A stretch of DNA of 64,000 nt from the IMG/VR virus record IMGVR_UViG_3300021255_004427, positions 96,001 through 160,000 of that record; one strand, written 5' to 3'. This stretch comes from a virus. Taxonomy: Duplodnaviria > Caudoviricetes. Within the stretch, counting starts at the first letter, position 1, and each line of letters starts with the position of its first letter. The position numbers were made by a program, and so were the translations under genes. The notes under the pieces are model-generated. The model was not told where the DNA came from. It worked only from the letters and a program-made list of their open reading frames with translations, and searched no databases. This document shows, piece after piece, positions 1-64,000 of this stretch.

Positions 1-1
1 A

Positions 2-3000
2 GACATTCGTAAGCGCACAGACAAATCGATTGGCGGCGCGCTGGTAAAATCATATGCAAGAGAAGCAGACTATATTCAGGATGCGATAAATGACTATCGT
101 AAGATATTCTTCCTGTTAAACTACAAGGGACACGAAGATGAGTTTGCGGACTATCTTTATCTCGCAACTGTGGGTAAACAGGATGCAATTAATATAGTTG
201 GCTTCGAATGCAGAGTGACCAAAGACGACAACGAATTTTACGGCAACATGGACAAGATGGCCTTATATCGGGATGACTATCTTATGTTTCATGAAAAAGT
301 CCTGCCAGAGGGCGCTGAACAGAAAACCATCCAATACCAGATTGAAAGTGGCAGCGTCTACGAGGTAGAACTTCATAAAGAGCATATCTGGAATGCCTTT
401 GATGAATTTGCCTTATTTGCCGGATTAACACGGTATGGCAATGAAACAAACAAAGAGCTTGCCGAAAGAACCGTCCAGGTTTTCAAGGAGTTCCCAAATC
501 CGACCCGAACCGGTATTGGTAACGCCATACAGGATGCAATAACTCCTCACGATACCATTCTTGACGAAGATATCGATGTTTATAAAATCAGTGATGAAAA
601 GTTCGATCTTGGCCGTGAGGATCACAAAGCAATATACGAAGATTTGGTTCAGCTGAACAGAGATATCTTCCGAGCCAAAACATGGAATCGCGATACATGG
701 GAACATGGCTTTCAAAAGACGGATTATATCCCTCATGTATGGGATGCTCCGATGGAAGCCATCCAAAACGGTGTAGGGTATAACGATTCGCTGCGGACGG
801 ACTATATTAAACGATTAGGACAGAGCGAGACAACAGATATTGAAGTCAACGCCTATAAGAAAGACTTCGAAAAAATCCGCCAATATATTGGCCGCACAAA
901 TATAGAGGCGTCTATCCAGTTAACGTTAACTAAATATACTGATGTGGTTAATCCGAAAAATGTGGAATTCTGTATCAGGGCATATGACGTTCTCAAGATA
1001 CCTAACCCGAAAGATATTCATGTGCTTGGTACGAGAAAACAGAATGGCGAAAAACGCTACTATGTGGATGACCTTGCAACGGAAACGCATGGCGTAACCC
1101 GTATCGCAAATAATAGGCTGGAGAAGAATACTTCATACAAGCTTCGTTTTACACCAAAAGATACATTCTCAGGAATGAGTGTTGAAAAATGCAGACTGGC
1201 GTATGACGGCGGCGATAAGGACTTGCGTAGGGAATATTCTTATTACAAGTTGAAAGACGGCAGTATTGTAAATCAGAATGTTGCTGCACATATCACATCT
1301 ACATCACAAGTTACAACAAACCATAATATTGAAGATTGCAGTACAGGGGTCACTGTTGGCCACAGTGATACAAAAGGGTCGTTCGGAGTAGATGTTACCG
1401 GCATGGCCAAAGAAATGATTAACTATAGTGTAAGCTGCCGGCGTATTGATATCACGTCGTCAAGCTATGTAGAAGGGCGCAACGGATTTGAGTTATCCTC
1501 AGACGGTAAGTCACTTTTTAATAATCGCCCAGATTCTTTGGGACAGATTATTATTGGAGGTCAGGGCAGGGAACTTAGCTGCAACTCATACTCTTTTACA
1601 CTGGAAGCTTCTGCAATCCCTGCGCTCCAGGGGGCAATAACGGTTACGGAAATCGTTGATGGACAGATAACACAAATGACTTATCGTCAACCACAAGAAG
1701 TGGTTCGCGAATTTAAGAAGCGCTCGGAAGTCCAGGTTATTATCCAGAAATATGGTCAGAACCCTGTGAAAATCAAGAACATCGCTATGGCAAGCTATGA
1801 TGTTCACATCGGCATGTCTGATGGCACACCTTTGGTGGTGGCCGGGAAAAATACGCGATTGCCGGAAAATGTGGATGGAAAAATACTCACGGTAGAACTT
1901 ATTCCGCACACAGCGGCGTATCCTGTACTTGAATATCTACATATTGGCGGAAGCTTAAAGGGCGCCCGTTACGAAATCGATTTTGATACCAACGGGAAGA
2001 ATAATCCGGAGCTAGATATCGACACAGATTGTAACGTCACACTGTATAAAAAAGTGGGTGGCAGTAGTGTTTTAGTTGGAAGTGAAAATAGGTATACCAC
2101 AAAGGCTGTATTCAGAAATACCTCTTCCTCCTCGTTTGGGCAAATTGTTTTAGACTTGGGAAATTTTGCTTCTATATCCAGTGCAAGCCGAAAGATTAAT
2201 GACCAGTACAGTGGTACGAATAAGAAGTATATCGAGCTGGCTCCCGGCGAAGAAATTTTTGAGATGGACATTGCCGGCGAGGTAATCCGGCAAATTACCA
2301 ATAAGCCGTTAACAGAATACCTGTTTGGTGCAAATACGCAAAATAAAGAGGTATATGCTACCCGGGGGACAAGCGGGTACATTTTAGTAAAAGACGTTGC
2401 AAGTGGCCAGATAAAAAAAGTAACAATTCCGTATGCGGATTTGGATGGCCGTGCTGACACGTATCAGTTAACAGGATTGCCAAGAGAGCTATCCGCAGAA
2501 TTTGTGACATCCAATGGCGAGATCAGGGAAGTATCCAATTCCGGTAATGGTAGCGTATTTGACCATCTTGGTATTGCTTATAAACAAGCATCAGAATATG
2601 TTGCCTATAACACGGTTTCAATGATCAAAGAAAAACAGGCCGGTGTTGAAATGGTTAATACATTTACACCGGTTATGTCTTTGACGGAACTGCGATACTA
2701 TGTTATTGCCGCCACAAAAAACATTAGTGACAACATGGTGGTATTTGGTACATCAAAAGATAATTGGAGTCTGGGTGTTGATCCTAAAGGAATAGATGTC
2801 AGCACGACGCTGGAAACAAAGAATGCGGATTCTTGGATCATTAGTATTAACAATGTCAGCAACAGATATATTCTTGCAAATGAAGTGCCATTAGAGGAAA
2901 GATACTTCATTGAACAGGATGGGCTATATCACGACCTTCGCGAATATATGGTTACAACAGAACCCGGCTTAAAAATTAACTACGAGATTGAGCCAGGAAT

Positions 3001-4978
3001 CGAAGAAAATATAACCGTAAAGAGTAAGCTGGTAAATAAGCTAAGATACTCTAATATAAACGAAATTAAAATCTACCAAGGGACAGCAATAATTAGCAGC
3101 GGTTTTGAAGTGCTAAAAGATGAAGGACTTATTGTCTGGTCGGATGGGCGGTATTTGGGTGTACCTTTGAAGGTTGTTTATTCGATAAAAAGACCGTCCA
3201 CAGTATCTTATACCAGGGAGTATGAAGACAAGCTGTACAAACTGGTTAGTTTTTCGGCTGAAGCCTACAAGCTTATCGGGACAAAAGTTTATAAAAACTG
3301 TCCAGATGGCGCACAGTATACCCTTCGCTTCGAAGAAGAGCCCGATAAGATAATCACGTCCTGCACAAACGCTTCGTTTAATACATCTGTGCTGAACGGA
3401 GTATTGACGGCGGCCCGAGTAACAGATGAGGACAAGATAGCCGTACACAATGGTTACATTTATGACCAAGGGCGGGAATACTATTTCTTTAGCGACGTAT
3501 TCAATGACCGTGTTGATGTGTTCAGTAATATCGAAATGCATGATGTTACGCGTCTTAATGGGGAACTATTATTCCACATGCGCTCTACAAACTACCTGCC
3601 CTATTCTAGTATGAAAACGTCTGTTATGGCAGACCTCTGTTCTATTGACCTAACTAAGAGGCTCCCGCCGGGGATAAGCAAGGCTAATCATTTAACTGCA
3701 TGTGAGGGGTACAACCTTTGGCACACGGTTAATATGAAAATTGCTTTGGCGGAAAATGGGCTGAACGGCTATGCCTTGGCATTAAAATCTCTCGATAAAA
3801 CTGGGGGATATGCAGCATTAGATGTCACTTCTTTTTATGTCGAAGGGAATGCTATATCTCTTCAAGTTACCGGCGATTTACAGGCGGAGATTATCAAAGA
3901 AACACAACTGGACGGCCTCACAATGACCAAGTCTGTATTCCTTGAGAGAGAAAATGGGAAAACGTTGGTTATGGATGATGATATTGCGTATACCATCTGC
4001 GGGGAGCCAGAAAAGAATTGCCGATATTTTATAGTTCTTTCTGGCACAAACGGCGTCATTGACGATCTTGTATCTTTGCCATATGTGGATTTAAGGGCCA
4101 TGAAAGCTACGCACAAAAAGAATATAAGCAAACTGAACTTTAACATAACTGAGAAAATGCCAGAGAAGTATGAATACGACCTCGAATTTGATGTCGTAGG
4201 TGCTTCGTACAAAGACCTCAATATTCACAGTCAGACAAGGGAAATTGAAACCACGGCAGATGTAGAATATGGACTCACGCTTGTGGAATCCGTAGACCTT
4301 GAAAAGTGCATGATTTCAAGAATGCAGATAACAAAAGGTACGATTGTGGCTACACTTAATGAGGGGTACGCAAAGACGCCCATATTCTTTACACATACGA
4401 AATCTTCAGTGTACGCCTTGTATGTAAAAATCAATGATATCATTGAAGGCCGCTACAAAGGGTTTACTATAAAGCTCTATGGCTCTAATACGAGAAGCGG
4501 TGGATACACCCTGCTTGCAACAGAGGAGAATACAAACATTCTTTCAATTCCCCACAATCTCGTACGAAACTACTACTATGTGGAAGTTATTGCTGATAAA
4601 AATAAAGTAATTCATAGCATAGATGTTTACGCAAGATATGCTGAAACCGAAGACGGCGGAAAGCTTGCGCCAACGAGAATTGAAAAAGGCACGTTTATTA
4701 GCAAGATATATGACGTTGGAGAAACAGCAAATTATATCCTCCAGGATATTGACTATGTGACAAACAACCATGACGACGATATTGAGTTTTATGTCCGCGG
4801 CGTGCGTGAGGGGAAGAACAGTTTAGTATTTACCCCTTGGAGAAAATACGTGGCAAACGCAGATAAGTTAAAACAGATTCGCTATGATGGTTATTCTCTG
4901 TTCCAGTTTAAGATAAATGTCAATAGCCCCGCAGCAACCCTTAAGGTGAATAAATTTAGAATGGTGGTCGCATCGTAA
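2..4978 (+). CDS. Very large phage virion structural protein (tail/baseplate region); 5' end lies outside the window
   Basis: The track ORF starts at 170, but the frame is open from base 2 (DIRKRTDKSIGGALVKSY...). >1650 aa, beta-rich. Stop overlaps the next start (TAATG). Context is tail genes. Confidence 0.6.
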   Translation, partial: DIRKRTDKSIGGALVKSYAREADYIQDAINDYRKIFFLLNYKGHEDEFADYLYLATVGKQDAINIVGFECRVTKDDNEFYGNMDKMALYRDDYLMFHEKVLPEGAEQKTIQYQIESGSVYEVELHKEHIWNAFDEFALFAGLTRYGNETNKELAERTVQVFKEFPNPTRTGIGNAIQDAITPHDTILDEDIDVYKISDEKFDLGREDHKAIYEDLVQLNRDIFRAKTWNRDTWEHGFQKTDYIPHVWDAPMEAIQNGVGYNDSLRTDYIKRLGQSETTDIEVNAYKKDFEKIRQYIGRTNIEASIQLTLTKYTDVVNPKNVEFCIRAYDVLKIPNPKDIHVLGTRKQNGEKRYYVDDLATETHGVTRIANNRLEKNTSYKLRFTPKDTFSGMSVEKCRLAYDGGDKDLRREYSYYKLKDGSIVNQNVAAHITSTSQVTTNHNIEDCSTGVTVGHSDTKGSFGVDVTGMAKEMINYSVSCRRIDITSSSYVEGRNGFELSSDGKSLFNNRPDSLGQIIIGGQGRELSCNSYSFTLEASAIPALQGAITVTEIVDGQITQMTYRQPQEVVREFKKRSEVQVIIQKYGQNPVKIKNIAMASYDVHIGMSDGTPLVVAGKNTRLPENVDGKILTVELIPHTAAYPVLEYLHIGGSLKGARYEIDFDTNGKNNPELDIDTDCNVTLYKKVGGSSVLVGSENRYTTKAVFRNTSSSSFGQIVLDLGNFASISSASRKINDQYSGTNKKYIELAPGEEIFEMDIAGEVIRQITNKPLTEYLFGANTQNKEVYATRGTSGYILVKDVASGQIKKVTIPYADLDGRADTYQLTGLPRELSAEFVTSNGEIREVSNSGNGSVFDHLGIAYKQASEYVAYNTVSMIKEKQAGVEMVNTFTPVMSLTELRYYVIAATKNISDNMVVFGTSKDNWSLGVDPKGIDVSTTLETKNADSWIISINNVSNRYILANEVPLEERYFIEQDGLYHDLREYMVTTEPGLKINYEIEPGIEENITVKSKLVNKLRYSNINEIKIYQGTAIISSGFEVLKDEGLIVWSDGRYLGVPLKVVYSIKRPSTVSYTREYEDKLYKLVSFSAEAYKLIGTKVYKNCPDGAQYTLRFEEEPDKIITSCTNASFNTSVLNGVLTAARVTDEDKIAVHNGYIYDQGREYYFFSDVFNDRVDVFSNIEMHDVTRLNGELLFHMRSTNYLPYSSMKTSVMADLCSIDLTKRLPPGISKANHLTACEGYNLWHTVNMKIALAENGLNGYALALKSLDKTGGYAALDVTSFYVEGNAISLQVTGDLQAEIIKETQLDGLTMTKSVFLERENGKTLVMDDDIAYTICGEPEKNCRYFIVLSGTNGVIDDLVSLPYVDLRAMKATHKKNISKLNFNITEKMPEKYEYDLEFDVVGASYKDLNIHSQTREIETTADVEYGLTLVESVDLEKCMISRMQITKGTIVATLNEGYAKTPIFFTHTKSSVYALYVKINDIIEGRYKGFTIKLYGSNTRSGGYTLLATEENTNILSIPHNLVRNYYYVEVIADKNKVIHSIDVYARYAETEDGGKLAPTRIEKGTFISKIYDVGETANYILQDIDYVTNNHDDDIEFYVRGVREGKNSLVFTPWRKYVANADKLKQIRYDGYSLFQFKINVNSPAATLKVNKFRMVVAS

Positions 4979-6846
4979 TGCAGGAAATATTTCAAACAAA
5001 TGGCCGCATAGAAAGCATGGATGGAATGCACTTCTACGAGCAGGACATTGTTATGCTAAACTACATATATACCGGTGATGTGACAATCGAAGCGGAGATC
5101 GACTATGCTATGCCGGGATTTGGTTTTGTGTTTGCTTCGTACAGCATTGGTTTTACCAGTGCTGACGAGGCACGCAATGCCATATTGGTTAAAGTTGGCG
5201 GCTTAGATTTCTCCGTATATAAGAAGAGTCTTGGAACGCAAAGCCGGTTATACGATTCCAGTTGTCCTTTTTCTCCGGATAAGAAAACGCATAAACTGAA
5301 GTTCCAGAAAACTGGGACATATGTTTATTGCTACGAGGTTATCGGGGAAAAAGAACAGGAGCTTGGGCACTTTAATACAAAAACCGATATTGATAAGTTC
5401 TATATCGGCGTGTATTCCAATAAAGGTAACACAGTGACGCGGATGGACATTTATGATAACCGTCCGCAACATTGGTTCACCAATATACGAAATACTAATG
5501 GCGGTAGAATTTCTTTTGAACAGAATGCGTTCAAGGTTGAAAATGCCGAAAAGGATGCCGAAATCGACCAGGAACTTATCTTTTTAAAGCGAGGAAGATA
5601 TTTCCTTGACTACAAGGAAGAGCCTGTAAATGGTGATTTAGATAAACGCGTGTTTGTTTTTAATTCGGCTGAGCCGAGAATAAAGGCGCCGGAAAAGACA
5701 AAACTGAAATTTGACAAACTTAGGTATGGGGAAATCCCGTACTTTGACATGGATACGGATGGTTACGTAAACATTCTATGGCAAATTGCGTCGGGGAAAA
5801 TTTCTGATATTGCAATTAAAGATGACCATCGTCAGGATTTTGTGCCAACGGGAGACACCATAGAAGAGCGAGAAGGCAGCTATATTTTAGTTCGAATGAA
5901 AGGGTTGAAGAAAGTTGATTGGACAGGTGTTGTCGAAAAAATACCGGCATCTGCACTGACACAAAAGATACCATACAGTTTGTTCAGCTACGATGGCTCG
6001 ACTCTGAGTATAGATACTGCAGGAGTAAAGCTCAACAAGTCATACAATTATCTGTTTGAAAACATTGCGACAGATACATGGAAGCTTACAGTAACCGAAG
6101 ACTTTGGGAAAGAACCAAGAGTTGTTTATGCACATACCTATACTTCTAAAAATCAGACCGCTAGAATTTTCGACGCGGTTTCGGCGAAAATCACCGGCCT
6201 GACAATTGTAAAAGAAGATGGCGAAGAAATTGACATCATTAACCGGCGTTCCATCCGCAAAATTGTGCCTGCAGCAGTAAAAGGGCCGATTATTGTTACA
6301 GATAGCGACAATATTCCATTGGACTTGTCTGCTTCCTACAGGGTACTCCCTGATGAGCGGATTGTATTCACGAACTATGAACGGGAAGTCTTTGACGTTG
6401 AGGAATCCTTCTTGCTAAATAAGGTTGCCAGTGAAAACACGGACATCATTTTGTACGGTGTCTATGGCGACATAGATAAAAGCCAGATGTATCATATTCG
6501 GGATGAAGCGATGATTTCCGACATAAGTTACGCCGTGCAAAGATACGATATTATTAGTAGTGACTTGTTTAAGGTTCAAGATAGGCAGCTTATTGTCCCG
6601 GATAACAGCGTGCTGCAGCGCGGGTATAGCTCCTTCATTGTAGAGTATTTGAAGGAAGACAGTTATTGTATTAACACATCGGCTGATGGAACCGAGTATG
6701 TGGTAGATATTGTTACAAAGTCACCGGTTATCAATACGATGTATGACATGACTGAAGATGGCCGTGTCAGAACATATAAGATTGATGACACACTAAAACC
6801 TGGAGACAATAGTTATCTTGTATTGAGAAAGGATGAATTAAGCTGA
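4978..6846 (+). CDS. Putative virion structural protein (622 aa)
   Basis: Long ORF coupled to both neighbours; beta-strand-rich; no catalytic motif recognised. Confidence 0.55.
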   Translation: MQEIFQTNGRIESMDGMHFYEQDIVMLNYIYTGDVTIEAEIDYAMPGFGFVFASYSIGFTSADEARNAILVKVGGLDFSVYKKSLGTQSRLYDSSCPFSPDKKTHKLKFQKTGTYVYCYEVIGEKEQELGHFNTKTDIDKFYIGVYSNKGNTVTRMDIYDNRPQHWFTNIRNTNGGRISFEQNAFKVENAEKDAEIDQELIFLKRGRYFLDYKEEPVNGDLDKRVFVFNSAEPRIKAPEKTKLKFDKLRYGEIPYFDMDTDGYVNILWQIASGKISDIAIKDDHRQDFVPTGDTIEEREGSYILVRMKGLKKVDWTGVVEKIPASALTQKIPYSLFSYDGSTLSIDTAGVKLNKSYNYLFENIATDTWKLTVTEDFGKEPRVVYAHTYTSKNQTARIFDAVSAKITGLTIVKEDGEEIDIINRRSIRKIVPAAVKGPIIVTDSDNIPLDLSASYRVLPDERIVFTNYEREVFDVEESFLLNKVASENTDIILYGVYGDIDKSQMYHIRDEAMISDISYAVQRYDIISSDLFKVQDRQLIVPDNSVLQRGYSSFIVEYLKEDSYCINTSADGTEYVVDIVTKSPVINTMYDMTEDGRVRTYKIDDTLKPGDNSYLVLRKDELS

Positions 6847-8615
6847 AGATATACCCATCCCCGCATGTTGTGCGGGCTACAAAAAAACCGGGCTTTTTAG
6901 ACATCCCACTTTCTCATGTTGAAAAAGAATTTCATCCGGAAAGAATTATCACGGAAATATCCTCGGACTTTGCGGTAAGCAAAAGCGAGTATATAGCTCC
7001 GTACCAGTGGTTCACAACCAACAAGTTTATTGCGTTTAACGAAGATAAGCAGGTGGCAGAACTGCCGTTGCGATACAACAACCATAAGTATACCTACGAA
7101 CCGGCAGGATACAAAGAGTTTATGCCGGAAACATTCGATTTCTCCTTTATGGCAAAAAGAGATGATTCCTACTCCAGTATAGAAGACTATGACTTGAAAG
7201 TGGGTGTGTATGACCAGGTAGGCGCAAAGGATTTTGCATCGCAGTTAATGGCGATTTTTGGCGACGCTTCGTACAGAGGTGTGTCGCCGGCCAATGTAAA
7301 GGTCAATGGGCGGGATAAAAATCCGGAAAAGCTGCTCGTTAAAAATACAGAGAATCTCGACTGGCTCATTGTACAGACAAAGGATGCTGTAACCACAAAA
7401 GATGGAAGCGTTGCTGCTATAAACTATAGCGACCTTATGAAAACAGGTTGCAATATATGGGTTACGCTTTCCGATGAGGGAATGAGCGCGTTTATGAAAA
7501 AGAGCGAAGCCCCATATAAGCTAAAGGCAAAAGATATTGGTTTGAACGAACTGGGGGGAGAGAGAGAATATCTGTTTACCAGTAGTTATTCGTACCAAGC
7601 CAAGACAAATAATGATTATGATGGACTAGACGCAGGGCAACTCAAGATTATACTGGATGGGCGAATAAATTCCCCGATAATCATTCTTGAGAAAAATGCG
7701 CGAGGGTATATTGTTATTTCCCACGAAAGAATGTTCTCGGAAAAAGTGCTTAAATATCACGCCTCATTCATTTACAATATTTTGGTATCCGGCTACTTAA
7801 AGGGGTATGTGTTTACTCAGAATAAAGAGCTATGGATAACAAATGATGTAGTGGACTATATGGGGTCGGTAAAAACACCGCTCAGAAAAACACATCCCAG
7901 TGTCAATACGCAGGATATGATAAATGGACGGGCAAAAAAATTTAGCATAGCAGAGTATACTATCAGTAAACCGGACGTAATGCTCGAAATGATTGATACT
8001 AATGGCAACGTGCATTTTAACAAGATACTGACAACGGATCCGAAAAGACAGAACGGCGAGGTGTCGGTGTATACGACACAGGGCACAGTTATGTTCTATA
8101 AGCAGGATGAATATCTGCTAGTAGAAGATGAGGTACATTTCTTTTCCGAGATTGACGACGAAGAAAACTGTTATGTAACTATAGAGCCTTTTGTTTCGTC
8201 AAGCAACAGGTTGGTTGTAAGTCGGCCCAAGAAAATGAAGATTGAGTATCTTGATATTCAGTATGATGTTTATGCGCTCCCAATTGGTGTGGATGGCGAA
8301 TCAGAAGTTATGCTGATTGAGCACAGCAAGTGGAAAACAATGGGGGCGGCAGTAAAAATTGCCAGCATCCATGTGGAGTTTCAAGGGGAGCCGGCAGCCT
8401 ACGATATTCGGTTGTTGGGCGGCGGGTTACCATCAGAATATACAGACTACGAAATGATGGATATCGGCCACGTTAAAGGCAGGCCGTATCGTGTGGGTGT
8501 AGCAGCTGTAATAGAGCTCCCTAAAAAGTATCAGATTTATGACGAACGCATTAAGGAATCTGTAGACCGCTATAAAGTGGCTGCAGACCAAATGTACGTA
8601 ACCTATAAGGATTGA
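6843..8615 (+). CDS. Putative virion structural protein; probable CTG start at 6843 (track start is GTG 6870)
   Basis: SD-like AAAGGA about 9 nt before an in-frame CTG that overlaps the upstream stop (CTGA). C-terminal DIRLLGGGLP...DIG...GRPYR segment of the type seen in large-phage structural proteins. Confidence 0.55.
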   Translation: MKIYPSPHVVRATKKPGFLDIPLSHVEKEFHPERIITEISSDFAVSKSEYIAPYQWFTTNKFIAFNEDKQVAELPLRYNNHKYTYEPAGYKEFMPETFDFSFMAKRDDSYSSIEDYDLKVGVYDQVGAKDFASQLMAIFGDASYRGVSPANVKVNGRDKNPEKLLVKNTENLDWLIVQTKDAVTTKDGSVAAINYSDLMKTGCNIWVTLSDEGMSAFMKKSEAPYKLKAKDIGLNELGGEREYLFTSSYSYQAKTNNDYDGLDAGQLKIILDGRINSPIIILEKNARGYIVISHERMFSEKVLKYHASFIYNILVSGYLKGYVFTQNKELWITNDVVDYMGSVKTPLRKTHPSVNTQDMINGRAKKFSIAEYTISKPDVMLEMIDTNGNVHFNKILTTDPKRQNGEVSVYTTQGTVMFYKQDEYLLVEDEVHFFSEIDDEENCYVTIEPFVSSSNRLVVSRPKKMKIEYLDIQYDVYALPIGVDGESEVMLIEHSKWKTMGAAVKIASIHVEFQGEPAAYDIRLLGGGLPSEYTDYEMMDIGHVKGRPYRVGVAAVIELPKKYQIYDERIKESVDRYKVAADQMYVTYKD

Positions 8616-8625
8616 GGCATTTTGA

Positions 8626-10587
8626 ATGATAGAGAACAAACTAAAAGTTATTGACTTCTCTGCAGCCCTGCGGTCAGAACCTCTGAACTACAACTTTGAC
8701 ATTGTTAAAGGTTGGGTAGATCGGGAAAGGCTCAGGACTGGCGGATACGGGCTGGTTGAGGGTTTTGACATTTCCTATGCGGGAAATTACTTTGTGGATA
8801 TCAGCGAAGGTATTCTAATTGACCGTGTTGGCGAGGAAATTATCGTACCGGCTACGAGAATTCAGTTTGCTCCGCCAACATACGAGAAGATTATGGAGCG
8901 GGTACAGGTTTCCGACGATGGCGAAATCCTGCTGAAGTATTGTCCATATTCTCCGAGCGCGGAGGGGCTAATCTCCGTCAATGCATACCGGGCGACAAAC
9001 TATAAAACAGAAGAACTGGTTATTAGCGACCCTAGTGGTACATTAGGAAACCTGAAGCCGATTAACGTAGACGGTCGGAAGGTGGGCGTAACCACAAGAT
9101 CCGCAGGACTCATTGTTGAGGTGGAGTATTTTTACTGCAATGACCGTATCGATGCGATTATGATTAATGACCAAGCGCAGTACAGCACGGAGTTTGGCAT
9201 TAACGCGGAGTCGCCAAGTGTGGCGAATATTGATTTGGGACCACGCTTTTTAATCGCTTTTGCCCATTGGATTGTTGGTGAGACGATTGATGTAGAGTTT
9301 ATTGTTGACGAAAGAACGTATCGCAAGGTTTACGTCGACAAGCTGAACAGACTCTTCTTAAATGGCAAGCTTTATCAGGAACCCAAGTTTATCTATTTTG
9401 TTGAACCGGAATCCCCTGAAGAAAACGATGTTTGGTATGACTACAAGAGCAATACACTGAATATCTGGTCGCAGAACGGCGGTGTGTGGGGCTGGAGAAT
9501 TATGAATGACTTCACTAATGTGCCGCTGCGCAGCGTAAAAATGTGGACGGAGAAAGATTTCCCCAGCGATGCACAGACGTTTTTGTTTAAGGATGACGAA
9601 ACGAATTTCCGATATATCCCTAACACAAACGCTCTGGAAATCATAATCGACCAGCAAACCGTAATGAAAGACCAGTTTACGGAAGTGGTGCAGGCCGGGG
9701 CGAAGCCATACCTGTCCTCTGGTATCGGCTTCAAACTGATTGAGCCCCTGGATAGACCGACAGTCGTGCAGTGTATTGTTCATCATGTGGTGAAGAACGC
9801 GCCACTTAGAAATGTATTCCAGCGGGCGGCTATATTTACGACGGAGAATTTCTTCCCCTATAACGCGACGACAAATCCTCAAAAGATTTTCATCACAGAT
9901 TTGCCCTATGTAATTAAGGCAACGCAGCTTGAAGTATTTCTTGAAGGTAGGCGGCTTACCCGCGACGTTGATTTTGCTGAAATGGTGACTAACGAGAAAA
10001 ACGCCACGGATGCAGATAAGGATAAGACGACAAAATATTTCCGGATCATGTGCAATGTTGCGGATGGCCAGCGAATTTCATATAAGATTTCGCGTTATGT
10101 TTGGAGCTATGACCAACTTAACGAGATGATGGATGAAATTGAACAGAAGGCCGATAAGGCGCTAAAGAACACAGCAACCTTAAACGATAAGGTCGATACG
10201 ATGTCAAGTAACATTGGTACGGTATTAGATTCGCTTAAGGGGCGCTTGCAGCAAGCAGAAGAAAAGCTTGATACATTGAAGGATTATCGAAAGACTGCAG
10301 AAAAGATTAAGCTTGCAGATTTGGATAGCGATCTGCGCAAGAGTCTCGTAAAATCGCGCGCGCAGCTTGTATTCAATGCTTCTAACGTTGACAACATTAT
10401 AAATGATTGCAAGAAGGAAGACTACGTAAGTATAGTCTGTGTCAATAGCGAAGGAATAACACCTCTTAACGAGGACTCTGAATACAGCCTTACTTACAAC
10501 AACGGTAAGGCCACAATAGAACTGGAGTCTGAATGGATGTCTCCAGACAATACTTTGTATGTAAACATCATCCGTATAGGGCGATGA
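8626..10587 (+). CDS. Putative tail/baseplate-associated protein with C-terminal coiled coil
   Basis: 653 aa. P..P.ENDVWYD fibre-type motif; LEVFLEG repeat-like motif; heptad region near aa 500-560. Confidence 0.55.
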   Translation: MIENKLKVIDFSAALRSEPLNYNFDIVKGWVDRERLRTGGYGLVEGFDISYAGNYFVDISEGILIDRVGEEIIVPATRIQFAPPTYEKIMERVQVSDDGEILLKYCPYSPSAEGLISVNAYRATNYKTEELVISDPSGTLGNLKPINVDGRKVGVTTRSAGLIVEVEYFYCNDRIDAIMINDQAQYSTEFGINAESPSVANIDLGPRFLIAFAHWIVGETIDVEFIVDERTYRKVYVDKLNRLFLNGKLYQEPKFIYFVEPESPEENDVWYDYKSNTLNIWSQNGGVWGWRIMNDFTNVPLRSVKMWTEKDFPSDAQTFLFKDDETNFRYIPNTNALEIIIDQQTVMKDQFTEVVQAGAKPYLSSGIGFKLIEPLDRPTVVQCIVHHVVKNAPLRNVFQRAAIFTTENFFPYNATTNPQKIFITDLPYVIKATQLEVFLEGRRLTRDVDFAEMVTNEKNATDADKDKTTKYFRIMCNVADGQRISYKISRYVWSYDQLNEMMDEIEQKADKALKNTATLNDKVDTMSSNIGTVLDSLKGRLQQAEEKLDTLKDYRKTAEKIKLADLDSDLRKSLVKSRAQLVFNASNVDNIINDCKKEDYVSIVCVNSEGITPLNEDSEYSLTYNNGKATIELESEWMSPDNTLYVNIIRIGR

Positions 10588-10613
10588 CTGGTTTAGAGGG
10601 GTAATATTGGAAT

Positions 10614-11063
10614 ATGAAAAAACCTTCAATAACATGGTTTGTGCGGCGAGACCCAGAAGATAGTTATGAGGAAACAAGTGACTTCTATGCAGGGTCGTAC
10701 AACCAGGAAGATAGCCTGGAAATAGAGTTCATGGTTTGGAATAACCGATACGGTACAGAAAGAGTGTCTGACCTTAAAGACTTCGGCGTGACTGTTTCGT
10801 TTGATCACGAGGAAGACAGCACTCTGTTGAAATATTGTCAATTTTTATTAAATGGCGGATACTATCTTATCCCGGAAGTAAATGGCAATGAAGCGACGGT
10901 TCAGTTCCCGAAGGATATAGTGCTTAGTGGCGCTGTTAACAATGGGGAATTGGGTAGCACAGATAACTACCTGACGCTTAAGATGATATTAACCGTGCCG
11001 GCCAGCAAAAAGCTGAAAATGAATGATATTAAAGGCATGACGTTTAATGTAACAAACTTATAA
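10614..11063 (+). CDS. Hypothetical protein (149 aa), probably structural
   Basis: Fills the gap between long ORFs; preceded by GTAATA with no SD. Confidence 0.55.
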   Translation: MKKPSITWFVRRDPEDSYEETSDFYAGSYNQEDSLEIEFMVWNNRYGTERVSDLKDFGVTVSFDHEEDSTLLKYCQFLLNGGYYLIPEVNGNEATVQFPKDIVLSGAVNNGELGSTDNYLTLKMILTVPASKKLKMNDIKGMTFNVTNL

Positions 11064-11068
11064 AGGGG

Positions 11069-13912
11069 ATGCAGTTTTTGAGTAAAACTACAATTGGTTT
11101 TAGTGATAATAAACAGAATATCGGCGGTGTCAGTATCATCGACAAATACATAGCTGACAAAAAGCTGACGGATTTGGATTTGCGCTTGGCGGCAGAAGGT
11201 ATGCCCAAGACACTTAATCAGAAAACATTGGCATATGATCCCGCAAGCGGCCAGATTTATATCGGCGATAGCGCAGGCAAACCGATTACGGTTTCGAACA
11301 TCAAAGTTATTGTGTCCATGGATGAACTGCCTGCAACCGGCGTTGACAATGTTTTGTATGTTGGCCTCAATGAGAAAGCATTTGCGGTTTGGGACAGCAG
11401 CAACAACGCCTGGGTTAAAATGGCTTCGGATGGCTCCGGCAGTGCTGTATTGGATAAATCGGTAGAAGTATATCCGACAAAAGCAAATTTCCCGCTCGAA
11501 GGTAAGAAAGATAAATTATACATCACAAACGATGCGAAATGTTACTTCTTTGCCGACGGTGAATACAAGCCCATGTTTGAGGGTAAGGCAGACACCTATA
11601 CAAAAGCAGAGGCAGATGCTAAGTTTATTCAGGCTGCAGTTTTGGATAAAAAGGCAAATGCTGCTGACGTATACAGTAAAGCAGATGTGGACAGCTTGCT
11701 TGAAAGTGTACAAGGTGTAAAGGGTGACCGTGGTGAACAGGGCTTGCAGGGTGAACCCGGTAAGGACGGCGCTCCTGGTAAAGATGGTAAGGATGGCGTA
11801 GATGGTAAGAACGGCAAATCAGCCTATGATATTGCGGTCGAAAATGGGTTCGGTGGCAACCAGACTGCATGGCTACAGTCATTAAAAGGCGAGACTGGCG
11901 ATAAAGGCGAAACCGGAGCACAGGGACCTCAGGGCGAACAGGGTAAACAAGGTTTGCCAGGTGCTGACGGTGTAGATGGTAAAGATGGCAAAGACGGAGC
12001 AGAAGGAAAATCTGCTTACGAAATTGCTGTGAAAAATGGTTTCGATGGCACAGAACAGGAATGGTTAGACTCCCTTAAAGGTGTAGATGGCGTTCAAGGC
12101 CCGAAAGGTGAGCAAGGTATTCAGGGTGTTCAAGGTGAACAGGGCGCTCAGGGTATTCAAGGTGAAATTGGCCCGCAGGGTCCGCAAGGTGAAGTTGGCC
12201 CACAGGGTGAGAAAGGCGCTGATGGTAAATCAGCTTACGAGATTGCTGTAGCAAACGGCTTCGTTGGTTCCGAATCAGACTGGCTGGTGTCTCTTAAGGG
12301 TGAAAGTCTTAATCCTGAAAGCTACTACAGCAAAGCAGAAGTTGATCAGAAAATTGCTGACGCTGCTGCAGGCGAAGAAGTAGACCTTAGCGGATATGCA
12401 AAGGCGGATGCCCTGAATGATAAAGCTGACAAAAACGATGTTTATAGCGTTGCTGCTGCTGATGCTAAGTTTGCCACAATAAAAACGGTTGAAGAAAAAC
12501 TCGCAGAAGTATCCACCATTAAAGGCGATAAGGGTGACCAAGGCGAAGTTGGTCCTCAAGGGCCGCAGGGTGAACAGGGCATCCAAGGTATTCAGGGTGA
12601 GCAAGGTATCCAGGGGCCGCAGGGCGAAGCAGGCAAAGACGGTAAAGACGGTGCAAGCGGAAAAAGCGCTTACGAGATTGCCGTAGCTAATGGTTTTGTT
12701 GGTGGCGAAGAAGCTTGGCTTGAATCGCTCAAGGGCGAAAAAGGTGTCGACGGTAAAGACGGTAAAGATGGCGAACAAGGCCCGCAAGGTGAAGCTGGTG
12801 AACAAGGACCGAAAGGTGATCCTGGACAGGATGGTCGTGATGGTGTAGACGGTAAGGACGGCCAGAACGGCAAAGATGGCAAAGATGGTAAGAGCGCCTA
12901 CGAAATTGCTCAGGAAAATGGTTTTACGGGCACGGAAGCAGAATGGGTAGAATCCCTCAAGGGCGCAGATGCAGAACCTGTAGATACCTCTAAATTTGCT
13001 CAGAAGTCTGATTTAGAAGGACTCGCAAAAGCCGAAGATATTCCTGACGTAAGCAACCTCGCTACGAAAGATGACATTCCTGACGTAAGCGTATTGGCTA
13101 AAAAGAGTGACATCCCCGATGTGTCTAACTTGGCTACTAAAGATGATATTCCTGACCTCACCGGCTACGCTAAGACCGAGGATATCCCCAAGCAGAAAAC
13201 TCTGGCAGAACTCGGCGGCGTAACGCAGGCAGGCGTTGAGTCCATTATTCAGGCGAAAGATTTTACTTCTACTGATGTAGTACGTCAGATGATTGCCGAT
13301 GCTATAGCAAAAGCTTTAAAAGATAATGAAAATAGCGGCGGCAGCGCTACTCCTTCTGACCCCACTCCAGCAGATCCCACTCCGACTACTCCAGATACAC
13401 CGGCTGAAGAACCGAGCGATAGTGATTGGAAGTGGACGAAATATCTCGTAATGCCGGCTGGAACTACGGACATTACTGAAGACATGGATACCTTCTTCGG
13501 CGAGAAATTTAACCACCCGGATGAATTCGTTGGCGCCGACATGGATATGAAAAATACCACAACTGAATTCCGCTTTATCGGAACCTTACGTTCTCGTCAG
13601 TCTGACAAGCCCGCTTATTTAGTTGACAGTATTGATCAGGCTCCTGCAATTGGTGTAGATTACAGCAAGAAGTTTAAAGACGGCATGAGAGTTCCTATCG
13701 ATGGATTCGAAGACGAAGGAAAAGCCGCATTTGATGAAGCCCTCAAAGAAGAAAACATCATTACGACAGGTATCATGCAGTATGACGGAGAAGCGGTTTT
13801 GAACCTCAGCTACACCAGCGTTGCTTGTGACCAGTTGTATATGGTTCGTAAGATTAAAGACGGCAAGGTTATTCCTGAATTCTCGTTAGGAGAAAGAATT
13901 GACGGGAAATAA
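11069..13912 (+). CDS. Collagen-like (Gly-X-Y) tail fibre/whisker protein
   Basis: Several Gly-X-Y tracts interrupted by five GKSAY(E/D)IA..NGF.G....W..SLKG motifs; DDIPDVSNLATK repeats; Pro/Thr linker before a C-terminal domain. Real start may be TTG 11078. Confidence 0.85.
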   Translation: MQFLSKTTIGFSDNKQNIGGVSIIDKYIADKKLTDLDLRLAAEGMPKTLNQKTLAYDPASGQIYIGDSAGKPITVSNIKVIVSMDELPATGVDNVLYVGLNEKAFAVWDSSNNAWVKMASDGSGSAVLDKSVEVYPTKANFPLEGKKDKLYITNDAKCYFFADGEYKPMFEGKADTYTKAEADAKFIQAAVLDKKANAADVYSKADVDSLLESVQGVKGDRGEQGLQGEPGKDGAPGKDGKDGVDGKNGKSAYDIAVENGFGGNQTAWLQSLKGETGDKGETGAQGPQGEQGKQGLPGADGVDGKDGKDGAEGKSAYEIAVKNGFDGTEQEWLDSLKGVDGVQGPKGEQGIQGVQGEQGAQGIQGEIGPQGPQGEVGPQGEKGADGKSAYEIAVANGFVGSESDWLVSLKGESLNPESYYSKAEVDQKIADAAAGEEVDLSGYAKADALNDKADKNDVYSVAAADAKFATIKTVEEKLAEVSTIKGDKGDQGEVGPQGPQGEQGIQGIQGEQGIQGPQGEAGKDGKDGASGKSAYEIAVANGFVGGEEAWLESLKGEKGVDGKDGKDGEQGPQGEAGEQGPKGDPGQDGRDGVDGKDGQNGKDGKDGKSAYEIAQENGFTGTEAEWVESLKGADAEPVDTSKFAQKSDLEGLAKAEDIPDVSNLATKDDIPDVSVLAKKSDIPDVSNLATKDDIPDLTGYAKTEDIPKQKTLAELGGVTQAGVESIIQAKDFTSTDVVRQMIADAIAKALKDNENSGGSATPSDPTPADPTPTTPDTPAEEPSDSDWKWTKYLVMPAGTTDITEDMDTFFGEKFNHPDEFVGADMDMKNTTTEFRFIGTLRSRQSDKPAYLVDSIDQAPAIGVDYSKKFKDGMRVPIDGFEDEGKAAFDEALKEENIITTGIMQYDGEAVLNLSYTSVACDQLYMVRKIKDGKVIPEFSLGERIDGK

Positions 13913-13934
13913 TTAGAAAGGAGTTCATTTACTG

Positions 13935-14537
13935 ATGTATTCTCAAAATGACGAACCAACAAAAAGTTTTAATGAACTTCAGTCCGACATTCTAGGCGAA
14001 AAAATCACCAACAATCCGTTGATGAAGGCCAGTAAAATGGTCGCCAAAAACAAAGCGTTAAACACTAAACAAAAAACAGTGATTAACGCAATCAACGAAT
14101 TGCTTACAAATTTAGGAGGCTCACAAGCGCAGACCGAAAAAAGTTTAGCGCAAATGTATGATGTACTCGGCGATTTCGCTCAAAAACCCGAGTTAACTAA
14201 TGAGCTTACATCTCGCGGCGTAGAAACGGTTTTGGCCCTCGCCGCCAAAGCTTACGATGATGTGCAGGTTGTTAAGAATTTAGCTCAGGATGACTACGAA
14301 GATGTATTCCATATAGCTGAGGGACAAACTCAATCCGAGTTTGTCCTGACGCATAAGCCTATCGGGAAAATCCGTATGTATATAGATGGTATCCGGTACT
14401 TCCATGAATGCATTGAGTATAGTCCTGATACAAATACGGTCAAGTGGGTTAATGACTCCTCTAAAGAAGAGGGGTTTGACATCACCGATGCTGATGTAGT
14501 TATTGAATACGATTACAGCGCGAGCGAAGAAGCCTAG
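13935..14537 (+). CDS. Putative tail fibre-associated protein (200 aa)
   Basis: SD AAAGGAG; LNT..KTVINAINEL fibre-type motif; C-terminal beta domain (MYIDGIR). Confidence 0.55.
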   Translation: MYSQNDEPTKSFNELQSDILGEKITNNPLMKASKMVAKNKALNTKQKTVINAINELLTNLGGSQAQTEKSLAQMYDVLGDFAQKPELTNELTSRGVETVLALAAKAYDDVQVVKNLAQDDYEDVFHIAEGQTQSEFVLTHKPIGKIRMYIDGIRYFHECIEYSPDTNTVKWVNDSSKEEGFDITDADVVIEYDYSASEEA

Positions 14538-14546
14538 CAACTCGCG

Positions 14547-14832
14547 TTATTTAAAACTCGGAGGTTCGACACGACAAGGTTGGCGTACAACACCAATAAG
14601 TCACTGTTTTAGACCTCCGAGTTTTTTATATTATTTAAAGCTCGGAGGTTTGCAGTATTTGACCTCTGGTGTGAAAAGGCCTACAGAAATGGCGTATTGT
14701 CACAACTACTTTGAGCTACGGCCGCACAATACGCTTTCTTCTATGGATTATCAAGAGTAGCGGGCGGCTATAGTTGGCATATCGTTATGGAAAACTCGGA
14801 GGTTCAGAAAAACTACCTCCGAGTTTTTTATA
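14547..14832. repeat. Intergenic array of inverted/direct repeats (AAAACTCGGAGGT ... ACCTCCGAGTTTT)
   Basis: Forward arms at 14553-14565, 14638-14649 (variant) and 14791-14803. Reverse arms at 14613-14625, 14815-14827, plus a degenerate one near 14661. Each complete pair is followed by a T-run. Confidence 0.85.
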
Positions 14833-14896
14833 ATATCCGCCCCAAAGATAGTAATATTCGAGAAGATAATCTAACGTAGAAGCAAAGAAAGGATGG

Positions 14897-17299
14897 GTGG
14901 GCGCATTGGCCACTACTACCCGCGGCATACGCAAGGTAAGCGAAAATATACTCAGTCATGGTAGAGCAATTATCGTAACTGAGAAAGATAAAGACAAATA
15001 CAAATGGAGCGAAATCCCGGTAGGCTCCAAGTTCATAGACTCTGTTACCGGCATTGAAATGGTTAAGCTGGAGGGGGAAAGTGACTGGGTTCCCAAAGGC
15101 GTCAAAAACGACGGCACAATCAATGTTGTGAAAGATAGCCGTGTTAGTATCGAGACGTTTGTTATTAAACAGCTGGAAGTGCCAGGTACGAAACGGGAAT
15201 TTACTTATTATTATGACAGTCAAAAAGATGACGCACATGTTCGTCACGGTATCATCCTGTATAAGAACGCCATGGGGATGTGTGGTGAATATGGCCAGTA
15301 CGGCACGTACCCGACATGGACAGAATGTAAAAGATATTTAATTCTGGACAATAATGCGCCGGAGAACCAGTACAAAAACACACAAAGAGTAGGTTATGTG
15401 TTTAGCCTGGAGCGGGGTGATTACGCTATGTATCGCAACCACCTCAAGATCTCCATCGATGATGTGTTGCATCGCACCGTTAAGTCTGGCGGCGTAAAAG
15501 AAGTTAGTGAAACCCGCTTCTGTCTTACAGAAGACCTGCTGGAAAATGGTATGGAGGTTACGGCGGAGTATATCCATGCTTTTAGATTAGGCAATCCATA
15601 CCCGCGCACATTTATAAACCCGAACGAGCCGGACAAAACCGCTGCAGAAGTGGGTGATTTTTGGCTGGATACGGACGGTACGCTGGCCGACGATGACCCG
15701 CTGGGCGATTATATCGAAGATGACGGTATGATTGACTGGGCGCGCATTAGACCTAAGACACGCCCAACATCTTTGGCTGGCTACGGTATTCAGGATAAAG
15801 TATCCTATGTAGGACACACGCATGTTCCTAAGGACGTCCTGGGCATTGAAACGGTAAAAGTAAATAATGCAAGGCATGCCGATACGGCCGACGTAGCCAC
15901 AAATGCGGGTTTTGCTACTAACGCGGGACATGCTACCAATGCGGACAGTGCGACGAGCGCAACAAAGGCTGCTAATGCCGATAAGGCTGCTCTTGCTACG
16001 AGAGCTTTGGATGCAGATAACGCTTCGGAAGCAAAACACGCTGCCTCGGCAACAAAAGCAAATAGCGCCGATAACGCAGCAGAAGCTAATCATGCGGTTT
16101 CCGCTAATAAGGCAAAGACCGCAGAAAATGCAGATGAAGCAAAGCATGCTGCCACAGCTTCAAAAGCTGATTTAGCCACCAAAGCTACGAATGCGGACAA
16201 TGCTGCTGAAGCTAATCATGCTGCAACAGCGACTAAAGCTGATAACGCTACGAAAGCCGCGAATGCTGAAAAAGCCGCATACGCCGATAAAGCGGGCAGA
16301 GCTGATAAGGCCGACAAAGCAGATAATGCAACCAATGCTGAAAATGCCAATAATGCTAAAGAAGCTACTCATGCGGCTACAGCCTCCAAGGCAGATAGCG
16401 CAACAAAAGCGACTTCGGCAGAAAACGCTACGCGCGCTACCAATGCCGATAAAGCGGCAAGCGCTGAAAATGCCAATGAAGCTAAACATGCTCTAAATGC
16501 CGATAACGCCAAAGAAGCAAAACATGCCGCAACAGCAACTACGGCTGATAGTGCTGCCAAGGCGACCACAGCAGACACCGCTGCAAAGGCCAATAAGGCT
16601 ACAACGGCTGACACGGCCACTAGAGCATTAAATGCAGATAACGCTGAAGAAGCCAAACACGCGGCTTCCGCAAGCAAAGCCGACAATGCTACTAAAGCTA
16701 CTAGCGCAGATAACGCTGGTTATGCAACGAAAGCCGGTACTGCAGACAGCGCGGGTAAAGCGACTAATGCCGATAATGCTGGAAGAGCCACGAATGATGG
16801 AAATGGAAATAATATCGTAAACACCTATGCTACAAAAAGCGAATTAAATACGCAAAAAGGTAGGTTAGATGGAAAAGAGTTTGTAAAGAACGGAACCACG
16901 ACAAAAACTATATCTCTTAAGTATGAAACGGAAAACGGTAAAAACGTTGTTGCGCCTTACGTAGATGGGATCAGAATGCCCATTTCTACGAAAAATATTT
17001 TTGACGTTGCGACCGGAATAACGGGATGGGCGCAATTCGGCCCCATCTTGATGCAATGGGGATACCACGAGGGTGGTACATTAACATTCCCAAAGCCATT
17101 TCCTAATTCTTGCGATTCGCTTATTACAACAAGATACGCCTCGGAAACATTAACCTGGAATGGTGTTGGAATTATGCATATCAAAAGCTTGAGCAAAACC
17201 GGTGCAACATTCCATGGCGCATCGAATGATAACGACGGTGGTACGGGGTATAGTCCAGAAGCTGCTGGCAAGCACTATTGGTTAGCAATAGGACATTAA
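14897..17299 (+). CDS. Tail fibre protein with long Ala-X-X tripeptide shaft and gp53-like C-terminal domain
   Basis: PTSLAGYGI and HTH fibre motifs; about 300 aa of A(D/T/E)(N/K/S)A repeats; C-terminal GWAQFGPILMQWG...FPKPFPNSC...WLAIGH. Confidence 0.85.
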   Translation: MGALATTTRGIRKVSENILSHGRAIIVTEKDKDKYKWSEIPVGSKFIDSVTGIEMVKLEGESDWVPKGVKNDGTINVVKDSRVSIETFVIKQLEVPGTKREFTYYYDSQKDDAHVRHGIILYKNAMGMCGEYGQYGTYPTWTECKRYLILDNNAPENQYKNTQRVGYVFSLERGDYAMYRNHLKISIDDVLHRTVKSGGVKEVSETRFCLTEDLLENGMEVTAEYIHAFRLGNPYPRTFINPNEPDKTAAEVGDFWLDTDGTLADDDPLGDYIEDDGMIDWARIRPKTRPTSLAGYGIQDKVSYVGHTHVPKDVLGIETVKVNNARHADTADVATNAGFATNAGHATNADSATSATKAANADKAALATRALDADNASEAKHAASATKANSADNAAEANHAVSANKAKTAENADEAKHAATASKADLATKATNADNAAEANHAATATKADNATKAANAEKAAYADKAGRADKADKADNATNAENANNAKEATHAATASKADSATKATSAENATRATNADKAASAENANEAKHALNADNAKEAKHAATATTADSAAKATTADTAAKANKATTADTATRALNADNAEEAKHAASASKADNATKATSADNAGYATKAGTADSAGKATNADNAGRATNDGNGNNIVNTYATKSELNTQKGRLDGKEFVKNGTTTKTISLKYETENGKNVVAPYVDGIRMPISTKNIFDVATGITGWAQFGPILMQWGYHEGGTLTFPKPFPNSCDSLITTRYASETLTWNGVGIMHIKSLSKTGATFHGASNDNDGGTGYSPEAAGKHYWLAIGH

Positions 17300-17341
17300 T
17301 GCTACATAATATAGATTAAAATAAGAAAGGTGTAATAAGTT

Positions 17342-19303
17342 ATGCCACAAAAAATACGCCTTCGTGACTTAGACCCCTCGCTTAGAGCGCTTATCGCCGG
17401 CGGGGAAACCACGGACGGACAATTAAACCTTCTTCTTTCTCAGTATAGGAAGAAGAGCGAAGTAATCAAGGAACAGGATATTGATGCGGACTACCGTAAT
17501 GGTATCTACTCCAGGATTAATGAAGTGAAATCTAAATTAGAGGCTCACTTGGCTCAAGCTCTTGTTGTCGCAGCCAAGGATTTAGACCCAGCTCTACTTC
17601 AGAGGATTAGCGGTCTGGAGGATAAGGTCGGCGCGATTAAACCTGGAAAAGATTATGAGGCTGAAATAAAAGCCCTGCAAAACAGCATTAAAGAGCTTCG
17701 CGACATTATTGACGCGCTAAATGTTGAGGGGATTAATCGCACACTTACTTCCTTATCAGCCTCAATCGACTCTGCTCAAAATGAAATTAATCAGATTAAG
17801 GTTCTGAACAATACATTTTTAAACAGGTTTTCTACTGTCGAAAACACATTAGCTAATAAAAGAGACAAAAATGTTTCGATTAAAGAGTCCGATTTGGATG
17901 CCGCCGTTGTCGATAAAATAAACAAAGGTGTAACGGCGTTAACAAAGACAGAAACGCTAACAAAAACAGTAAACGAAGGCTTAAATAAAAAGCGCGATAA
18001 GGACGTTCTAATTAGCGAAGACGACCTTGACTCTGGTGTTCGTAGTAAATTAAATACTCTAGCAGAAGTTAATGAAGCAGTTACTTCTCTGCCCGCGGAA
18101 ATACAACTACTGCTCGCGAAAAAACGAGATAAAGATGTCCCTATCGCAGAAATAGATTTAAATGACAGCATTAACGAACAACTTGCGCATATACGAGAAA
18201 TCGACAACACTATTTCCAATCTGTCTGTATCCATTGATAATAAGTTAAACGGAAAACGAGATAAAAGCGTTCTTATCGGCCGCAATGACTTAAGCAAGCC
18301 TGTCAATGACACATTAGACAAAATTGACTCTTTGGCTTCGCAAGTTAATACGTATAAGACAAATATGGAATCCGCACTTGCCAATAAACGAGATAAAGAC
18401 GTAACCATTAAGAAAAGTGACTTAGACTCAGAAGTGATTCAAGAGTTTAATCGTATTGATAATTTATCAAGCAAAATCGATACGGTGAAATCGGATATGA
18501 CAACGCTCCTCAACGGCAAAAGAGATAAGAACGTAGCGATTAAGAAAAACGATTTGGACTCAGCCGTAACTCAAGAGCTAGATAAAATCACACCGCTTGT
18601 TAACCGTTTTAATTCATTTGAAATATCAATCAATAATTCGTTGGATACTAAACGTAGCAAAAATGTGTTAATCAATGAAACAGATCTGGACTCAGCGCTT
18701 CAAAGCAAAATAAACCGTGGCGAGGTAGCTTTAAACTCCGTCAATGGATTGTCAGCCAGAATGAATAAATTTCCCCAAGTTGCGGTTGGCGACTACTTAT
18801 CATGCAATACAGAAGACGGGGTTGTACAGGGTAAAAAGCTTTTCAATCAAATGTATTCCGTAGCAGACGAAGCCGATAAGGGCGCGTTGGTAAGTAACGC
18901 TTCGGTTTCTACACTTTTTGTTCGTAGCACTGGAAAAGTGTATAAAAAAAAGAATGGAAGCTTTACTGAGAATGCTAGTTTCTTTAAAAACAATCCTAGT
19001 TATTGGAACGCTTTTATAACTGACCAGACTTCTAACGTTATAGTTGCTTACGTATTAAGTGGTGGACAAGTTCTCCGCTTTAACGTGAAAGAACAGAGAA
19101 AAACCGCTACGTTAAATGCAGGTGCAAGCATTTCATTTGCTTGTATAAATGCTATGTCGGTTCCAGTTCGGGTATTAGCTAAAGAATCTGGCGGCAAATA
19201 TACTCCAGCTGATGGAGTAATTAGCGTTTTGTATGAGGCCGGTTCTTATACACTCCGAAATGAATCCGATGAAAATTTAAGCGTTGTAGTTATAGAGGGA
19301 TAA
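17342..19303 (+). CDS. Coiled-coil fibre-like protein with ~44-aa KRDKDV.I...DLD repeats
   Basis: About 7-8 copies of KR(D/S)K(D/N/S)V.I...DL(D/N/S) separated by heptad segments. Confidence 0.7.
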   Translation: MPQKIRLRDLDPSLRALIAGGETTDGQLNLLLSQYRKKSEVIKEQDIDADYRNGIYSRINEVKSKLEAHLAQALVVAAKDLDPALLQRISGLEDKVGAIKPGKDYEAEIKALQNSIKELRDIIDALNVEGINRTLTSLSASIDSAQNEINQIKVLNNTFLNRFSTVENTLANKRDKNVSIKESDLDAAVVDKINKGVTALTKTETLTKTVNEGLNKKRDKDVLISEDDLDSGVRSKLNTLAEVNEAVTSLPAEIQLLLAKKRDKDVPIAEIDLNDSINEQLAHIREIDNTISNLSVSIDNKLNGKRDKSVLIGRNDLSKPVNDTLDKIDSLASQVNTYKTNMESALANKRDKDVTIKKSDLDSEVIQEFNRIDNLSSKIDTVKSDMTTLLNGKRDKNVAIKKNDLDSAVTQELDKITPLVNRFNSFEISINNSLDTKRSKNVLINETDLDSALQSKINRGEVALNSVNGLSARMNKFPQVAVGDYLSCNTEDGVVQGKKLFNQMYSVADEADKGALVSNASVSTLFVRSTGKVYKKKNGSFTENASFFKNNPSYWNAFITDQTSNVIVAYVLSGGQVLRFNVKEQRKTATLNAGASISFACINAMSVPVRVLAKESGGKYTPADGVISVLYEAGSYTLRNESDENLSVVVIEG

Positions 19304-19307
19304 TTAA

Positions 19308-21056
19308 ATGGCACTATTAAAATGGTTTAAAGAACGGTTGGCAAATGGCACTCCCGTCTGGGAGGGTATTTATGATAACGCCATTCGCAATCGATTAAGA
19401 CGAGATAAAAATTTAGCTGATTTGACTGATAGAGCTGAGGCCCGAAAAAATCTGGATCTTGTTGGTGAAGTAGAAACTCACTGGCATGACACAAGATATA
19501 TGCCTCACATTAACAAACTTAGAACAGACGCAAACAACCTTCGCACAGATCTTACTGCTGATGAAAAAGTAATTAATAATAATGTCCAGAGACTTAATGG
19601 TCACGACACGGAAATCGATAAGTTAAAAAACAGAACTACCAAGGTTGAAGGAAGGGCCGGCGTTTTAGAAGGCAGGGCGGACTCCTTAGAATCGCGAGCC
19701 ACTAAGGTAGAAACCAGAGCTTCCTCCTTGGAAGGTCGGGCAGACAGTCTTGAAACAAGAACTTCCAAAGTGGAGGGGCGCTGCGGCACACTTGAAAACG
19801 ATGTATCTAACTTAAAAACTTCTAAGACAAATTTAGAAACTCGCGCCACCAAATTAGAAGGACGCGCAACTACATTAGAAGGACGCGCAACTACATTGGA
19901 AGGACGCGCAGATACACTAGATGGTGAAGTATCTACATTAAAAAACCGTGCTACCAAATTGGAAAGTCGAGCAACCGACTTAGAAACTAGAGCCACGAAA
20001 GTGGAGGGGCGCGCTTCTAAACTGGAATCAAGATGTGTTACTATTGAAGGTGACGCGGCAAAACTTACGAGTCGCGTCAGCTCTCTCGAAAAGAAAACAT
20101 GGATAGAAAAGGCCGGACATGCAACGTCGGCTGACTCGGCAACAACAGCTGGGTCGGCTACCACGGCATCTGAAGCTACCCACGCTTCTACGGCAGACAA
20201 AGCTGACTCGGCAACCACAGCAGGTTCTGCTAATAAAGCCAAAGAAGCTGATCATGCCTTATCGGCTGATAGTGCCACAAAAGCCAGTGAGGCCAATTAT
20301 GCTACTAAAGCCGGATCAGCAGACAGTGCAACCAAAGCTGGAAGTGCTACAAAAGCGGACTCGGCTGACAATGCTAAGGAAGCTGGTCATGCTGCTAAAG
20401 CAGACACTGCAACCAAAGCTGATAGTGCGACTAAAGCTACTAATGATGGTTCTAATCGAAATATCGCAAATACGTATGCAACAAAAGATGAGCTTAATTC
20501 TGTACAGCAAGCTATGATGTCCGCAGTACCTATTGGATGTATACTCCCGTATGCAGGTAGCCCACAGAGTATCCCTAGTGGATGGAAAATCTGTGATGGA
20601 AAAAATGGTACGCCGGACCTGCGTGATCGTTTCATTGTTGGAGCCGGTGGAAGCTTTAACATTAATACAAGAGGCGGAGAAATTACAAAGAAGCTTACCG
20701 TAGATATGCTGCCCGAGCATCGTCATACATTCTTCGCTGCAGGAAGTACAGACTCGGATGGTCACGGTGGAATTCATAGTGCAGTGCAAACAATATCTGA
20801 CGGTATTACTGGTGTAGCTATCACGAACGGTGTTTATGACGAAAAATCGCCTGTTGGTAGAGAGGCAGGCGGTGGTGGTCGTCAGAGCACCAATACGGGC
20901 GAACGTACGGGGTCTCTCTATAGAAATGGAACAAAATATTCTGGTGTTAACTCTAATGGTGATATTTCTTTGAATGGAGAAACAGCGAGCATACAGCAGG
21001 GCATAGATATTATGCCGCCGTATCATGCGCTCTACTACATCATGCACACGGGTTAA
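19308..21056 (+). CDS. Tail fibre protein with heptad LEGRATx repeats, Ala-X-X repeats and a phage tail-collar domain
   Basis: NLADL....EARKNL and HWHDTRY fibre motifs; collar motif VPIGCILPYAG...PSGWKICDGKNGTPDLRDRFIVGAG; C-terminal PPYHALYYIM. Confidence 0.85.
   Translation: MALLKWFKERLANGTPVWEGIYDNAIRNRLRRDKNLADLTDRAEARKNLDLVGEVETHWHDTRYMPHINKLRTDANNLRTDLTADEKVINNNVQRLNGHDTEIDKLKNRTTKVEGRAGVLEGRADSLESRATKVETRASSLEGRADSLETRTSKVEGRCGTLENDVSNLKTSKTNLETRATKLEGRATTLEGRATTLEGRADTLDGEVSTLKNRATKLESRATDLETRATKVEGRASKLESRCVTIEGDAAKLTSRVSSLEKKTWIEKAGHATSADSATTAGSATTASEATHASTADKADSATTAGSANKAKEADHALSADSATKASEANYATKAGSADSATKAGSATKADSADNAKEAGHAAKADTATKADSATKATNDGSNRNIANTYATKDELNSVQQAMMSAVPIGCILPYAGSPQSIPSGWKICDGKNGTPDLRDRFIVGAGGSFNINTRGGEITKKLTVDMLPEHRHTFFAAGSTDSDGHGGIHSAVQTISDGITGVAITNGVYDEKSPVGREAGGGGRQSTNTGERTGSLYRNGTKYSGVNSNGDISLNGETASIQQGIDIMPPYHALYYIMHTG
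19853..19910 (+). repeat. 21-bp tandem repeat (about 2.8 copies) encoding LEGRATT
   Basis: ATTAGAAGGACGCGCAACTAC x2 followed by ATTGGAAGGACGCGCA. Confidence 0.85.
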
Positions 21057-21067
21057 CTGCAATGACA

Positions 21068-21100
21068 GGCCGCTCATAAAACTGGGCGGCTTATTATTTT
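21068..21100 (+). terminator. Probable intrinsic terminator
   Basis: GCCGCTCA-loop-TGGGCGGC followed by TTATTATTTT, directly after the collar-fibre gene. Confidence 0.6.
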
Positions 21101-21219
21101 ACAACCTAAATGTGTAAAAGGACAATAACACTTGTTCAAAAATGACTCCGTAGTAGTAATATACGATCAGAATTAACCTCATAAAAACAAGCAAACGAAA
21201 AGAAAGTTGGTGTGCTTCA

Positions 21220-24200
21220 TTGACTCTCCCATATAGCCGGAAATTCAATTCTGGTCGACAGTCAGAGCAGTTCTATAATGAAGAGCTGCATAAAATATAT
21301 GAATCCACGAAGCATTTAACAGATAGCCCGCCAGCAAATCAAGAGCCCACGGCAAAGTTACATCGTTCCATGTGGCATGATGAAAAACATAACCAGCTCA
21401 AATGGTGGGATAAAATAAACAGCAAGTGGCGCACGTACTATGAAAAAGAATTCAAGATTACGGGCGAAATTATGTCCATATTGCCTCCGGAGGCACCGGT
21501 TTACGGGCAGCTCTGGTTACATAACGGAGTTCTTTGCTATTACGATGGCGTAAATTGGAATCCTGTAAAGGCTCTCCTACAGGATGGTTCTCAGTTCTCT
21601 TTGGATGTGTTCAAGAACTTTATTATGGTGTCCCCTCTGTGGAAAATTGGAGACACTATCGTCGGCGATAAAGAATTGGAAATGTTCATTAAGGAAGAGC
21701 GAAAATACCTCCAAGGGATCTTGGATGCAAAAACAGACTCTATGATAACAGGTGACGGAACGGAATGGGATCTTAAGTATCAGGCCGACGTAGACTATCC
21801 TCAATTGCCAGCCACACCTATAGATAAAAAAGTTCAGCTCCTCGTGCCAAATATCGATTACGGTAGGCTGTTTTTAGGACACCTTCTAGATTCGGATAAA
21901 TATGAAGAAATATCAAAGGTCTGTATCCAGTATCAGCGCAACGATATTATTAACAAGGGGCCGTCACTCATTCATTTGAACCCTGGGCGCATCACAAAAA
22001 TCACGAAGCGCTTGATTATGATTGACCGTGAAAATCCGCGCATACAAATTCTGGCAGGAAACACAGAGTTCTATGGTTTCCACGAAGGCAATCCTCTTGG
22101 CGATTTGTTGATTCCAGACCAGAACTACCAGAATGAAGATGGAACTCTCGGAAGTCTATTTAAAGACTATACTATGGTGGAAGACGGCATTCTGCTGTCA
22201 TATGATGCTGCGCAAAACTATGACTACGTTCTGGCTATCACATATGAATTCAGCTGGATGAAGAGCACAGGCAGAATGTCCCGGGGCAGCAACCATGATA
22301 ACAGTAACTGCTTCTATGTAGACAATTTTGTTGGTCCGTTGAACGTCTTTGTTGAAGGCTATGACCTGGAGGACCCGTATTTTGAAGAAGATGGAATGGA
22401 TCAAACCGTTACCGTCAAAGAAAAAGTGGATGGGCTTACGGTCTCCATGCTGCATACCCCTAGCCGAGAATATGGCTATATTCGCAGAATCGACGTTAAT
22501 AACAATGCAGTCATCCGCCCGCTAAGAAACTACAAACAGCCGCTGCTATTTGTAAACGGGCAAGCAATGCATCCCAAATACGACAATATCCAATGGAATT
22601 CGGATGGTACAATAACGATACCCGGCGGAAAGATGGATATGATGTGGAGCATCGTTGACCTTTCGGGTACGCAGGAAGACGGCGCGAATGGCATTGTTGA
22701 GTTCACCGCTCCGATAACTTCTGGTCTTGTTGGTCAGGACGGGAAAATTAGCTATGCTGCTGGTTTTATTCCGGACGCATCCGTAACCAATGCGGTACTC
22801 TTTATCGACGGTTTGTTGGTAAAAAAAGAAGACATCATTATAGAACGGGCAACCCGCAAGATAACGATTAGCGGCGGACTCAATCCTGGACAGGAATACA
22901 TCCTCATCTACGATAAGTATAATTGGCTTTACGACGAAAAGTATATCACGCCGGCATTGCCAGTAGGTAAGTTTACCGATTCCCTGGTATACATGAATGG
23001 GCATTTGCTTTGCAATGGCGAAGCTCTGGATGTGGTTGCAAAACCGTACCACCAGAAAATTGAGCCGGACGGCACGACAAGCATGGAACCGTACCCCGGC
23101 ATATTCAATGAAGTAAAATGCTTCAAAACAGTAACTTTGGCGGCAGATGGTTTTACCGAATTAGTTACGCGCGACTATCGTGTATATGATCCAAAAGAGC
23201 AAAAGTGGAATCCAATACAGTCTTACCAGGTTGCAGGTATTAAAGGATTTGCTTATAGCTATGAAGATATGCCTAAGAGCGTTCACCTCCTAATACCGTA
23301 CGACACCACAGATGATATAAGGATTTTTGCTTTTAACACTGCGAATTCGGTCGAACACCCTCTTATTGTTGGCAATATCCTGGCAGACAATGACCACCCC
23401 ATTCTCACTGTCGGTAACGGCAAATATTGGGACGCCAATCAAGGGAGAGAAGTTCCGTTCTCCGATCCAAACCGGAACAGACTTGCGACCCCGTTCATAT
23501 TTGGTAAGAACACGTTGCGTGTATGGTGTAACGGTATTCGTCAGTACCCGGCAGTAGAAAACAAATGTGACGGTATTGTTGAATACATGGACGGAAACGC
23601 AGAAGTGGATGGCAGCGGTAATGCATTCCGACTCCCAGAACCGTTTTCTGGTAAAATCACCTATGCAATAGAACTGCCAGATACTGGTGCTGGTAAATCG
23701 TGTTCCATGGAAGTGTTAAATCACAAAAACGTCCTTCCGGGGTACGTCAATATGTATAAGACAGAACTGCCAATGTTCCCTGGTAGGGTAACGATATATG
23801 TTAACGGAATTCGGTTGCCGGAAAACCAGTACAGTGTTATGGATAACCATACGATTCTTATTGATAACGAGCAGGCTCTTATTGGTAGCAGCCGTAATTA
23901 TCCCAAGGAAACATTGGTCGCTAACCGGAAAAAGTACACGCTTGAGCATAAGCAGGACGACTTAATTCTCGTAGAAGTGCGTCAGGACGAAAGAGTAGAA
24001 GCGACCATAGAATGCCAGGGGCATCCCGTATACGAGTTGCCTATCGAAAAATATGAGCTTGATCCGGCCGTGTTGGAGCCGGCTGACGAAATGATGATTT
24101 TTGTCAACGGACTGTACTTTGGCCCTAAAATGAATGATGGTTATAAGTGCAATGTACTTCGCGGCAGCATCTCGGTAACTCAGGAAGATACTTTAGAAAT

Positions 24201-24330
24201 CATGAACCATGACGAGGAGGATATTTTCCTGAAAGGTAACGAAGAATACCATAAGACAAATTATGCCGCGATGACCGATGGCAAAAGATATGAGCAAAAG
24301 AATGCCACGCTAACTTTAGAATGGAGATAA
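21220..24330 (+). CDS. Large virion structural protein with repeated (L/V)(F/Y)(V/I)(N/D)G beta modules
   Basis: 1036 aa, TTG start. Recurrent LFVNG, LFIDG, VYMNG, VWCNG, IYVNG, IFVNG. Confidence 0.6.
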   Translation: MTLPYSRKFNSGRQSEQFYNEELHKIYESTKHLTDSPPANQEPTAKLHRSMWHDEKHNQLKWWDKINSKWRTYYEKEFKITGEIMSILPPEAPVYGQLWLHNGVLCYYDGVNWNPVKALLQDGSQFSLDVFKNFIMVSPLWKIGDTIVGDKELEMFIKEERKYLQGILDAKTDSMITGDGTEWDLKYQADVDYPQLPATPIDKKVQLLVPNIDYGRLFLGHLLDSDKYEEISKVCIQYQRNDIINKGPSLIHLNPGRITKITKRLIMIDRENPRIQILAGNTEFYGFHEGNPLGDLLIPDQNYQNEDGTLGSLFKDYTMVEDGILLSYDAAQNYDYVLAITYEFSWMKSTGRMSRGSNHDNSNCFYVDNFVGPLNVFVEGYDLEDPYFEEDGMDQTVTVKEKVDGLTVSMLHTPSREYGYIRRIDVNNNAVIRPLRNYKQPLLFVNGQAMHPKYDNIQWNSDGTITIPGGKMDMMWSIVDLSGTQEDGANGIVEFTAPITSGLVGQDGKISYAAGFIPDASVTNAVLFIDGLLVKKEDIIIERATRKITISGGLNPGQEYILIYDKYNWLYDEKYITPALPVGKFTDSLVYMNGHLLCNGEALDVVAKPYHQKIEPDGTTSMEPYPGIFNEVKCFKTVTLAADGFTELVTRDYRVYDPKEQKWNPIQSYQVAGIKGFAYSYEDMPKSVHLLIPYDTTDDIRIFAFNTANSVEHPLIVGNILADNDHPILTVGNGKYWDANQGREVPFSDPNRNRLATPFIFGKNTLRVWCNGIRQYPAVENKCDGIVEYMDGNAEVDGSGNAFRLPEPFSGKITYAIELPDTGAGKSCSMEVLNHKNVLPGYVNMYKTELPMFPGRVTIYVNGIRLPENQYSVMDNHTILIDNEQALIGSSRNYPKETLVANRKKYTLEHKQDDLILVEVRQDERVEATIECQGHPVYELPIEKYELDPAVLEPADEMMIFVNGLYFGPKMNDGYKCNVLRGSISVTQEDTLEIMNHDEEDIFLKGNEEYHKTNYAAMTDGKRYEQKNATLTLEWR

Positions 24331-24334
24331 TAAC

Positions 24335-26503
24335 ATGATTAAACCAGGACATACAAGCCTGAACATGGAAGACATTTCGGAGGACTTACGCGTTGTCCAT
24401 CGCCACATTGCTAAGGTGGCTCCTTCAACAACAGACCCTAACACGGGTGCTGAGGTCTTTATGCGTCAGGATGGGGATATTAACAAGCCTGTCCTCCCGA
24501 ACTATCGTAATAAAATTGTCAAAGCAGATGATGTAGATCTCGTTGGCGGGATTGAAGCGGGAAGAATCGCGGTTGCTGTAAGCAAGGACAATCGAACAAC
24601 TATAGATAACGCCATGAAGCTCAATGGCCATCCTGCTGAAGACTTTACGACAGCAGAAAAGGGCAGGAAGATGGAAGAGGCCACGGAGCAGGTTACGCTG
24701 CATTACGGCAATGACATCGCCTCAATTCGCGATGAGCTTTACCAGCTTAAACACGCACTTGAGAAAAACGGCCTTATCCACTTAACCAATGAGCATTTTG
24801 GCTATAACGATACGTTCCGAAATGGACATAAACCGTATGAATATGAAGAGCTGGGACGGCCGACAATTGACTGTCCCTCGGCCGACAAAATCCGTCTTGA
24901 CGAAGAAGCAGTTAAGAAGCTCGATGTAGGCGACTTTATTGCTATCTACTTCCGTGACGAAGAAAAAGTGGATGTTGTTCAGATTGCATCCATCGGAGCT
25001 GATGGCCAGACTCTGACATTGGATGAGGGTATGACGCATGGCAACATGACTAAGGAAAACATCATTGTTTATAAAAGCTATGGTGTATCCCGCGACGGCA
25101 ACTTCTATTTCGCTCGCGACGTAGAATTTAAAGTCGGTGATGAAAATATTTGGACGGGACTTGACGACGATACCACGGTATCTCTTTACCGCCCCGTATC
25201 TGAGGAGCAGAGTTCCTATGGCTACGGATTCCGAATTCCGGAAAGTAAACAGGGCTTCCTGACCAAGTTCCAGATTTACGCACACGCCATTGGAACGCCG
25301 ACGCTTACCTGCTACATTTTTGATGAACAGGATATTGGCAATTTTAAGAATCCGGTACAGGCAGAAAACCTCTATAAAAGTGGTGATGTGAACGCAGATG
25401 GCGAACCGAAGATGCACTTCTTCGCAAAATCCAACCCTGTAAATCTTGACCCTACGCTGGGTGAGCATATTGTTACATTCGATTTCTGGAATGCAGAGTC
25501 TGAATCTTATCCTCTTGTAATGCGTAAGGATACGCCGACAAATCGCGTCCGTTATGTAGCAGTTATTTGCGGGACCTTTGTGGATGACAATAACTATGCA
25601 AATGTACGATTCATTATGAATGCTGGAGGAAAAGGCGGCGACCTGGAAACCAACAATAAGGTATACCGCTACACCGAGCAGCTGGATACTTCCGTAACGC
25701 CGGCACTTTCACACAACACGGAAGATGACGGCAAGGACATGTATTATGCGGTCATTATGCGAGAAGCAATTGAGCACGAGATGGACGCACAGAACCGTGG
25801 TTTGTATTCGGCCATCATAACCAGTCCAAAAGGTATGCCGGTCTCAAGAGCAAGGCTTACCATGCGTATTAAGCGCGAAGGCGGACTTTGGGATGCAAAC
25901 ATCTCTGAACCAAACGTCTACGGCATTAGTGAAAGAGTATCATTCCCAACAGAAGTGTTTAAAAACTTCCCCGAAAGAAAGGCTTCCTTTAGAACAGCAG
26001 ACACTCTCGGCCTGCAAGATGATATTCGTTTGCCAATGGAGTTAAGAAATACTGCTGGCGTATATACGAGAAAACCTGATACCATTATCGGCAACAACAT
26101 CGTAAAAGGGACGCCAAATACGACCTCGATTGTTCCAAGTGAGCCGATCATCGTTAAACCGGACGATATGGTGTATCGCAATGCATACCAGGTTTCCGTA
26201 AAGGGTAAGATGTATGAATACGACGCAAACAAAAAACAGTTTGTTGTAACTTCACAGAGTAAGGTGTTCCTTAAGCCTATCGCCGTAATTCCGGACGGCT
26301 GCAAGGATAAGAAAGACGTATATTCTGACCGCATTATCTGGGAGGGCGACTTCCGGACAAAAGAAGGTAATCCTCTTTATTTTAACGAGTTGGAATTGCA
26401 GGTTTTCTGGCATAAGCCTGCGTTCTCTGAACTTACAACTGTTGCAACAGAACAGATGGGCGTTATTCACGACCTCATTTTCTCTACCGACAGAACGGTG
26501 TAA
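24335..26503 (+). CDS. Putative virion structural protein (722 aa)
   Basis: Long ORF in the structural block; no enzyme motif recognised. Confidence 0.55.
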   Translation: MIKPGHTSLNMEDISEDLRVVHRHIAKVAPSTTDPNTGAEVFMRQDGDINKPVLPNYRNKIVKADDVDLVGGIEAGRIAVAVSKDNRTTIDNAMKLNGHPAEDFTTAEKGRKMEEATEQVTLHYGNDIASIRDELYQLKHALEKNGLIHLTNEHFGYNDTFRNGHKPYEYEELGRPTIDCPSADKIRLDEEAVKKLDVGDFIAIYFRDEEKVDVVQIASIGADGQTLTLDEGMTHGNMTKENIIVYKSYGVSRDGNFYFARDVEFKVGDENIWTGLDDDTTVSLYRPVSEEQSSYGYGFRIPESKQGFLTKFQIYAHAIGTPTLTCYIFDEQDIGNFKNPVQAENLYKSGDVNADGEPKMHFFAKSNPVNLDPTLGEHIVTFDFWNAESESYPLVMRKDTPTNRVRYVAVICGTFVDDNNYANVRFIMNAGGKGGDLETNNKVYRYTEQLDTSVTPALSHNTEDDGKDMYYAVIMREAIEHEMDAQNRGLYSAIITSPKGMPVSRARLTMRIKREGGLWDANISEPNVYGISERVSFPTEVFKNFPERKASFRTADTLGLQDDIRLPMELRNTAGVYTRKPDTIIGNNIVKGTPNTTSIVPSEPIIVKPDDMVYRNAYQVSVKGKMYEYDANKKQFVVTSQSKVFLKPIAVIPDGCKDKKDVYSDRIIWEGDFRTKEGNPLYFNELELQVFWHKPAFSELTTVATEQMGVIHDLIFSTDRTV

Positions 26504-26511
26504 ATCGAAAC

Positions 26512-26540
26512 AGCCGCCCTCTAAGTGGGCGGCTTTTGTT
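26512..26540 (+). terminator. Intrinsic terminator
   Basis: AGCCGCCC-7 nt-GGGCGGCT + TTTGTT. Confidence 0.75.
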
Positions 26541-26605
26541 ATACCCGGACACAATAAAGCGGCAAAGATGGTAATACCACGATAGCACTAATTTTTGGAG
26601 GAAAT

Positions 26606-27460
26606 ATGGCGAACATAACGAATACCGACGAGCTTGTCGATAATATAAAGACCTTGACCACACCAATAGATTTGCCGGCGGGAACATTTAACGAAAAAAT
26701 GAGCGCCAGCGAAGTAAATGGTCTTTTCCAGGGCATAGAGACATGCCTAAACAAACTATATGAAAAACTCCGTATGCTGGAAGACCTACATACGTTTAGT
26801 GAAGAATATATTAAGAACGAATTTAATAAAGTGAAACCCGAGCTGGATGACGCTATTGTAAAACTTGACCAGGCAGAAGAAGATTATTCAAACACGAAAA
26901 CAAAGGCGAATTTGCTTACGTTTGTCGGCGGCAATGTAATGACAGATCGCGATGGCTCCTCAATAAACTCTGCACAGATAGTCGATGGAGATGTTATCCT
27001 GGCCGGCTCTGTTAATATCTTAGAAGCAATACCAGCGAAGGTGGTTGTCAACTCTTCGGATATCCCGTATAGAAGAAGTAAAATGCCGGCAGACAACTAC
27101 AAAACTTTTTATGCAATGGAGTCTATGCCGAGTGAGCCGGTTAAAGAGTCAATTGACCTCTTTTTTGCGCGCCCGACCATAATCAATTTTATGAAGACAT
27201 CCGCATTTAACTCCGCAATTAGTAATGTTGCAATCTATAAGTCGAATGATGATGTAGTTAATATTGATCCGGGTACAATGGTTTTTCCAGAATGTACGGC
27301 AACTGGCATACATATGGATTTAACAGGTGGTAAAATCGAGCCGGTTGTTACGGAGATAACTGGCGAGAAGGACACATTCTGTGACCTCGAAGAAGAATAT
27401 GAATTGGATGTGCTGGACAGCATATTTGAAAAACATGTAAAGGACAATGGTGGGGAATAA
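26606..27460 (+). CDS. Putative structural protein (284 aa)
   Basis: SD GGAGG; N-terminal coiled coil; coupled to the next gene (TAATG). Confidence 0.55.
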   Translation: MANITNTDELVDNIKTLTTPIDLPAGTFNEKMSASEVNGLFQGIETCLNKLYEKLRMLEDLHTFSEEYIKNEFNKVKPELDDAIVKLDQAEEDYSNTKTKANLLTFVGGNVMTDRDGSSINSAQIVDGDVILAGSVNILEAIPAKVVVNSSDIPYRRSKMPADNYKTFYAMESMPSEPVKESIDLFFARPTIINFMKTSAFNSAISNVAIYKSNDDVVNIDPGTMVFPECTATGIHMDLTGGKIEPVVTEITGEKDTFCDLEEEYELDVLDSIFEKHVKDNGGE

Positions 27461-28182
27461 TGTATATAAATCTGCTCAATGCCCAGTGTATTCCAAATGA
27501 GGCTGTCGTCAAAAAGACAAAAGAAGGACTCTTATACTTTGACGGCAACAGCTGGAAGTATTTAACAAAAAAAGAATACAGGGTATTGGAAGAAGGGGAC
27601 GGGTATAGTACCAAAAAAGTCGGCAAAAACACGTACGTAAATATATCGGAAGATGAGCTCGTGCCAGCAGAAAAGGTTGCGACCAAGACAGCGAGGTACT
27701 ATACAAACTACTTCGGGCTCAATGACTTAGTGATTGGCGACAGGAAGTTCTATCAAACCAGCGGCCTGTTAACGGATGATATTTATGTGGAAAAAGGAAA
27801 GCCCGTAAAATTAAAAGCTAATATCCGGGCGCGGGAATTTACAAGCGTCGAGTTTTCCATCATAGATGGTGGCGAAGAAATACCCGTTCTCTTGGACGGG
27901 GAGGATAAGGTTGTAGACGAAAGGTTGTTCTTTGGCTGCGACACACGAATGGTCGGTACAGGAAAGGTATATAAAAAGGATTTTAAATCCCTCACCCATG
28001 AACCGAACGATAGTGATTTTTTCAACAACTTCATTTTGACGGTTTCCTATATGCCGGATGAAAAATACCGAACGTATACACCTAAACATGATAAAGTCAA
28101 AGTTAAAGTTGTTATCCGGTTGTATAAGGAAAATGCATTGAGCCCTGAGATTTCCAACATAATACTTACACAGGAGGTGTAA
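27460..28182 (+). CDS. Putative structural protein (240 aa)
   Basis: Coupled ORF in the operon. Confidence 0.5.
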   Translation: MYINLLNAQCIPNEAVVKKTKEGLLYFDGNSWKYLTKKEYRVLEEGDGYSTKKVGKNTYVNISEDELVPAEKVATKTARYYTNYFGLNDLVIGDRKFYQTSGLLTDDIYVEKGKPVKLKANIRAREFTSVEFSIIDGGEEIPVLLDGEDKVVDERLFFGCDTRMVGTGKVYKKDFKSLTHEPNDSDFFNNFILTVSYMPDEKYRTYTPKHDKVKVKVVIRLYKENALSPEISNIILTQEV

Positions 28183-28184
28183 AG

Positions 28185-29672
28185 ATGGCGACAACGCAAT
28201 TATTAGACAACTCGCTTGAACTGCAGAAGGACTTATACAGCATTATCGTTCCTGAGGAAAGCATAATTAAGACAGCTGAGTTTCGCAAGGAATATGCAAA
28301 AGTAATCGCTGCGGCGCCATTTTCCGACGAGAGTCGCGCTGACGAAATTGTCGCCAGTAAAGATAACGAGCCAATTTTTGAAATCAAAAAGATGCATCCG
28401 GAAGACCAACCAAAACGGACAGACCTAGTTCAGATGGCTACCGATATAGCTGTAGACCTAACTACTGCAGATTATCAGGTTGTCAATACGGCAAACCGAT
28501 ACACGGCTCTTATCGCCGGCACAATTAACCGGATGAATGCCATTAAGGAGCGAATTCTTCGGAATAAAGAACGGCTGGAAGATATTAATTTTATTACGGC
28601 AGCGTATAAGGGATTAAGCGATTCTGTAATCATTACAGAGGATTTATGTTCCGGCTCATACTTGTATCATAACGGAGTGTATGGAGCGTTTTGCTCGCAA
28701 GCTCCGTCAGAAATAAAGAAGGACGTGCAAATCCTCTCTGTGGAAGGAAACGGATATGTAGGAAATGCGCATGTACTGACTCAGGGGGATAAGTATCTTG
28801 AAGATACTGATAATCGCGGAAACTTAGAGTATATCTCGGATGACAGCCCGCTGACAGTATTTGAATATTCCAGAATCTGCAGCAAGGACGTATCGCAATA
28901 CAGATTAAATAAAAGTACTGCGTATGATGTAAATCAGGATGACAAGGACGTCAATTGTATAATCACCCTGATGAGTAAAAATGCAAGCGGTATAAATATG
29001 GTGGACATTGATTCCGCCGGAGGCGCGGTTGTCATTAAGGATGTGTTGGTGTCCAGTGACAATATTAATTACCGCAGTATTTTGCAATCGGAAATCGATA
29101 TGCGTGTGGACATGTATCATGCAGCCAACCAGATTGCCGGCAGCGGAAAAGTTTGCTTTCCTACATCCCGCTATGTAAAACTTGTGCTTTCTTCCAGTTA
29201 TTGTGAGCCGGGGGAAGTCTTGGGGTATAGTGAAGTAGATTTAAGCGGAGAAAAACCGGAGGTGGTTATCCGCCGGCTAAAGAATGCAATGCGCAAAGTA
29301 ATTAAAATTGGCAGTTTGAATGCGTATGAGTGCGAATACGATATGGGCAATATATTGACCGGCGACCTTGCTCCTACCGAAGGCTGCAAAACAGTTGCAG
29401 TATTTGCCAATGAATGCGTTCCGTATGGCATAGAAAACCCTGAAGAAGCTGTAAAATATACACTTTACATAAATGGCGTGGAATATCCCGTAGTGCCGAT
29501 TAACAGCGACAAACCTGGCATAAAAATGATTTCTTGTACAGAAAGTCAGTTTGAAGGCGTTAATGTAAAGTTCATCGGAGAAAAGATAAAAACAATTCAG
29601 CTCAGGGTGAAGATTGAGAGTGGTAAAGGCATGACGCCATTTGTTGGCAATTTAAAACTTTGTATAGGATAA
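28185..29672 (+). CDS. Putative structural protein (495 aa)
   Basis: SD AGGAGG; N-terminal helical part followed by a beta-rich part. Confidence 0.55.
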   Translation: MATTQLLDNSLELQKDLYSIIVPEESIIKTAEFRKEYAKVIAAAPFSDESRADEIVASKDNEPIFEIKKMHPEDQPKRTDLVQMATDIAVDLTTADYQVVNTANRYTALIAGTINRMNAIKERILRNKERLEDINFITAAYKGLSDSVIITEDLCSGSYLYHNGVYGAFCSQAPSEIKKDVQILSVEGNGYVGNAHVLTQGDKYLEDTDNRGNLEYISDDSPLTVFEYSRICSKDVSQYRLNKSTAYDVNQDDKDVNCIITLMSKNASGINMVDIDSAGGAVVIKDVLVSSDNINYRSILQSEIDMRVDMYHAANQIAGSGKVCFPTSRYVKLVLSSSYCEPGEVLGYSEVDLSGEKPEVVIRRLKNAMRKVIKIGSLNAYECEYDMGNILTGDLAPTEGCKTVAVFANECVPYGIENPEEAVKYTLYINGVEYPVVPINSDKPGIKMISCTESQFEGVNVKFIGEKIKTIQLRVKIESGKGMTPFVGNLKLCIG

Positions 29673-29678
29673 AACAAT

Positions 29679-30869
29679 ATGTATCTAGAAAGATTAAAGA
29701 AGTTAAAGGAACTAAAGGAGCTTACGGAGCGCGCTCTTTTACAACAGGGAGAATTTCCGGACAAGATGTACGTGAAGCAGCTGCTCGGCGGAATGGATAC
29801 CCGGTATGCGATATTTAAATATGATAATGTTCAGCCGGACACAGGATTCGACCTTGAAAAAATGATTAATGATTTGCGCTGCATCCAAAAAGACCTGAAT
29901 ATCATTTATGAAATCGTTGACGAGCTGGCACGGGAAAAGTACACCAGACTGGAGTCTTTTGTTAATGGGTATCTGTCTTCGCTGGAGAATATTGCAGACA
30001 GAGCCGATAAAAAGGCAATGGAGAAAATTGAAACGACATCTCTTGGTGCTTCAATTGTTTTCTTTACCAACGATGTGTCGGCCGTGCGCATTGAAGACAC
30101 GACAGCAAGTATACAGATTACAAATCTTAAATGTACCCCACAAAGCAAATTGTATGGTTCGATTATTGGTACGGGATTCAATGTTGAAGATGTCGTTTTT
30201 CAGATAGGTGAGCGTCGATTCTCTCCGTACACAGTAAATAGGAGTACGTTTAAAGTCGGCGGCGAACTGGAGTGTAACACATACACTTATGCTGTAAACG
30301 AAGAATATCCCGTTGGCAATGCATTTAAGATTCCAAATTCGACGATTGAAGCCAGTGAAAAGAACAAATACGAAGTGTATGGTGCGCGCGACAAAGTTAA
30401 AGTGGCGTCAAATACGCGTTTAGAATTGATACCGGTTACAAAACTGCAAGGTAGTATAGCTACAGAAACCACAACATATTCGTTCTACATTGGAAACGCA
30501 ACCAAGATCACATTTGATTTCTCGGCCGAGCCGACTTACAAGAACTTCAGCTCGTATGAGAATCAAAACCTGGATAAGAATAGGATATATCGCTTTGAGT
30601 TTACGGTTCCTGCGGGCACTTCTTTCTCGTGGGTTCATGACGGAACTATCTTTGCTACGAAGGAGAAAACGTCTATAAACGGTTCTGAGTTATGCATAGT
30701 GGAAAATACGATGGCCAAAGACTTTATCATTTACGAGTACGCACCAGGAGATAAGGTAGTGTATGACGATGTGAAAATTATCATACATAATATCAGGCAG
30801 GAAGTATTCCGCATTGAGTCTGTGGCCATAAAAGAAATTAGCGAGACGGGGGTGGCGGCGCCGGTATGA
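29679..30869 (+). CDS. Putative structural protein (396 aa)
   Basis: Operonic; N-terminal ..IQKDLNIIYE coiled motif. Confidence 0.55.
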   Translation: MYLERLKKLKELKELTERALLQQGEFPDKMYVKQLLGGMDTRYAIFKYDNVQPDTGFDLEKMINDLRCIQKDLNIIYEIVDELAREKYTRLESFVNGYLSSLENIADRADKKAMEKIETTSLGASIVFFTNDVSAVRIEDTTASIQITNLKCTPQSKLYGSIIGTGFNVEDVVFQIGERRFSPYTVNRSTFKVGGELECNTYTYAVNEEYPVGNAFKIPNSTIEASEKNKYEVYGARDKVKVASNTRLELIPVTKLQGSIATETTTYSFYIGNATKITFDFSAEPTYKNFSSYENQNLDKNRIYRFEFTVPAGTSFSWVHDGTIFATKEKTSINGSELCIVENTMAKDFIIYEYAPGDKVVYDDVKIIIHNIRQEVFRIESVAIKEISETGVAAPV

Positions 30870-31090
30870 TTCTGTATAATATGCGATATCGCGGCCCGTA
30901 TGAATATGAGAAGTTCATTCTCAATGTTTTTCAATATCACAATGAGATACTGCGCATGAAAAAAGAGCTTAACGAGAAGAATGAACAAAATATAACAGAG
31001 CTCACCGCAAAACTGGATAAGCTCAGAGAAAAAGTAGATGAACTAAGCAACCAGATTTTGATATTGCGGGAAAAAGCTACAGCAGTATAA
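30866..31090 (+). CDS. Small coiled-coil protein (74 aa)
   Basis: ATGA overlap with the upstream gene; RYRGPYE motif followed by a heptad repeat. Confidence 0.6.
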   Translation: MILYNMRYRGPYEYEKFILNVFQYHNEILRMKKELNEKNEQNITELTAKLDKLREKVDELSNQILILREKATAV

Positions 31091-31101
31091 GAGGAAACGA
31101 A

Positions 31102-32145
31102 ATGATAGATAAACCAACAACAAGCGAAGTTATGGATATTTTTAATGCGGCCTATGATGATGCCAAAAAGATAGACCAGAACATTCGTGACACCAAAAAA
31201 GTGCTGAGTGAAAAACTTGAGCTTCTCAGTACACAAATGGAATACATGGCAAACCAGGTATTAACAGCATCCGAACAGACCGGTGTTGTAAAAGAAAAAA
31301 TCTTCTTGGCAGATGCGGATAAAGTTGGGCGATATGACCAGTTCGGAATGACTATCCACCCCAAGTTTGTAAAAGATCCGCGGGATTTATTCAATTACCG
31401 GTCCACAAAGGGGTATATGTTTAAAGGGAATGTAACCACGCTGATAAACGGCGAAGAGGATTCAGACTACACAGAATGTCTTAAGCAGGATACAGTGAAT
31501 GGTAAAAAATACACGATTAAGGAATATGACAGCAGCGATATCACGCTGACAATCCTCCCTAACCTGCGAGCGCCATTGGGCAGCTTACAGTTTAATATGC
31601 TCGAAATCATGCCTTATTTGCCGGGGTCGTTTAACATTGAATCGATCAAAGTGTTCTCCAGGGATAATCTGGAAGTCGAAACACAGGCTCTGGATAACGG
31701 TATTATCCGGGTTGGTGCGCAGCGGATTGTCTTCTCCGGAAAAACAGAGCTGGGTAAGATAGAGATTAAAATCCGCCTGCTGTATAAAAACTCATCCGGC
31801 AAGTATCCGTTTGGCTTAAAGCACTTGTATGTACAGGAGGCCGAATTTGAAGACGATTGCTACGTCATTGTCCGCGCCGACAAAACCAAAGCGATTTCCT
31901 ATATATATGATAGCATTGTGGTTAAAAATCAGTATGGCGTAGACACTTCGGCATCAAGCAAGGAATATGATATCCATTACTACGCTTTTTTTGACGGGGA
32001 AAATCCTGACCGCGAACTTGAAGTATCAAAACCTGCTGCGCTAAATTACATTGCCACGAACACAAAAACAGTGTTTATTAAAATTCCTGTAGAAACAGCT
32101 ATTATAGCTATTACGCCAAATATTTCAACGGAAACGATTAGTTAA
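31102..32145 (+). CDS. Putative structural protein (347 aa)
   Basis: SD GAGG; last gene before a terminator. Confidence 0.55.
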   Translation: MIDKPTTSEVMDIFNAAYDDAKKIDQNIRDTKKVLSEKLELLSTQMEYMANQVLTASEQTGVVKEKIFLADADKVGRYDQFGMTIHPKFVKDPRDLFNYRSTKGYMFKGNVTTLINGEEDSDYTECLKQDTVNGKKYTIKEYDSSDITLTILPNLRAPLGSLQFNMLEIMPYLPGSFNIESIKVFSRDNLEVETQALDNGIIRVGAQRIVFSGKTELGKIEIKIRLLYKNSSGKYPFGLKHLYVQEAEFEDDCYVIVRADKTKAISYIYDSIVVKNQYGVDTSASSKEYDIHYYAFFDGENPDRELEVSKPAALNYIATNTKTVFIKIPVETAIIAITPNISTETIS

Positions 32146-32149
32146 CTCC

Positions 32150-32183
32150 AATACCGCCCGCGATAAGCAGGCGGTATTTTTAT
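32150..32183 (+). terminator. Intrinsic terminator ending the structural block
   Basis: AATACCGCC...GGCGGTATT followed by further T residues. Confidence 0.75.
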
Positions 32184-32227
32184 CTTGTATATAGTCAGAA
32201 AAATTTTAACATTTTGAAAAAATAGTA

Positions 32228-32287
32228 TTGCCAAAATGAGACCGTTGTGATAATATGTAAGTAGAACGTAAGAAGTATGTAAGAAGT
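32228..32287 (+). promoter_or_regulatory. Sigma70-type promoter with three phased GTAAGAAGT-type repeats downstream
   Basis: TTGCCA (32228)-17 bp-TAATAT (32251) with TG extension. Repeats start at 32257, 32268 and 32279 (11-bp period). Confidence 0.65.
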
Positions 32288-32304
32288 GAAAGGGGATAAA
32301 GAAG

Positions 32305-32970
32305 ATGCAGGTCACGGATGCGAATTTTTTCTACAAGAACTACGTCGGGTATTATCCGGATGAAGATTGGATGTTTGAATCTACACAAGGCATGATTGAA
32401 CATTACGTTGAGTCTGGTCTGAAAGAAAAGCTATTGGATATATACGAAGCATGTGCCGGGGATGGTGTCCTTGCTGCAGATAATATCCCGTATGAATTGT
32501 GGCAGGATGGGAATATCCTTATTCCCGGCAGGTTCTATTTACACCCCGAGCTGACATTAATGCAGCGAGCACCGGAAATAAATATTTTTACCGGCGAAGC
32601 GGTAGTAAGGCCTCATTATCGGGAAATAAGGGAACTGTACACGCTAAACGACGTCTTACTGTATGCAGGGAAGATGCTGCGCAGAGATACATTGCTTAAA
32701 GACGAAAAACAAGATATCGGCGCCGTAAAACATTTACTTAAGCGATATGCAAGACAACAGGAAGAACTTGGCATTATGGCGCTGGATATGATTCTTTACC
32801 TCATACGCCATCATAAAGGCGAAAGGATAGAGCTCCTTAACATATCTCAGGATGAAGATATTGTAGCACAGCAGGTAAGAGCGTACGCAGAAAAGCTAAA
32901 GACAATGGGCAGACACAAGATAATTTGGAGGGGAAATATAAAATGCTGTCGGAAGGATTCATTGAAGTAG
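32305..32970 (+). CDS. Hypothetical protein heading the replication operon (221 aa)
   Basis: SD AAAGGGG; overlaps the primase start. Confidence 0.6.
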   Translation: MQVTDANFFYKNYVGYYPDEDWMFESTQGMIEHYVESGLKEKLLDIYEACAGDGVLAADNIPYELWQDGNILIPGRFYLHPELTLMQRAPEINIFTGEAVVRPHYREIRELYTLNDVLLYAGKMLRRDTLLKDEKQDIGAVKHLLKRYARQQEELGIMALDMILYLIRHHKGERIELLNISQDEDIVAQQVRAYAEKLKTMGRHKIIWRGNIKCCRKDSLK

Positions 32971-34004
32971 GTGGAAAGTGTGGCAACTACTTCACAAGAA
33001 ATATGGTTTACCCGCTGAATAATCGGCAAAAAGCTTTTGCCGACCTTAAAAAGAAAACAGGCGGCAGGGATATGTATTACTGCACGTATGTATTCGACAA
33101 TAAGACCCGTGAAAAAGGGACAAGGTTCTTTTCGCCTCTCTATTTCGACATTGATGGGGATATTCAGACTGACGAGGGCTTTGAACGGGTAAGGCTGGCA
33201 GCGCTATCCCTTGCGACAATTCTTAATATAGAACTGAGGCTGAACGTAAATGAAATGAAGTTCTATTTTTCTGGCGGAAAAGGCTTTCATGTTTTTATTG
33301 ACCCTCGTATTCTGGGGGTAAAACCAAGCACAAAACTTCCGGCATTATACAAGCTGTATGTATCTTACTTAAGCCGTAAGATAGAAAACGGCGCGCTACT
33401 GGACACAAGAATATATGACAGTCGCCGCCTGATTCGTTTCCCGAATACGATAAATGACAAAACCGGCTTATATAAAATTCCGATAACATACAACCAACTT
33501 CGGACGCTTACAAGGGAGCAACTTTTCAGCTTAGCGAAAAACCCTCAGCAGGAATATGTTACTTCGGTAAAATTCAATCAGGAGGCGGCAAGCCGCTTTG
33601 TAGATAAGCTCCGCGAAATGGCGCAGGAACAGGCACAGCCAACAAGTAGTAATATACATATACCAAGCAGCGCTCAAAAATTGCCGTTATGTGTAAAGCA
33701 TCTGCTCTCGACAACAGTAGACAAAGGCGGCAGGAACAATACACTCGCATTGATAGCGTCCCTTCTTGTTCAGAATGGTTATGTAGGGGATGTCGCAATC
33801 AGTATACTACAGGATTGGAATATGGGCAACGCTGAGCCGCTTACTGACCATGAACTTATCACGACATATAACAGCGCTGAACGAATGGCAAGAGCGGGCA
33901 GGGGATATGGATGTTCTTCTATAAGACAACAGGGGGCTTTTGCTCCAAGGGAAGTTTGTCCAAAATGTAAGATTTTTAAATGTAAACACGGGGCGGGGAG
34001 ATAA
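32943..34004 (+). CDS. Archaeo-eukaryotic (AEP) primase with C-terminal Cys-containing helical domain
   Basis: Motif I LYFDID, motif II YFSGGKGFHV, motif III D..IY...RLIRFP. C-terminal LPLC...GGRNN...GYGC...CPKC. ATG 32943 follows GGAGG. Confidence 0.85.
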   Translation: MLSEGFIEVGGKCGNYFTRNMVYPLNNRQKAFADLKKKTGGRDMYYCTYVFDNKTREKGTRFFSPLYFDIDGDIQTDEGFERVRLAALSLATILNIELRLNVNEMKFYFSGGKGFHVFIDPRILGVKPSTKLPALYKLYVSYLSRKIENGALLDTRIYDSRRLIRFPNTINDKTGLYKIPITYNQLRTLTREQLFSLAKNPQQEYVTSVKFNQEAASRFVDKLREMAQEQAQPTSSNIHIPSSAQKLPLCVKHLLSTTVDKGGRNNTLALIASLLVQNGYVGDVAISILQDWNMGNAEPLTDHELITTYNSAERMARAGRGYGCSSIRQQGAFAPREVCPKCKIFKCKHGAGR

Positions 34005-35168
34005 ATGGACGAGAAAGAGATTTTAGAGAAAAACATACCGGAAGAAAATAGCGATAAAAATACAGAGAAACAGCCTGTAGCAGACCTTAGTTTCCTTGAC
34101 GATGCGTTTGACGAAGAGCTGAATGTACATGAGGCACAGGAAGTCGGTGTATCGGATAAATATGCTGTAGCGCCGATAGATGTATTCGAAGCATCCAGAC
34201 AGTACATCGATGACTTTGAAAACGCCTGCCAGAACGAAGGCACTGGATATGAGGCGCCGAATTTTCCTATCTGGTCAGAAAAGATGGAGGGGCTTATGAA
34301 TGGCTTCTATATCTTTGCCGGATATTCGAACTCAGGGAAAAGCGCTACGTGCATGAACTTAGCTATGGATTATGCGCTCAATGAAGATAACCACCTGTAT
34401 CTTATCTATTATTCGTTGGACGATACCAAGGAGGATATCTATTCCCGCATTATCGCTATGAAGTACCGTTTACCGATTTCCGTAATCCGCAAACCGAAGC
34501 GTTACGAGAAGATGATCGAAGAAGGCAAGGAAAATACGGCACTTTATCAGAAGCAGCTTGACTTGCGCAAAAAGGCCGTTGAGGACATTAAGAAGTTCTC
34601 TCATAAGTTCATGGTTAAAGATGGCGAAGAGATTGATTGTATCGAAAAGATGCTCAACCATGCTAAGATGGTAAAGAGCTACTTACAGACCCGCGACCCG
34701 CAGGCAAATATTCTGGTTGTGATAGACTCTTTGATGGATATCAATATTGACTCGCAGAACTATCGAGAAGAAAAAGACCGCAATACGGCAATATCTAAGC
34801 TGGTTAAGAAGTATGCCACGACAGAGCTTAAATGCCCTATATTTGGTACAGCCCATGTACGTAAAAATTCTGGCCGTCGTATTACGATTAGTGACCTTAA
34901 AGAATCTGGGCGCTACGAATATGATGCTCGCGCGGTCTTCCTGATTACGAATGATGTTTCCCGTAACGGGCAAAATGCAGAGATTTACTTTACGCAAGGC
35001 AATGATGATATTACAAAGCATCCGGTGCTTGAAATCTATTGGTCCAAAAATAAAACATCTTCATTCAAGGAAAGAACGTATTGTTATTTCAGCCCTGAAA
35101 CTTCTCTGGCTATTGAGGTAAAAAAAGAACAGGCAGAAGAATACGATTCTATTATTTATGCCGAGTAA
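34005..35168 (+). CDS. DnaB-like (SF4) replicative helicase
   Basis: Walker A AGYSNSGKS; YSLDD; VIDSL; DLKESGRYEYDA; adjacent to the primase. Confidence 0.85.
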   Translation: MDEKEILEKNIPEENSDKNTEKQPVADLSFLDDAFDEELNVHEAQEVGVSDKYAVAPIDVFEASRQYIDDFENACQNEGTGYEAPNFPIWSEKMEGLMNGFYIFAGYSNSGKSATCMNLAMDYALNEDNHLYLIYYSLDDTKEDIYSRIIAMKYRLPISVIRKPKRYEKMIEEGKENTALYQKQLDLRKKAVEDIKKFSHKFMVKDGEEIDCIEKMLNHAKMVKSYLQTRDPQANILVVIDSLMDINIDSQNYREEKDRNTAISKLVKKYATTELKCPIFGTAHVRKNSGRRITISDLKESGRYEYDARAVFLITNDVSRNGQNAEIYFTQGNDDITKHPVLEIYWSKNKTSSFKERTYCYFSPETSLAIEVKKEQAEEYDSIIYAE

Positions 35169-35172
35169 CGAC

Positions 35173-35206
35173 AATCCGCCGAACACATTCGTGCCGGCGG
35201 ATTTTT
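35173..35206 (+). terminator. Intrinsic terminator
   Basis: AATCCGCCG...CGGCGGATT followed by a T-run. Confidence 0.7.
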
Positions 35207-35221
35207 GCGTGTTTTACCTTG

Positions 35222-35290
35222 CTTCTTACCTACTTCTTAAATACTTCTTACATATTTTATATTGACAAATATGTAAGAAGTAGATATAAT
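35222..35290 (+). promoter_or_regulatory. Consensus sigma70 promoter overlapped by a 16-bp perfect inverted repeat
   Basis: TTGACA (35262)-17 bp-TATAAT (35285). Arms TACTTCTTACATATTT (35242-35257) and AAATATGTAAGAAGTA (35267-35282). CTTCTTA at 35222, 35233 and 35244. Confidence 0.85.
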
Positions 35291-35353
35291 AAGAGTATAG
35301 AAAAGAAACTAAATACAGAGAATAAAAACGTAGAAAGGAAGACGTTTTTGGCT

Positions 35354-36094
35354 ATGAATACGCTCGTAGTTAAAGAGATCCCAATGATAGTCATGGGAGA
35401 AACACCGCTGATTAACAGCAGTGAGCTGGCCAGAATCTTCGGTAAAAAACACGGCAACTTTGTTAACGCCACTAAGATTTACCTCGACTCTCTTCCGATT
35501 GCCAGGAAACATATTAAGCCTTCTGAAGACAACGATAGCTATATGTTCGACTTGCAGGGGTTCACATCAATTACCCCATATATCGTAGGCAGTGAAAAGA
35601 GCAAAGCGATGAAGATTGCAGAGGCTTTCGAAGAAGCATACCGACAGATTTCCCGTAACCGCGAAAACGAAGCAACGGATCGGCTAAGAAAAGCCGCAAT
35701 GCAGTTTAAGGAAGAGCGCGATGACGCCGCAGAAAAGGTAAAAACGTTGGATGCGCTCTGCAACACAAGAGATTATTATTCGTTTTCCGATGCAGCTAAG
35801 TTAATCGGTATCCCACGCAAACGACTTATCCGCGCTTTGGAAGAACATGAATACATCATTCGCAAAGCAAGAGCCGGCCGCTACAAACAGACGACACTGA
35901 TGCCAAAAGCCAAATATATGGCAGACGGACAGGGCGAAGGGCTGTTTGTGCTGAAGCAACTGAAGTTTGGTCCAGCATGGAAAAATGAAAAAGGCGAAAC
36001 CTGCCAAAGCATGGTGCTTCACCCATATCTTACTGAAAAGGGTGTGGCAAGAATGCATGTGCTTCTAAAGAAGTGGGGTGAGCTCGCTGCGTGA
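35354..36094 (+). CDS. Rha-family / ANT(KilAC) phage antirepressor-like protein
   Basis: N-terminal INSSELARIFGKKHGN (Rha-like); C-terminal FSDAAKLIGI...LTEKG (ANT/KilAC). ATG 35354 follows AAAGGA; the track start at 35219 lies upstream of the promoter. Confidence 0.75.
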   Translation: MNTLVVKEIPMIVMGETPLINSSELARIFGKKHGNFVNATKIYLDSLPIARKHIKPSEDNDSYMFDLQGFTSITPYIVGSEKSKAMKIAEAFEEAYRQISRNRENEATDRLRKAAMQFKEERDDAAEKVKTLDALCNTRDYYSFSDAAKLIGIPRKRLIRALEEHEYIIRKARAGRYKQTTLMPKAKYMADGQGEGLFVLKQLKFGPAWKNEKGETCQSMVLHPYLTEKGVARMHVLLKKWGELAA

Positions 36095-36317
36095 GATAAA
36101 AACGTGGAATTCTCCACTGGGGGCTAGAATACATTGCCCGAACTTTGATCCGTGTCCACTTTGTTATGGCTGCCGCAATTATACGGAGAAAGCTGTCCGC
36201 TGTGACCGCTGCGCTGAAGATGATAAAAAGCGCAATGTATGTAATACAATAAGCCATACTGAAAAAGCGCTGAGTATGATGATTAGGCAAACCACTGTAA
36301 AAATATACGAGGAATAA
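36078..36317 (+). CDS. Small Cys-rich (zinc-finger-like) protein
   Basis: CPNFDPCPLCYGC...CDRC...C in 79 aa. Confidence 0.6.
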   Translation: MSSLREIKTWNSPLGARIHCPNFDPCPLCYGCRNYTEKAVRCDRCAEDDKKRNVCNTISHTEKALSMMIRQTTVKIYEE

Positions 36318-36321
36318 TAAA

Positions 36322-36984
36322 TTGGAAGATTATAGAATTAATAAAATATATACGAATCCAGAGGATATGTATGCGTGGCAGGGAAAAATCAAAGACCACG
36401 TAAATACAGACGAAAGCGACGGAGTTACTATTCTGGCTCCGGAAGGATACGGCAAGACCTATTTCTGCCGTGATATGATTAATGAATGGCTGGAAATGCT
36501 TGCTCCGGGTGCAAATATCCTGTATTATTCGCCCAAACATGATGCTTGTGACAGGATGGCCGTAACATGCGCTTTTATTCAGCAAGGGCATATGACCAAA
36601 GATTATACGATAACCAACGATGCTCAGCAGACGATTGTTATCCCTGTAACTGCACAGCAGCTAAAAGATGTGCTTTCGTCGGCAATGAGGTTCGACCTTA
36701 TCATTATCGATGATGCAGATATAATGGGGAACGCCGCTCTCCACTCTATTATCCTGAAGGGTATGCTTGACGACGCAAAGCTGGTCATCGTCGGCACATC
36801 CCATGAGAATGAAGAAATTCAGCTCAGTAAGAGTATCTGGAAATGGCTTCTCAATCATCCGTGCTATACAGCATTTGAGGTTGTTAAACCGAGTTTACTC
36901 CCGCAGGAAGAAGAAGCAGGGAAAACCATGATTGACCACCTGATAAGTATTCTTCATCCCATGAAGTATCATTATGTAGCGTAA
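36322..36984 (+). CDS. Stand-alone P-loop NTPase (terminase-ATPase/helicase-like)
   Basis: Walker A APEGYGKT; Walker B IIIDDAD; VIVGT. Confidence 0.6.
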   Translation: MEDYRINKIYTNPEDMYAWQGKIKDHVNTDESDGVTILAPEGYGKTYFCRDMINEWLEMLAPGANILYYSPKHDACDRMAVTCAFIQQGHMTKDYTITNDAQQTIVIPVTAQQLKDVLSSAMRFDLIIIDDADIMGNAALHSIILKGMLDDAKLVIVGTSHENEEIQLSKSIWKWLLNHPCYTAFEVVKPSLLPQEEEAGKTMIDHLISILHPMKYHYVA

Positions 36985-37006
36985 AGGAAAGCAGGTAAAC
37001 CAAAGT

Positions 37007-37309
37007 ATGACAAAAATCATTCCTATCGGAGAAAAGCTTCTGATTAAACCGGAAGTAAAAAACGATAAGCAGACAGCTTCCGGTATTGTAATTCCCGAAA
37101 CATCCGTGGATAAGCCGCAGATTGGCGAAGTAGTGGCTGCTGGCGAAGGCCGCATCCTGGAAAATGGCACAATGATGCCGCTTACGGTTAAAGTCGGCGA
37201 CCGAGTTCTTTTCCGCAAATTCGCAGGAACAGAAATTAAAATCGACAAGGAAGACGATGTTCTTCTGCTGGTAACAGAACGCGATATTCTGGGTATCATC
37301 CAGAAATAA
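37007..37309 (+). CDS. groES: Co-chaperonin GroES
   Basis: IPIGEKLLIK...TASGIVIP...GEVVAAGEG...VKVGDRVLF...ERDILGII. Confidence 0.95.
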   Translation: MTKIIPIGEKLLIKPEVKNDKQTASGIVIPETSVDKPQIGEVVAAGEGRILENGTMMPLTVKVGDRVLFRKFAGTEIKIDKEDDVLLLVTERDILGIIQK

Positions 37310-37366
37310 TGCAGATTTAGGCCGCCCATAGCGGGCGGCTGACAATCTAACCGGAGGAAAATAATT

Positions 37367-37942
37367 TTGCAATCTAATAATCAAAACATCAATCATCTCG
37401 AATTTTGGGCCAACCAGAAAGATATTTTGACGGGCACCTTGAACGCGATGCAGACTGAAAGACTGGAGAACGCTGTAAAGAAGCTCTATTATCCTGAATT
37501 GCAGCAGTTTGTTGTTCTGGTTCTGACCCGTAAGGTTGAAGAAGATGGCGAAATCGAAGATGCCTTGGGCGCATTTGAGTTAGGCGTAAGATACTTTACC
37601 GAGCGCGGGTATTACTACGAAATGGCCCCCAATAAGCAGACGTGCACATTCTTAGCGTCACTCCTTCTGCATAACGTATACTTCAATCACCATATCCATA
37701 ACGCTTTTGATTGGCTCAGAGTTTTCAAACTCCGTGACGAAACCGAAGGCCTGGCTTATGCGCTTTATGAAATAATGGAATATAATGACCGCGGCATGTT
37801 TGAATTTGTATATCAGAATGTTGAAGCTCAGCTGGGCGAAGCAATGCCAACACCGGGCAACCGTCCGGTTCGCGGTCAGAATACGGAGCATTTCTGGAAC
37901 GTGCTCTGGTTCTATTATCATGGCACACATTCGAAATGGTAA
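37367..37942 (+). CDS. Hypothetical protein, possibly a degenerate HD-fold
   Basis: SD GGAGG + TTG. ASLLLHNV resembles the AALLHD motif but lacks the Asp. Confidence 0.45.
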   Translation: MQSNNQNINHLEFWANQKDILTGTLNAMQTERLENAVKKLYYPELQQFVVLVLTRKVEEDGEIEDALGAFELGVRYFTERGYYYEMAPNKQTCTFLASLLLHNVYFNHHIHNAFDWLRVFKLRDETEGLAYALYEIMEYNDRGMFEFVYQNVEAQLGEAMPTPGNRPVRGQNTEHFWNVLWFYYHGTHSKW

Positions 37943-38664
37943 TTGAAATAACAGAAGAACAGCTTTTTGATTACATGAACTGTCCGGTGCGGTATGCCAT
38001 AAAATATGGCAAGAATCATATCAAAGTACCGCCGCAGATAACTTTTCCAAAGCTGTTAAATCAGGTTGTGTATGGATTTTGTCAGTCGCTAAAGGACGGC
38101 ATTGTGCTGCCGCCCGATAAAATAAAGCGAAAATGGGACACGGTTTGTAAAAATCATCCCGACAAAATCACCCAGGATAAAATCCGTGAAGGATTCGGGG
38201 CTCTGTATAGGTTTTATGAGTATGCAGAGGAAAACCAAATACTGGTTGCGGATATTGGTTCTCCCTATATCCTTCGCGTTAAAGATGGAGACGACACATA
38301 CATTTATAACGGAACATTGGGGATAATCCTGTCTAACAAAGATGGTGAGCCGGAAAATTTCAAAACAGATTTTTCCAGCAGGTTTCCAGAGCAAAGCAAA
38401 CTGGATATGAATCTCAAGACCACGCTTGACCATGTAGGTTTTTATAAACTCTACAATTTGCCACTGAGTGGAACCCGGGTTCACCATGTAAAAAAGAGCC
38501 GGGATTTTTATACCACCCGCGATATTCCAAGCTCAACAAAAAGAGTAAGGACAATAATCGCTAATGTCTGTAAGTCAATAAGACATAATATCTGGTATCC
38601 TCACGAGACCCCGTTGTGTTCTTCCTGTGAAGTAAGAGATTTTTGTATGATGTATGGCTCCTGA
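37936..38664 (+). CDS. Cas4/RecB-like PD-(D/E)XK superfamily protein with four-Cys Fe-S staple
   Basis: N-terminal YMNCPVRY and C-terminal CSSCEVRDFC; nuclease motifs are poorly conserved. Confidence 0.7.
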   Translation: MVIEITEEQLFDYMNCPVRYAIKYGKNHIKVPPQITFPKLLNQVVYGFCQSLKDGIVLPPDKIKRKWDTVCKNHPDKITQDKIREGFGALYRFYEYAEENQILVADIGSPYILRVKDGDDTYIYNGTLGIILSNKDGEPENFKTDFSSRFPEQSKLDMNLKTTLDHVGFYKLYNLPLSGTRVHHVKKSRDFYTTRDIPSSTKRVRTIIANVCKSIRHNIWYPHETPLCSSCEVRDFCMMYGS

Positions 38665-38700
38665 TATAGAGCTAAGTAGTTTTTGTTAACGAGGTATAAG

Positions 38701-38862
38701 ATGCTTAATTTAACCGAAAGAGTCGGCGCAGAGCCGAAAGTCACAAAAGGTGGTCTTCCCGGTGTATCGGTAAGCATCGGAGGGGCAATCCCCTTTGATG
38801 ATGATGTACCGCCCACGCAGCCGAAAAAGAAAACCGCCAAAAGCGAAGATAAGAAGGCGTGA
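38701..38862 (+). CDS. Small hypothetical protein (53 aa), not in the ORF track
   Basis: GAGG SD + ATG; MLNLTERVGAEPKVTKGGLPGVSVSIGGAIPFDDDVPPTQPKKKTAKSEDKKA; fills the gap. Confidence 0.55.
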   Translation: MLNLTERVGAEPKVTKGGLPGVSVSIGGAIPFDDDVPPTQPKKKTAKSEDKKA

Positions 38863-38866
38863 CAAA

Positions 38867-39463
38867 ATGCCAATAATTCGCAGGCGAAAAACAGCGGTAA
38901 AACCTAAAACCGCAAGTAAGAGGACTTACGAGATTGATGGAAAGGTATATACAAGCAAATCCCTGAGAGACTATCATGTAGAGCTAAATGAATATGTAAA
39001 GTCAGGGCTGATAAAATCCTTTGAATTGCCCGAAGGGAAACTCACAAAGTCTAAATTCCATTCCATCAAAGCGGTTATCAATGGTATCGAGTTTGATTCA
39101 CTTAATGAATCTCGGTACTATATCCATGTTCTGGAGGAAGTAAAGGCCGGCAATATTAAGTCTTACGAACTTCAGAAAGCGTACGAAATTGTACCCGCCC
39201 ATATCCGGCGCGGCAAAAAAGTACGCAAAATGGAATACCTGGCAGACTTTGTTTGTCAGATGGCAGACGGCACAGAAAAGGTAATCGACGTGAAAGGGCT
39301 AGAAACGGATGTATTCAAGATGAAGAAAAAACTTGTTGAATATCTTTATCCGAATGTCGAAGTCGAATGTGTCCGTTATGTCGCAAAAGAAAAAGCGTGG
39401 CTTACAACAAAGGAATGTAAAGCACGCAAGAAGCTGGCATCCAAGGAGAGGAAGTCAGCCTAA
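38867..39463 (+). CDS. DUF1064-type PD-(D/E)XK endonuclease
   Basis: K....INGIEFDS..E..YY; YLADF; VIDVKG.ETDVFKMKKKL. Likely start ATG 38867. Confidence 0.8.
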   Translation: MPIIRRRKTAVKPKTASKRTYEIDGKVYTSKSLRDYHVELNEYVKSGLIKSFELPEGKLTKSKFHSIKAVINGIEFDSLNESRYYIHVLEEVKAGNIKSYELQKAYEIVPAHIRRGKKVRKMEYLADFVCQMADGTEKVIDVKGLETDVFKMKKKLVEYLYPNVEVECVRYVAKEKAWLTTKECKARKKLASKERKSA

Positions 39464-40517
39464 AACTAAAGAAACTGTGTGGATAATCTTCTGTGATTGG
39501 AAAATAACCAATAGAAAGAAGACTACCACCATAAAAAAGAGAAAGAAACTTTCTGAAGACGTCATTGTGCGAGACGCCGATAAGACCCAGATTTTTGAAA
39601 ATGGTTTTGTAACCATAAGAACTGTTTTTAAGGAAGAAGCAGATTATCTCTGGGATTTGTATCAGCACGAAGATGAATGGCGCGAGATTGACGAACTTGT
39701 GCACCAGTATCAAGGACAGTTTGAGGAGGGTGCTACGGAAGAAGCTCGCCGCATCGCAAATGAAGCGGGTACGGAACTCTTGAACAGATTCCAGCCGCTG
39801 TTTAAAAAATACGTGATACTTCTTAAAAATGGCCAGATCAATTTCCATAACAGTGAGCAGCGTCAGTTTGTTCGTCTGTTTATCCAGGAATTGCATTTAC
39901 AAAAGGCTCTGAGCCGAAAAAATCCTGGCCGGGATTATCAGGAACAGATTACAGCCCGGTTTAATTTCTTAATCGAGGGCTACGGACACCAAGATGAAGA
40001 CGAAATCTACGATGATATGCGGGTTATCTTCTTCATGCTTGTTAAACGATACAAAGATGTTGGCCGCAGTTTTTGCTGCTACGTCTACAACGTGTTTAAA
40101 TACGAAGTTTGCCGTCATATTCAAAAGTATCAGCGCAACCCGGCAAACTTTCATTATAAAATTGCAGAACTCGAGGATAACTGTAAAACAGTCATGGATG
40201 ACTATTCTTCTATCGAAGATGTTATGTATGAAGATGATCAGGGGCTTCCGGATATGACCTGGATTCGCGGAGATACATGCTCGGAAATCTTCCAGCAGTT
40301 TACGGACGAAGAACGCCTGATATTCTCGAAGTATTATCTGCAGGATTGGAACGATAGTCAGATTGCTCAGCTTCTCGGCATGCACATTAACACGGCAAAC
40401 CAGAGAAGGAAGAGTATCACCAGACGTTTGTGTAAAACACTTGGCCTGGATCCAAAGGACATTGTTCGGCATCGCAAATCCGGTAAAAGAGCTATCCTTA
40501 ATACCGAGGTAGCATAA
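39333..40517 (+). CDS. Phage-encoded RNA polymerase sigma factor (true start probably after 39463)
   Basis: Region 2-like ELLNRFQPLFKKY...DEIYDD...SFCCYVY; region 4 HTH FTDEERLIF..YY...WNDSQIAQLLGMHINT. Confidence 0.75.
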   Translation: MLNIFIRMSKSNVSVMSQKKKRGLQQRNVKHARSWHPRRGSQPKTKETVWIIFCDWKITNRKKTTTIKKRKKLSEDVIVRDADKTQIFENGFVTIRTVFKEEADYLWDLYQHEDEWREIDELVHQYQGQFEEGATEEARRIANEAGTELLNRFQPLFKKYVILLKNGQINFHNSEQRQFVRLFIQELHLQKALSRKNPGRDYQEQITARFNFLIEGYGHQDEDEIYDDMRVIFFMLVKRYKDVGRSFCCYVYNVFKYEVCRHIQKYQRNPANFHYKIAELEDNCKTVMDDYSSIEDVMYEDDQGLPDMTWIRGDTCSEIFQQFTDEERLIFSKYYLQDWNDSQIAQLLGMHINTANQRRKSITRRLCKTLGLDPKDIVRHRKSGKRAILNTEVA

Positions 40518-40558
40518 AGCGGGGGCGTCACAGCCCCTAATTTTTTGGAGGAAAAAAC

Positions 40559-41116
40559 ATGAATAAAACAAAAATCGGTGCAATTGTAATAACTGTATTA
40601 CTGGCATTATTTCTTGTGGGGAATTTTAACTCCCTCACCAATAAGGATGTAGAGGTTCAGACGGCGGCAGCACAGATTGATGTGCAGCTGCAGCGCCGTG
40701 CAGAACTTATCCCAAATCTCGTAAACACGGTTAAGGGATATGCTTCTCACGAAAAAGAAACGCTGACGGCTATTACAGAAGCTCGTGCAAAGTTGCAAGA
40801 CCCGAATGCTACGCTTAAAGATAAAGCACATGCAGATGGTGAACTCACCAGTGCTCTTAATCGGCTGATGATGGTACAGGAAAATTACCCGAACCTCAAG
40901 GCAGATGCACACTTCACTGAACTTATGCGTGAGCTTGCTGGTACGGAAAACCGCGTAACAGTAGCCCGCACCCGTTATAATAAAGCGGTGGCAGAATACA
41001 ACACTTCTGTTCGCACTTTCCCTGGTAATATTTGCGCCGGCGTTTTTGGATTCTATCAGGCCGAGCCGATTGAAGCAACGGAAGCTGAAAAGAAGAATCC
41101 CGAAGTTAAATTCTAA
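40559..41116 (+). CDS. lemA: LemA family membrane protein
   Basis: N-terminal TM; QLQRRAELIPNLVNTVKGYASHEKET; ENYPNLKAD; TENR...AR.RYN. Confidence 0.93.
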   Translation: MNKTKIGAIVITVLLALFLVGNFNSLTNKDVEVQTAAAQIDVQLQRRAELIPNLVNTVKGYASHEKETLTAITEARAKLQDPNATLKDKAHADGELTSALNRLMMVQENYPNLKADAHFTELMRELAGTENRVTVARTRYNKAVAEYNTSVRTFPGNICAGVFGFYQAEPIEATEAEKKNPEVKF

Positions 41117-41140
41117 ACCCATTGAAGGTGGCGAGATAAT

Positions 41141-42016
41141 ATGCGAAAAGAGATTATAAGCGCCATTCTTGTGGCTATCGCGTTAATTGTGATGGCCACA
41201 GGTGGCTCTTTTTGTCAGGCAGGCTCTATCCATGATGAAGCACCCGCCCGCCTTGTCGATACGACAAAGACGCTGACGGTAGAAGAAAAAGCCAAGATTA
41301 ACGACCAGCTCGAAGCACTCCATAATGCAGGGAAGGCCGAAATGGTTGTTGTCATGGTTCCCGACCTTGAAGGAAAAACCGTGGAGGAATTCTCCATGGA
41401 TATTGCAGAACGCTGGAAGGTCGGGAAAAAGGGAGAAGATAACGGCCTCCTTCTTGTGATTGCAAAAGATGAACACAAAATGCGTCTTGAGGTTGGCCGT
41501 GGTCTGGAAGGAAGTATTACAGATGGTATGGCCGGCGAAATAATCGACCGGATGAAACCACAGCTCCGAAACAATGATTTCGCAGGAGCAATCCTTAGTG
41601 CAACAGCAGATGTGGAATTAAAGATTGACGGCAAGGAAATCGAGCATAAAGGTGTAGATGGCCTTATCGATACGATATGCGATATTATCATTGTGCTCGC
41701 TTGCATTTATGCAGTGCTGATTTTCTTTACATGGTTGTACGAGGCACATAGAGCGAAATATCGGTACGGATTTATTAACAAAAGCTACGCTTATCGCTTC
41801 TTCTCGATTACCGTGTTCCTGTGGGCTGTTGAAAGCGTTTTTGAAGCAACGTTCGATATACTTATCACCATACCGCTCGATTGCTTAGGCGGTGAAAGTA
41901 GCGGCGGATATTCCGGCGGCTCAAGCTCATTTGATTCAGGCAGCTCATTTGATTCGGGCGGCTCATTTGATTCGGGCGGCTCATTTGATGGCGGCGGCTC
42001 TTCCGGTGATTGGTAA
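41141..42016 (+). CDS. TPM-domain (YgcG-like) membrane protein
   Basis: Signal peptide; WKVGKKGEDNGLLLVIA...RLEVGRGLEG.ITD; TM segments; Gly/Ser tail ending GGGSSGDW. Confidence 0.9.
   Translation: MRKEIISAILVAIALIVMATGGSFCQAGSIHDEAPARLVDTTKTLTVEEKAKINDQLEALHNAGKAEMVVVMVPDLEGKTVEEFSMDIAERWKVGKKGEDNGLLLVIAKDEHKMRLEVGRGLEGSITDGMAGEIIDRMKPQLRNNDFAGAILSATADVELKIDGKEIEHKGVDGLIDTICDIIIVLACIYAVLIFFTWLYEAHRAKYRYGFINKSYAYRFFSITVFLWAVESVFEATFDILITIPLDCLGGESSGGYSGGSSSFDSGSSFDSGGSFDSGGSFDGGGSSGDW
41927..42000 (+). repeat. 18-bp tandem repeat (about 4 copies) encoding SFDSGG
   Basis: GCTCATTTGATTC(A/G)GGC(A/G) repeated in the TPM gene tail. Confidence 0.8.
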
Positions 42017-42027
42017 AACGTATTTTG

Positions 42028-42054
42028 TAGAGGGCGAAAAGCCCTCTATTTTTT
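42028..42054 (+). terminator. Intrinsic terminator
   Basis: TAGAGGGC-GAAAA-GCCCTCTA + T-run. Confidence 0.85.
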
Positions 42055-42066
42055 CCCTCTAAACTC

Positions 42067-42105
42067 TTGACTTTTTATCTTGATAGGTGTATACTTTAAT
42101 CAAGA
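42067..42105 (+). promoter_or_regulatory. Sigma70 promoter with an inverted repeat flanking the -10 box
   Basis: TTGACT (42067)-17 bp-TATACT (42090); TCTTGAT (42078)...ATCAAGA (42099). Confidence 0.7.
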
Positions 42106-42121
42106 AAGGAGATGAAGGGTA

Positions 42122-42529
42122 TTGAGAGATGGACATTACACCAAGGCCGACATAACCGAATTGAATGTATATAAAGAACCCGGTCGGGTGCAAGTCGCGG
42201 TTGCAACATTAAAAAACGGCGCAAAAATATTGAGTAATGGTTTTGATATCGAAATAACCGAAAATCCAAAAGCCTTTAGTGAAAAACAGGTCTATACGAA
42301 CTATAAAAAATGCAAAGTTCCAGACCTGTACGCTACAGTAGCAGAAATTGTCTATAAAAAGGCGTATGGGCACGGTGGTTATCGACCTGGCGCCGGCAGG
42401 AAAAAAGACGAGAGTAAAGCGGAACGGTCTCCACGCACGTTTAGACTGACAGGTATAGAATACCAGAAAGTAAAAACGTTCATTGAAGAGATGCGCAAGG
42501 AAGGCAAGGAAAGTGAGGAAGAGTCATGA
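42122..42529 (+). CDS. Putative DNA-binding protein (GGxRxGAGRK + ribbon-helix-helix-like tail)
   Basis: HGGYRPGAGRKK...RTFRLT..EYQKVK. Confidence 0.55.
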   Translation: MRDGHYTKADITELNVYKEPGRVQVAVATLKNGAKILSNGFDIEITENPKAFSEKQVYTNYKKCKVPDLYATVAEIVYKKAYGHGGYRPGAGRKKDESKAERSPRTFRLTGIEYQKVKTFIEEMRKEGKESEEES

Positions 42530-43125
42530 GGATTTTAGCGAAGATATTGTTTTCCGTAACAATTGGTCTGGCGATTATCTTATCATCTGTATCGGTAAGC
42601 GAAGCTAAGTATATGGGGATAGTTTTTAAGCAGGATGCAAAAGGCTTCACGTTTAATACCGCTAGTAATAGAGAGTGGCTAAAGAATCATATCCAAAGCA
42701 AACTTAAAGAGCACGGCGAGTATTGGACAATTGAATGGAAAGACGCAAATAGTTTGACCGGATGGCAGTATACTGACGAACTGGCCAGAGCTGCAGCGAA
42801 TTGGGATCCAAACGCTTACGGACTTGTTGTTATTATAGATGAATGCTTCATTAATCATACGGACTTTAGTCATTGGCGCACGGGCCATGTTGACCTAAAG
42901 GACCCGTTCGTGGGTGTAAATCTTTGGCTTTATCGTGGTGACGGCGAGCCGGTGCATCTTGCAGGATGCAGCAAACACCTGACAAACAGGCAGGAGAGCG
43001 ACGAAAAGCTATTCAATTATCTTTTCCGCAAATGCTCTGTGCAGAACTGGGATGATTTCATTATGAAAACACTTTTCCCCGTTCAGGAAAAACCAAAAGG
43101 GAATTACTTTGAAGACTATATGTAA
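42526..43125 (+). CDS. Hypothetical secreted protein (199 aa)
   Basis: Signal peptide ending in S-E-A; ATGA overlap with the upstream gene. Confidence 0.55.
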   Translation: MRILAKILFSVTIGLAIILSSVSVSEAKYMGIVFKQDAKGFTFNTASNREWLKNHIQSKLKEHGEYWTIEWKDANSLTGWQYTDELARAAANWDPNAYGLVVIIDECFINHTDFSHWRTGHVDLKDPFVGVNLWLYRGDGEPVHLAGCSKHLTNRQESDEKLFNYLFRKCSVQNWDDFIMKTLFPVQEKPKGNYFEDYM

Positions 43126-43127
43126 GG

Positions 43128-44870
43128 ATGTGGATAGATTTGGTTAACAAATATATAAAGAGAACCCCACCGGAAAGCGCAGGTTTTACATTGCAGGATG
43201 TGCAGGAAATTTCTGCAGAGAGCAATATCCCGCAGGTATTAGTGGCTGCTCTGGCCAACAGAGGGTTTTCTCCAAAGGAGGCTAGAGATATTCTTCTGCA
43301 GGATATTCCTGCGGAAGAACTAATCTCAAAGCCGTTAAATGGGGCTGAAAAAGCCGCAGATGGAATTCTTGCCCATATAAACAGGGGCGATGCTATAGGA
43401 ATTTTTGCTGACTATGATTGCGACGGCGTAACTTCCGGCTTCGTGATGTACGAGGGCCTTAATGAAATAATAAAACACCTTGACTCGGCAAGTAAGGTTG
43501 GCGTATACTATCCTCAAAGAAGTGAAGGGTATGGTCTTAATATTGAATATTGTAAGAAGGCTGTAGCCAATAAGGTAGGGCTTGTAGTAACTGTAGATAA
43601 TGGCATTACAGTAAAAGAGCAATGTGCCTTCTTACAAGAAAATGGTGTCGATATTGTTGTAACCGACCATCATGAGCCAATTAAAACAAAGCTTCCTGAT
43701 TGCACAATCGTAGATCCGTGTTATTCTGATACTGACCGCAGCTATATGGCGGGTGTCGCAGTCGCCTTTAACGTAATCCAGACTATGGCAAACAAAGTAA
43801 ATTGCAAGTTGGATACGGGCAGACTCTATCCGGCAGTAGCTATCGGAACTATCTCAGACTGCATGCCGATGTGCTATGAAAATTCAGCTTATGTAAAAAT
43901 CGGCCTCGGATTAATCAATAAAGGCGAAGCGGGAAAATTCCTCGCAATGATTAAGGGAGATAATCCCTTAACCTATACACCTACTGACATATCTTTTACA
44001 ATTGCGCCCATGATAAATGCCGCTTCCCGCATGGGGGATACAAGAATCGGCGCGGTTGGTTTTATTTCCGATGACGACAAAGTAATTTCGTCAGCAATAA
44101 GCAGTTTGCAGGAACTTAACAAAAATCGTAAAGACGTAACCGATATGGCAAGAAAAGCGGTGTCACATCTGGATCCGGGAGAAAACAAAATCGTTTGCTT
44201 CGATGGCAAAGATTTTGGTAAGGGGGTTCACGGCATTATCGCTGGCGAAATCTCTAAACGCTTTGTCGACTACCCTGCATTTGTTTATATAGTAAAGGAA
44301 GCCAACGGGAAAAAGGTCATGGCCGGGTCTATCCGTTGTGGTAATCCCGGAGTCAATTGCATAGAGATATTTAATAAGCTTAAGAAGCAGGGCGTCGTTA
44401 AGATGGTGGCAGGACATTCCTCCGCATGTGTTCTGGAAGTCTATTCAGACCGAAAAGAGGAGTTCCTTGCAGGATTCAACTCTCTGTACAGCTCAATGGA
44501 AATTCCGCCCGCAATAATGGGATTGGACGCATCCTTAACCATAAAACAGGCAACGGACAACGCGACGCTTATTGCGCTCAATAAAATTCCATTCACTGTA
44601 CAAGAAGAACCACTCTTCGGCATCTCCAATGTAATGATTAATGAGGTGTACAGATCCAGAAACAATCCGGACAATATCCGCTTCACGTTGGCAGATAATA
44701 CCGGCTATAAACAGGCTTGGGCCTGGAAGTTTGCTTCCCGCTACAAAGAACTCGGTGAACCCAACGAAGTACACCTTGTATGTACGATAACTCAGGACTT
44801 TATGAACAAACGCTCGCCTAAGGCTGCGATTAAGATAGTGGATATGATTCCGGTCAAAAGAACGGCTTAA
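43128..44870 (+). CDS. recJ: ssDNA 5'-3' exonuclease RecJ (DHH family)
   Basis: ADYDCDGVTS; VTVDNGI; VTDHH; GTISD; APMINAASR; GSIR. Confidence 0.92.
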   Translation: MWIDLVNKYIKRTPPESAGFTLQDVQEISAESNIPQVLVAALANRGFSPKEARDILLQDIPAEELISKPLNGAEKAADGILAHINRGDAIGIFADYDCDGVTSGFVMYEGLNEIIKHLDSASKVGVYYPQRSEGYGLNIEYCKKAVANKVGLVVTVDNGITVKEQCAFLQENGVDIVVTDHHEPIKTKLPDCTIVDPCYSDTDRSYMAGVAVAFNVIQTMANKVNCKLDTGRLYPAVAIGTISDCMPMCYENSAYVKIGLGLINKGEAGKFLAMIKGDNPLTYTPTDISFTIAPMINAASRMGDTRIGAVGFISDDDKVISSAISSLQELNKNRKDVTDMARKAVSHLDPGENKIVCFDGKDFGKGVHGIIAGEISKRFVDYPAFVYIVKEANGKKVMAGSIRCGNPGVNCIEIFNKLKKQGVVKMVAGHSSACVLEVYSDRKEEFLAGFNSLYSSMEIPPAIMGLDASLTIKQATDNATLIALNKIPFTVQEEPLFGISNVMINEVYRSRNNPDNIRFTLADNTGYKQAWAWKFASRYKELGEPNEVHLVCTITQDFMNKRSPKAAIKIVDMIPVKRTA

Positions 44871-44899
44871 TATCCGGAAAAACTAAGGGGGATATTATT

Positions 44900-47800
44900 T
44901 TGGCACTAAATGAATTAATTTGCGAAATAGCAGGAGAAGATCCGCGTAAGGAGATTGCCGCTCAGTTTGCGGGCGGCAATGCAGATTTTGTTCACTGCCA
45001 CCTGCATACAATTTATTCAACACTCGATGGTTTGTGTAAGCCGGATGTACTTGCAAAACGAGCAAAAGAACTGGGGTTCAAAGCTGTTGCTGTAACAGAC
45101 CACGGTCATAGTGGTGGGGCGCTGGCCTTCCAACAGGCGATGAAAAAGCAGGGAATTAAATCTCTGCTTGGGGCAGAGCTGTACTACACGCCGGATATGA
45201 AAATTGCGGCCATGGAAAAAGAAGACCGTGATGCCTGGGCTTTGCGTGAACTTCTTAAAGATAAAGAAGCAAGATGTATTTGCAACTGGGACATCACCAA
45301 GAAAAAAAGTGATAGAAAATCCAGGGACGAATATATGGCAATGCTTCTTGAAACTATCGAAGACCAGACACAGCGCGACATCAAAAACGTTACGATTGAA
45401 AATATACGCAAGGTGTTTGGTAAAGATGAGATGTCCGCATTCAAGCGTCTTAACAAAGACATCTTTGATGAGTTTGCCTATGATATGCGCCAGTATCATT
45501 TAATCGTGATTGCCATGAACCAGACAGGCTGGAAAAATCTGGTAGCTATCCAGTCGATTGCTTCCAGAGAGTGCCAGTATAATAACCGCGCGCTGACTGA
45601 TCTCAATCTCCTGAAGAAATATAACGAGGGCCTTATCATCTGTACAGCATGTGTCGGATCGATCTTCAGTCGTTATGTGCAAAAGCGCAGACCTGACCTT
45701 GCAGAAGAGGCGCTGCTCGAATTTAAGGAAGTATTCGGCGACAGATTTTATCTCGAAATCCAGCCCATAACCATTCCGCAGCAGATGATGACAAACCCCT
45801 TCTATATGGAAATGGCCAAGAAGCACGACATTAAGACCATCGCCACAACCGATACGCATTACGTTTTTAAGGAAGATCACGAAGTTCATGATGCTTATAT
45901 GTGTATCAGCACAGGTCGTTATCTGGACGATACAATCGATAGAGAGCGCTGGGAAGCCGCGCATAAAAGCGGAAAATCAGAATACAAGGAACGTATGAAG
46001 TATACCAACGACTATTGGTTCCGCGATGTAAACGAAATGATAGATGCCTTCTTAACTCAAGAAGACTATGGTAAAAACTTCTTCTCTGAAGAAAATAAAC
46101 TGTCTATCGAAGAATATCGCAGATACTGGATTGCTGCTATGAAAGAAACGGTAAGCTTAGCAAATCGCGTTGAAGATAACATTCTTATCGGTTCGGCGAC
46201 AACACTTTATCCAAAAGTTAAAAACATCCCCCAAGGTTTTACCTCTGATAGCTGGCTCACCGCACAGGCTGTAAATGGTTTGGTAAAATATGCCGACAAG
46301 ATGAAGAAGGCCGGCACGCCAATCGACTTCAAGGCTTATTCTGACCGTCTTTTTGATGAATTGGCCGTTATTAAGACAAAGCATTATGCAGACTACTTCC
46401 TTGGTGTTCAGGAATACACCAACTGGGCTAACTCTATTAATCCAGAGACTGGTTTGCCGTTCTGCTGTTCGGGGCCGGGAAGAGGATCTGCCGGGGCAAG
46501 CCTGGTACTGTTCTGTATCGGTATCACCCACAATATAGACCCTGTAAAATACGACTTAATGTTTTCTCGTTTTCTAACCATGGATAGAAACGAGCCGCCA
46601 GATATCGATTTGGATTTTAGCTGGAAACACCGGCCACTTGTTATCCACCATCTTGAAGAAGTATACGGCGAAGACCATGTGTGTCATATTGGTGCATGGA
46701 CAACAGAATCTATCTATACAGGCATTAAAGACTTTGCGCGCGTACTTGCAAAACCGGTAAGCGTCGCAGATAAAATCAATAAAGAGCTGCAGGCGATTTG
46801 CAACAAAGATCCTAAAGCATGTTTCAAGATGTTCGATGACATGAAGGAGTCCAATCCTGATGGGTATAAACGTTTTAAGGCTCTTGAGGAAAGCGAACCG
46901 CAAGTGTTTAAATATGCAAGACAATGCGAAGGTGTTATCCGCCAATGGACAACTCACGCATCTGGCGTTATTGCATGTCCGGAAACCCTTATCGGCTTAA
47001 TTCCTACTAGATATGATAAGAGCGAAAATACCACAGTTGCCTTGTTTAGCGGAGTGGAATGTGAAAAAGCTGGGCTTATCAAATTTGATGTCCTTGGTCT
47101 AAAGACGCTTGATATTGTAGAAGGGACATTATTATCCATCGGCAAGGATTTCGAATGGCTTTATAATACTGTTACAATGGACGATAAGAAAGCTTTTAAG
47201 ATGATTTGTGAAGGCAAGACGGAAGCCATGTTCCAAATTGAGTCCGATATGATGAAGGGGCTGGTAAAAAACATTCAGCCAACAAGCATAGAAGACCTTT
47301 CCGCTCTTGTGGCGATCGGTCGACCGGGGCCACTATCAGTAGGTGTAGATAAAGACTATGCCGATTGGAAAAAGCACCCTGAAAATATAAAAGAATATTT
47401 GCCAAATATTCAAGATTTTCTTGTCCGTTCTCATGGAACAATTGTCTACCAAGAACAGTTGATGCAGATATCTATGCGCTGTTTTGGTTTTAATCAGGCC
47501 CAGTCCGATAGCATAATGAGGAAAATTTTGGGCAAGAAAAAGGTAGAGCAGCTTCCTATGCTACGCCGCATTATGATATATGGAATGAAATCCGGCAAGG
47601 GGCCGGACGGATGGAGAGAAAATGAAGATTCTGTATGGTATGACGAAGATGGCCATTATGGTGATCCGATTTGTGGCGGCATTGCATTGGGGTATAATAA
47701 AGAACAAATCGAAAAGTTCTTTAATGATATCCAAGGGTTTGCCTCATATTGTTTTAACCTTGGGCACTCGTTGGCGTATGGGTATATCGCACTACTTTCT

Positions 47801-48661
47801 GCATACCTTAAAGCACACTATCCGTCCCAGTTTATGGCCTCTGTAATCTCTATGGCCAACGACGACGACAAGAAAGAGAAGTACATGAAGACTTGTGAAG
47901 ACCTCGGTATCAAAATCACACCGCCGGATGTCAATCTCTCTAAAGAAGGCTTTACTGCAACGAGCGACAAAACTATCTCCTATGGTCTTTCCTCTATAAA
48001 AGGAATTAAACAGACAGCAGATATTATTGCCAATGCGCCTTATAAAGACCTCAAAGATGCGTACGAGCGTATTCCGAAGAAGTCCTTTAATAAGAAAGTG
48101 GCGGAAGGGTTAATCAAGGCCGGCGCCTTTGATTTTGCGAATAAAAACCGAAAAGAGCTTCTGAACGAATATATCACGCTTTCCAATCAGGGAAAGACGA
48201 AGAGCCAGCAGCGTGAGCTTTTGGAAAACACCACGTACGACAAAATGGATTGTATGCAGATGGAAGTAGAAACGCTTGGCCGTTCTATCACATACGAACC
48301 TGCATGGAAAGGCGCTCTTGCCGGGGAACGTCTCTCTGGTAATTGCACACTCAAGAGCATTAAGCACCATATTACAAAATCTACCAAGAAACGTATGGCC
48401 ATGCTCACTGTAATCAATGAGACTTATGCGATTGAAGCGTTGCTTTTCCCGAAAGAATATCCTAAATACGTTAATCTCTTGAATAACTACGAGGATGGAC
48501 AACTGGTGTATATTGAAGGTGCGATGGATAAAGAAGGCAAGAAGCTCATTATCAATAGCATCAGCGCACCGCAGATTGAGAATCAGGAGCCGGAAAAAGC
48601 TGTTAACAATACCGGCATGCCAGTATTCAACTTTGACCCATTCGACTTCAATGCTGCGTAA
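44900..48661 (+). CDS. dnaE: DNA polymerase III alpha subunit (family C)
   Basis: PHP motifs HCHLHTIYSTLDG and VTDHG; GRGSAGASL; PPDIDLDF; KFDVLGLKTL; YQEQLMQ; SYCFN..H; C-terminal OB fold. Confidence 0.95.
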   Translation: MALNELICEIAGEDPRKEIAAQFAGGNADFVHCHLHTIYSTLDGLCKPDVLAKRAKELGFKAVAVTDHGHSGGALAFQQAMKKQGIKSLLGAELYYTPDMKIAAMEKEDRDAWALRELLKDKEARCICNWDITKKKSDRKSRDEYMAMLLETIEDQTQRDIKNVTIENIRKVFGKDEMSAFKRLNKDIFDEFAYDMRQYHLIVIAMNQTGWKNLVAIQSIASRECQYNNRALTDLNLLKKYNEGLIICTACVGSIFSRYVQKRRPDLAEEALLEFKEVFGDRFYLEIQPITIPQQMMTNPFYMEMAKKHDIKTIATTDTHYVFKEDHEVHDAYMCISTGRYLDDTIDRERWEAAHKSGKSEYKERMKYTNDYWFRDVNEMIDAFLTQEDYGKNFFSEENKLSIEEYRRYWIAAMKETVSLANRVEDNILIGSATTLYPKVKNIPQGFTSDSWLTAQAVNGLVKYADKMKKAGTPIDFKAYSDRLFDELAVIKTKHYADYFLGVQEYTNWANSINPETGLPFCCSGPGRGSAGASLVLFCIGITHNIDPVKYDLMFSRFLTMDRNEPPDIDLDFSWKHRPLVIHHLEEVYGEDHVCHIGAWTTESIYTGIKDFARVLAKPVSVADKINKELQAICNKDPKACFKMFDDMKESNPDGYKRFKALEESEPQVFKYARQCEGVIRQWTTHASGVIACPETLIGLIPTRYDKSENTTVALFSGVECEKAGLIKFDVLGLKTLDIVEGTLLSIGKDFEWLYNTVTMDDKKAFKMICEGKTEAMFQIESDMMKGLVKNIQPTSIEDLSALVAIGRPGPLSVGVDKDYADWKKHPENIKEYLPNIQDFLVRSHGTIVYQEQLMQISMRCFGFNQAQSDSIMRKILGKKKVEQLPMLRRIMIYGMKSGKGPDGWRENEDSVWYDEDGHYGDPICGGIALGYNKEQIEKFFNDIQGFASYCFNLGHSLAYGYIALLSAYLKAHYPSQFMASVISMANDDDKKEKYMKTCEDLGIKITPPDVNLSKEGFTATSDKTISYGLSSIKGIKQTADIIANAPYKDLKDAYERIPKKSFNKKVAEGLIKAGAFDFANKNRKELLNEYITLSNQGKTKSQQRELLENTTYDKMDCMQMEVETLGRSITYEPAWKGALAGERLSGNCTLKSIKHHITKSTKKRMAMLTVINETYAIEALLFPKEYPKYVNLLNNYEDGQLVYIEGAMDKEGKKLIINSISAPQIENQEPEKAVNNTGMPVFNFDPFDFNAA

Positions 48662-48730
48662 TCGCCTCAAAAGCAGGTAATATAGGAATCGTACCCGTCA
48701 AGTTAACCTGTCTAGCAGAAAGGAAAATGC

Positions 48731-49012
48731 ATGATGGAAAAAACGAATCAGGTAACGATTCAGAAATCTATCGAAGCTTCTCTCAAGGTTCTTGAGACTG
48801 TAGGTGACCCCACGGTTGTGAGTGAAGCCAAGAAGATTGAGGCGAATGTCAACAAAATGGTTGATATTAACCGCCCGATGGTAGAGGCTTACGCTGAAGA
48901 GCTGAAAGCTTTTGACCAGAGCCTTGTTGCTAAGTATGGCATGAAGGCGGCCCGTGTTATTGAAGCTGCAATTCTTGTAGCACTGGCAGTAAAAAATTTT
49001 TATCTGGGCTGA
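48731..49012 (+). CDS. Small protein with C-terminal TM anchor
   Basis: SD AAAGGA; hydrophobic C-terminus. Confidence 0.6.
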   Translation: MMEKTNQVTIQKSIEASLKVLETVGDPTVVSEAKKIEANVNKMVDINRPMVEAYAEELKAFDQSLVAKYGMKAARVIEAAILVALAVKNFYLG

Positions 49013-49028
49013 TCTGCCCAAAGAAACC

Positions 49029-49053
49029 AGACCGGAGCAATCCGGTCTTTTTT
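49029..49053 (+). terminator. Intrinsic terminator (GCAA tetraloop)
   Basis: AGACCGGA-GCAA-TCCGGTCT + T-run. Confidence 0.88.
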
Positions 49054-49101
49054 CTATGCTGCAAAACGGGCGGTAATATCTGATAGAAAGGCGGTGGGAA
49101 A

Positions 49102-49323
49102 ATGAGGCCAACAATTCTTAGTGATAACCCATATATCCGTGAGAACCGAGAACTGATTAACAGAATTCGCGAGATTTGCCATGCGGGCGGCGATACGGGG
49201 CGCGCTCTTTATGAACAGATTCCGGAATTTGAACACAGTGAGGGACCGAACGGCGAATGGATATACTTAAAACCCGTCAAGGACGGTTTTTATGGGTGGG
49301 CTATTCCGGACTGGGGAGAATAA
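49102..49323 (+). CDS. Hypothetical protein (73 aa)
   Basis: SD-like AAGGCGGTG; preceded by GTAATA. Confidence 0.5.
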   Translation: MRPTILSDNPYIRENRELINRIREICHAGGDTGRALYEQIPEFEHSEGPNGEWIYLKPVKDGFYGWAIPDWGE

Positions 49324-49453
49324 TTTGTAGCAATTTTCCAGAAAAACTTTTATCAGCCATGTTTATATGGAAAAGACCTTCCGTAATGTCGGTGTGAGAT
49401 TGAGCAAAACAGTATACTTCTCTTTCTAACGCATCTTCACTTACAGGAAAGAG

Positions 49454-49729
49454 GTGGCAAAAGTTTTGTTTAAGCAACTTCTTAAAATGCTTTTTTGTGA
49501 AAACGAAGAAGCTAGTTTGTCCAAGGTGCTTACGGCCTTATATTTTTTGCTGTTTGCGGGCGTAAGCATCTATCTCGTAGTCTTCAATATTCATTGGCAG
49601 AGCTATGAGATTTTCGCAGCCTTTGCCGGCGGTGGTGGCGCTGTTGCACAGGTTTCGCACAAATTCATAAACAGCAAGTACAATTCGGTTCCGGGCGGTT
49701 TTGAGTCGAATCAGGTCGACCGGAAGTAA
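49454..49729 (+). CDS. Holin-like two-TM membrane protein
   Basis: 91 aa, two hydrophobic segments, charged C-terminus; adjacent to an amidase-like gene. Confidence 0.5.
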   Translation: MAKVLFKQLLKMLFCENEEASLSKVLTALYFLLFAGVSIYLVVFNIHWQSYEIFAAFAGGGGAVAQVSHKFINSKYNSVPGGFESNQVDRK

Positions 49730-49748
49730 ACCGAGAAGGATTTTTAAC

Positions 49749-50147
49749 ATGAGAACTGAATTTTGGAATGAGCTCGAAGAAATCGCGCTCGAAGCCAAGG
49801 AAGCTCTCTGGTGTCAGGCTGAGACGGAAGATGTGGATATTACAATCAGCGTCTTCCGTCAAAGTACTATTTTTGAAGACTATCATATTGTAATCGATGA
49901 AGAAGCGAAGCTTATCGTCGTGGACGAGAACTTTAAAAACAGTGGCGCCGATATTCGAGTGGCAGTCATATCTGACCATGGCGATATTAACGAAGACCAG
50001 ATGCAGACATTGGCTGGGGCACTCGCCGTACTGGTAGATGTGCTCGATATTGAATTTGACGATGGGCATATTTTCCTGCCAGACTGTTTATCTACGGAAG
50101 AAGTTCTGGAGATAACAGAATGGTATTTGGAAAATGGTTTTGAATAA
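49749..50147 (+). CDS. Acidic, apparently catalytically dead N-acetylmuramoyl-L-alanine amidase (amidase_2)-like protein
   Basis: ELEEIALEA...LW; FEDYHIVID; QMQTLA...AVL..VLDI; terminal WY. Zn-ligand His positions are missing. Start ATG 49749 after AGAAGGA. Confidence 0.5.
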   Translation: MRTEFWNELEEIALEAKEALWCQAETEDVDITISVFRQSTIFEDYHIVIDEEAKLIVVDENFKNSGADIRVAVISDHGDINEDQMQTLAGALAVLVDVLDIEFDDGHIFLPDCLSTEEVLEITEWYLENGFE

Positions 50148-50170
50148 GCCGCTTTTTGGAGGGGCACATA

Positions 50171-50368
50171 ATGGCAGTAAAAACGATTGAGGTTGTAAGC
50201 GACCGCCCGCTTAGCTCCGTAGAAATGGCAAAGATCCAGGGTATCCTGGTAGAATCAAAATGCGAATACGAATCTCTCAGAAACTCTATTGATGGAGTAA
50301 CCGGTTTTGACGGCGGAGTAATTACAATCGGCTCCGGCATTGGCTACAGATCATATATTGAAGTTTGA
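50171..50368 (+). CDS. Hypothetical protein (65 aa)
   Basis: GGAGGG SD before ATG 50171. Confidence 0.55.
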   Translation: MAVKTIEVVSDRPLSSVEMAKIQGILVESKCEYESLRNSIDGVTGFDGGVITIGSGIGYRSYIEV

Positions 50369-50376
50369 GAGCATAC

Positions 50377-50420
50377 AAAAAGAGCGGCGGCCCATTAAGT
50401 AAATAGGCGCCACTCTTTTT
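50377..50420 (+). terminator. Possible (bidirectional) terminator hairpin
   Basis: AAAAAGAGCGGCG...CGCCACTCTTTTT. Confidence 0.5.
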
Positions 50421-50564
50421 GCGTAGTAGAGCTAAAGTAGTTTTCAAGGAGGAAATAAACGCTTGTCTTAAAGACACTCGCACCTCCAATATTACCGGGA
50501 TTTTCTCTTTTGATACCGGATAGCAACAAAGCATGTAAGGAAATATTTTTTAGAGGTAACACGA

Positions 50565-51065
50565 ATGGCTGTAAAAAGCATATACAAAGAGCTTTTAGAT
50601 ATGGCTCAGGATTCTCAAGTTAATGACGATATGGATATTGATATAATGGAGCCTTTTTTGGGCGACATGGCAGATATCATGTCCAACTACGATGAAAGCG
50701 AAAGTAAAATTGCCTACTTACCAATAAAAAGGCATTACATTGAACAAAATGGCTTAAGATATGATATTAGCGGCATTCTCTCTTATGCAGTTAGAGATGG
50801 AATACCGAAAAACATTCTTGATGAATATATAGATGGGGAGTTCTTTAATGATTATCCCGTAGCGGTTTCTTTTCTTATGCGGCGGGATGACTACATAAAA
50901 ATGCAGCGGGAAACATTCACCAATGGCCTTTACAATATCCTGCGATTCAGCCGGGGGATGCATAATGTATTTTCAGCCGGCCATATCGTAACGGTATATG
51001 GTGACTCGGAAAATGTAACAGTTATTGCCGGCTTTAGTAAAGAAGGGGACGAGTTAGATGATTGA
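50565..51065 (+). CDS. Hypothetical protein (166 aa)
   Basis: GAGG SD; acidic N-terminus. Confidence 0.55.
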   Translation: MAVKSIYKELLDMAQDSQVNDDMDIDIMEPFLGDMADIMSNYDESESKIAYLPIKRHYIEQNGLRYDISGILSYAVRDGIPKNILDEYIDGEFFNDYPVAVSFLMRRDDYIKMQRETFTNGLYNILRFSRGMHNVFSAGHIVTVYGDSENVTVIAGFSKEGDELDD

Positions 51066-51360
51066 TTATATTAAGAGCGCAAAAAGACTGGCCACCGAAA
51101 ACGATAATACGTTACATATGCATATTGAATGTGTAGACAACGGATATATACTACATTCTCGGAATAAGTTTTTTGACTCGGATGAACTGCGAAAAATCAC
51201 CGACGGTAATATACAGGTAAAAATGTTAAATCCTTTTCATCCGTATGAATCAGACTGGTTTATTCCTGCACCTGGTAGTGAAGCAAGGAAACTAATTCTG
51301 GAGTCAAATTTATACCTCTTGTTTCTGAAAATCTTAGGGAAAACGGAAAACAGGGCGTAA
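51058..51360 (+). CDS. Hypothetical protein (100 aa)
   Basis: Overlap-coupled; SD AAGGGG. Confidence 0.5.
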   Translation: MIDYIKSAKRLATENDNTLHMHIECVDNGYILHSRNKFFDSDELRKITDGNIQVKMLNPFHPYESDWFIPAPGSEARKLILESNLYLLFLKILGKTENRA

Positions 51361-51416
51361 TAACCCGAACAGTAGAGTAGCAGTAATAGGCCGGAGGGCC
51401 TTGGAGGAAAAGACTT

Positions 51417-52610
51417 TTGGAAATTAAAAAGGAATATAACCAGTCTCTTGAAGAGACGTACGATGATTGGAAGTATCGCATTATCCTTGGAAAAAGAGAC
51501 GGTAAGGTAGATATGAGCTGGGATGAAATCATCTCTATGCTTGGCCTTACCTGTTCCAATGATTATTTACGCAAAATAGCCGCGGGCATTGAGGGGTATC
51601 GCAATTATTTGCGAAATAGAAATGAAGAGACCTTAGAGAATGCACCGCAGTCCGCCATTGATGCTATTGACGATAAAGAGTTCCAGCTCCGCCGCCAAAA
51701 GATGCGTATGCAGGATCAGAAGCGCGAGCTTAATAAGAAACTTCGTGAATGGGCGCGGGCTGAACATATTCAGGAAGAGTTTATTAAGGCTGTTAAAGAC
51801 CTGCCAAAACTTCCCGAAGTTAATCCCATTAATAAGATTAATGGCGATAAAGAAGGCATACTGATGCTTTCCGACTGGCATGCCGGTATGGTGTCAGACA
51901 ATGCGTGCAATATATTTAATACCCGCGTTCTGCAGGAAAGAGTACAGACGCTGGTGGATAAGACCATAGAGGCATGTGTCTGTCATAATATCAGTAAGGT
52001 ACATATTTTCTGTCTCGGCGATATGGTCAACGGACTTATCCATGTGACCACACGCATTAACAACGAGGAAGACGTTGTTAAACAGAGCATGTTGGTGGCC
52101 GAACTTATCTGTAAGGTAATCAATGAGCTGTTGGAAGTGGCAGATGTTGAATTGTACTGGAGTCGTGGCAATCATGACCGCGTAGTAGCTAATAAAAAAG
52201 AGTCAATCTGTACCGAGAGCTTTGCGGATATGATTCTCTGGTATATCAAAGCAAGGCTTGAAAATACAGACGGGCTTTCCTTCCATGAAAATGAGGTGGA
52301 TGATGAGATTGTCGTGGCAGACGTACTGGGTAACACTATATTCGCTGCCCATGGCCATAAAGATAAACCGACAAAAGCCGTGGAAAATCTTTCACTTCTC
52401 TTAAAGAAGTTCCCGGACATGGTTTTATTGGGTCATTTTCATAGCGCAGCAGAACGAGAAGTGCAGGGCGCGGAAGTTATTGTAAATGGTTCGCTCTGCG
52501 GAACGGATGGGTACGCATTTAGTTTGCGGTGTACAAGTCACCCGGTTCAGAAGTTCTTAGTAATGAGCGAGCAAGGGCGAGAATGTACATATAATATTCG
52601 CCTCGATTAA
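51417..52610 (+). CDS. Calcineurin-like metallophosphoesterase with N-terminal coiled coil
   Basis: SDWH; LGDMVNG; RGNHDR; AHGH; GHFH. Confidence 0.88.
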   Translation: MEIKKEYNQSLEETYDDWKYRIILGKRDGKVDMSWDEIISMLGLTCSNDYLRKIAAGIEGYRNYLRNRNEETLENAPQSAIDAIDDKEFQLRRQKMRMQDQKRELNKKLREWARAEHIQEEFIKAVKDLPKLPEVNPINKINGDKEGILMLSDWHAGMVSDNACNIFNTRVLQERVQTLVDKTIEACVCHNISKVHIFCLGDMVNGLIHVTTRINNEEDVVKQSMLVAELICKVINELLEVADVELYWSRGNHDRVVANKKESICTESFADMILWYIKARLENTDGLSFHENEVDDEIVVADVLGNTIFAAHGHKDKPTKAVENLSLLLKKFPDMVLLGHFHSAAEREVQGAEVIVNGSLCGTDGYAFSLRCTSHPVQKFLVMSEQGRECTYNIRLD

Positions 52611-52768
52611 CAATACATAACACATCATAGCTCGTCGGCAGCGGTAATATTGCTCATGAAATAACATACTTCAAAATATGTTAGGGGCTAAGGCTAGAGC
52701 GAGGGGCATAAGCCTTGTGCAAGAAAACACTCCAGAGAATAACACGATATGTAAGGGTGTGTGATTTT

Positions 52769-53173
52769 ATGGAGCTTGAAGCGGTTGGGCAGATAGTTGG
52801 CGTACTTGGATTTTTGGGAACCGTATTTGGCTTTCTGTTTAAGACATACGGGAAAATCCGGGACTATCTGAACACACAGAACAATTTTCAGGAGCGACTG
52901 GAAAACAAGACTGTTGAAATGAAAGATACTATGGCTGGCCTAAAAGAGGACGTTGCCAAAATTCGAGAGTCGGATATGGTCCAGTCGGAAGGATTGCAAT
53001 GTGTGCTCAGAGAACAGTTGCTTAAAAACATGGAGCCGTGCATAATTAACGGTAAGGCGGACGACCATACACGAGAGAATGTTGAGCATATGTATGTTGC
53101 TTATCGGGCTCTTGGCGGCAACGGTATGATCGAAGCAATGTATAAGCAGTTTGGCAAGCTTCCGCCCGCTTAA
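52769..53173 (+). CDS. Phage membrane protein, holin-like (TM + Y.ALGGNG motif)
   Basis: N-terminal TM, coiled coil, MYVAYRALGGNG. Likely start ATG 52769. Confidence 0.55.
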   Translation: MELEAVGQIVGVLGFLGTVFGFLFKTYGKIRDYLNTQNNFQERLENKTVEMKDTMAGLKEDVAKIRESDMVQSEGLQCVLREQLLKNMEPCIINGKADDHTRENVEHMYVAYRALGGNGMIEAMYKQFGKLPPA

Positions 53174-53218
53174 AAAATGGCGTTCGTAATTCGAGCGTCG
53201 CAAAATATTATACCAAAT

Positions 53219-53251
53219 AAAAATAAGGCAGGATATATGCCTTATTTTTTT
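53219..53251 (+). terminator. Intrinsic terminator
   Basis: AAATAAGGCA...TGCCTTATTT + T-run. Confidence 0.75.
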
Positions 53252-53383
53252 ATGCTATGAGCGCCATAAAACAGCATAAGTAGGCTGTAATAAGCGGACT
53301 GTAAGACTATTAATAAGCATAACTATAATACACACAGATAAAATGCTATAAAACGTAGGAGCTGTAGGAGGAATCCGTAAACA

Positions 53384-54370
53384 ATGTCAATGACAAGTAT
53401 TAAGCAAATAAATGGCGGCAAAGAACTTCAAGGCGATGTTCACGCCCTGTTAAATATAGTTGGAAAAGATAAGGAAGCGTTCTTTAATGAAATACTGAAC
53501 TGGCTTTTGTCGGAAGCGCCGCAGGATTTTAATCCAGAAATTCTTAAGAGCAGCAAGCTGGTTAAGCTGGTTAGTTCGGCAGTAATGGTAAATAATGAAG
53601 AGCCTGAAAAACCATATCTTAGCTTTGTGGAAGAAAATAATGAACCATTTACGCTAAAAACTAACGGTAAAAACTGGGATGGTGCCTTAGAATACTCGAC
53701 AGACACAGAAAATTGGTCAGAATGGGACGGTACTGAGGTTAGTTCTTCTAATGACGGAAAATTGTATTTAAGAGGAACGGGCAATACTGTAATTTCGCAA
53801 GGCTTACCATTTATTTTTACGGATAATAAGAGAATCCAATGTTTTGGTAATATAGAAAACTTGTTGGACTATCAAGCTGTTATAGTAGGTAATCACCCAA
53901 CAATGAGTCAAAGTTGCTTTGACTCATTGTTCTGCGGGTCGTGCCTTATTACAGCGCCAGAATTGCCATCAACAGATTTAGCTTCAAACTGTTATAGTTT
54001 TATGTTCTATGAATGCACACTCCTTGAAAAAGCGCCGCAATTACCTGCTATAAATCTACAAGATTATTGTTATGCTGTTATGTTCCAAAATTGCACCGCT
54101 CTTAAAGAAGCTCCTGAGTTACCTGCAACAGAGATGCATGAACTCTGCTATGGAAATATGTTTGCAGATTGTACATCTCTTATTAAACCACCAACTCAAC
54201 TTCCTGCGTCGGCATTGGCGTCAAACTGCTATAACAGCATGTTCAGAAACTGCACTTCTCTTGCGGGTAGTATTCATTGCCCTGCTTCTACTGCATCAGA
54301 TCCTAACAGACTTGATGCTAGTACAGATAATTTACCCGCTAATACTGCTACCGTAGTATATGACTTGTAA
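53384..54370 (+). CDS. BspA-like leucine-rich repeat surface protein
   Basis: Four to five copies of AP(E/Q)LP(A/S)..L...CY..MF..CT.L. Confidence 0.75.
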   Translation: MSMTSIKQINGGKELQGDVHALLNIVGKDKEAFFNEILNWLLSEAPQDFNPEILKSSKLVKLVSSAVMVNNEEPEKPYLSFVEENNEPFTLKTNGKNWDGALEYSTDTENWSEWDGTEVSSSNDGKLYLRGTGNTVISQGLPFIFTDNKRIQCFGNIENLLDYQAVIVGNHPTMSQSCFDSLFCGSCLITAPELPSTDLASNCYSFMFYECTLLEKAPQLPAINLQDYCYAVMFQNCTALKEAPELPATEMHELCYGNMFADCTSLIKPPTQLPASALASNCYNSMFRNCTSLAGSIHCPASTASDPNRLDASTDNLPANTATVVYDL

Positions 54371-54388
54371 ACAAAGGAGTATTTTTAT

Positions 54389-56566
54389 ATGCTTTCACTA
54401 GCTCAGACCATAAAAGATTTAAAAAATAATATAGTAAATATCTTAAACACCATGGCACCTAAAACATATGTCGACAAAAAGGTAGCTGATTTGGTTAATG
54501 GAGCGCCGGCACAATTAGACACCCTGCAGGAATTATCCAAGGCTCTTAACAATGACAAAGATTTTGGAGCAACTGTTAATAACGCCATTGCTAAGAAACT
54601 GGATTCAGCTGGCGGCACCATTACAGGTAACTTAACGGTAAAAGGTACTTTGACGGCTAAAGCGTCCACGGCCGGTACAGCAGATAGAGCCTTAAAAGCT
54701 GATACATGTACGGGTAACGCAGCTACAGCTTCCAGCGTGTCCTGGTCCGGCATAACAAATAAGCCGACCAGTTTTACTCCGACGATTGCAGCAGAAGTAG
54801 CAGGAACAGCCCCCGCTGCTGGCCAAATCGTGAGAGTAAATAGTCTCGGTGCTCTGATTACCAATGATTTGCTGAAAACGGTGCGCGCTGCAGGAACCGA
54901 TGCTGATATCAGTAAGTTAGTTGCTGAACCTATTTCCATGAAGGAAATGTTTTCAAACTGGCAGAGAATCAGCTGCGCGGCAAATGGCCAGAATCAAAAC
55001 TCGAACAGCAGTGACCAAACCACAGCCCGTGCTTGTTACTATTATGACGACAACACCAGAACCATTGTGTGCCCCAATAACTCTGACCCGTTCTCGGCAT
55101 TTGTTAGCTCAGACAGTTATGCTCCGGATTATCGAATAAAATACCAACTTACAGGACGCGACGGTGATGACGACGGTCTCTGTTTTATAGCAGGATTTAT
55201 GGTGGATAAAGCTGGTAAGTTCCATACACTTACGGTTTGGCGTATGGGCGACAATGAAACGCAAGCTCCTGACCCGATTTCAGACTACAAGGCATCGTCC
55301 CATCAGGCTCGTTTTGCTATTTGCTACGATGTATACGCCGCCTGGATGCCGCAAAGTCCCAATGGAATCGTATTAGCGCGCACGGTTGCGCCACTTAAAA
55401 CCGACTGGTATACGAAAACATGTCTTTGCGAAGTTCAAAAAACTTCCACGCAAATTATTGCGAAAACGGCAGATGTCAACTCCACTGACATGAAGTACAC
55501 GTTAACATTCACTTTGCCTTCTTCAAAACCCGCCGACTGGTCACAAGAAGCTTATGATAACATTAAATTCATGATGCAGAATTCTTCTCAAATCGGTTTT
55601 GGTACGCAATCTAATCCATGTTCATTTAAGATTTTGGAACAGACTGGGTCAATTACGGCTATTACAGTATACAACGTAAACACTGGTAAAAAGCTTACGT
55701 ATATGAACGGAGCAAAGCAGAGCGAAGTTGATGACAGCAATGTTCTAACTCCTGGATGTTTCTTGTATTCCACGATTACTAAGAAGTTGTTCTACGTTAA
55801 GAATAAGGATATGGTAGTTCTTATCGACAACGGCGGAGAAGATATCCTAACTAACAAAAATATCGTTAAAAACGGTACGCCGACAAAAGATGTCTCGTTA
55901 AGGTACGAGACGGAAAACGGTAAAAACGTCGTAATTCCTTACGTAGATGGAGTAAAAGTACCGTTATCTGCGAATACTTGGGATTCCATTACAGGTAAAC
56001 CATCAACATTCGCACCATCCAGTCATAGTCATGGTTGGGGAGAGATTAGCAATAAACCGGCACAAGCAACGAGATGGCCGACTTGGGGCGAGGTATCAGA
56101 AAAGCCTACCTCCTTTACGCCTGCTGCACATAGCCATGGATGGGATTCTATTACAGGCAAACCATCGACTTTTGCGCCCTCCGGCCATAGTCATGCATGG
56201 GATTCCATTACGGGTAAGCCGTCAACATTTACGCCATCTAGCCATAACCATGCGTGGAGTAATATCACTGGCGCACCGGCCACGGCTACGCGTTGGCCGA
56301 CCTGGGATGAAATAACAGGCAAACCCGCTACCTTCCCGTCTAGTGGTGGCGGTACAGCGTCCAGTGTGGCATGGAATAATATTACAGGTAAACCATCAAC
56401 TTTTGCACCGTCCAGCCATGGTCATGCATGGGGAGAGATTAGTGGAGCTCCGGCGCAGGCGACCAGATGGCCGACATGGAGCGAAGTTTCCAGTAAACCC
56501 GGAAGGATCGTTACCGTTGCATCTTGGGATGCTAGTACGGGCGTTCTTCAGTTAAAAACCGTGTAA
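54389..56566 (+). CDS. Tail fibre protein with WDSITGKP/HxH repeats
   Basis: LVNGAPAQLDTLQELSKAL fibre motif; more than 10 W..I.(G/N/E)KP-type repeats, several with HSH/HGH. Confidence 0.85.
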   Translation: MLSLAQTIKDLKNNIVNILNTMAPKTYVDKKVADLVNGAPAQLDTLQELSKALNNDKDFGATVNNAIAKKLDSAGGTITGNLTVKGTLTAKASTAGTADRALKADTCTGNAATASSVSWSGITNKPTSFTPTIAAEVAGTAPAAGQIVRVNSLGALITNDLLKTVRAAGTDADISKLVAEPISMKEMFSNWQRISCAANGQNQNSNSSDQTTARACYYYDDNTRTIVCPNNSDPFSAFVSSDSYAPDYRIKYQLTGRDGDDDGLCFIAGFMVDKAGKFHTLTVWRMGDNETQAPDPISDYKASSHQARFAICYDVYAAWMPQSPNGIVLARTVAPLKTDWYTKTCLCEVQKTSTQIIAKTADVNSTDMKYTLTFTLPSSKPADWSQEAYDNIKFMMQNSSQIGFGTQSNPCSFKILEQTGSITAITVYNVNTGKKLTYMNGAKQSEVDDSNVLTPGCFLYSTITKKLFYVKNKDMVVLIDNGGEDILTNKNIVKNGTPTKDVSLRYETENGKNVVIPYVDGVKVPLSANTWDSITGKPSTFAPSSHSHGWGEISNKPAQATRWPTWGEVSEKPTSFTPAAHSHGWDSITGKPSTFAPSGHSHAWDSITGKPSTFTPSSHNHAWSNITGAPATATRWPTWDEITGKPATFPSSGGGTASSVAWNNITGKPSTFAPSSHGHAWGEISGAPAQATRWPTWSEVSSKPGRIVTVASWDASTGVLQLKTV

Positions 56567-56578
56567 AGGATGTAGTCT

Positions 56579-57247
56579 ATGTCTCTTATTATTTCTGACG
56601 GCGAGCCAAAAGATATACAACTAAATGGAACCGCCGTAAAAGAAGTTTGGTTTGATGGCAAAAAAGTTTGGCCTATCTTTGCCGTTATTATAGATGAATA
56701 CACTGTAACTGGCACTCTTATCACGAAAGACTATTGGTACACTACAATCGAAGAATGCTCCGGAGAATGTTATCAAGATCCTCACGGCAGTATGTCAGAC
56801 CGGAACTGCGACTGTTATGGCAGAGAAGGATATGAGCTTGCTACCTGCTATAGGCTGGAGCTCACATTTAGTGGCAAGATAGATCACCTTCCGATAAAAT
56901 ATATTTCCAAATCTGGGGCTACAGTAATCATAGAGGCTAATAAGCTAAAGCACGACAAAGATAAGAATACCTACACCCATGAGTTCGATACTATGGATAC
57001 CCTTGAAGAAATTCAATCCATATATCCAGATACGGGCGTAACAGACTATAGCATTATTAAGTCCTGCGATATTACGGAACAAAAATATGAGGCACCAGAA
57101 CTAGATTGTGATTGTGGTGAAGAAAACTGTGAAAACGACTGTATAAATTGTGTGAGTGATGACTGCCTTAGTGATATGGGTGACTGCGATTGTGCGGATT
57201 GTTCCGACTGTGATATGGACTGTGATATGGACTGTGGTTTGGATTAA
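56579..57247 (+). CDS. Tail-associated protein with Cys/Asp-rich C-terminal tail (candidate rSAM substrate)
   Basis: N-terminal LNGTAVKEVWFDGKKVWP; last 49 aa contain 12 Cys and 15 Asp. Confidence 0.7.
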   Translation: MSLIISDGEPKDIQLNGTAVKEVWFDGKKVWPIFAVIIDEYTVTGTLITKDYWYTTIEECSGECYQDPHGSMSDRNCDCYGREGYELATCYRLELTFSGKIDHLPIKYISKSGATVIIEANKLKHDKDKNTYTHEFDTMDTLEEIQSIYPDTGVTDYSIIKSCDITEQKYEAPELDCDCGEENCENDCINCVSDDCLSDMGDCDCADCSDCDMDCDMDCGLD

Positions 57248-57261
57248 TATAAGGAGCCGAT

Positions 57262-58290
57262 ATGATAATAAAAAGAATATTTCTTATGCTTGGCCCGAAA
57301 TGCAACCTTCAATGCAAGTATTGCTTGCAGCATGACATGGTGGATCATGACAGTACCATAGTCAAGCCGGAAGTGAAAGAATGGATACAAAGCAAGGTGC
57401 CGACAGATTTTGACGCACCTTTAACCATTACGTTTTACGGTGGCGAGCCGTTGGTCTATTGGGGCGCTATTAAAGATGTCGTGCAGAGTATTACCGGTAA
57501 CGTCAACTACGGCATAATTTCTAATGGCAAGCTCATGACTCCCGATAAAGTCGACTTTATTAACGATTACGATATCGGCGTGGCAATCTCGTGGGATGGC
57601 GCTAACGTAGAAGAAACCCGTGGCTATGATGCTGTCAAAAGCAACCCAAATATCTTAGATATTAAACGGCTAAGCTTTTCAGCAGTGCTTAGCTCGCATA
57701 CTTATCCGAGAGATTTTTTAGACGAACTTGATCCGATCATGGGAACGTATAGACGAATTCATGGAAATTCTCCTGGGGTTAATATAGATACGATAATGGA
57801 CTTTGGTAATTGTGGTGAATTACGCGAGATGGATTGCTCAAAAATTGAAGAGCAAATGCGTTACATAATTCAAAACAAAAAAAATAATTCAGCCTATTAT
57901 CGTATCGTTAACCGCTGGCAGAAGCGATATGTCTTTTACCGCAAATACGTAGACAAGACGCCTCTTTGCGGTAACGGCTATGCCGTATGGAACGTAGACG
58001 TTAACGGCGATGTATATCGTTGCCATAACTGCGGCGAAAAAGTCGGCACAATATTTGAACCTCCTGAAGTCGTGCTGGACAGGGTAAAGAAAATGGATCC
58101 AACATACAAAAACTATCAGGAAAAATGCAAAGATTGTCCGGCACAGCCTCTATGCCGCAGCGGCTGCCCGCTAATAGATTCTCAAGGAAGAGAAGACTAC
58201 TACTGCGACATTAAAAAGGCATTCTTATATCCTTTAATCGAAGATATGAATGTGCCTAAAGAAACAGGAAGGATAATACATATTGGATAA
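57262..58290 (+). CDS. Radical SAM / SPASM-domain protein
   Basis: CNLQCKYC (CxxxCxxC); FYGGEP; ISNG; ISWDG; SPASM CGNG...GDVYRC...CKDC.....CRSGCP...C. Confidence 0.93.
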   Translation: MIIKRIFLMLGPKCNLQCKYCLQHDMVDHDSTIVKPEVKEWIQSKVPTDFDAPLTITFYGGEPLVYWGAIKDVVQSITGNVNYGIISNGKLMTPDKVDFINDYDIGVAISWDGANVEETRGYDAVKSNPNILDIKRLSFSAVLSSHTYPRDFLDELDPIMGTYRRIHGNSPGVNIDTIMDFGNCGELREMDCSKIEEQMRYIIQNKKNNSAYYRIVNRWQKRYVFYRKYVDKTPLCGNGYAVWNVDVNGDVYRCHNCGEKVGTIFEPPEVVLDRVKKMDPTYKNYQEKCKDCPAQPLCRSGCPLIDSQGREDYYCDIKKAFLYPLIEDMNVPKETGRIIHIG

Positions 58291-59038
58291 TAGTATAGTT
58301 AGAAAGCAATCCGCTTATGTACCGCAAGAGCAACTCATCTTAGGCAATGTGCTTGGAAGTGCACACTATGGACTTGCGGATGAATGGTCTGATCAGGACG
58401 TATGCTATCTACTGATGCCGTCTAAGCAAGACTTAATCCGCGGACGAAAACCTCAGCGCCTGTTGTTTATGGATCAGTGCGACGTCAGTATGTTTGACAT
58501 TCGCAGCCTTATGTTCTTTATCGCTGAAGGCGATATTAATAAACTAGGACTGCTCTTTAACGATGACTGTATGTATGTAGCTCCCCAGTTTAAGGATTTT
58601 GTTGACCAGCTTGTTGCGCGGCGAGAAGATTTAATCAATACTATATCGCCGTCCATACATGCTTGGGCTTTAAATATGTTTGAGTATAAATTGGGACAAA
58701 TCCATTACTACAAGGACACCGAAGAGAAATACAAGCAGTTCGGTTACAATACGAAGAATGTGGCGCAGGCTATTTATTATATCCGTATAGCCATGCAGTA
58801 TTTCATCAACCGTAACTACAGCGTAGAAAATCCTATGCTAAAAGCCTATGATTGCTCCGGCTTTCGCGATGAAATCCTAGATATCAAACACGGTAAGTAC
58901 TCGGAAGAGGAGGCTGTAGCTATAGCTGAAGCAGAATACGCGAAATTAATCGGCATTACTAACTTAGGAAGAAACCATAACGTAGGTTGGGTTAATCAGC
59001 TGGTTTACGACGAAATAGAAAAAATGTTAGGAACGTGA
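58283..59038 (+). CDS. Pol-beta superfamily nucleotidyltransferase (PF10127-like)
   Basis: GSAHYGLADEWSDQD (GS..YG.....SD.D); later ILDIKHGKY; overlaps the rSAM gene by 8 nt. Confidence 0.8.
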   Translation: MDNSIVRKQSAYVPQEQLILGNVLGSAHYGLADEWSDQDVCYLLMPSKQDLIRGRKPQRLLFMDQCDVSMFDIRSLMFFIAEGDINKLGLLFNDDCMYVAPQFKDFVDQLVARREDLINTISPSIHAWALNMFEYKLGQIHYYKDTEEKYKQFGYNTKNVAQAIYYIRIAMQYFINRNYSVENPMLKAYDCSGFRDEILDIKHGKYSEEEAVAIAEAEYAKLIGITNLGRNHNVGWVNQLVYDEIEKMLGT

Positions 59039-59044
59039 CGAATC

Positions 59045-59563
59045 ATGCTAACCTTACCTCAGATAATAAAAGACTTATTATCTAAAGCTAAAACCATTAG
59101 TAATAATATCACAGAAACTTATATTAAGAATTTAATCACTACGGAAATAGAGCGCTCTATTTCTTCTTCTACTGATGGGCCATTATATTTAGCTATTAAA
59201 AACGCGGCTTTTACCAACCTTCCTCCCAAAATTGGTTATGGCAAAGAAAAGACGCTTACAATCACCCCCGTCGGTGGACAGTTAAAAGTAAATATCCCCT
59301 CACAGGCAATATACTTAGGTGGATTCGGCAGTATTATCCCCGCGCAAACAATAAGCCTGCCAGCTAATCAGGATAATTACATTTATGTAGTCCGCGACGC
59401 CGCCGACTATACAAAAGTAAGCTTTGAGATTTACGACCACTTACTTGGCGGAAAAGATAAAGATATCCACTTTACCCGTATTCTTTGCGCCCGCTTTAAG
59501 ACGGATGGTTCTAAGGTTATTGAACAGGAGGCGTTCGAGACAGCGAACTATTCCTGTTTTTAA
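59045..59563 (+). CDS. Short member of a fibre/adhesin paralogue family
   Basis: Shares MLTLP..KDL, AAFTNLPPKIGY and C-terminal IYLGG...AN.DNYIY...YDHLLG...F.RIL with 59585. Confidence 0.7.
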   Translation: MLTLPQIIKDLLSKAKTISNNITETYIKNLITTEIERSISSSTDGPLYLAIKNAAFTNLPPKIGYGKEKTLTITPVGGQLKVNIPSQAIYLGGFGSIIPAQTISLPANQDNYIYVVRDAADYTKVSFEIYDHLLGGKDKDIHFTRILCARFKTDGSKVIEQEAFETANYSCF

Positions 59564-59584
59564 TAATATACATGGAGAGATTTT

Positions 59585-62137
59585 ATGTTAACGCTACCAT
59601 TAACCTTAAAAGATTTAAAGAATTCTATAGGAACAGCGTACACTACGGTTACAAACGCCACCTTCCTAAATCGCATTAAAAATCGCATTAAGGAATCCAT
59701 CAACACGAATTCCTCATCTGGTGAAATATACAATGCTGTTAAGGATGCAGCGTTTACAAATTTGCCGCCCAAAATCGGCTATCTCGACGAAAAGACTGTC
59801 CCGATGTACGCTGCTTACAATATGAGCAACATGGCCGTGACCGACTTACCCTGTTGGATTACTTCGGACTTGGAAGGGAGAGAGATTACCTATTTTAGAG
59901 CGTCTCAGGACGGAGCGCATGGCCTTCAGATATATCGCGCCTTTAGAAGTAACTTATCTGACACGAACGGCTATACTGTAGAAAATCAGCCACTAGCAAT
60001 AACGATTGATGGCGTAGATACAAAGTTTAATCGTGTATATGGTATCTCTAACGATTATATTGTCTTACAGGCAGAAAATGGAAAACGCTACCATTTTGCT
60101 ACTTACTATTCTTCCAATACGGACAACTGGAAGTTAATGCGAGAGGTTACTCATTTTAATAGCTACGGCGATGTAATGGATATACTTTGGTTCGATTCGG
60201 TAAAAAGATACCTTGTTGTATGCCAAACTGGACAGGGAATGGTATATCTCGTTGCAGATGAAAATCTGAACGAAATGTATCGCGATATGGTCTTTGACTT
60301 TACGAAGTTTCACCATAGCGGCAAACCAACTTGGACGTATCATTATAGCACGTATGGCAATACGGCTTCTGCAGCATATATACCAGACCAGAACCGGCTG
60401 GCAACCGTATTCCGAATGGATGCGAATGTCAGAGAAAACGGCTTTGTCATTTACAACTCGGATATGGCGCATCATCCATTGTATTGTAATACCATCAGTA
60501 ATTTTACCCCAGACAAACTACTGACGAATCATTACTTCGCTACGGCGCAGTGGGATACCCCGTTAGCCACTTATTACGATGCGGCAAAGTGGGATTGGTG
60601 GGGCGACAATACGGTTAAGATGGCTACGGGATTAACCAGTCGTGGCACAGAATACTGTCAATATGACTCGCTGAATAAAATGTTTTATTACACACATGGT
60701 GTTCGCGACTGGGCCGGCGTATATATCAAGCGTATCGCCGTTGAAAACCTAAGTTCAAGGGCTGGCACTCGTTTTTTGGATGACAACGCTGGACAAGGAT
60801 GGAACTGGCAAACGCCAGACACTTCTCCGTGGGCCAAGCAAACATATGCCCCTTCCGTGATGTATGACTCTATCGTTTTGCGTGCGCAGTCTAACAAGTA
60901 CGGCGGTGCGTGGAATAATATTATTATTGCGCCGGAGGCGACATCCAACGCAAATATACTGGCTGTTACGGCAGGCTCGTGGGCTGTAGGTGGTGGCGAT
61001 ATAACAAATATTGACTGGGCCGCTGGGTATGGGCGTTATTCCTGCACGAAGGAAAACTTCAATACTAAAGATGGCGTGTCATGGTATCAAATTCTGGAAG
61101 AGAATGGATACTACAATGTTTACCGTCTGGATTATAAAGCTCGTAAGGATCAGGTTGGCAATACTTACAACGACAATGTGTATCGTCCCGCAAGCCCTAT
61201 AGCTAAATTTAAAAAGACTCTTAACTTTGTTGGAGGCATAACGTCATTTGGTTCTTGGGCTTTTAGAAGCGCATCTTTTGGCGGCGGTAATAAGCTCATC
61301 ATCTTCGGGCGCATTTCAAGCAATTATAAATGTGTGAAGAATAGTGAAGACAAGTACGTTCCGCAAGACGAGAACGCTATGCCAGCCTATTATATTATCT
61401 CGGAAGATGGAAACTATTACAAGGTAGATTTACCGCAAAACATGCGCGACTGGTATTTATCTGAAGCAAGTGACCGATGGCCATATATCCGAAATCCAGA
61501 TTGGGTTAATCGCACGCCCTTCTTGGATAGTGATGGTCTGACGCTCTATTATAATAGTCATGAGTTCTATCATGGTAATGGCGATTACTGCTTCGCTGGT
61601 TGGAGAGTAATTTTTTCTTCCGACCTTAAGACTGCCACGAAAGTTGATTCTGTAGCTGCAGGTGATGGCACATGGTGTGGCATCGAAGTTCTTGGTTGGA
61701 ATAAGCGCTTCGGTTATTACCGTACCCGCACCAGAAACCGTACAGGCTCTTTAATTGATACCAGTGCTACAAACCCGGTTAATGTTATTAATCTTGGTGG
61801 CGACGTAAAAACATATACCATTAATAATAGTGGCTCGGTAGGTCTAATTGCTTATATTCAGGCAACGCCTATTTATCTCGGCGGCTATTACAGCGTGCTG
61901 CCCGCTACGGAAGTATACTTAAAAGCCAATAGCGATAATTACATTTACTTATCCAGAGATAAATTGGACTACCAGAAGATAAACGTAGAGAATTACGACC
62001 ATTTGCTAGGGGCGCAGAATAATGATATGGGCATTAACTTCTCCCGTATCCTTATCTCGAAGATAACTACGGATAATAAAAGTGCTACGAGTCAGGAGTA
62101 TTTTAATATCGATTATTATGGAGCAAGCAAGTCATGA
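59585..62137 (+). CDS. Large fibre/receptor-binding-like protein (850 aa), paralogue with an inserted beta-rich domain
   Basis: Same N- and C-terminal segments as 59045, with about 680 aa of Trp/Tyr-rich sequence between them. Confidence 0.7.
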   Translation: MLTLPLTLKDLKNSIGTAYTTVTNATFLNRIKNRIKESINTNSSSGEIYNAVKDAAFTNLPPKIGYLDEKTVPMYAAYNMSNMAVTDLPCWITSDLEGREITYFRASQDGAHGLQIYRAFRSNLSDTNGYTVENQPLAITIDGVDTKFNRVYGISNDYIVLQAENGKRYHFATYYSSNTDNWKLMREVTHFNSYGDVMDILWFDSVKRYLVVCQTGQGMVYLVADENLNEMYRDMVFDFTKFHHSGKPTWTYHYSTYGNTASAAYIPDQNRLATVFRMDANVRENGFVIYNSDMAHHPLYCNTISNFTPDKLLTNHYFATAQWDTPLATYYDAAKWDWWGDNTVKMATGLTSRGTEYCQYDSLNKMFYYTHGVRDWAGVYIKRIAVENLSSRAGTRFLDDNAGQGWNWQTPDTSPWAKQTYAPSVMYDSIVLRAQSNKYGGAWNNIIIAPEATSNANILAVTAGSWAVGGGDITNIDWAAGYGRYSCTKENFNTKDGVSWYQILEENGYYNVYRLDYKARKDQVGNTYNDNVYRPASPIAKFKKTLNFVGGITSFGSWAFRSASFGGGNKLIIFGRISSNYKCVKNSEDKYVPQDENAMPAYYIISEDGNYYKVDLPQNMRDWYLSEASDRWPYIRNPDWVNRTPFLDSDGLTLYYNSHEFYHGNGDYCFAGWRVIFSSDLKTATKVDSVAAGDGTWCGIEVLGWNKRFGYYRTRTRNRTGSLIDTSATNPVNVINLGGDVKTYTINNSGSVGLIAYIQATPIYLGGYYSVLPATEVYLKANSDNYIYLSRDKLDYQKINVENYDHLLGAQNNDMGINFSRILISKITTDNKSATSQEYFNIDYYGASKS

Positions 62138-64000
62138 TGTCACTAGCACAAACAATAAAGCATTTAAAAAATACGATAACGAATTATACTAACTTTATCA
62201 ATAGCAAGTCTATCGAGAACTTCGCTACCACTAAGATAGTCAATTATATTAACGGAACTGAAGGCGGCGCAAAATCTATCCGCAATATGATTAAAAATAG
62301 AACGTTTAAAAATTTGCCGCCGAAAATTGGCTACTTCAATGAAACCACCGTACCGTTAATTGCTAACTTCAATATGTCGATTAACGCGGATGCTCCGTGG
62401 GTAATTTCGGACGACCAAGGACGAGAGCTAATGTATTTCCCTGCGAAGGGGAGTCCTACGGACTCGGTTAAGGTATTCAGAGCATACCGCATGAGCACAG
62501 GTTCAGGCTTCATCTATGAAAACGAACCGATAATTCCAGGCTACCTTGAAAACGACGGCAAATATCTAACCAACATACGTGGACTAGGCAATCAATACAT
62601 GGTTGCTATCACAACGGGCGGAAGGGTTCATATCATTAATACTTTTGGTGAGCCGGATACATGGACGTTAGAAGCAGATATTACCGATTTATACAACTCT
62701 GTTCCAGATATTCGCCTGAGCGTTATCTACTTTAAGGAATATGGTACGATTTACATTCCCGGCACTGTAGGAGATGGCCATAATATTGGAGGCCGATTAT
62801 ACAAGGTATCTACTGGCGAGCTAATAAAGACAGATAAAATCTTTGATTTTGTACAGGTAATTGGAGAGCAAAACTCAAACATAAAAACGATGTATGCTGA
62901 AATAGGAGACGCTGCCGCGGTTTATAACGAAGCAACGAGCGAAATGGCTTGGCTTGGACGTAGCTATATTCAATGGTACAACTCGGATAACTCGGTAAGT
63001 GCAAATTATCATTCCATGTTAGTGCTGTGCGACTGCCCCAAAGAGCATTTTATGGATGGACGAGAGACGTTAGTTAATAAAATACCAAACAGCGAATATA
63101 AAATACAAGCGCACAAAAGAGGGTTATGCCCGCGAGGAGATAGCGGAATGAGGCACGCTACGTACGACTCGATGGAAAAGGTAATTCGAACCGTTTATCG
63201 ATATCAGAGTTCAGATTCAATTGATTTGTTTACCAGAAGTGCTACATCTTCAGTAAGTCATGCCTGTGATTACTTCTTAGGCGGACTTGTCACATCTGGT
63301 ATTCAAAGCTCTGATGCTGCGCCATGGGCTAAACGAATGATGCAGCCTGTGGTTTATAACGACGATACATATTTGTATGGCATAAGTAAGAAATATGGCG
63401 GACAGCGTATCCATGTGGATTTTGTGACAGACGGCAACGGATTGTGCAATATAACAGCGGGAACGTGGTGGCTGTCCGGGTCGTATGGGGATTGTGGAGA
63501 CTTGTCCTTACCTCTGATCTCTTGTGTTAAAACAGAGGACTCGTCTAAATTTTATTACACCGACGACAGCAATATTGTAAGGGAAGTACGTACAGAAAGC
63601 TTTACCGCTGACGACTACGCACGAAACGGTAGACGGTATTTAGTTAATACCGACATTAAGGCCCCATCGATTCCAACGGGTTATTTCATTAAATCGAGGA
63701 TGTATAATCCTAAGTGGAATAAATGGTTCTTTATATCCGAAAAGAGTGGTACAGCTTTAGTTGGTGATACTTTCCTATTAGAATACGATATCGCAACTGG
63801 AGCATGGACTGAACATTGGGATGAACGACCACAGTCGTGGCTGGATGCTGCGCAAGCCTCTTTAGGCAGCTTGGGTAATCGTTCGGGATGCAGCGTATCG
63901 TCAAATGCATTCATTGATGATGATGGTACCATGTATTTTAAAATATGTTTTAATTACATCGGTGGAGCAGGAGATGCGCACCTAATAAAATTGACTCGCA
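62134..64000 (+). CDS. Third paralogue, truncated by the window end (absent from the ORF track)
   Basis: ATGA overlap; MMSLAQTIKHLKN...FKNLPPKIGYFNETTVP...SDAAPWAK...SKKYGG...TAGTW. In frame in the segments I translated and open at 64000. Confidence 0.8.
   Translation, partial: MMSLAQTIKHLKNTITNYTNFINSKSIENFATTKIVNYINGTEGGAKSIRNMIKNRTFKNLPPKIGYFNETTVPLIANFNMSINADAPWVISDDQGRELMYFPAKGSPTDSVKVFRAYRMSTGSGFIYENEPIIPGYLENDGKYLTNIRGLGNQYMVAITTGGRVHIINTFGEPDTWTLEADITDLYNSVPDIRLSVIYFKEYGTIYIPGTVGDGHNIGGRLYKVSTGELIKTDKIFDFVQVIGEQNSNIKTMYAEIGDAAAVYNEATSEMAWLGRSYIQWYNSDNSVSANYHSMLVLCDCPKEHFMDGRETLVNKIPNSEYKIQAHKRGLCPRGDSGMRHATYDSMEKVIRTVYRYQSSDSIDLFTRSATSSVSHACDYFLGGLVTSGIQSSDAAPWAKRMMQPVVYNDDTYLYGISKKYGGQRIHVDFVTDGNGLCNITAGTWWLSGSYGDCGDLSLPLISCVKTEDSSKFYYTDDSNIVREVRTESFTADDYARNGRRYLVNTDIKAPSIPTGYFIKSRMYNPKWNKWFFISEKSGTALVGDTFLLEYDIATGAWTEHWDERPQSWLDAAQASLGSLGNRSGCSVSSNAFIDDDGTMYFKICFNYIGGAGDAHLIKLTR

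Follow-up and report, generated by a model that had tools for sequence, protein, structure and literature searches.

A Cys-rich protein encoded among the tail-fibre genes of an uncultivated giant phage is coupled to a radical SAM/SPASM enzyme that may modify it

Cross-linking by radical SAM/SPASM enzymes has so far been known for secreted peptides and a few enzyme subunits. QhpD belongs with the subunits, as it installs Cys-to-Asp/Glu thioethers in QhpC, the gamma subunit of quinohemoprotein amine dehydrogenase, which stays in a larger assembly. CteB (PDB 5WGG, 5WHY), a thioether maturase of the ranthipeptide type, carries a CX3CX2C motif, a 7-Cys SPASM domain and an N-terminal RRE of ~95 residues that binds the leader peptide. 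Its Cys-rich substrate, CteA (SCIFF), is a free peptide of 45 residues. A protein substrate is used by the anaerobic sulfatase-maturating enzyme anSME (PDB 4K36-4K39), which belongs to the radical SAM/SPASM enzymes, has no RRE and oxidises one Cys within a sulfatase recognition motif (Cys/Ser-x-Pro/Ala-x-Arg). PapB makes Cys-to-Asp/Glu thioethers in PapA (freyrasin); it accepts a variable spacing from Cys to carboxylate if the acceptor is C-terminal to the Cys, and its recognition is described as driven by the RRE and leader (PMC12373016). Two-domain nucleotidyltransferases with a GS...DxD motif include RlaP, KNTase and HalB, none of which is known to work with a radical SAM maturase. In phages of the T2 type, the small adhesin gp38 comes directly after the long tail fibre gp37, which bears His-x-His metal sites. 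The part of gp38 used for attachment, at its N-terminus, is conserved, and its C-terminal part varies and is of low complexity. No description of a cassette like the one reported here turned up in open-access papers on radical SAM, SPASM, ranthipeptide or RiPP systems in connection with phages, prophages, tail fibres or virions.

The window, meaning the whole stretch of 64,000 nucleotides that was analysed, comes from the 224-kb genome of an uncultivated giant phage. Within its tail-fibre genes lies a coupled trio on the plus strand: gene A (56579..57247, 222 aa), gene B (57262..58290, 342 aa) and gene C (58283..59038, 251 aa, with a TTG start codon). A check of the open reading frames confirmed the tight linkage claimed in the preliminary description, with a gap of 14 nt between A and B and an overlap of 8 nt between B and C. 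Shine-Dalgarno-like sequences were found 5' of all three starts. Upstream is a tail fibre of 725 aa with repeated His-x-His motifs (54389..56566, plus strand), which matched many PHROG tail-fibre families (best 6e-43). Downstream are two fibre-type genes of 172 aa and 850 aa (59045..62137, plus strand), considered here as context only. Their products have the same N-terminal motif as the 725-aa fibre, and their counterparts in related phages show 98-99% identity, but neither matched any named family. The earlier placement of the trio between tail-fibre genes is backed by family assignment on the upstream side and by a common motif on the downstream side.

The position of A was the same elsewhere. 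The C-terminal end of a 725-aa-type fibre lies directly before A in every related locus, the same fibre end was seen 5' of the A homologues in L005, L101 and L104-L107, and in small phages A is the final gene ahead of the lysis genes. By this position directly after the tail-fibre gene, A is probably a tail-fibre-module protein. No protease or transporter domains were found in the nine proteins scanned from 51417 to 62137 with Pfam and PHROG, and the locus does not have the make-up of a classical RiPP cluster, which combines a short precursor with a leader protease and/or an exporter. Promoter and terminator counts were not above those in shuffled sequence and, therefore, transcription units could not be defined. 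At the nucleotide level, the cassette had no match among 50,697 isolate phage records, and a protein search of isolate phages returned only relatives of B, at no more than 32% identity.

The product of gene A combines a hairpin motif at its N-terminus with a beta-sandwich core of the Ig/CBM-like kind and two Cys-rich segments. One of these is an internal loop (residues 58-83; 56750..56827), delimited by alignments and by pLDDT values below 50 and absent from the preliminary description, and the other is the C-terminal tail (residues 175-222; 57101..57247), which holds 12 Cys and 15 Asp and has no Arg and no Pro. As had been claimed, every Cys in these last 48 residues is preceded by Asp (10) or Asn (2), an arrangement reached in none of 200,000 composition-preserving shuffles. 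The tail also contains the densest 40-aa Cys window among the 217 ORFs of the genome, with 11 Cys compared to 7 in the next. Part of it is encoded by a perfect 12-nt tandem repeat found by TRF (57206..57236, 2.6 copies), which specifies Asp-Cys-Asp-Met units, and a homologue with 98% identity (P0001) has one such unit fewer. The CX3D/E motifs pointed out in the preliminary description, with Asp or Glu at +4, account for only 4 of the 12 Cys, and this spacing is not conserved in the alignments of A homologues. Asp or Glu was found 1-5 residues downstream of 11 of the 12.

In an AF2 model the core of A had pLDDT values above 90, and both the loop and the tail were predicted to be disordered, suggesting that they would be reachable by an enzyme. 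The A family is small (15 representatives), and A itself matched no Pfam, NCBIfam or PHROG family. Foldseek returned nothing for A at E <= 0.001, and the matches from VIA-align were all to generic sandwiches of the Ig/CBM/FN3-like kind, with Z no higher than 4.8, so no specific fold was assigned. The N-terminal motif was considered as a leader for B and was rejected.

Gene B encodes a radical SAM/SPASM enzyme. It passed PF04055 (38.4 bits; cut-off 29.5) and the SPASM model TIGR04085 (40.5 bits; cut-off 27), and it also matched phrog_1802. The CX3CX2C cluster motif (C14, C18 and C21; 57301..57324) is present and conserved, and the SPASM region (57967..58206) holds C236, C254, C289, C292, C298, C302 and C315 together with G249, all invariant in 44 homologues. 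These residues follow the pattern that defines SPASM domains with their auxiliary Fe-S clusters, namely C-x9-15-G-x4-C, then C-x2-C-x5-C-x3-C, then C, and both Cys sets noted earlier were therefore borne out. Among 54 matching NCBIfam models, the best was the PapB family NF047865 (4e-25), for which B scored 88.7 bits against an equivalog cut-off of 340. QhpD came second (7e-17; 61 bits, cut-off 453), and other Cys-crosslinking maturases matched included CcpM and SCIFF (53.5 bits, cut-off 425). The anSME model TIGR03942 gave 51.1 bits (cut-off 349), and B lies below every NCBIfam equivalog cut-off.

Among solved structures, the nearest relative of the B family profile was CteB (5WGG residues 96-417, E 4e-32), with the alignment covering the radical SAM core and the SPASM domain. 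A cyclopropyl synthase (8VPO, 1.2e-24) and anSME (1.2e-18) came second and third. Since the former makes a cyclopropane (PMC10878394) and the latter oxidises Cys/Ser to formylglycine, the chemistry cannot be read from homology. B has no RRE (PqqD-like domain), as its residue 7 aligns to residue 96 of CteB. The alignments to B likewise begin at residue 93 of QhpD, which therefore has an N-terminal extension that B does not have, and at residue 95 of the SCIFF maturase; B carries no extra N-terminal domain. Predictions of a complex between full-length A and B, loaded with three 4Fe-4S clusters and SAM, scored 0.00, 0.68 and 0.00 and were used neither for nor against any reading.

The third gene had been called a nucleotidyltransferase, and this assignment was upheld by a match of C to the phrog_388 family of that name (1.5e-14) and by the features of the Pol-beta group, which are G-S, a D-x-D about 10 residues later, a third acidic residue and an alpha/beta nucleotidyltransferase fold. 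Across 9 homologues, G25, S26, D37, D39 and D72 do not vary. The RlaP family PF10127 gave 18 bits against a gathering threshold of 23; it was weakly matched by 8 of the 9 homologues (best E 3.8e-5), and the nearest Atlas clusters to C carry RlaP. The AF2 model of C had a pLDDT of 88, and Foldseek matched it to HalB (the best, E 3.4e-4), KNTase and 3C18, with TM-scores of just 0.34-0.47. C is conserved in 9 loci, and every locus with the A domain shows translational coupling of C with either B or A, even where the genes are rearranged, as in the C-A-B order of L109. It was absent from the other clades that have a Cys tail and B. These data place C in the A-domain module as an apparently active nucleotidyltransferase.

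The relation between A and B was examined over related loci. An A-B-C set with spacings of 4-20 nt or overlaps was found in L001, L006, L007, L008, L010, L018, L101, L104, L105 and L109, with identities over the lineages keeping it of 31-98% for A and 49-95% for B. All 14 loci that have a Cys-rich A (at least 7 Cys) and enough downstream sequence encode a B with CX3CX2C. Where the A homologue is free of Cys, no B or C was found within 4 kb (L107, L108) or no B was found next door (L096). In L106, the gene after a Cys-poor tandem A resembles B but has lost CX3CX2C and GGEP. The same locus has a 64-aa mini-protein, made of the A N-terminal motif and a Cys/Asp tail, that is coupled to an N-terminal radical SAM fragment keeping the motif. 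The tail can be cut to 3 Cys with B retained (L007, L008), and in L010, L101, L105 and L109 the Cys-rich loop is kept with little or no tail and B is still present. This indicates that conservation does not rest on the long (D/N)C tail.

The pairing also recurs on unrelated scaffolds. In L013 and L019, unrelated proteins of 447 and 454 aa with (D/N)C-type tails are followed by B homologues of 46-47% identity. Other B homologues, at 34-38% identity, have a tail-fibre gene (phrog_454, 1.8e-44) on one side and, on the other, a small protein with both Cys-Gln repeats and (D/N)C repeats in its tail. Pfam returned nothing for the Cys-tailed partners of other clades; of the five compared with PHROGs, three had no match, and those of L013 and L019 matched families of unknown function only. 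The preliminary description had expected a Cys-rich-tailed neighbour of the radical SAM homologues inside tail clusters and had named homologues lacking one as counter-evidence. In a survey of 38 dereplicated IMG/VR loci, ORFs with at least 8 Cys per 40 aa were found at position +1 in 14/38 and at +2 in 10/37, compared to 4/252 at four to eight genes from B on either side. The expectation failed in part, namely in a B clade of 41% identity (L015, L016, L112), which lies between fibre genes with no Cys-rich neighbour, and in several more distant homologues of the survey. The 224-kb genome itself has one match to B, and this adjoins its Cys-densest segment.

In comparison with L007 and L008, A (61.5% identity) and B (71%) stand out as a divergent island. 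Identities to both loci are 94-99% for C and for the 172-aa and 850-aa genes, and the fibre has 95% identity to that of L007. The idea that the divergence of B tracks the type of tail (B 95% with a long tail in L001, 71% with a short one in L007) was dropped because L006 has a long-tail ending, yet its B is only 57% identical.

The co-occurrence of B with Cys-rich A, their correlated loss and the recurrence of the pairing on unrelated scaffolds support the conclusion that B modifies A, most likely by cross-linking. The proposal that B acts on a neighbouring Cys-rich tail-module protein was thereby strengthened, except that the tail, on which it had centred, is dispensable. The Cys-to-Asp thioether proposed at the same time is a plausible chemistry and is not established, since homologues of A do not keep the CX3D/E spacing and B falls short of a PapB equivalog. 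Our main reading is that A is the substrate and B a thioether-type maturase, that both act in the fibre module and that C belongs to the same module; we assign it a probability of roughly one half (0.52). A would be a small accessory protein, probably sitting on or at the end of the upstream His-x-His fibre, whose rigid beta-sandwich bears a flexible loop and tail in which nearly all residues are Cys in alternation with Asp, Asn or Glu. B, as a radical SAM/SPASM enzyme of the CteB/PapB/anSME type that has no RRE, would act on these segments inside the infected cell, either ahead of fibre assembly or in the course of it. Most likely, it would form intramolecular thioethers (ranthionine- or sactionine-type) that link the sulfur of a Cys to a carbon in an Asx or Glx close by. 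In this way, the floppy segments could be stapled covalently into a compact knot able to withstand reducing conditions. C could modify A as well, or could be an accessory or recognition subunit for B.

Each of the known systems matches this arrangement in part. B has the CX3CX2C motif and the 7-Cys SPASM set of CteB, and both enzymes face Cys-rich substrates, but B begins at the radical SAM core and its proposed targets are segments of a folded 222-aa tail-module protein, not a free peptide. The tail of A offers Cys with Asp or Glu on the C-terminal side, as PapB would use, whereas neither an RRE nor a leader is evident in the cassette. We counted the lack of an RRE in B against the main reading. 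The context of QhpD is a periplasmic enzyme and not a virus particle. With anSME, B shares the absence of an RRE, a similar size and the proposed action on the Cys of a protein, but A offers at least 12 Cys and does not contain the sulfatase recognition motif. A is likened to gp38 by analogy only, as a small protein directly after a His-x-His fibre; gp38 has Gly-rich motifs and no modifying enzyme, and no sequence or fold similarity between the two was found.

It is unlikely, in our view, that B acts on the Cys segments of A by a chemistry other than a side-chain thioether between Cys and Asx/Glx, such as sactionine alpha-carbon links, formylglycine or C-C cross-links. The profile matches to 8VPO and anSME and the scores of B under all equivalog cut-offs are consistent with this, and B, like anSME without an RRE, would act on a protein and not on a leader peptide. 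However, anSME recognises a Cys followed by Pro/Ala and Arg, and no Arg or Pro occurs in the tail of A. The strongest sequence matches of B are thioether-forming enzymes, and the partner segments across clades have in common that Cys stands beside Asp, Asn, Glu or Gln. Residues of these types serve as acceptors for PapB, QhpD and NxxC-type enzymes. We consider it quite unlikely that the loop and tail of A bind metal (metallothionein-like Zn, Fe or Cu, or Fe-S) in a metal-stabilised fibre tip, with B acting elsewhere. Cys-x-Cys repeats with acidic residues do have the look of metal-thiolate cluster proteins, a resemblance that was also counted against the main reading. The adjoining fibre has many His-x-His motifs, which bind metal ions in T4 fibres, and some B homologues have no Cys-rich neighbour. 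Metal binding leaves unaccounted for, however, that Cys-rich A always comes with an intact B, that Cys-free A comes without B or with a B minus CX3CX2C, and that unrelated Cys-tailed proteins stand beside B homologues.

Tail-fibre regions are hot spots for cargo genes, and B and/or C could be auxiliary or counter-defence cargo unrelated to A, with C acting, for example, on nucleic acids. The best fold match of C to the Hailong defence enzyme HalB, its nearest sequence family being the RNA-repair-linked RlaP and its absence from the other Cys-tail/B clades fit this possibility. We hold it to be improbable given the translational coupling of C to B or A, which persists in every A-domain locus, and the correlation between the presence or loss of B and the Cys content of A. 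The last and least probable alternative, to which we give very little weight, is that A is a RiPP precursor with a large leader, whose tail or loop is cleaved and released as a ranthipeptide-like product for signalling or inhibition of competitors, off the virion. The 64-aa mini-protein of L106 has such a leader-plus-core layout, and in a bacterial genome (L111, Sporomusaceae) a (D/N)C-repeat protein lies near a B homologue with no fibre genes. On the other hand, no protease or exporter was found in or beside the cassette, A always follows a tail-fibre gene directly (with the lysis genes coming next in small phages), and one of the Cys-rich segments lies inside a folded domain, as a loop. In addition, Cys-free homologues keep the N-terminal motif without B and, thus, it is not a leader for B.

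Returning to the modification of A by B, the comparative pattern is that a Cys-rich partner goes with an intact enzyme and a Cys-free partner with an absent or degenerate one. A broader proposal, which we put forward only tentatively, is that tailed phages of several unrelated lineages staple Cys-Asx/Glx repeat segments of their fibre-tip proteins with multiple thioethers, made by dedicated RRE-less radical SAM/SPASM enzymes. This would give a redox-proof, protease-resistant covalent knot in the virion, with the array lengthening and shortening by slippage and the nucleotidyltransferase adding another maturation step in this lineage, and it would be the first enzymatic RiPP-type modification of a virus structural protein. 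If cross-linking of this type does extend to fibre proteins, it would represent a new kind of chemistry in virion maturation. RRE-independent enzymes that act on flexible segments of folded proteins would be useful in protein engineering. The finding would also bear on the stability of fibres in reducing and proteolytic habitats and on host recognition.

The three genes were found exactly where the preliminary description had placed them, as open reading frames on the + strand: A, the proposed substrate (56579-57247, 222 aa), B, the radical SAM/SPASM enzyme (57262-58290, 342 aa), and C, the nucleotidyltransferase (58283-59038, 251 aa). A and B are separated by 14 nt, B runs 8 nt into C, and each gene has a Shine-Dalgarno-like sequence at its start. 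A scan for promoters and terminators inside the cassette found none above chance. Long reading frames in the window (bases 96001-160000 of a 224,101-bp record, estimated to be 95% complete) are nearly all on the + strand. Directly upstream of A is a 725-aa protein (54389-56566, + strand) with many tail-fibre PHROG matches (best 6e-43). It carries about 10 Ser/Gly-His-x-His-x-Trp repeats, which resemble the metal-binding His-x-His motifs at the tips of T4-type fibres, and the repeat number varies strongly among related phages (725-, 594-, and 340-aa versions). Downstream of C are proteins of 172, 850, and >622 aa, and an N-terminal motif some 15 residues long (Met-Leu-Ser/Thr-Leu ... Lys-Asp-Leu-Lys-Asn type) opens these and the 725-aa fibre (N-termini at 54389, 59045, 59585, and 62134), which points to a common site of attachment for exchangeable fibres. 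The 172-aa and 850-aa proteins are 44% identical in their C-terminal parts. A BspA-like leucine-rich-repeat protein of 328 aa (53384-54370), with relatives of the DUF285/LRR_5 type in the related locus L001, precedes the 725-aa fibre; since it is only 55-67% identical among otherwise near-identical phages, it is a second variable module, one that probably binds the host. A calcineurin-like metallophosphoesterase (51417-52610; PF00149, 1.8e-7) is found just upstream of the fibre module. The position of gene A and the conserved N-terminal motif of its product make A a putative virion protein.

The last 48 residues of A contain 12 Cys and 15 Asp. Each tail Cys does follow Asp (10/12) or Asn (2/12), as had been claimed, and this 12/12 pattern was reached by 0 of 200,000 shuffles. 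The tail also holds the densest 40-residue Cys window of the whole genome (11 Cys; the next highest among 217 ORFs has 7). Its coding DNA ends in a perfect 12-nt tandem repeat with one unit fewer in a 98%-identical homologue; the array thus varies in length by slippage. The CX3D/E motifs noted earlier are present, but strict CX3(D/E) spacing applies to just 4 of the 12 Cys; an acidic residue lies 1-5 positions downstream of 11 of them. PapB is reportedly indifferent to spacing if a carboxylate is C-terminal to the Cys (PMC12373016). No family in Pfam, NCBIfam, or PHROG was found for A, and an exhaustive profile search gave 15 representative relatives. The core was modeled by AlphaFold2, from a 17-sequence alignment, as a beta-sandwich (pLDDT >90 at residues 39-55 and 85-169) that matched generic Ig/CBM/FN3-like sandwiches alone (Z up to 4.8). 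Model confidence is low for an internal loop (58-83) and for the tail (175-222), the two Cys-rich segments of the protein. The N-terminal motif of A was ruled out as a leader for B because Cys-free homologues without B retain it.

B matched radical SAM PF04055 (38.4 bits; cut-off 29.5) and SPASM TIGR04085 (40.5 bits; cut-off 27), and its CX3CX2C motif and seven SPASM Cys are invariant across 44 homologues. The best NCBIfam models were Cys-crosslinking maturases, namely the PapB family (4e-25), then QhpD, nif11-type, CcpM, and SCIFF, with B far below every equivalog cut-off. The B family profile matched CteB (5WGG; E 4e-32) in an alignment beginning at CteB residue 96 and, therefore, B, in contrast to CteB, is without the RRE, the N-terminal leader-binding domain. 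The next solved relatives were the cyclopropyl synthase 8VPO (PMC10878394) and anSME. Homology thus settles the class of the enzyme and not its reaction.

C is a nucleotidyltransferase of the Pol-beta fold. It matched phrog_388 (1.5e-14), and G25, S26, D37, D39, and D72 are invariant in nine homologues. Matches to RlaP were weak, and the closest Atlas clusters resemble RlaP. The confident model of C (pLDDT 88) matched HalB of the Hailong defence system, kanamycin nucleotidyltransferase, and 3C18 (Foldseek E 3e-4 to 2e-3; TM-scores 0.3-0.47). Among the loci compared, C accompanies the A domain and not Cys tails in general.

The trio is retained in lineages whose A proteins are 31-98% identical (L001, L006, L007/L008, L010, L018, L101/L105, L104, and L109/L110). 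In L007/L008, two phage contigs of 184-211 kb, the cassette occupies the same site; in L109/L110, a small phage, the order is C-A-B and the cassette lies just before the lysis genes. Compared with L007 and L008, A and B have diverged in parallel, to 61.5% and 71% identity. Identity to both contigs is 94-99% for C and for the 172-aa and 850-aa genes, and the fibre shares 95% with that of L007. Conservation does not lie in the long tail, proposed earlier as the target: in L007/L008 it is down to three Cys, and in L010, L101, and L105 it is nearly absent. What is kept in all of these is B beside an A with its Cys-rich loop. "Flexible Cys-Asx/Glx segments" of A is a more accurate name for the target than "the tail". 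In L018 (3831-4982), two tandem A-family paralogues, with 2 and 11 Cys, precede B.

B is present or absent in step with the Cys content of A. Every one of the 14 loci that have a Cys-rich A and are sequenced far enough downstream carries a B with CX3CX2C; in one metagenomic copy among them (L002:5240-6150), two ORFs of 220 and 72 aa make up B, through either a frameshift or a mistake in assembly. Downstream of the Cys-free homologue P0093 (L107/L108), 4 kb of sequence contains neither B nor C, and the gene after Cys-free P0090, on a short contig, encodes 77 aa and is not a radical SAM enzyme. L106 has a tandem-duplicated A with a single Cys, then a B-like gene, which has lost CX3CX2C and GGEP and kept the SPASM Cys, and then C. 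Immediately upstream, a 64-aa protein made of the A N-terminal motif and a Cys/Asp tail overlaps by 4 nt a radical SAM N-terminal fragment (107 aa) that keeps CX3CX2C. This stretch (L106:2978-5350), with its mini-protein, fragment, Cys-poor tandem A, and full-length B-like gene without the motif, looks decayed or rearranged.

The pairing also recurs on unrelated scaffolds. In L013, a (D/N)C tail of 42 residues ends a 447-aa protein, and a B homologue (46%) follows 14 nt further on; L019 has a 454-aa protein with a similar tail and a B homologue at 47%. B homologues of a large clade (34-38%) sit between a tail-fibre gene (phrog_454, 1.8e-44) and a 100-300-aa protein whose tail has Cys-Gln repeats and then (D/N)C repeats. 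Across 38 dereplicated IMG/VR loci, Cys-dense ORFs (at least 8 Cys per 40 aa) were found at +1 in 14/38 and at +2 in 10/37, compared to 4/252 at a distance of four to eight genes in either direction. Among IMG/VR loci L021-L058, a large phage clade has the order tail fibre, radical SAM/SPASM gene, and one or two small proteins at +1/+2; the latter combine a conserved helix at the N-terminus with long Cys-Gln-x-Cys-Gln repeats that give way at the end to (D/N)C repeats and Gly-Asp, and no Pfam or PHROG family covers them. The survey of loci thus shows the pairing to be widespread.

The preliminary description, in which the enzyme acts on a neighbouring tail protein, thus fared well as to the pairing, which co-occurrence, loss, and recurrence support, and less well as to the tail as target and the CX3D/E spacing. 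A B clade at 41% identity (L015, L016, and L112) lies between fibre-like genes with no Cys-rich neighbour, a terminator separating B from the upstream fibre, and some more distant B homologues occur in non-phage contexts. One rival explanation is that B and C are unrelated cargo genes; for B, the way its presence and loss track the Cys of A speaks against this. The Cys-rich segments might instead bind metal, or B could carry out other radical SAM chemistry on them. Another rival is a released RiPP, a modified peptide natural product. No published description of such a cassette was found in the open-access literature.

In a Sporomusaceae genome (L111), a (D/N)C-repeat protein is encoded two genes before a B homologue (38%). 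The protein (161 aa; L111:3865-6074) ends in (D/N)C repeats and then a long Gly-Asp repeat, and a Cys-free 79-aa paralogue adjoins it. With no tail-fibre genes close by, this may be a case of bacteria using the same enzyme-substrate pair outside a virion. For the phage, the most likely mechanism, to which we give a probability of roughly one half, is that B would modify both Cys-rich segments, loop and tail, of the fibre-associated A, probably by thioether cross-links to neighbouring Asx or Glx residues, with C as a lineage-specific third component of the cassette. That B acts on A is held with higher confidence than this statement as a whole.
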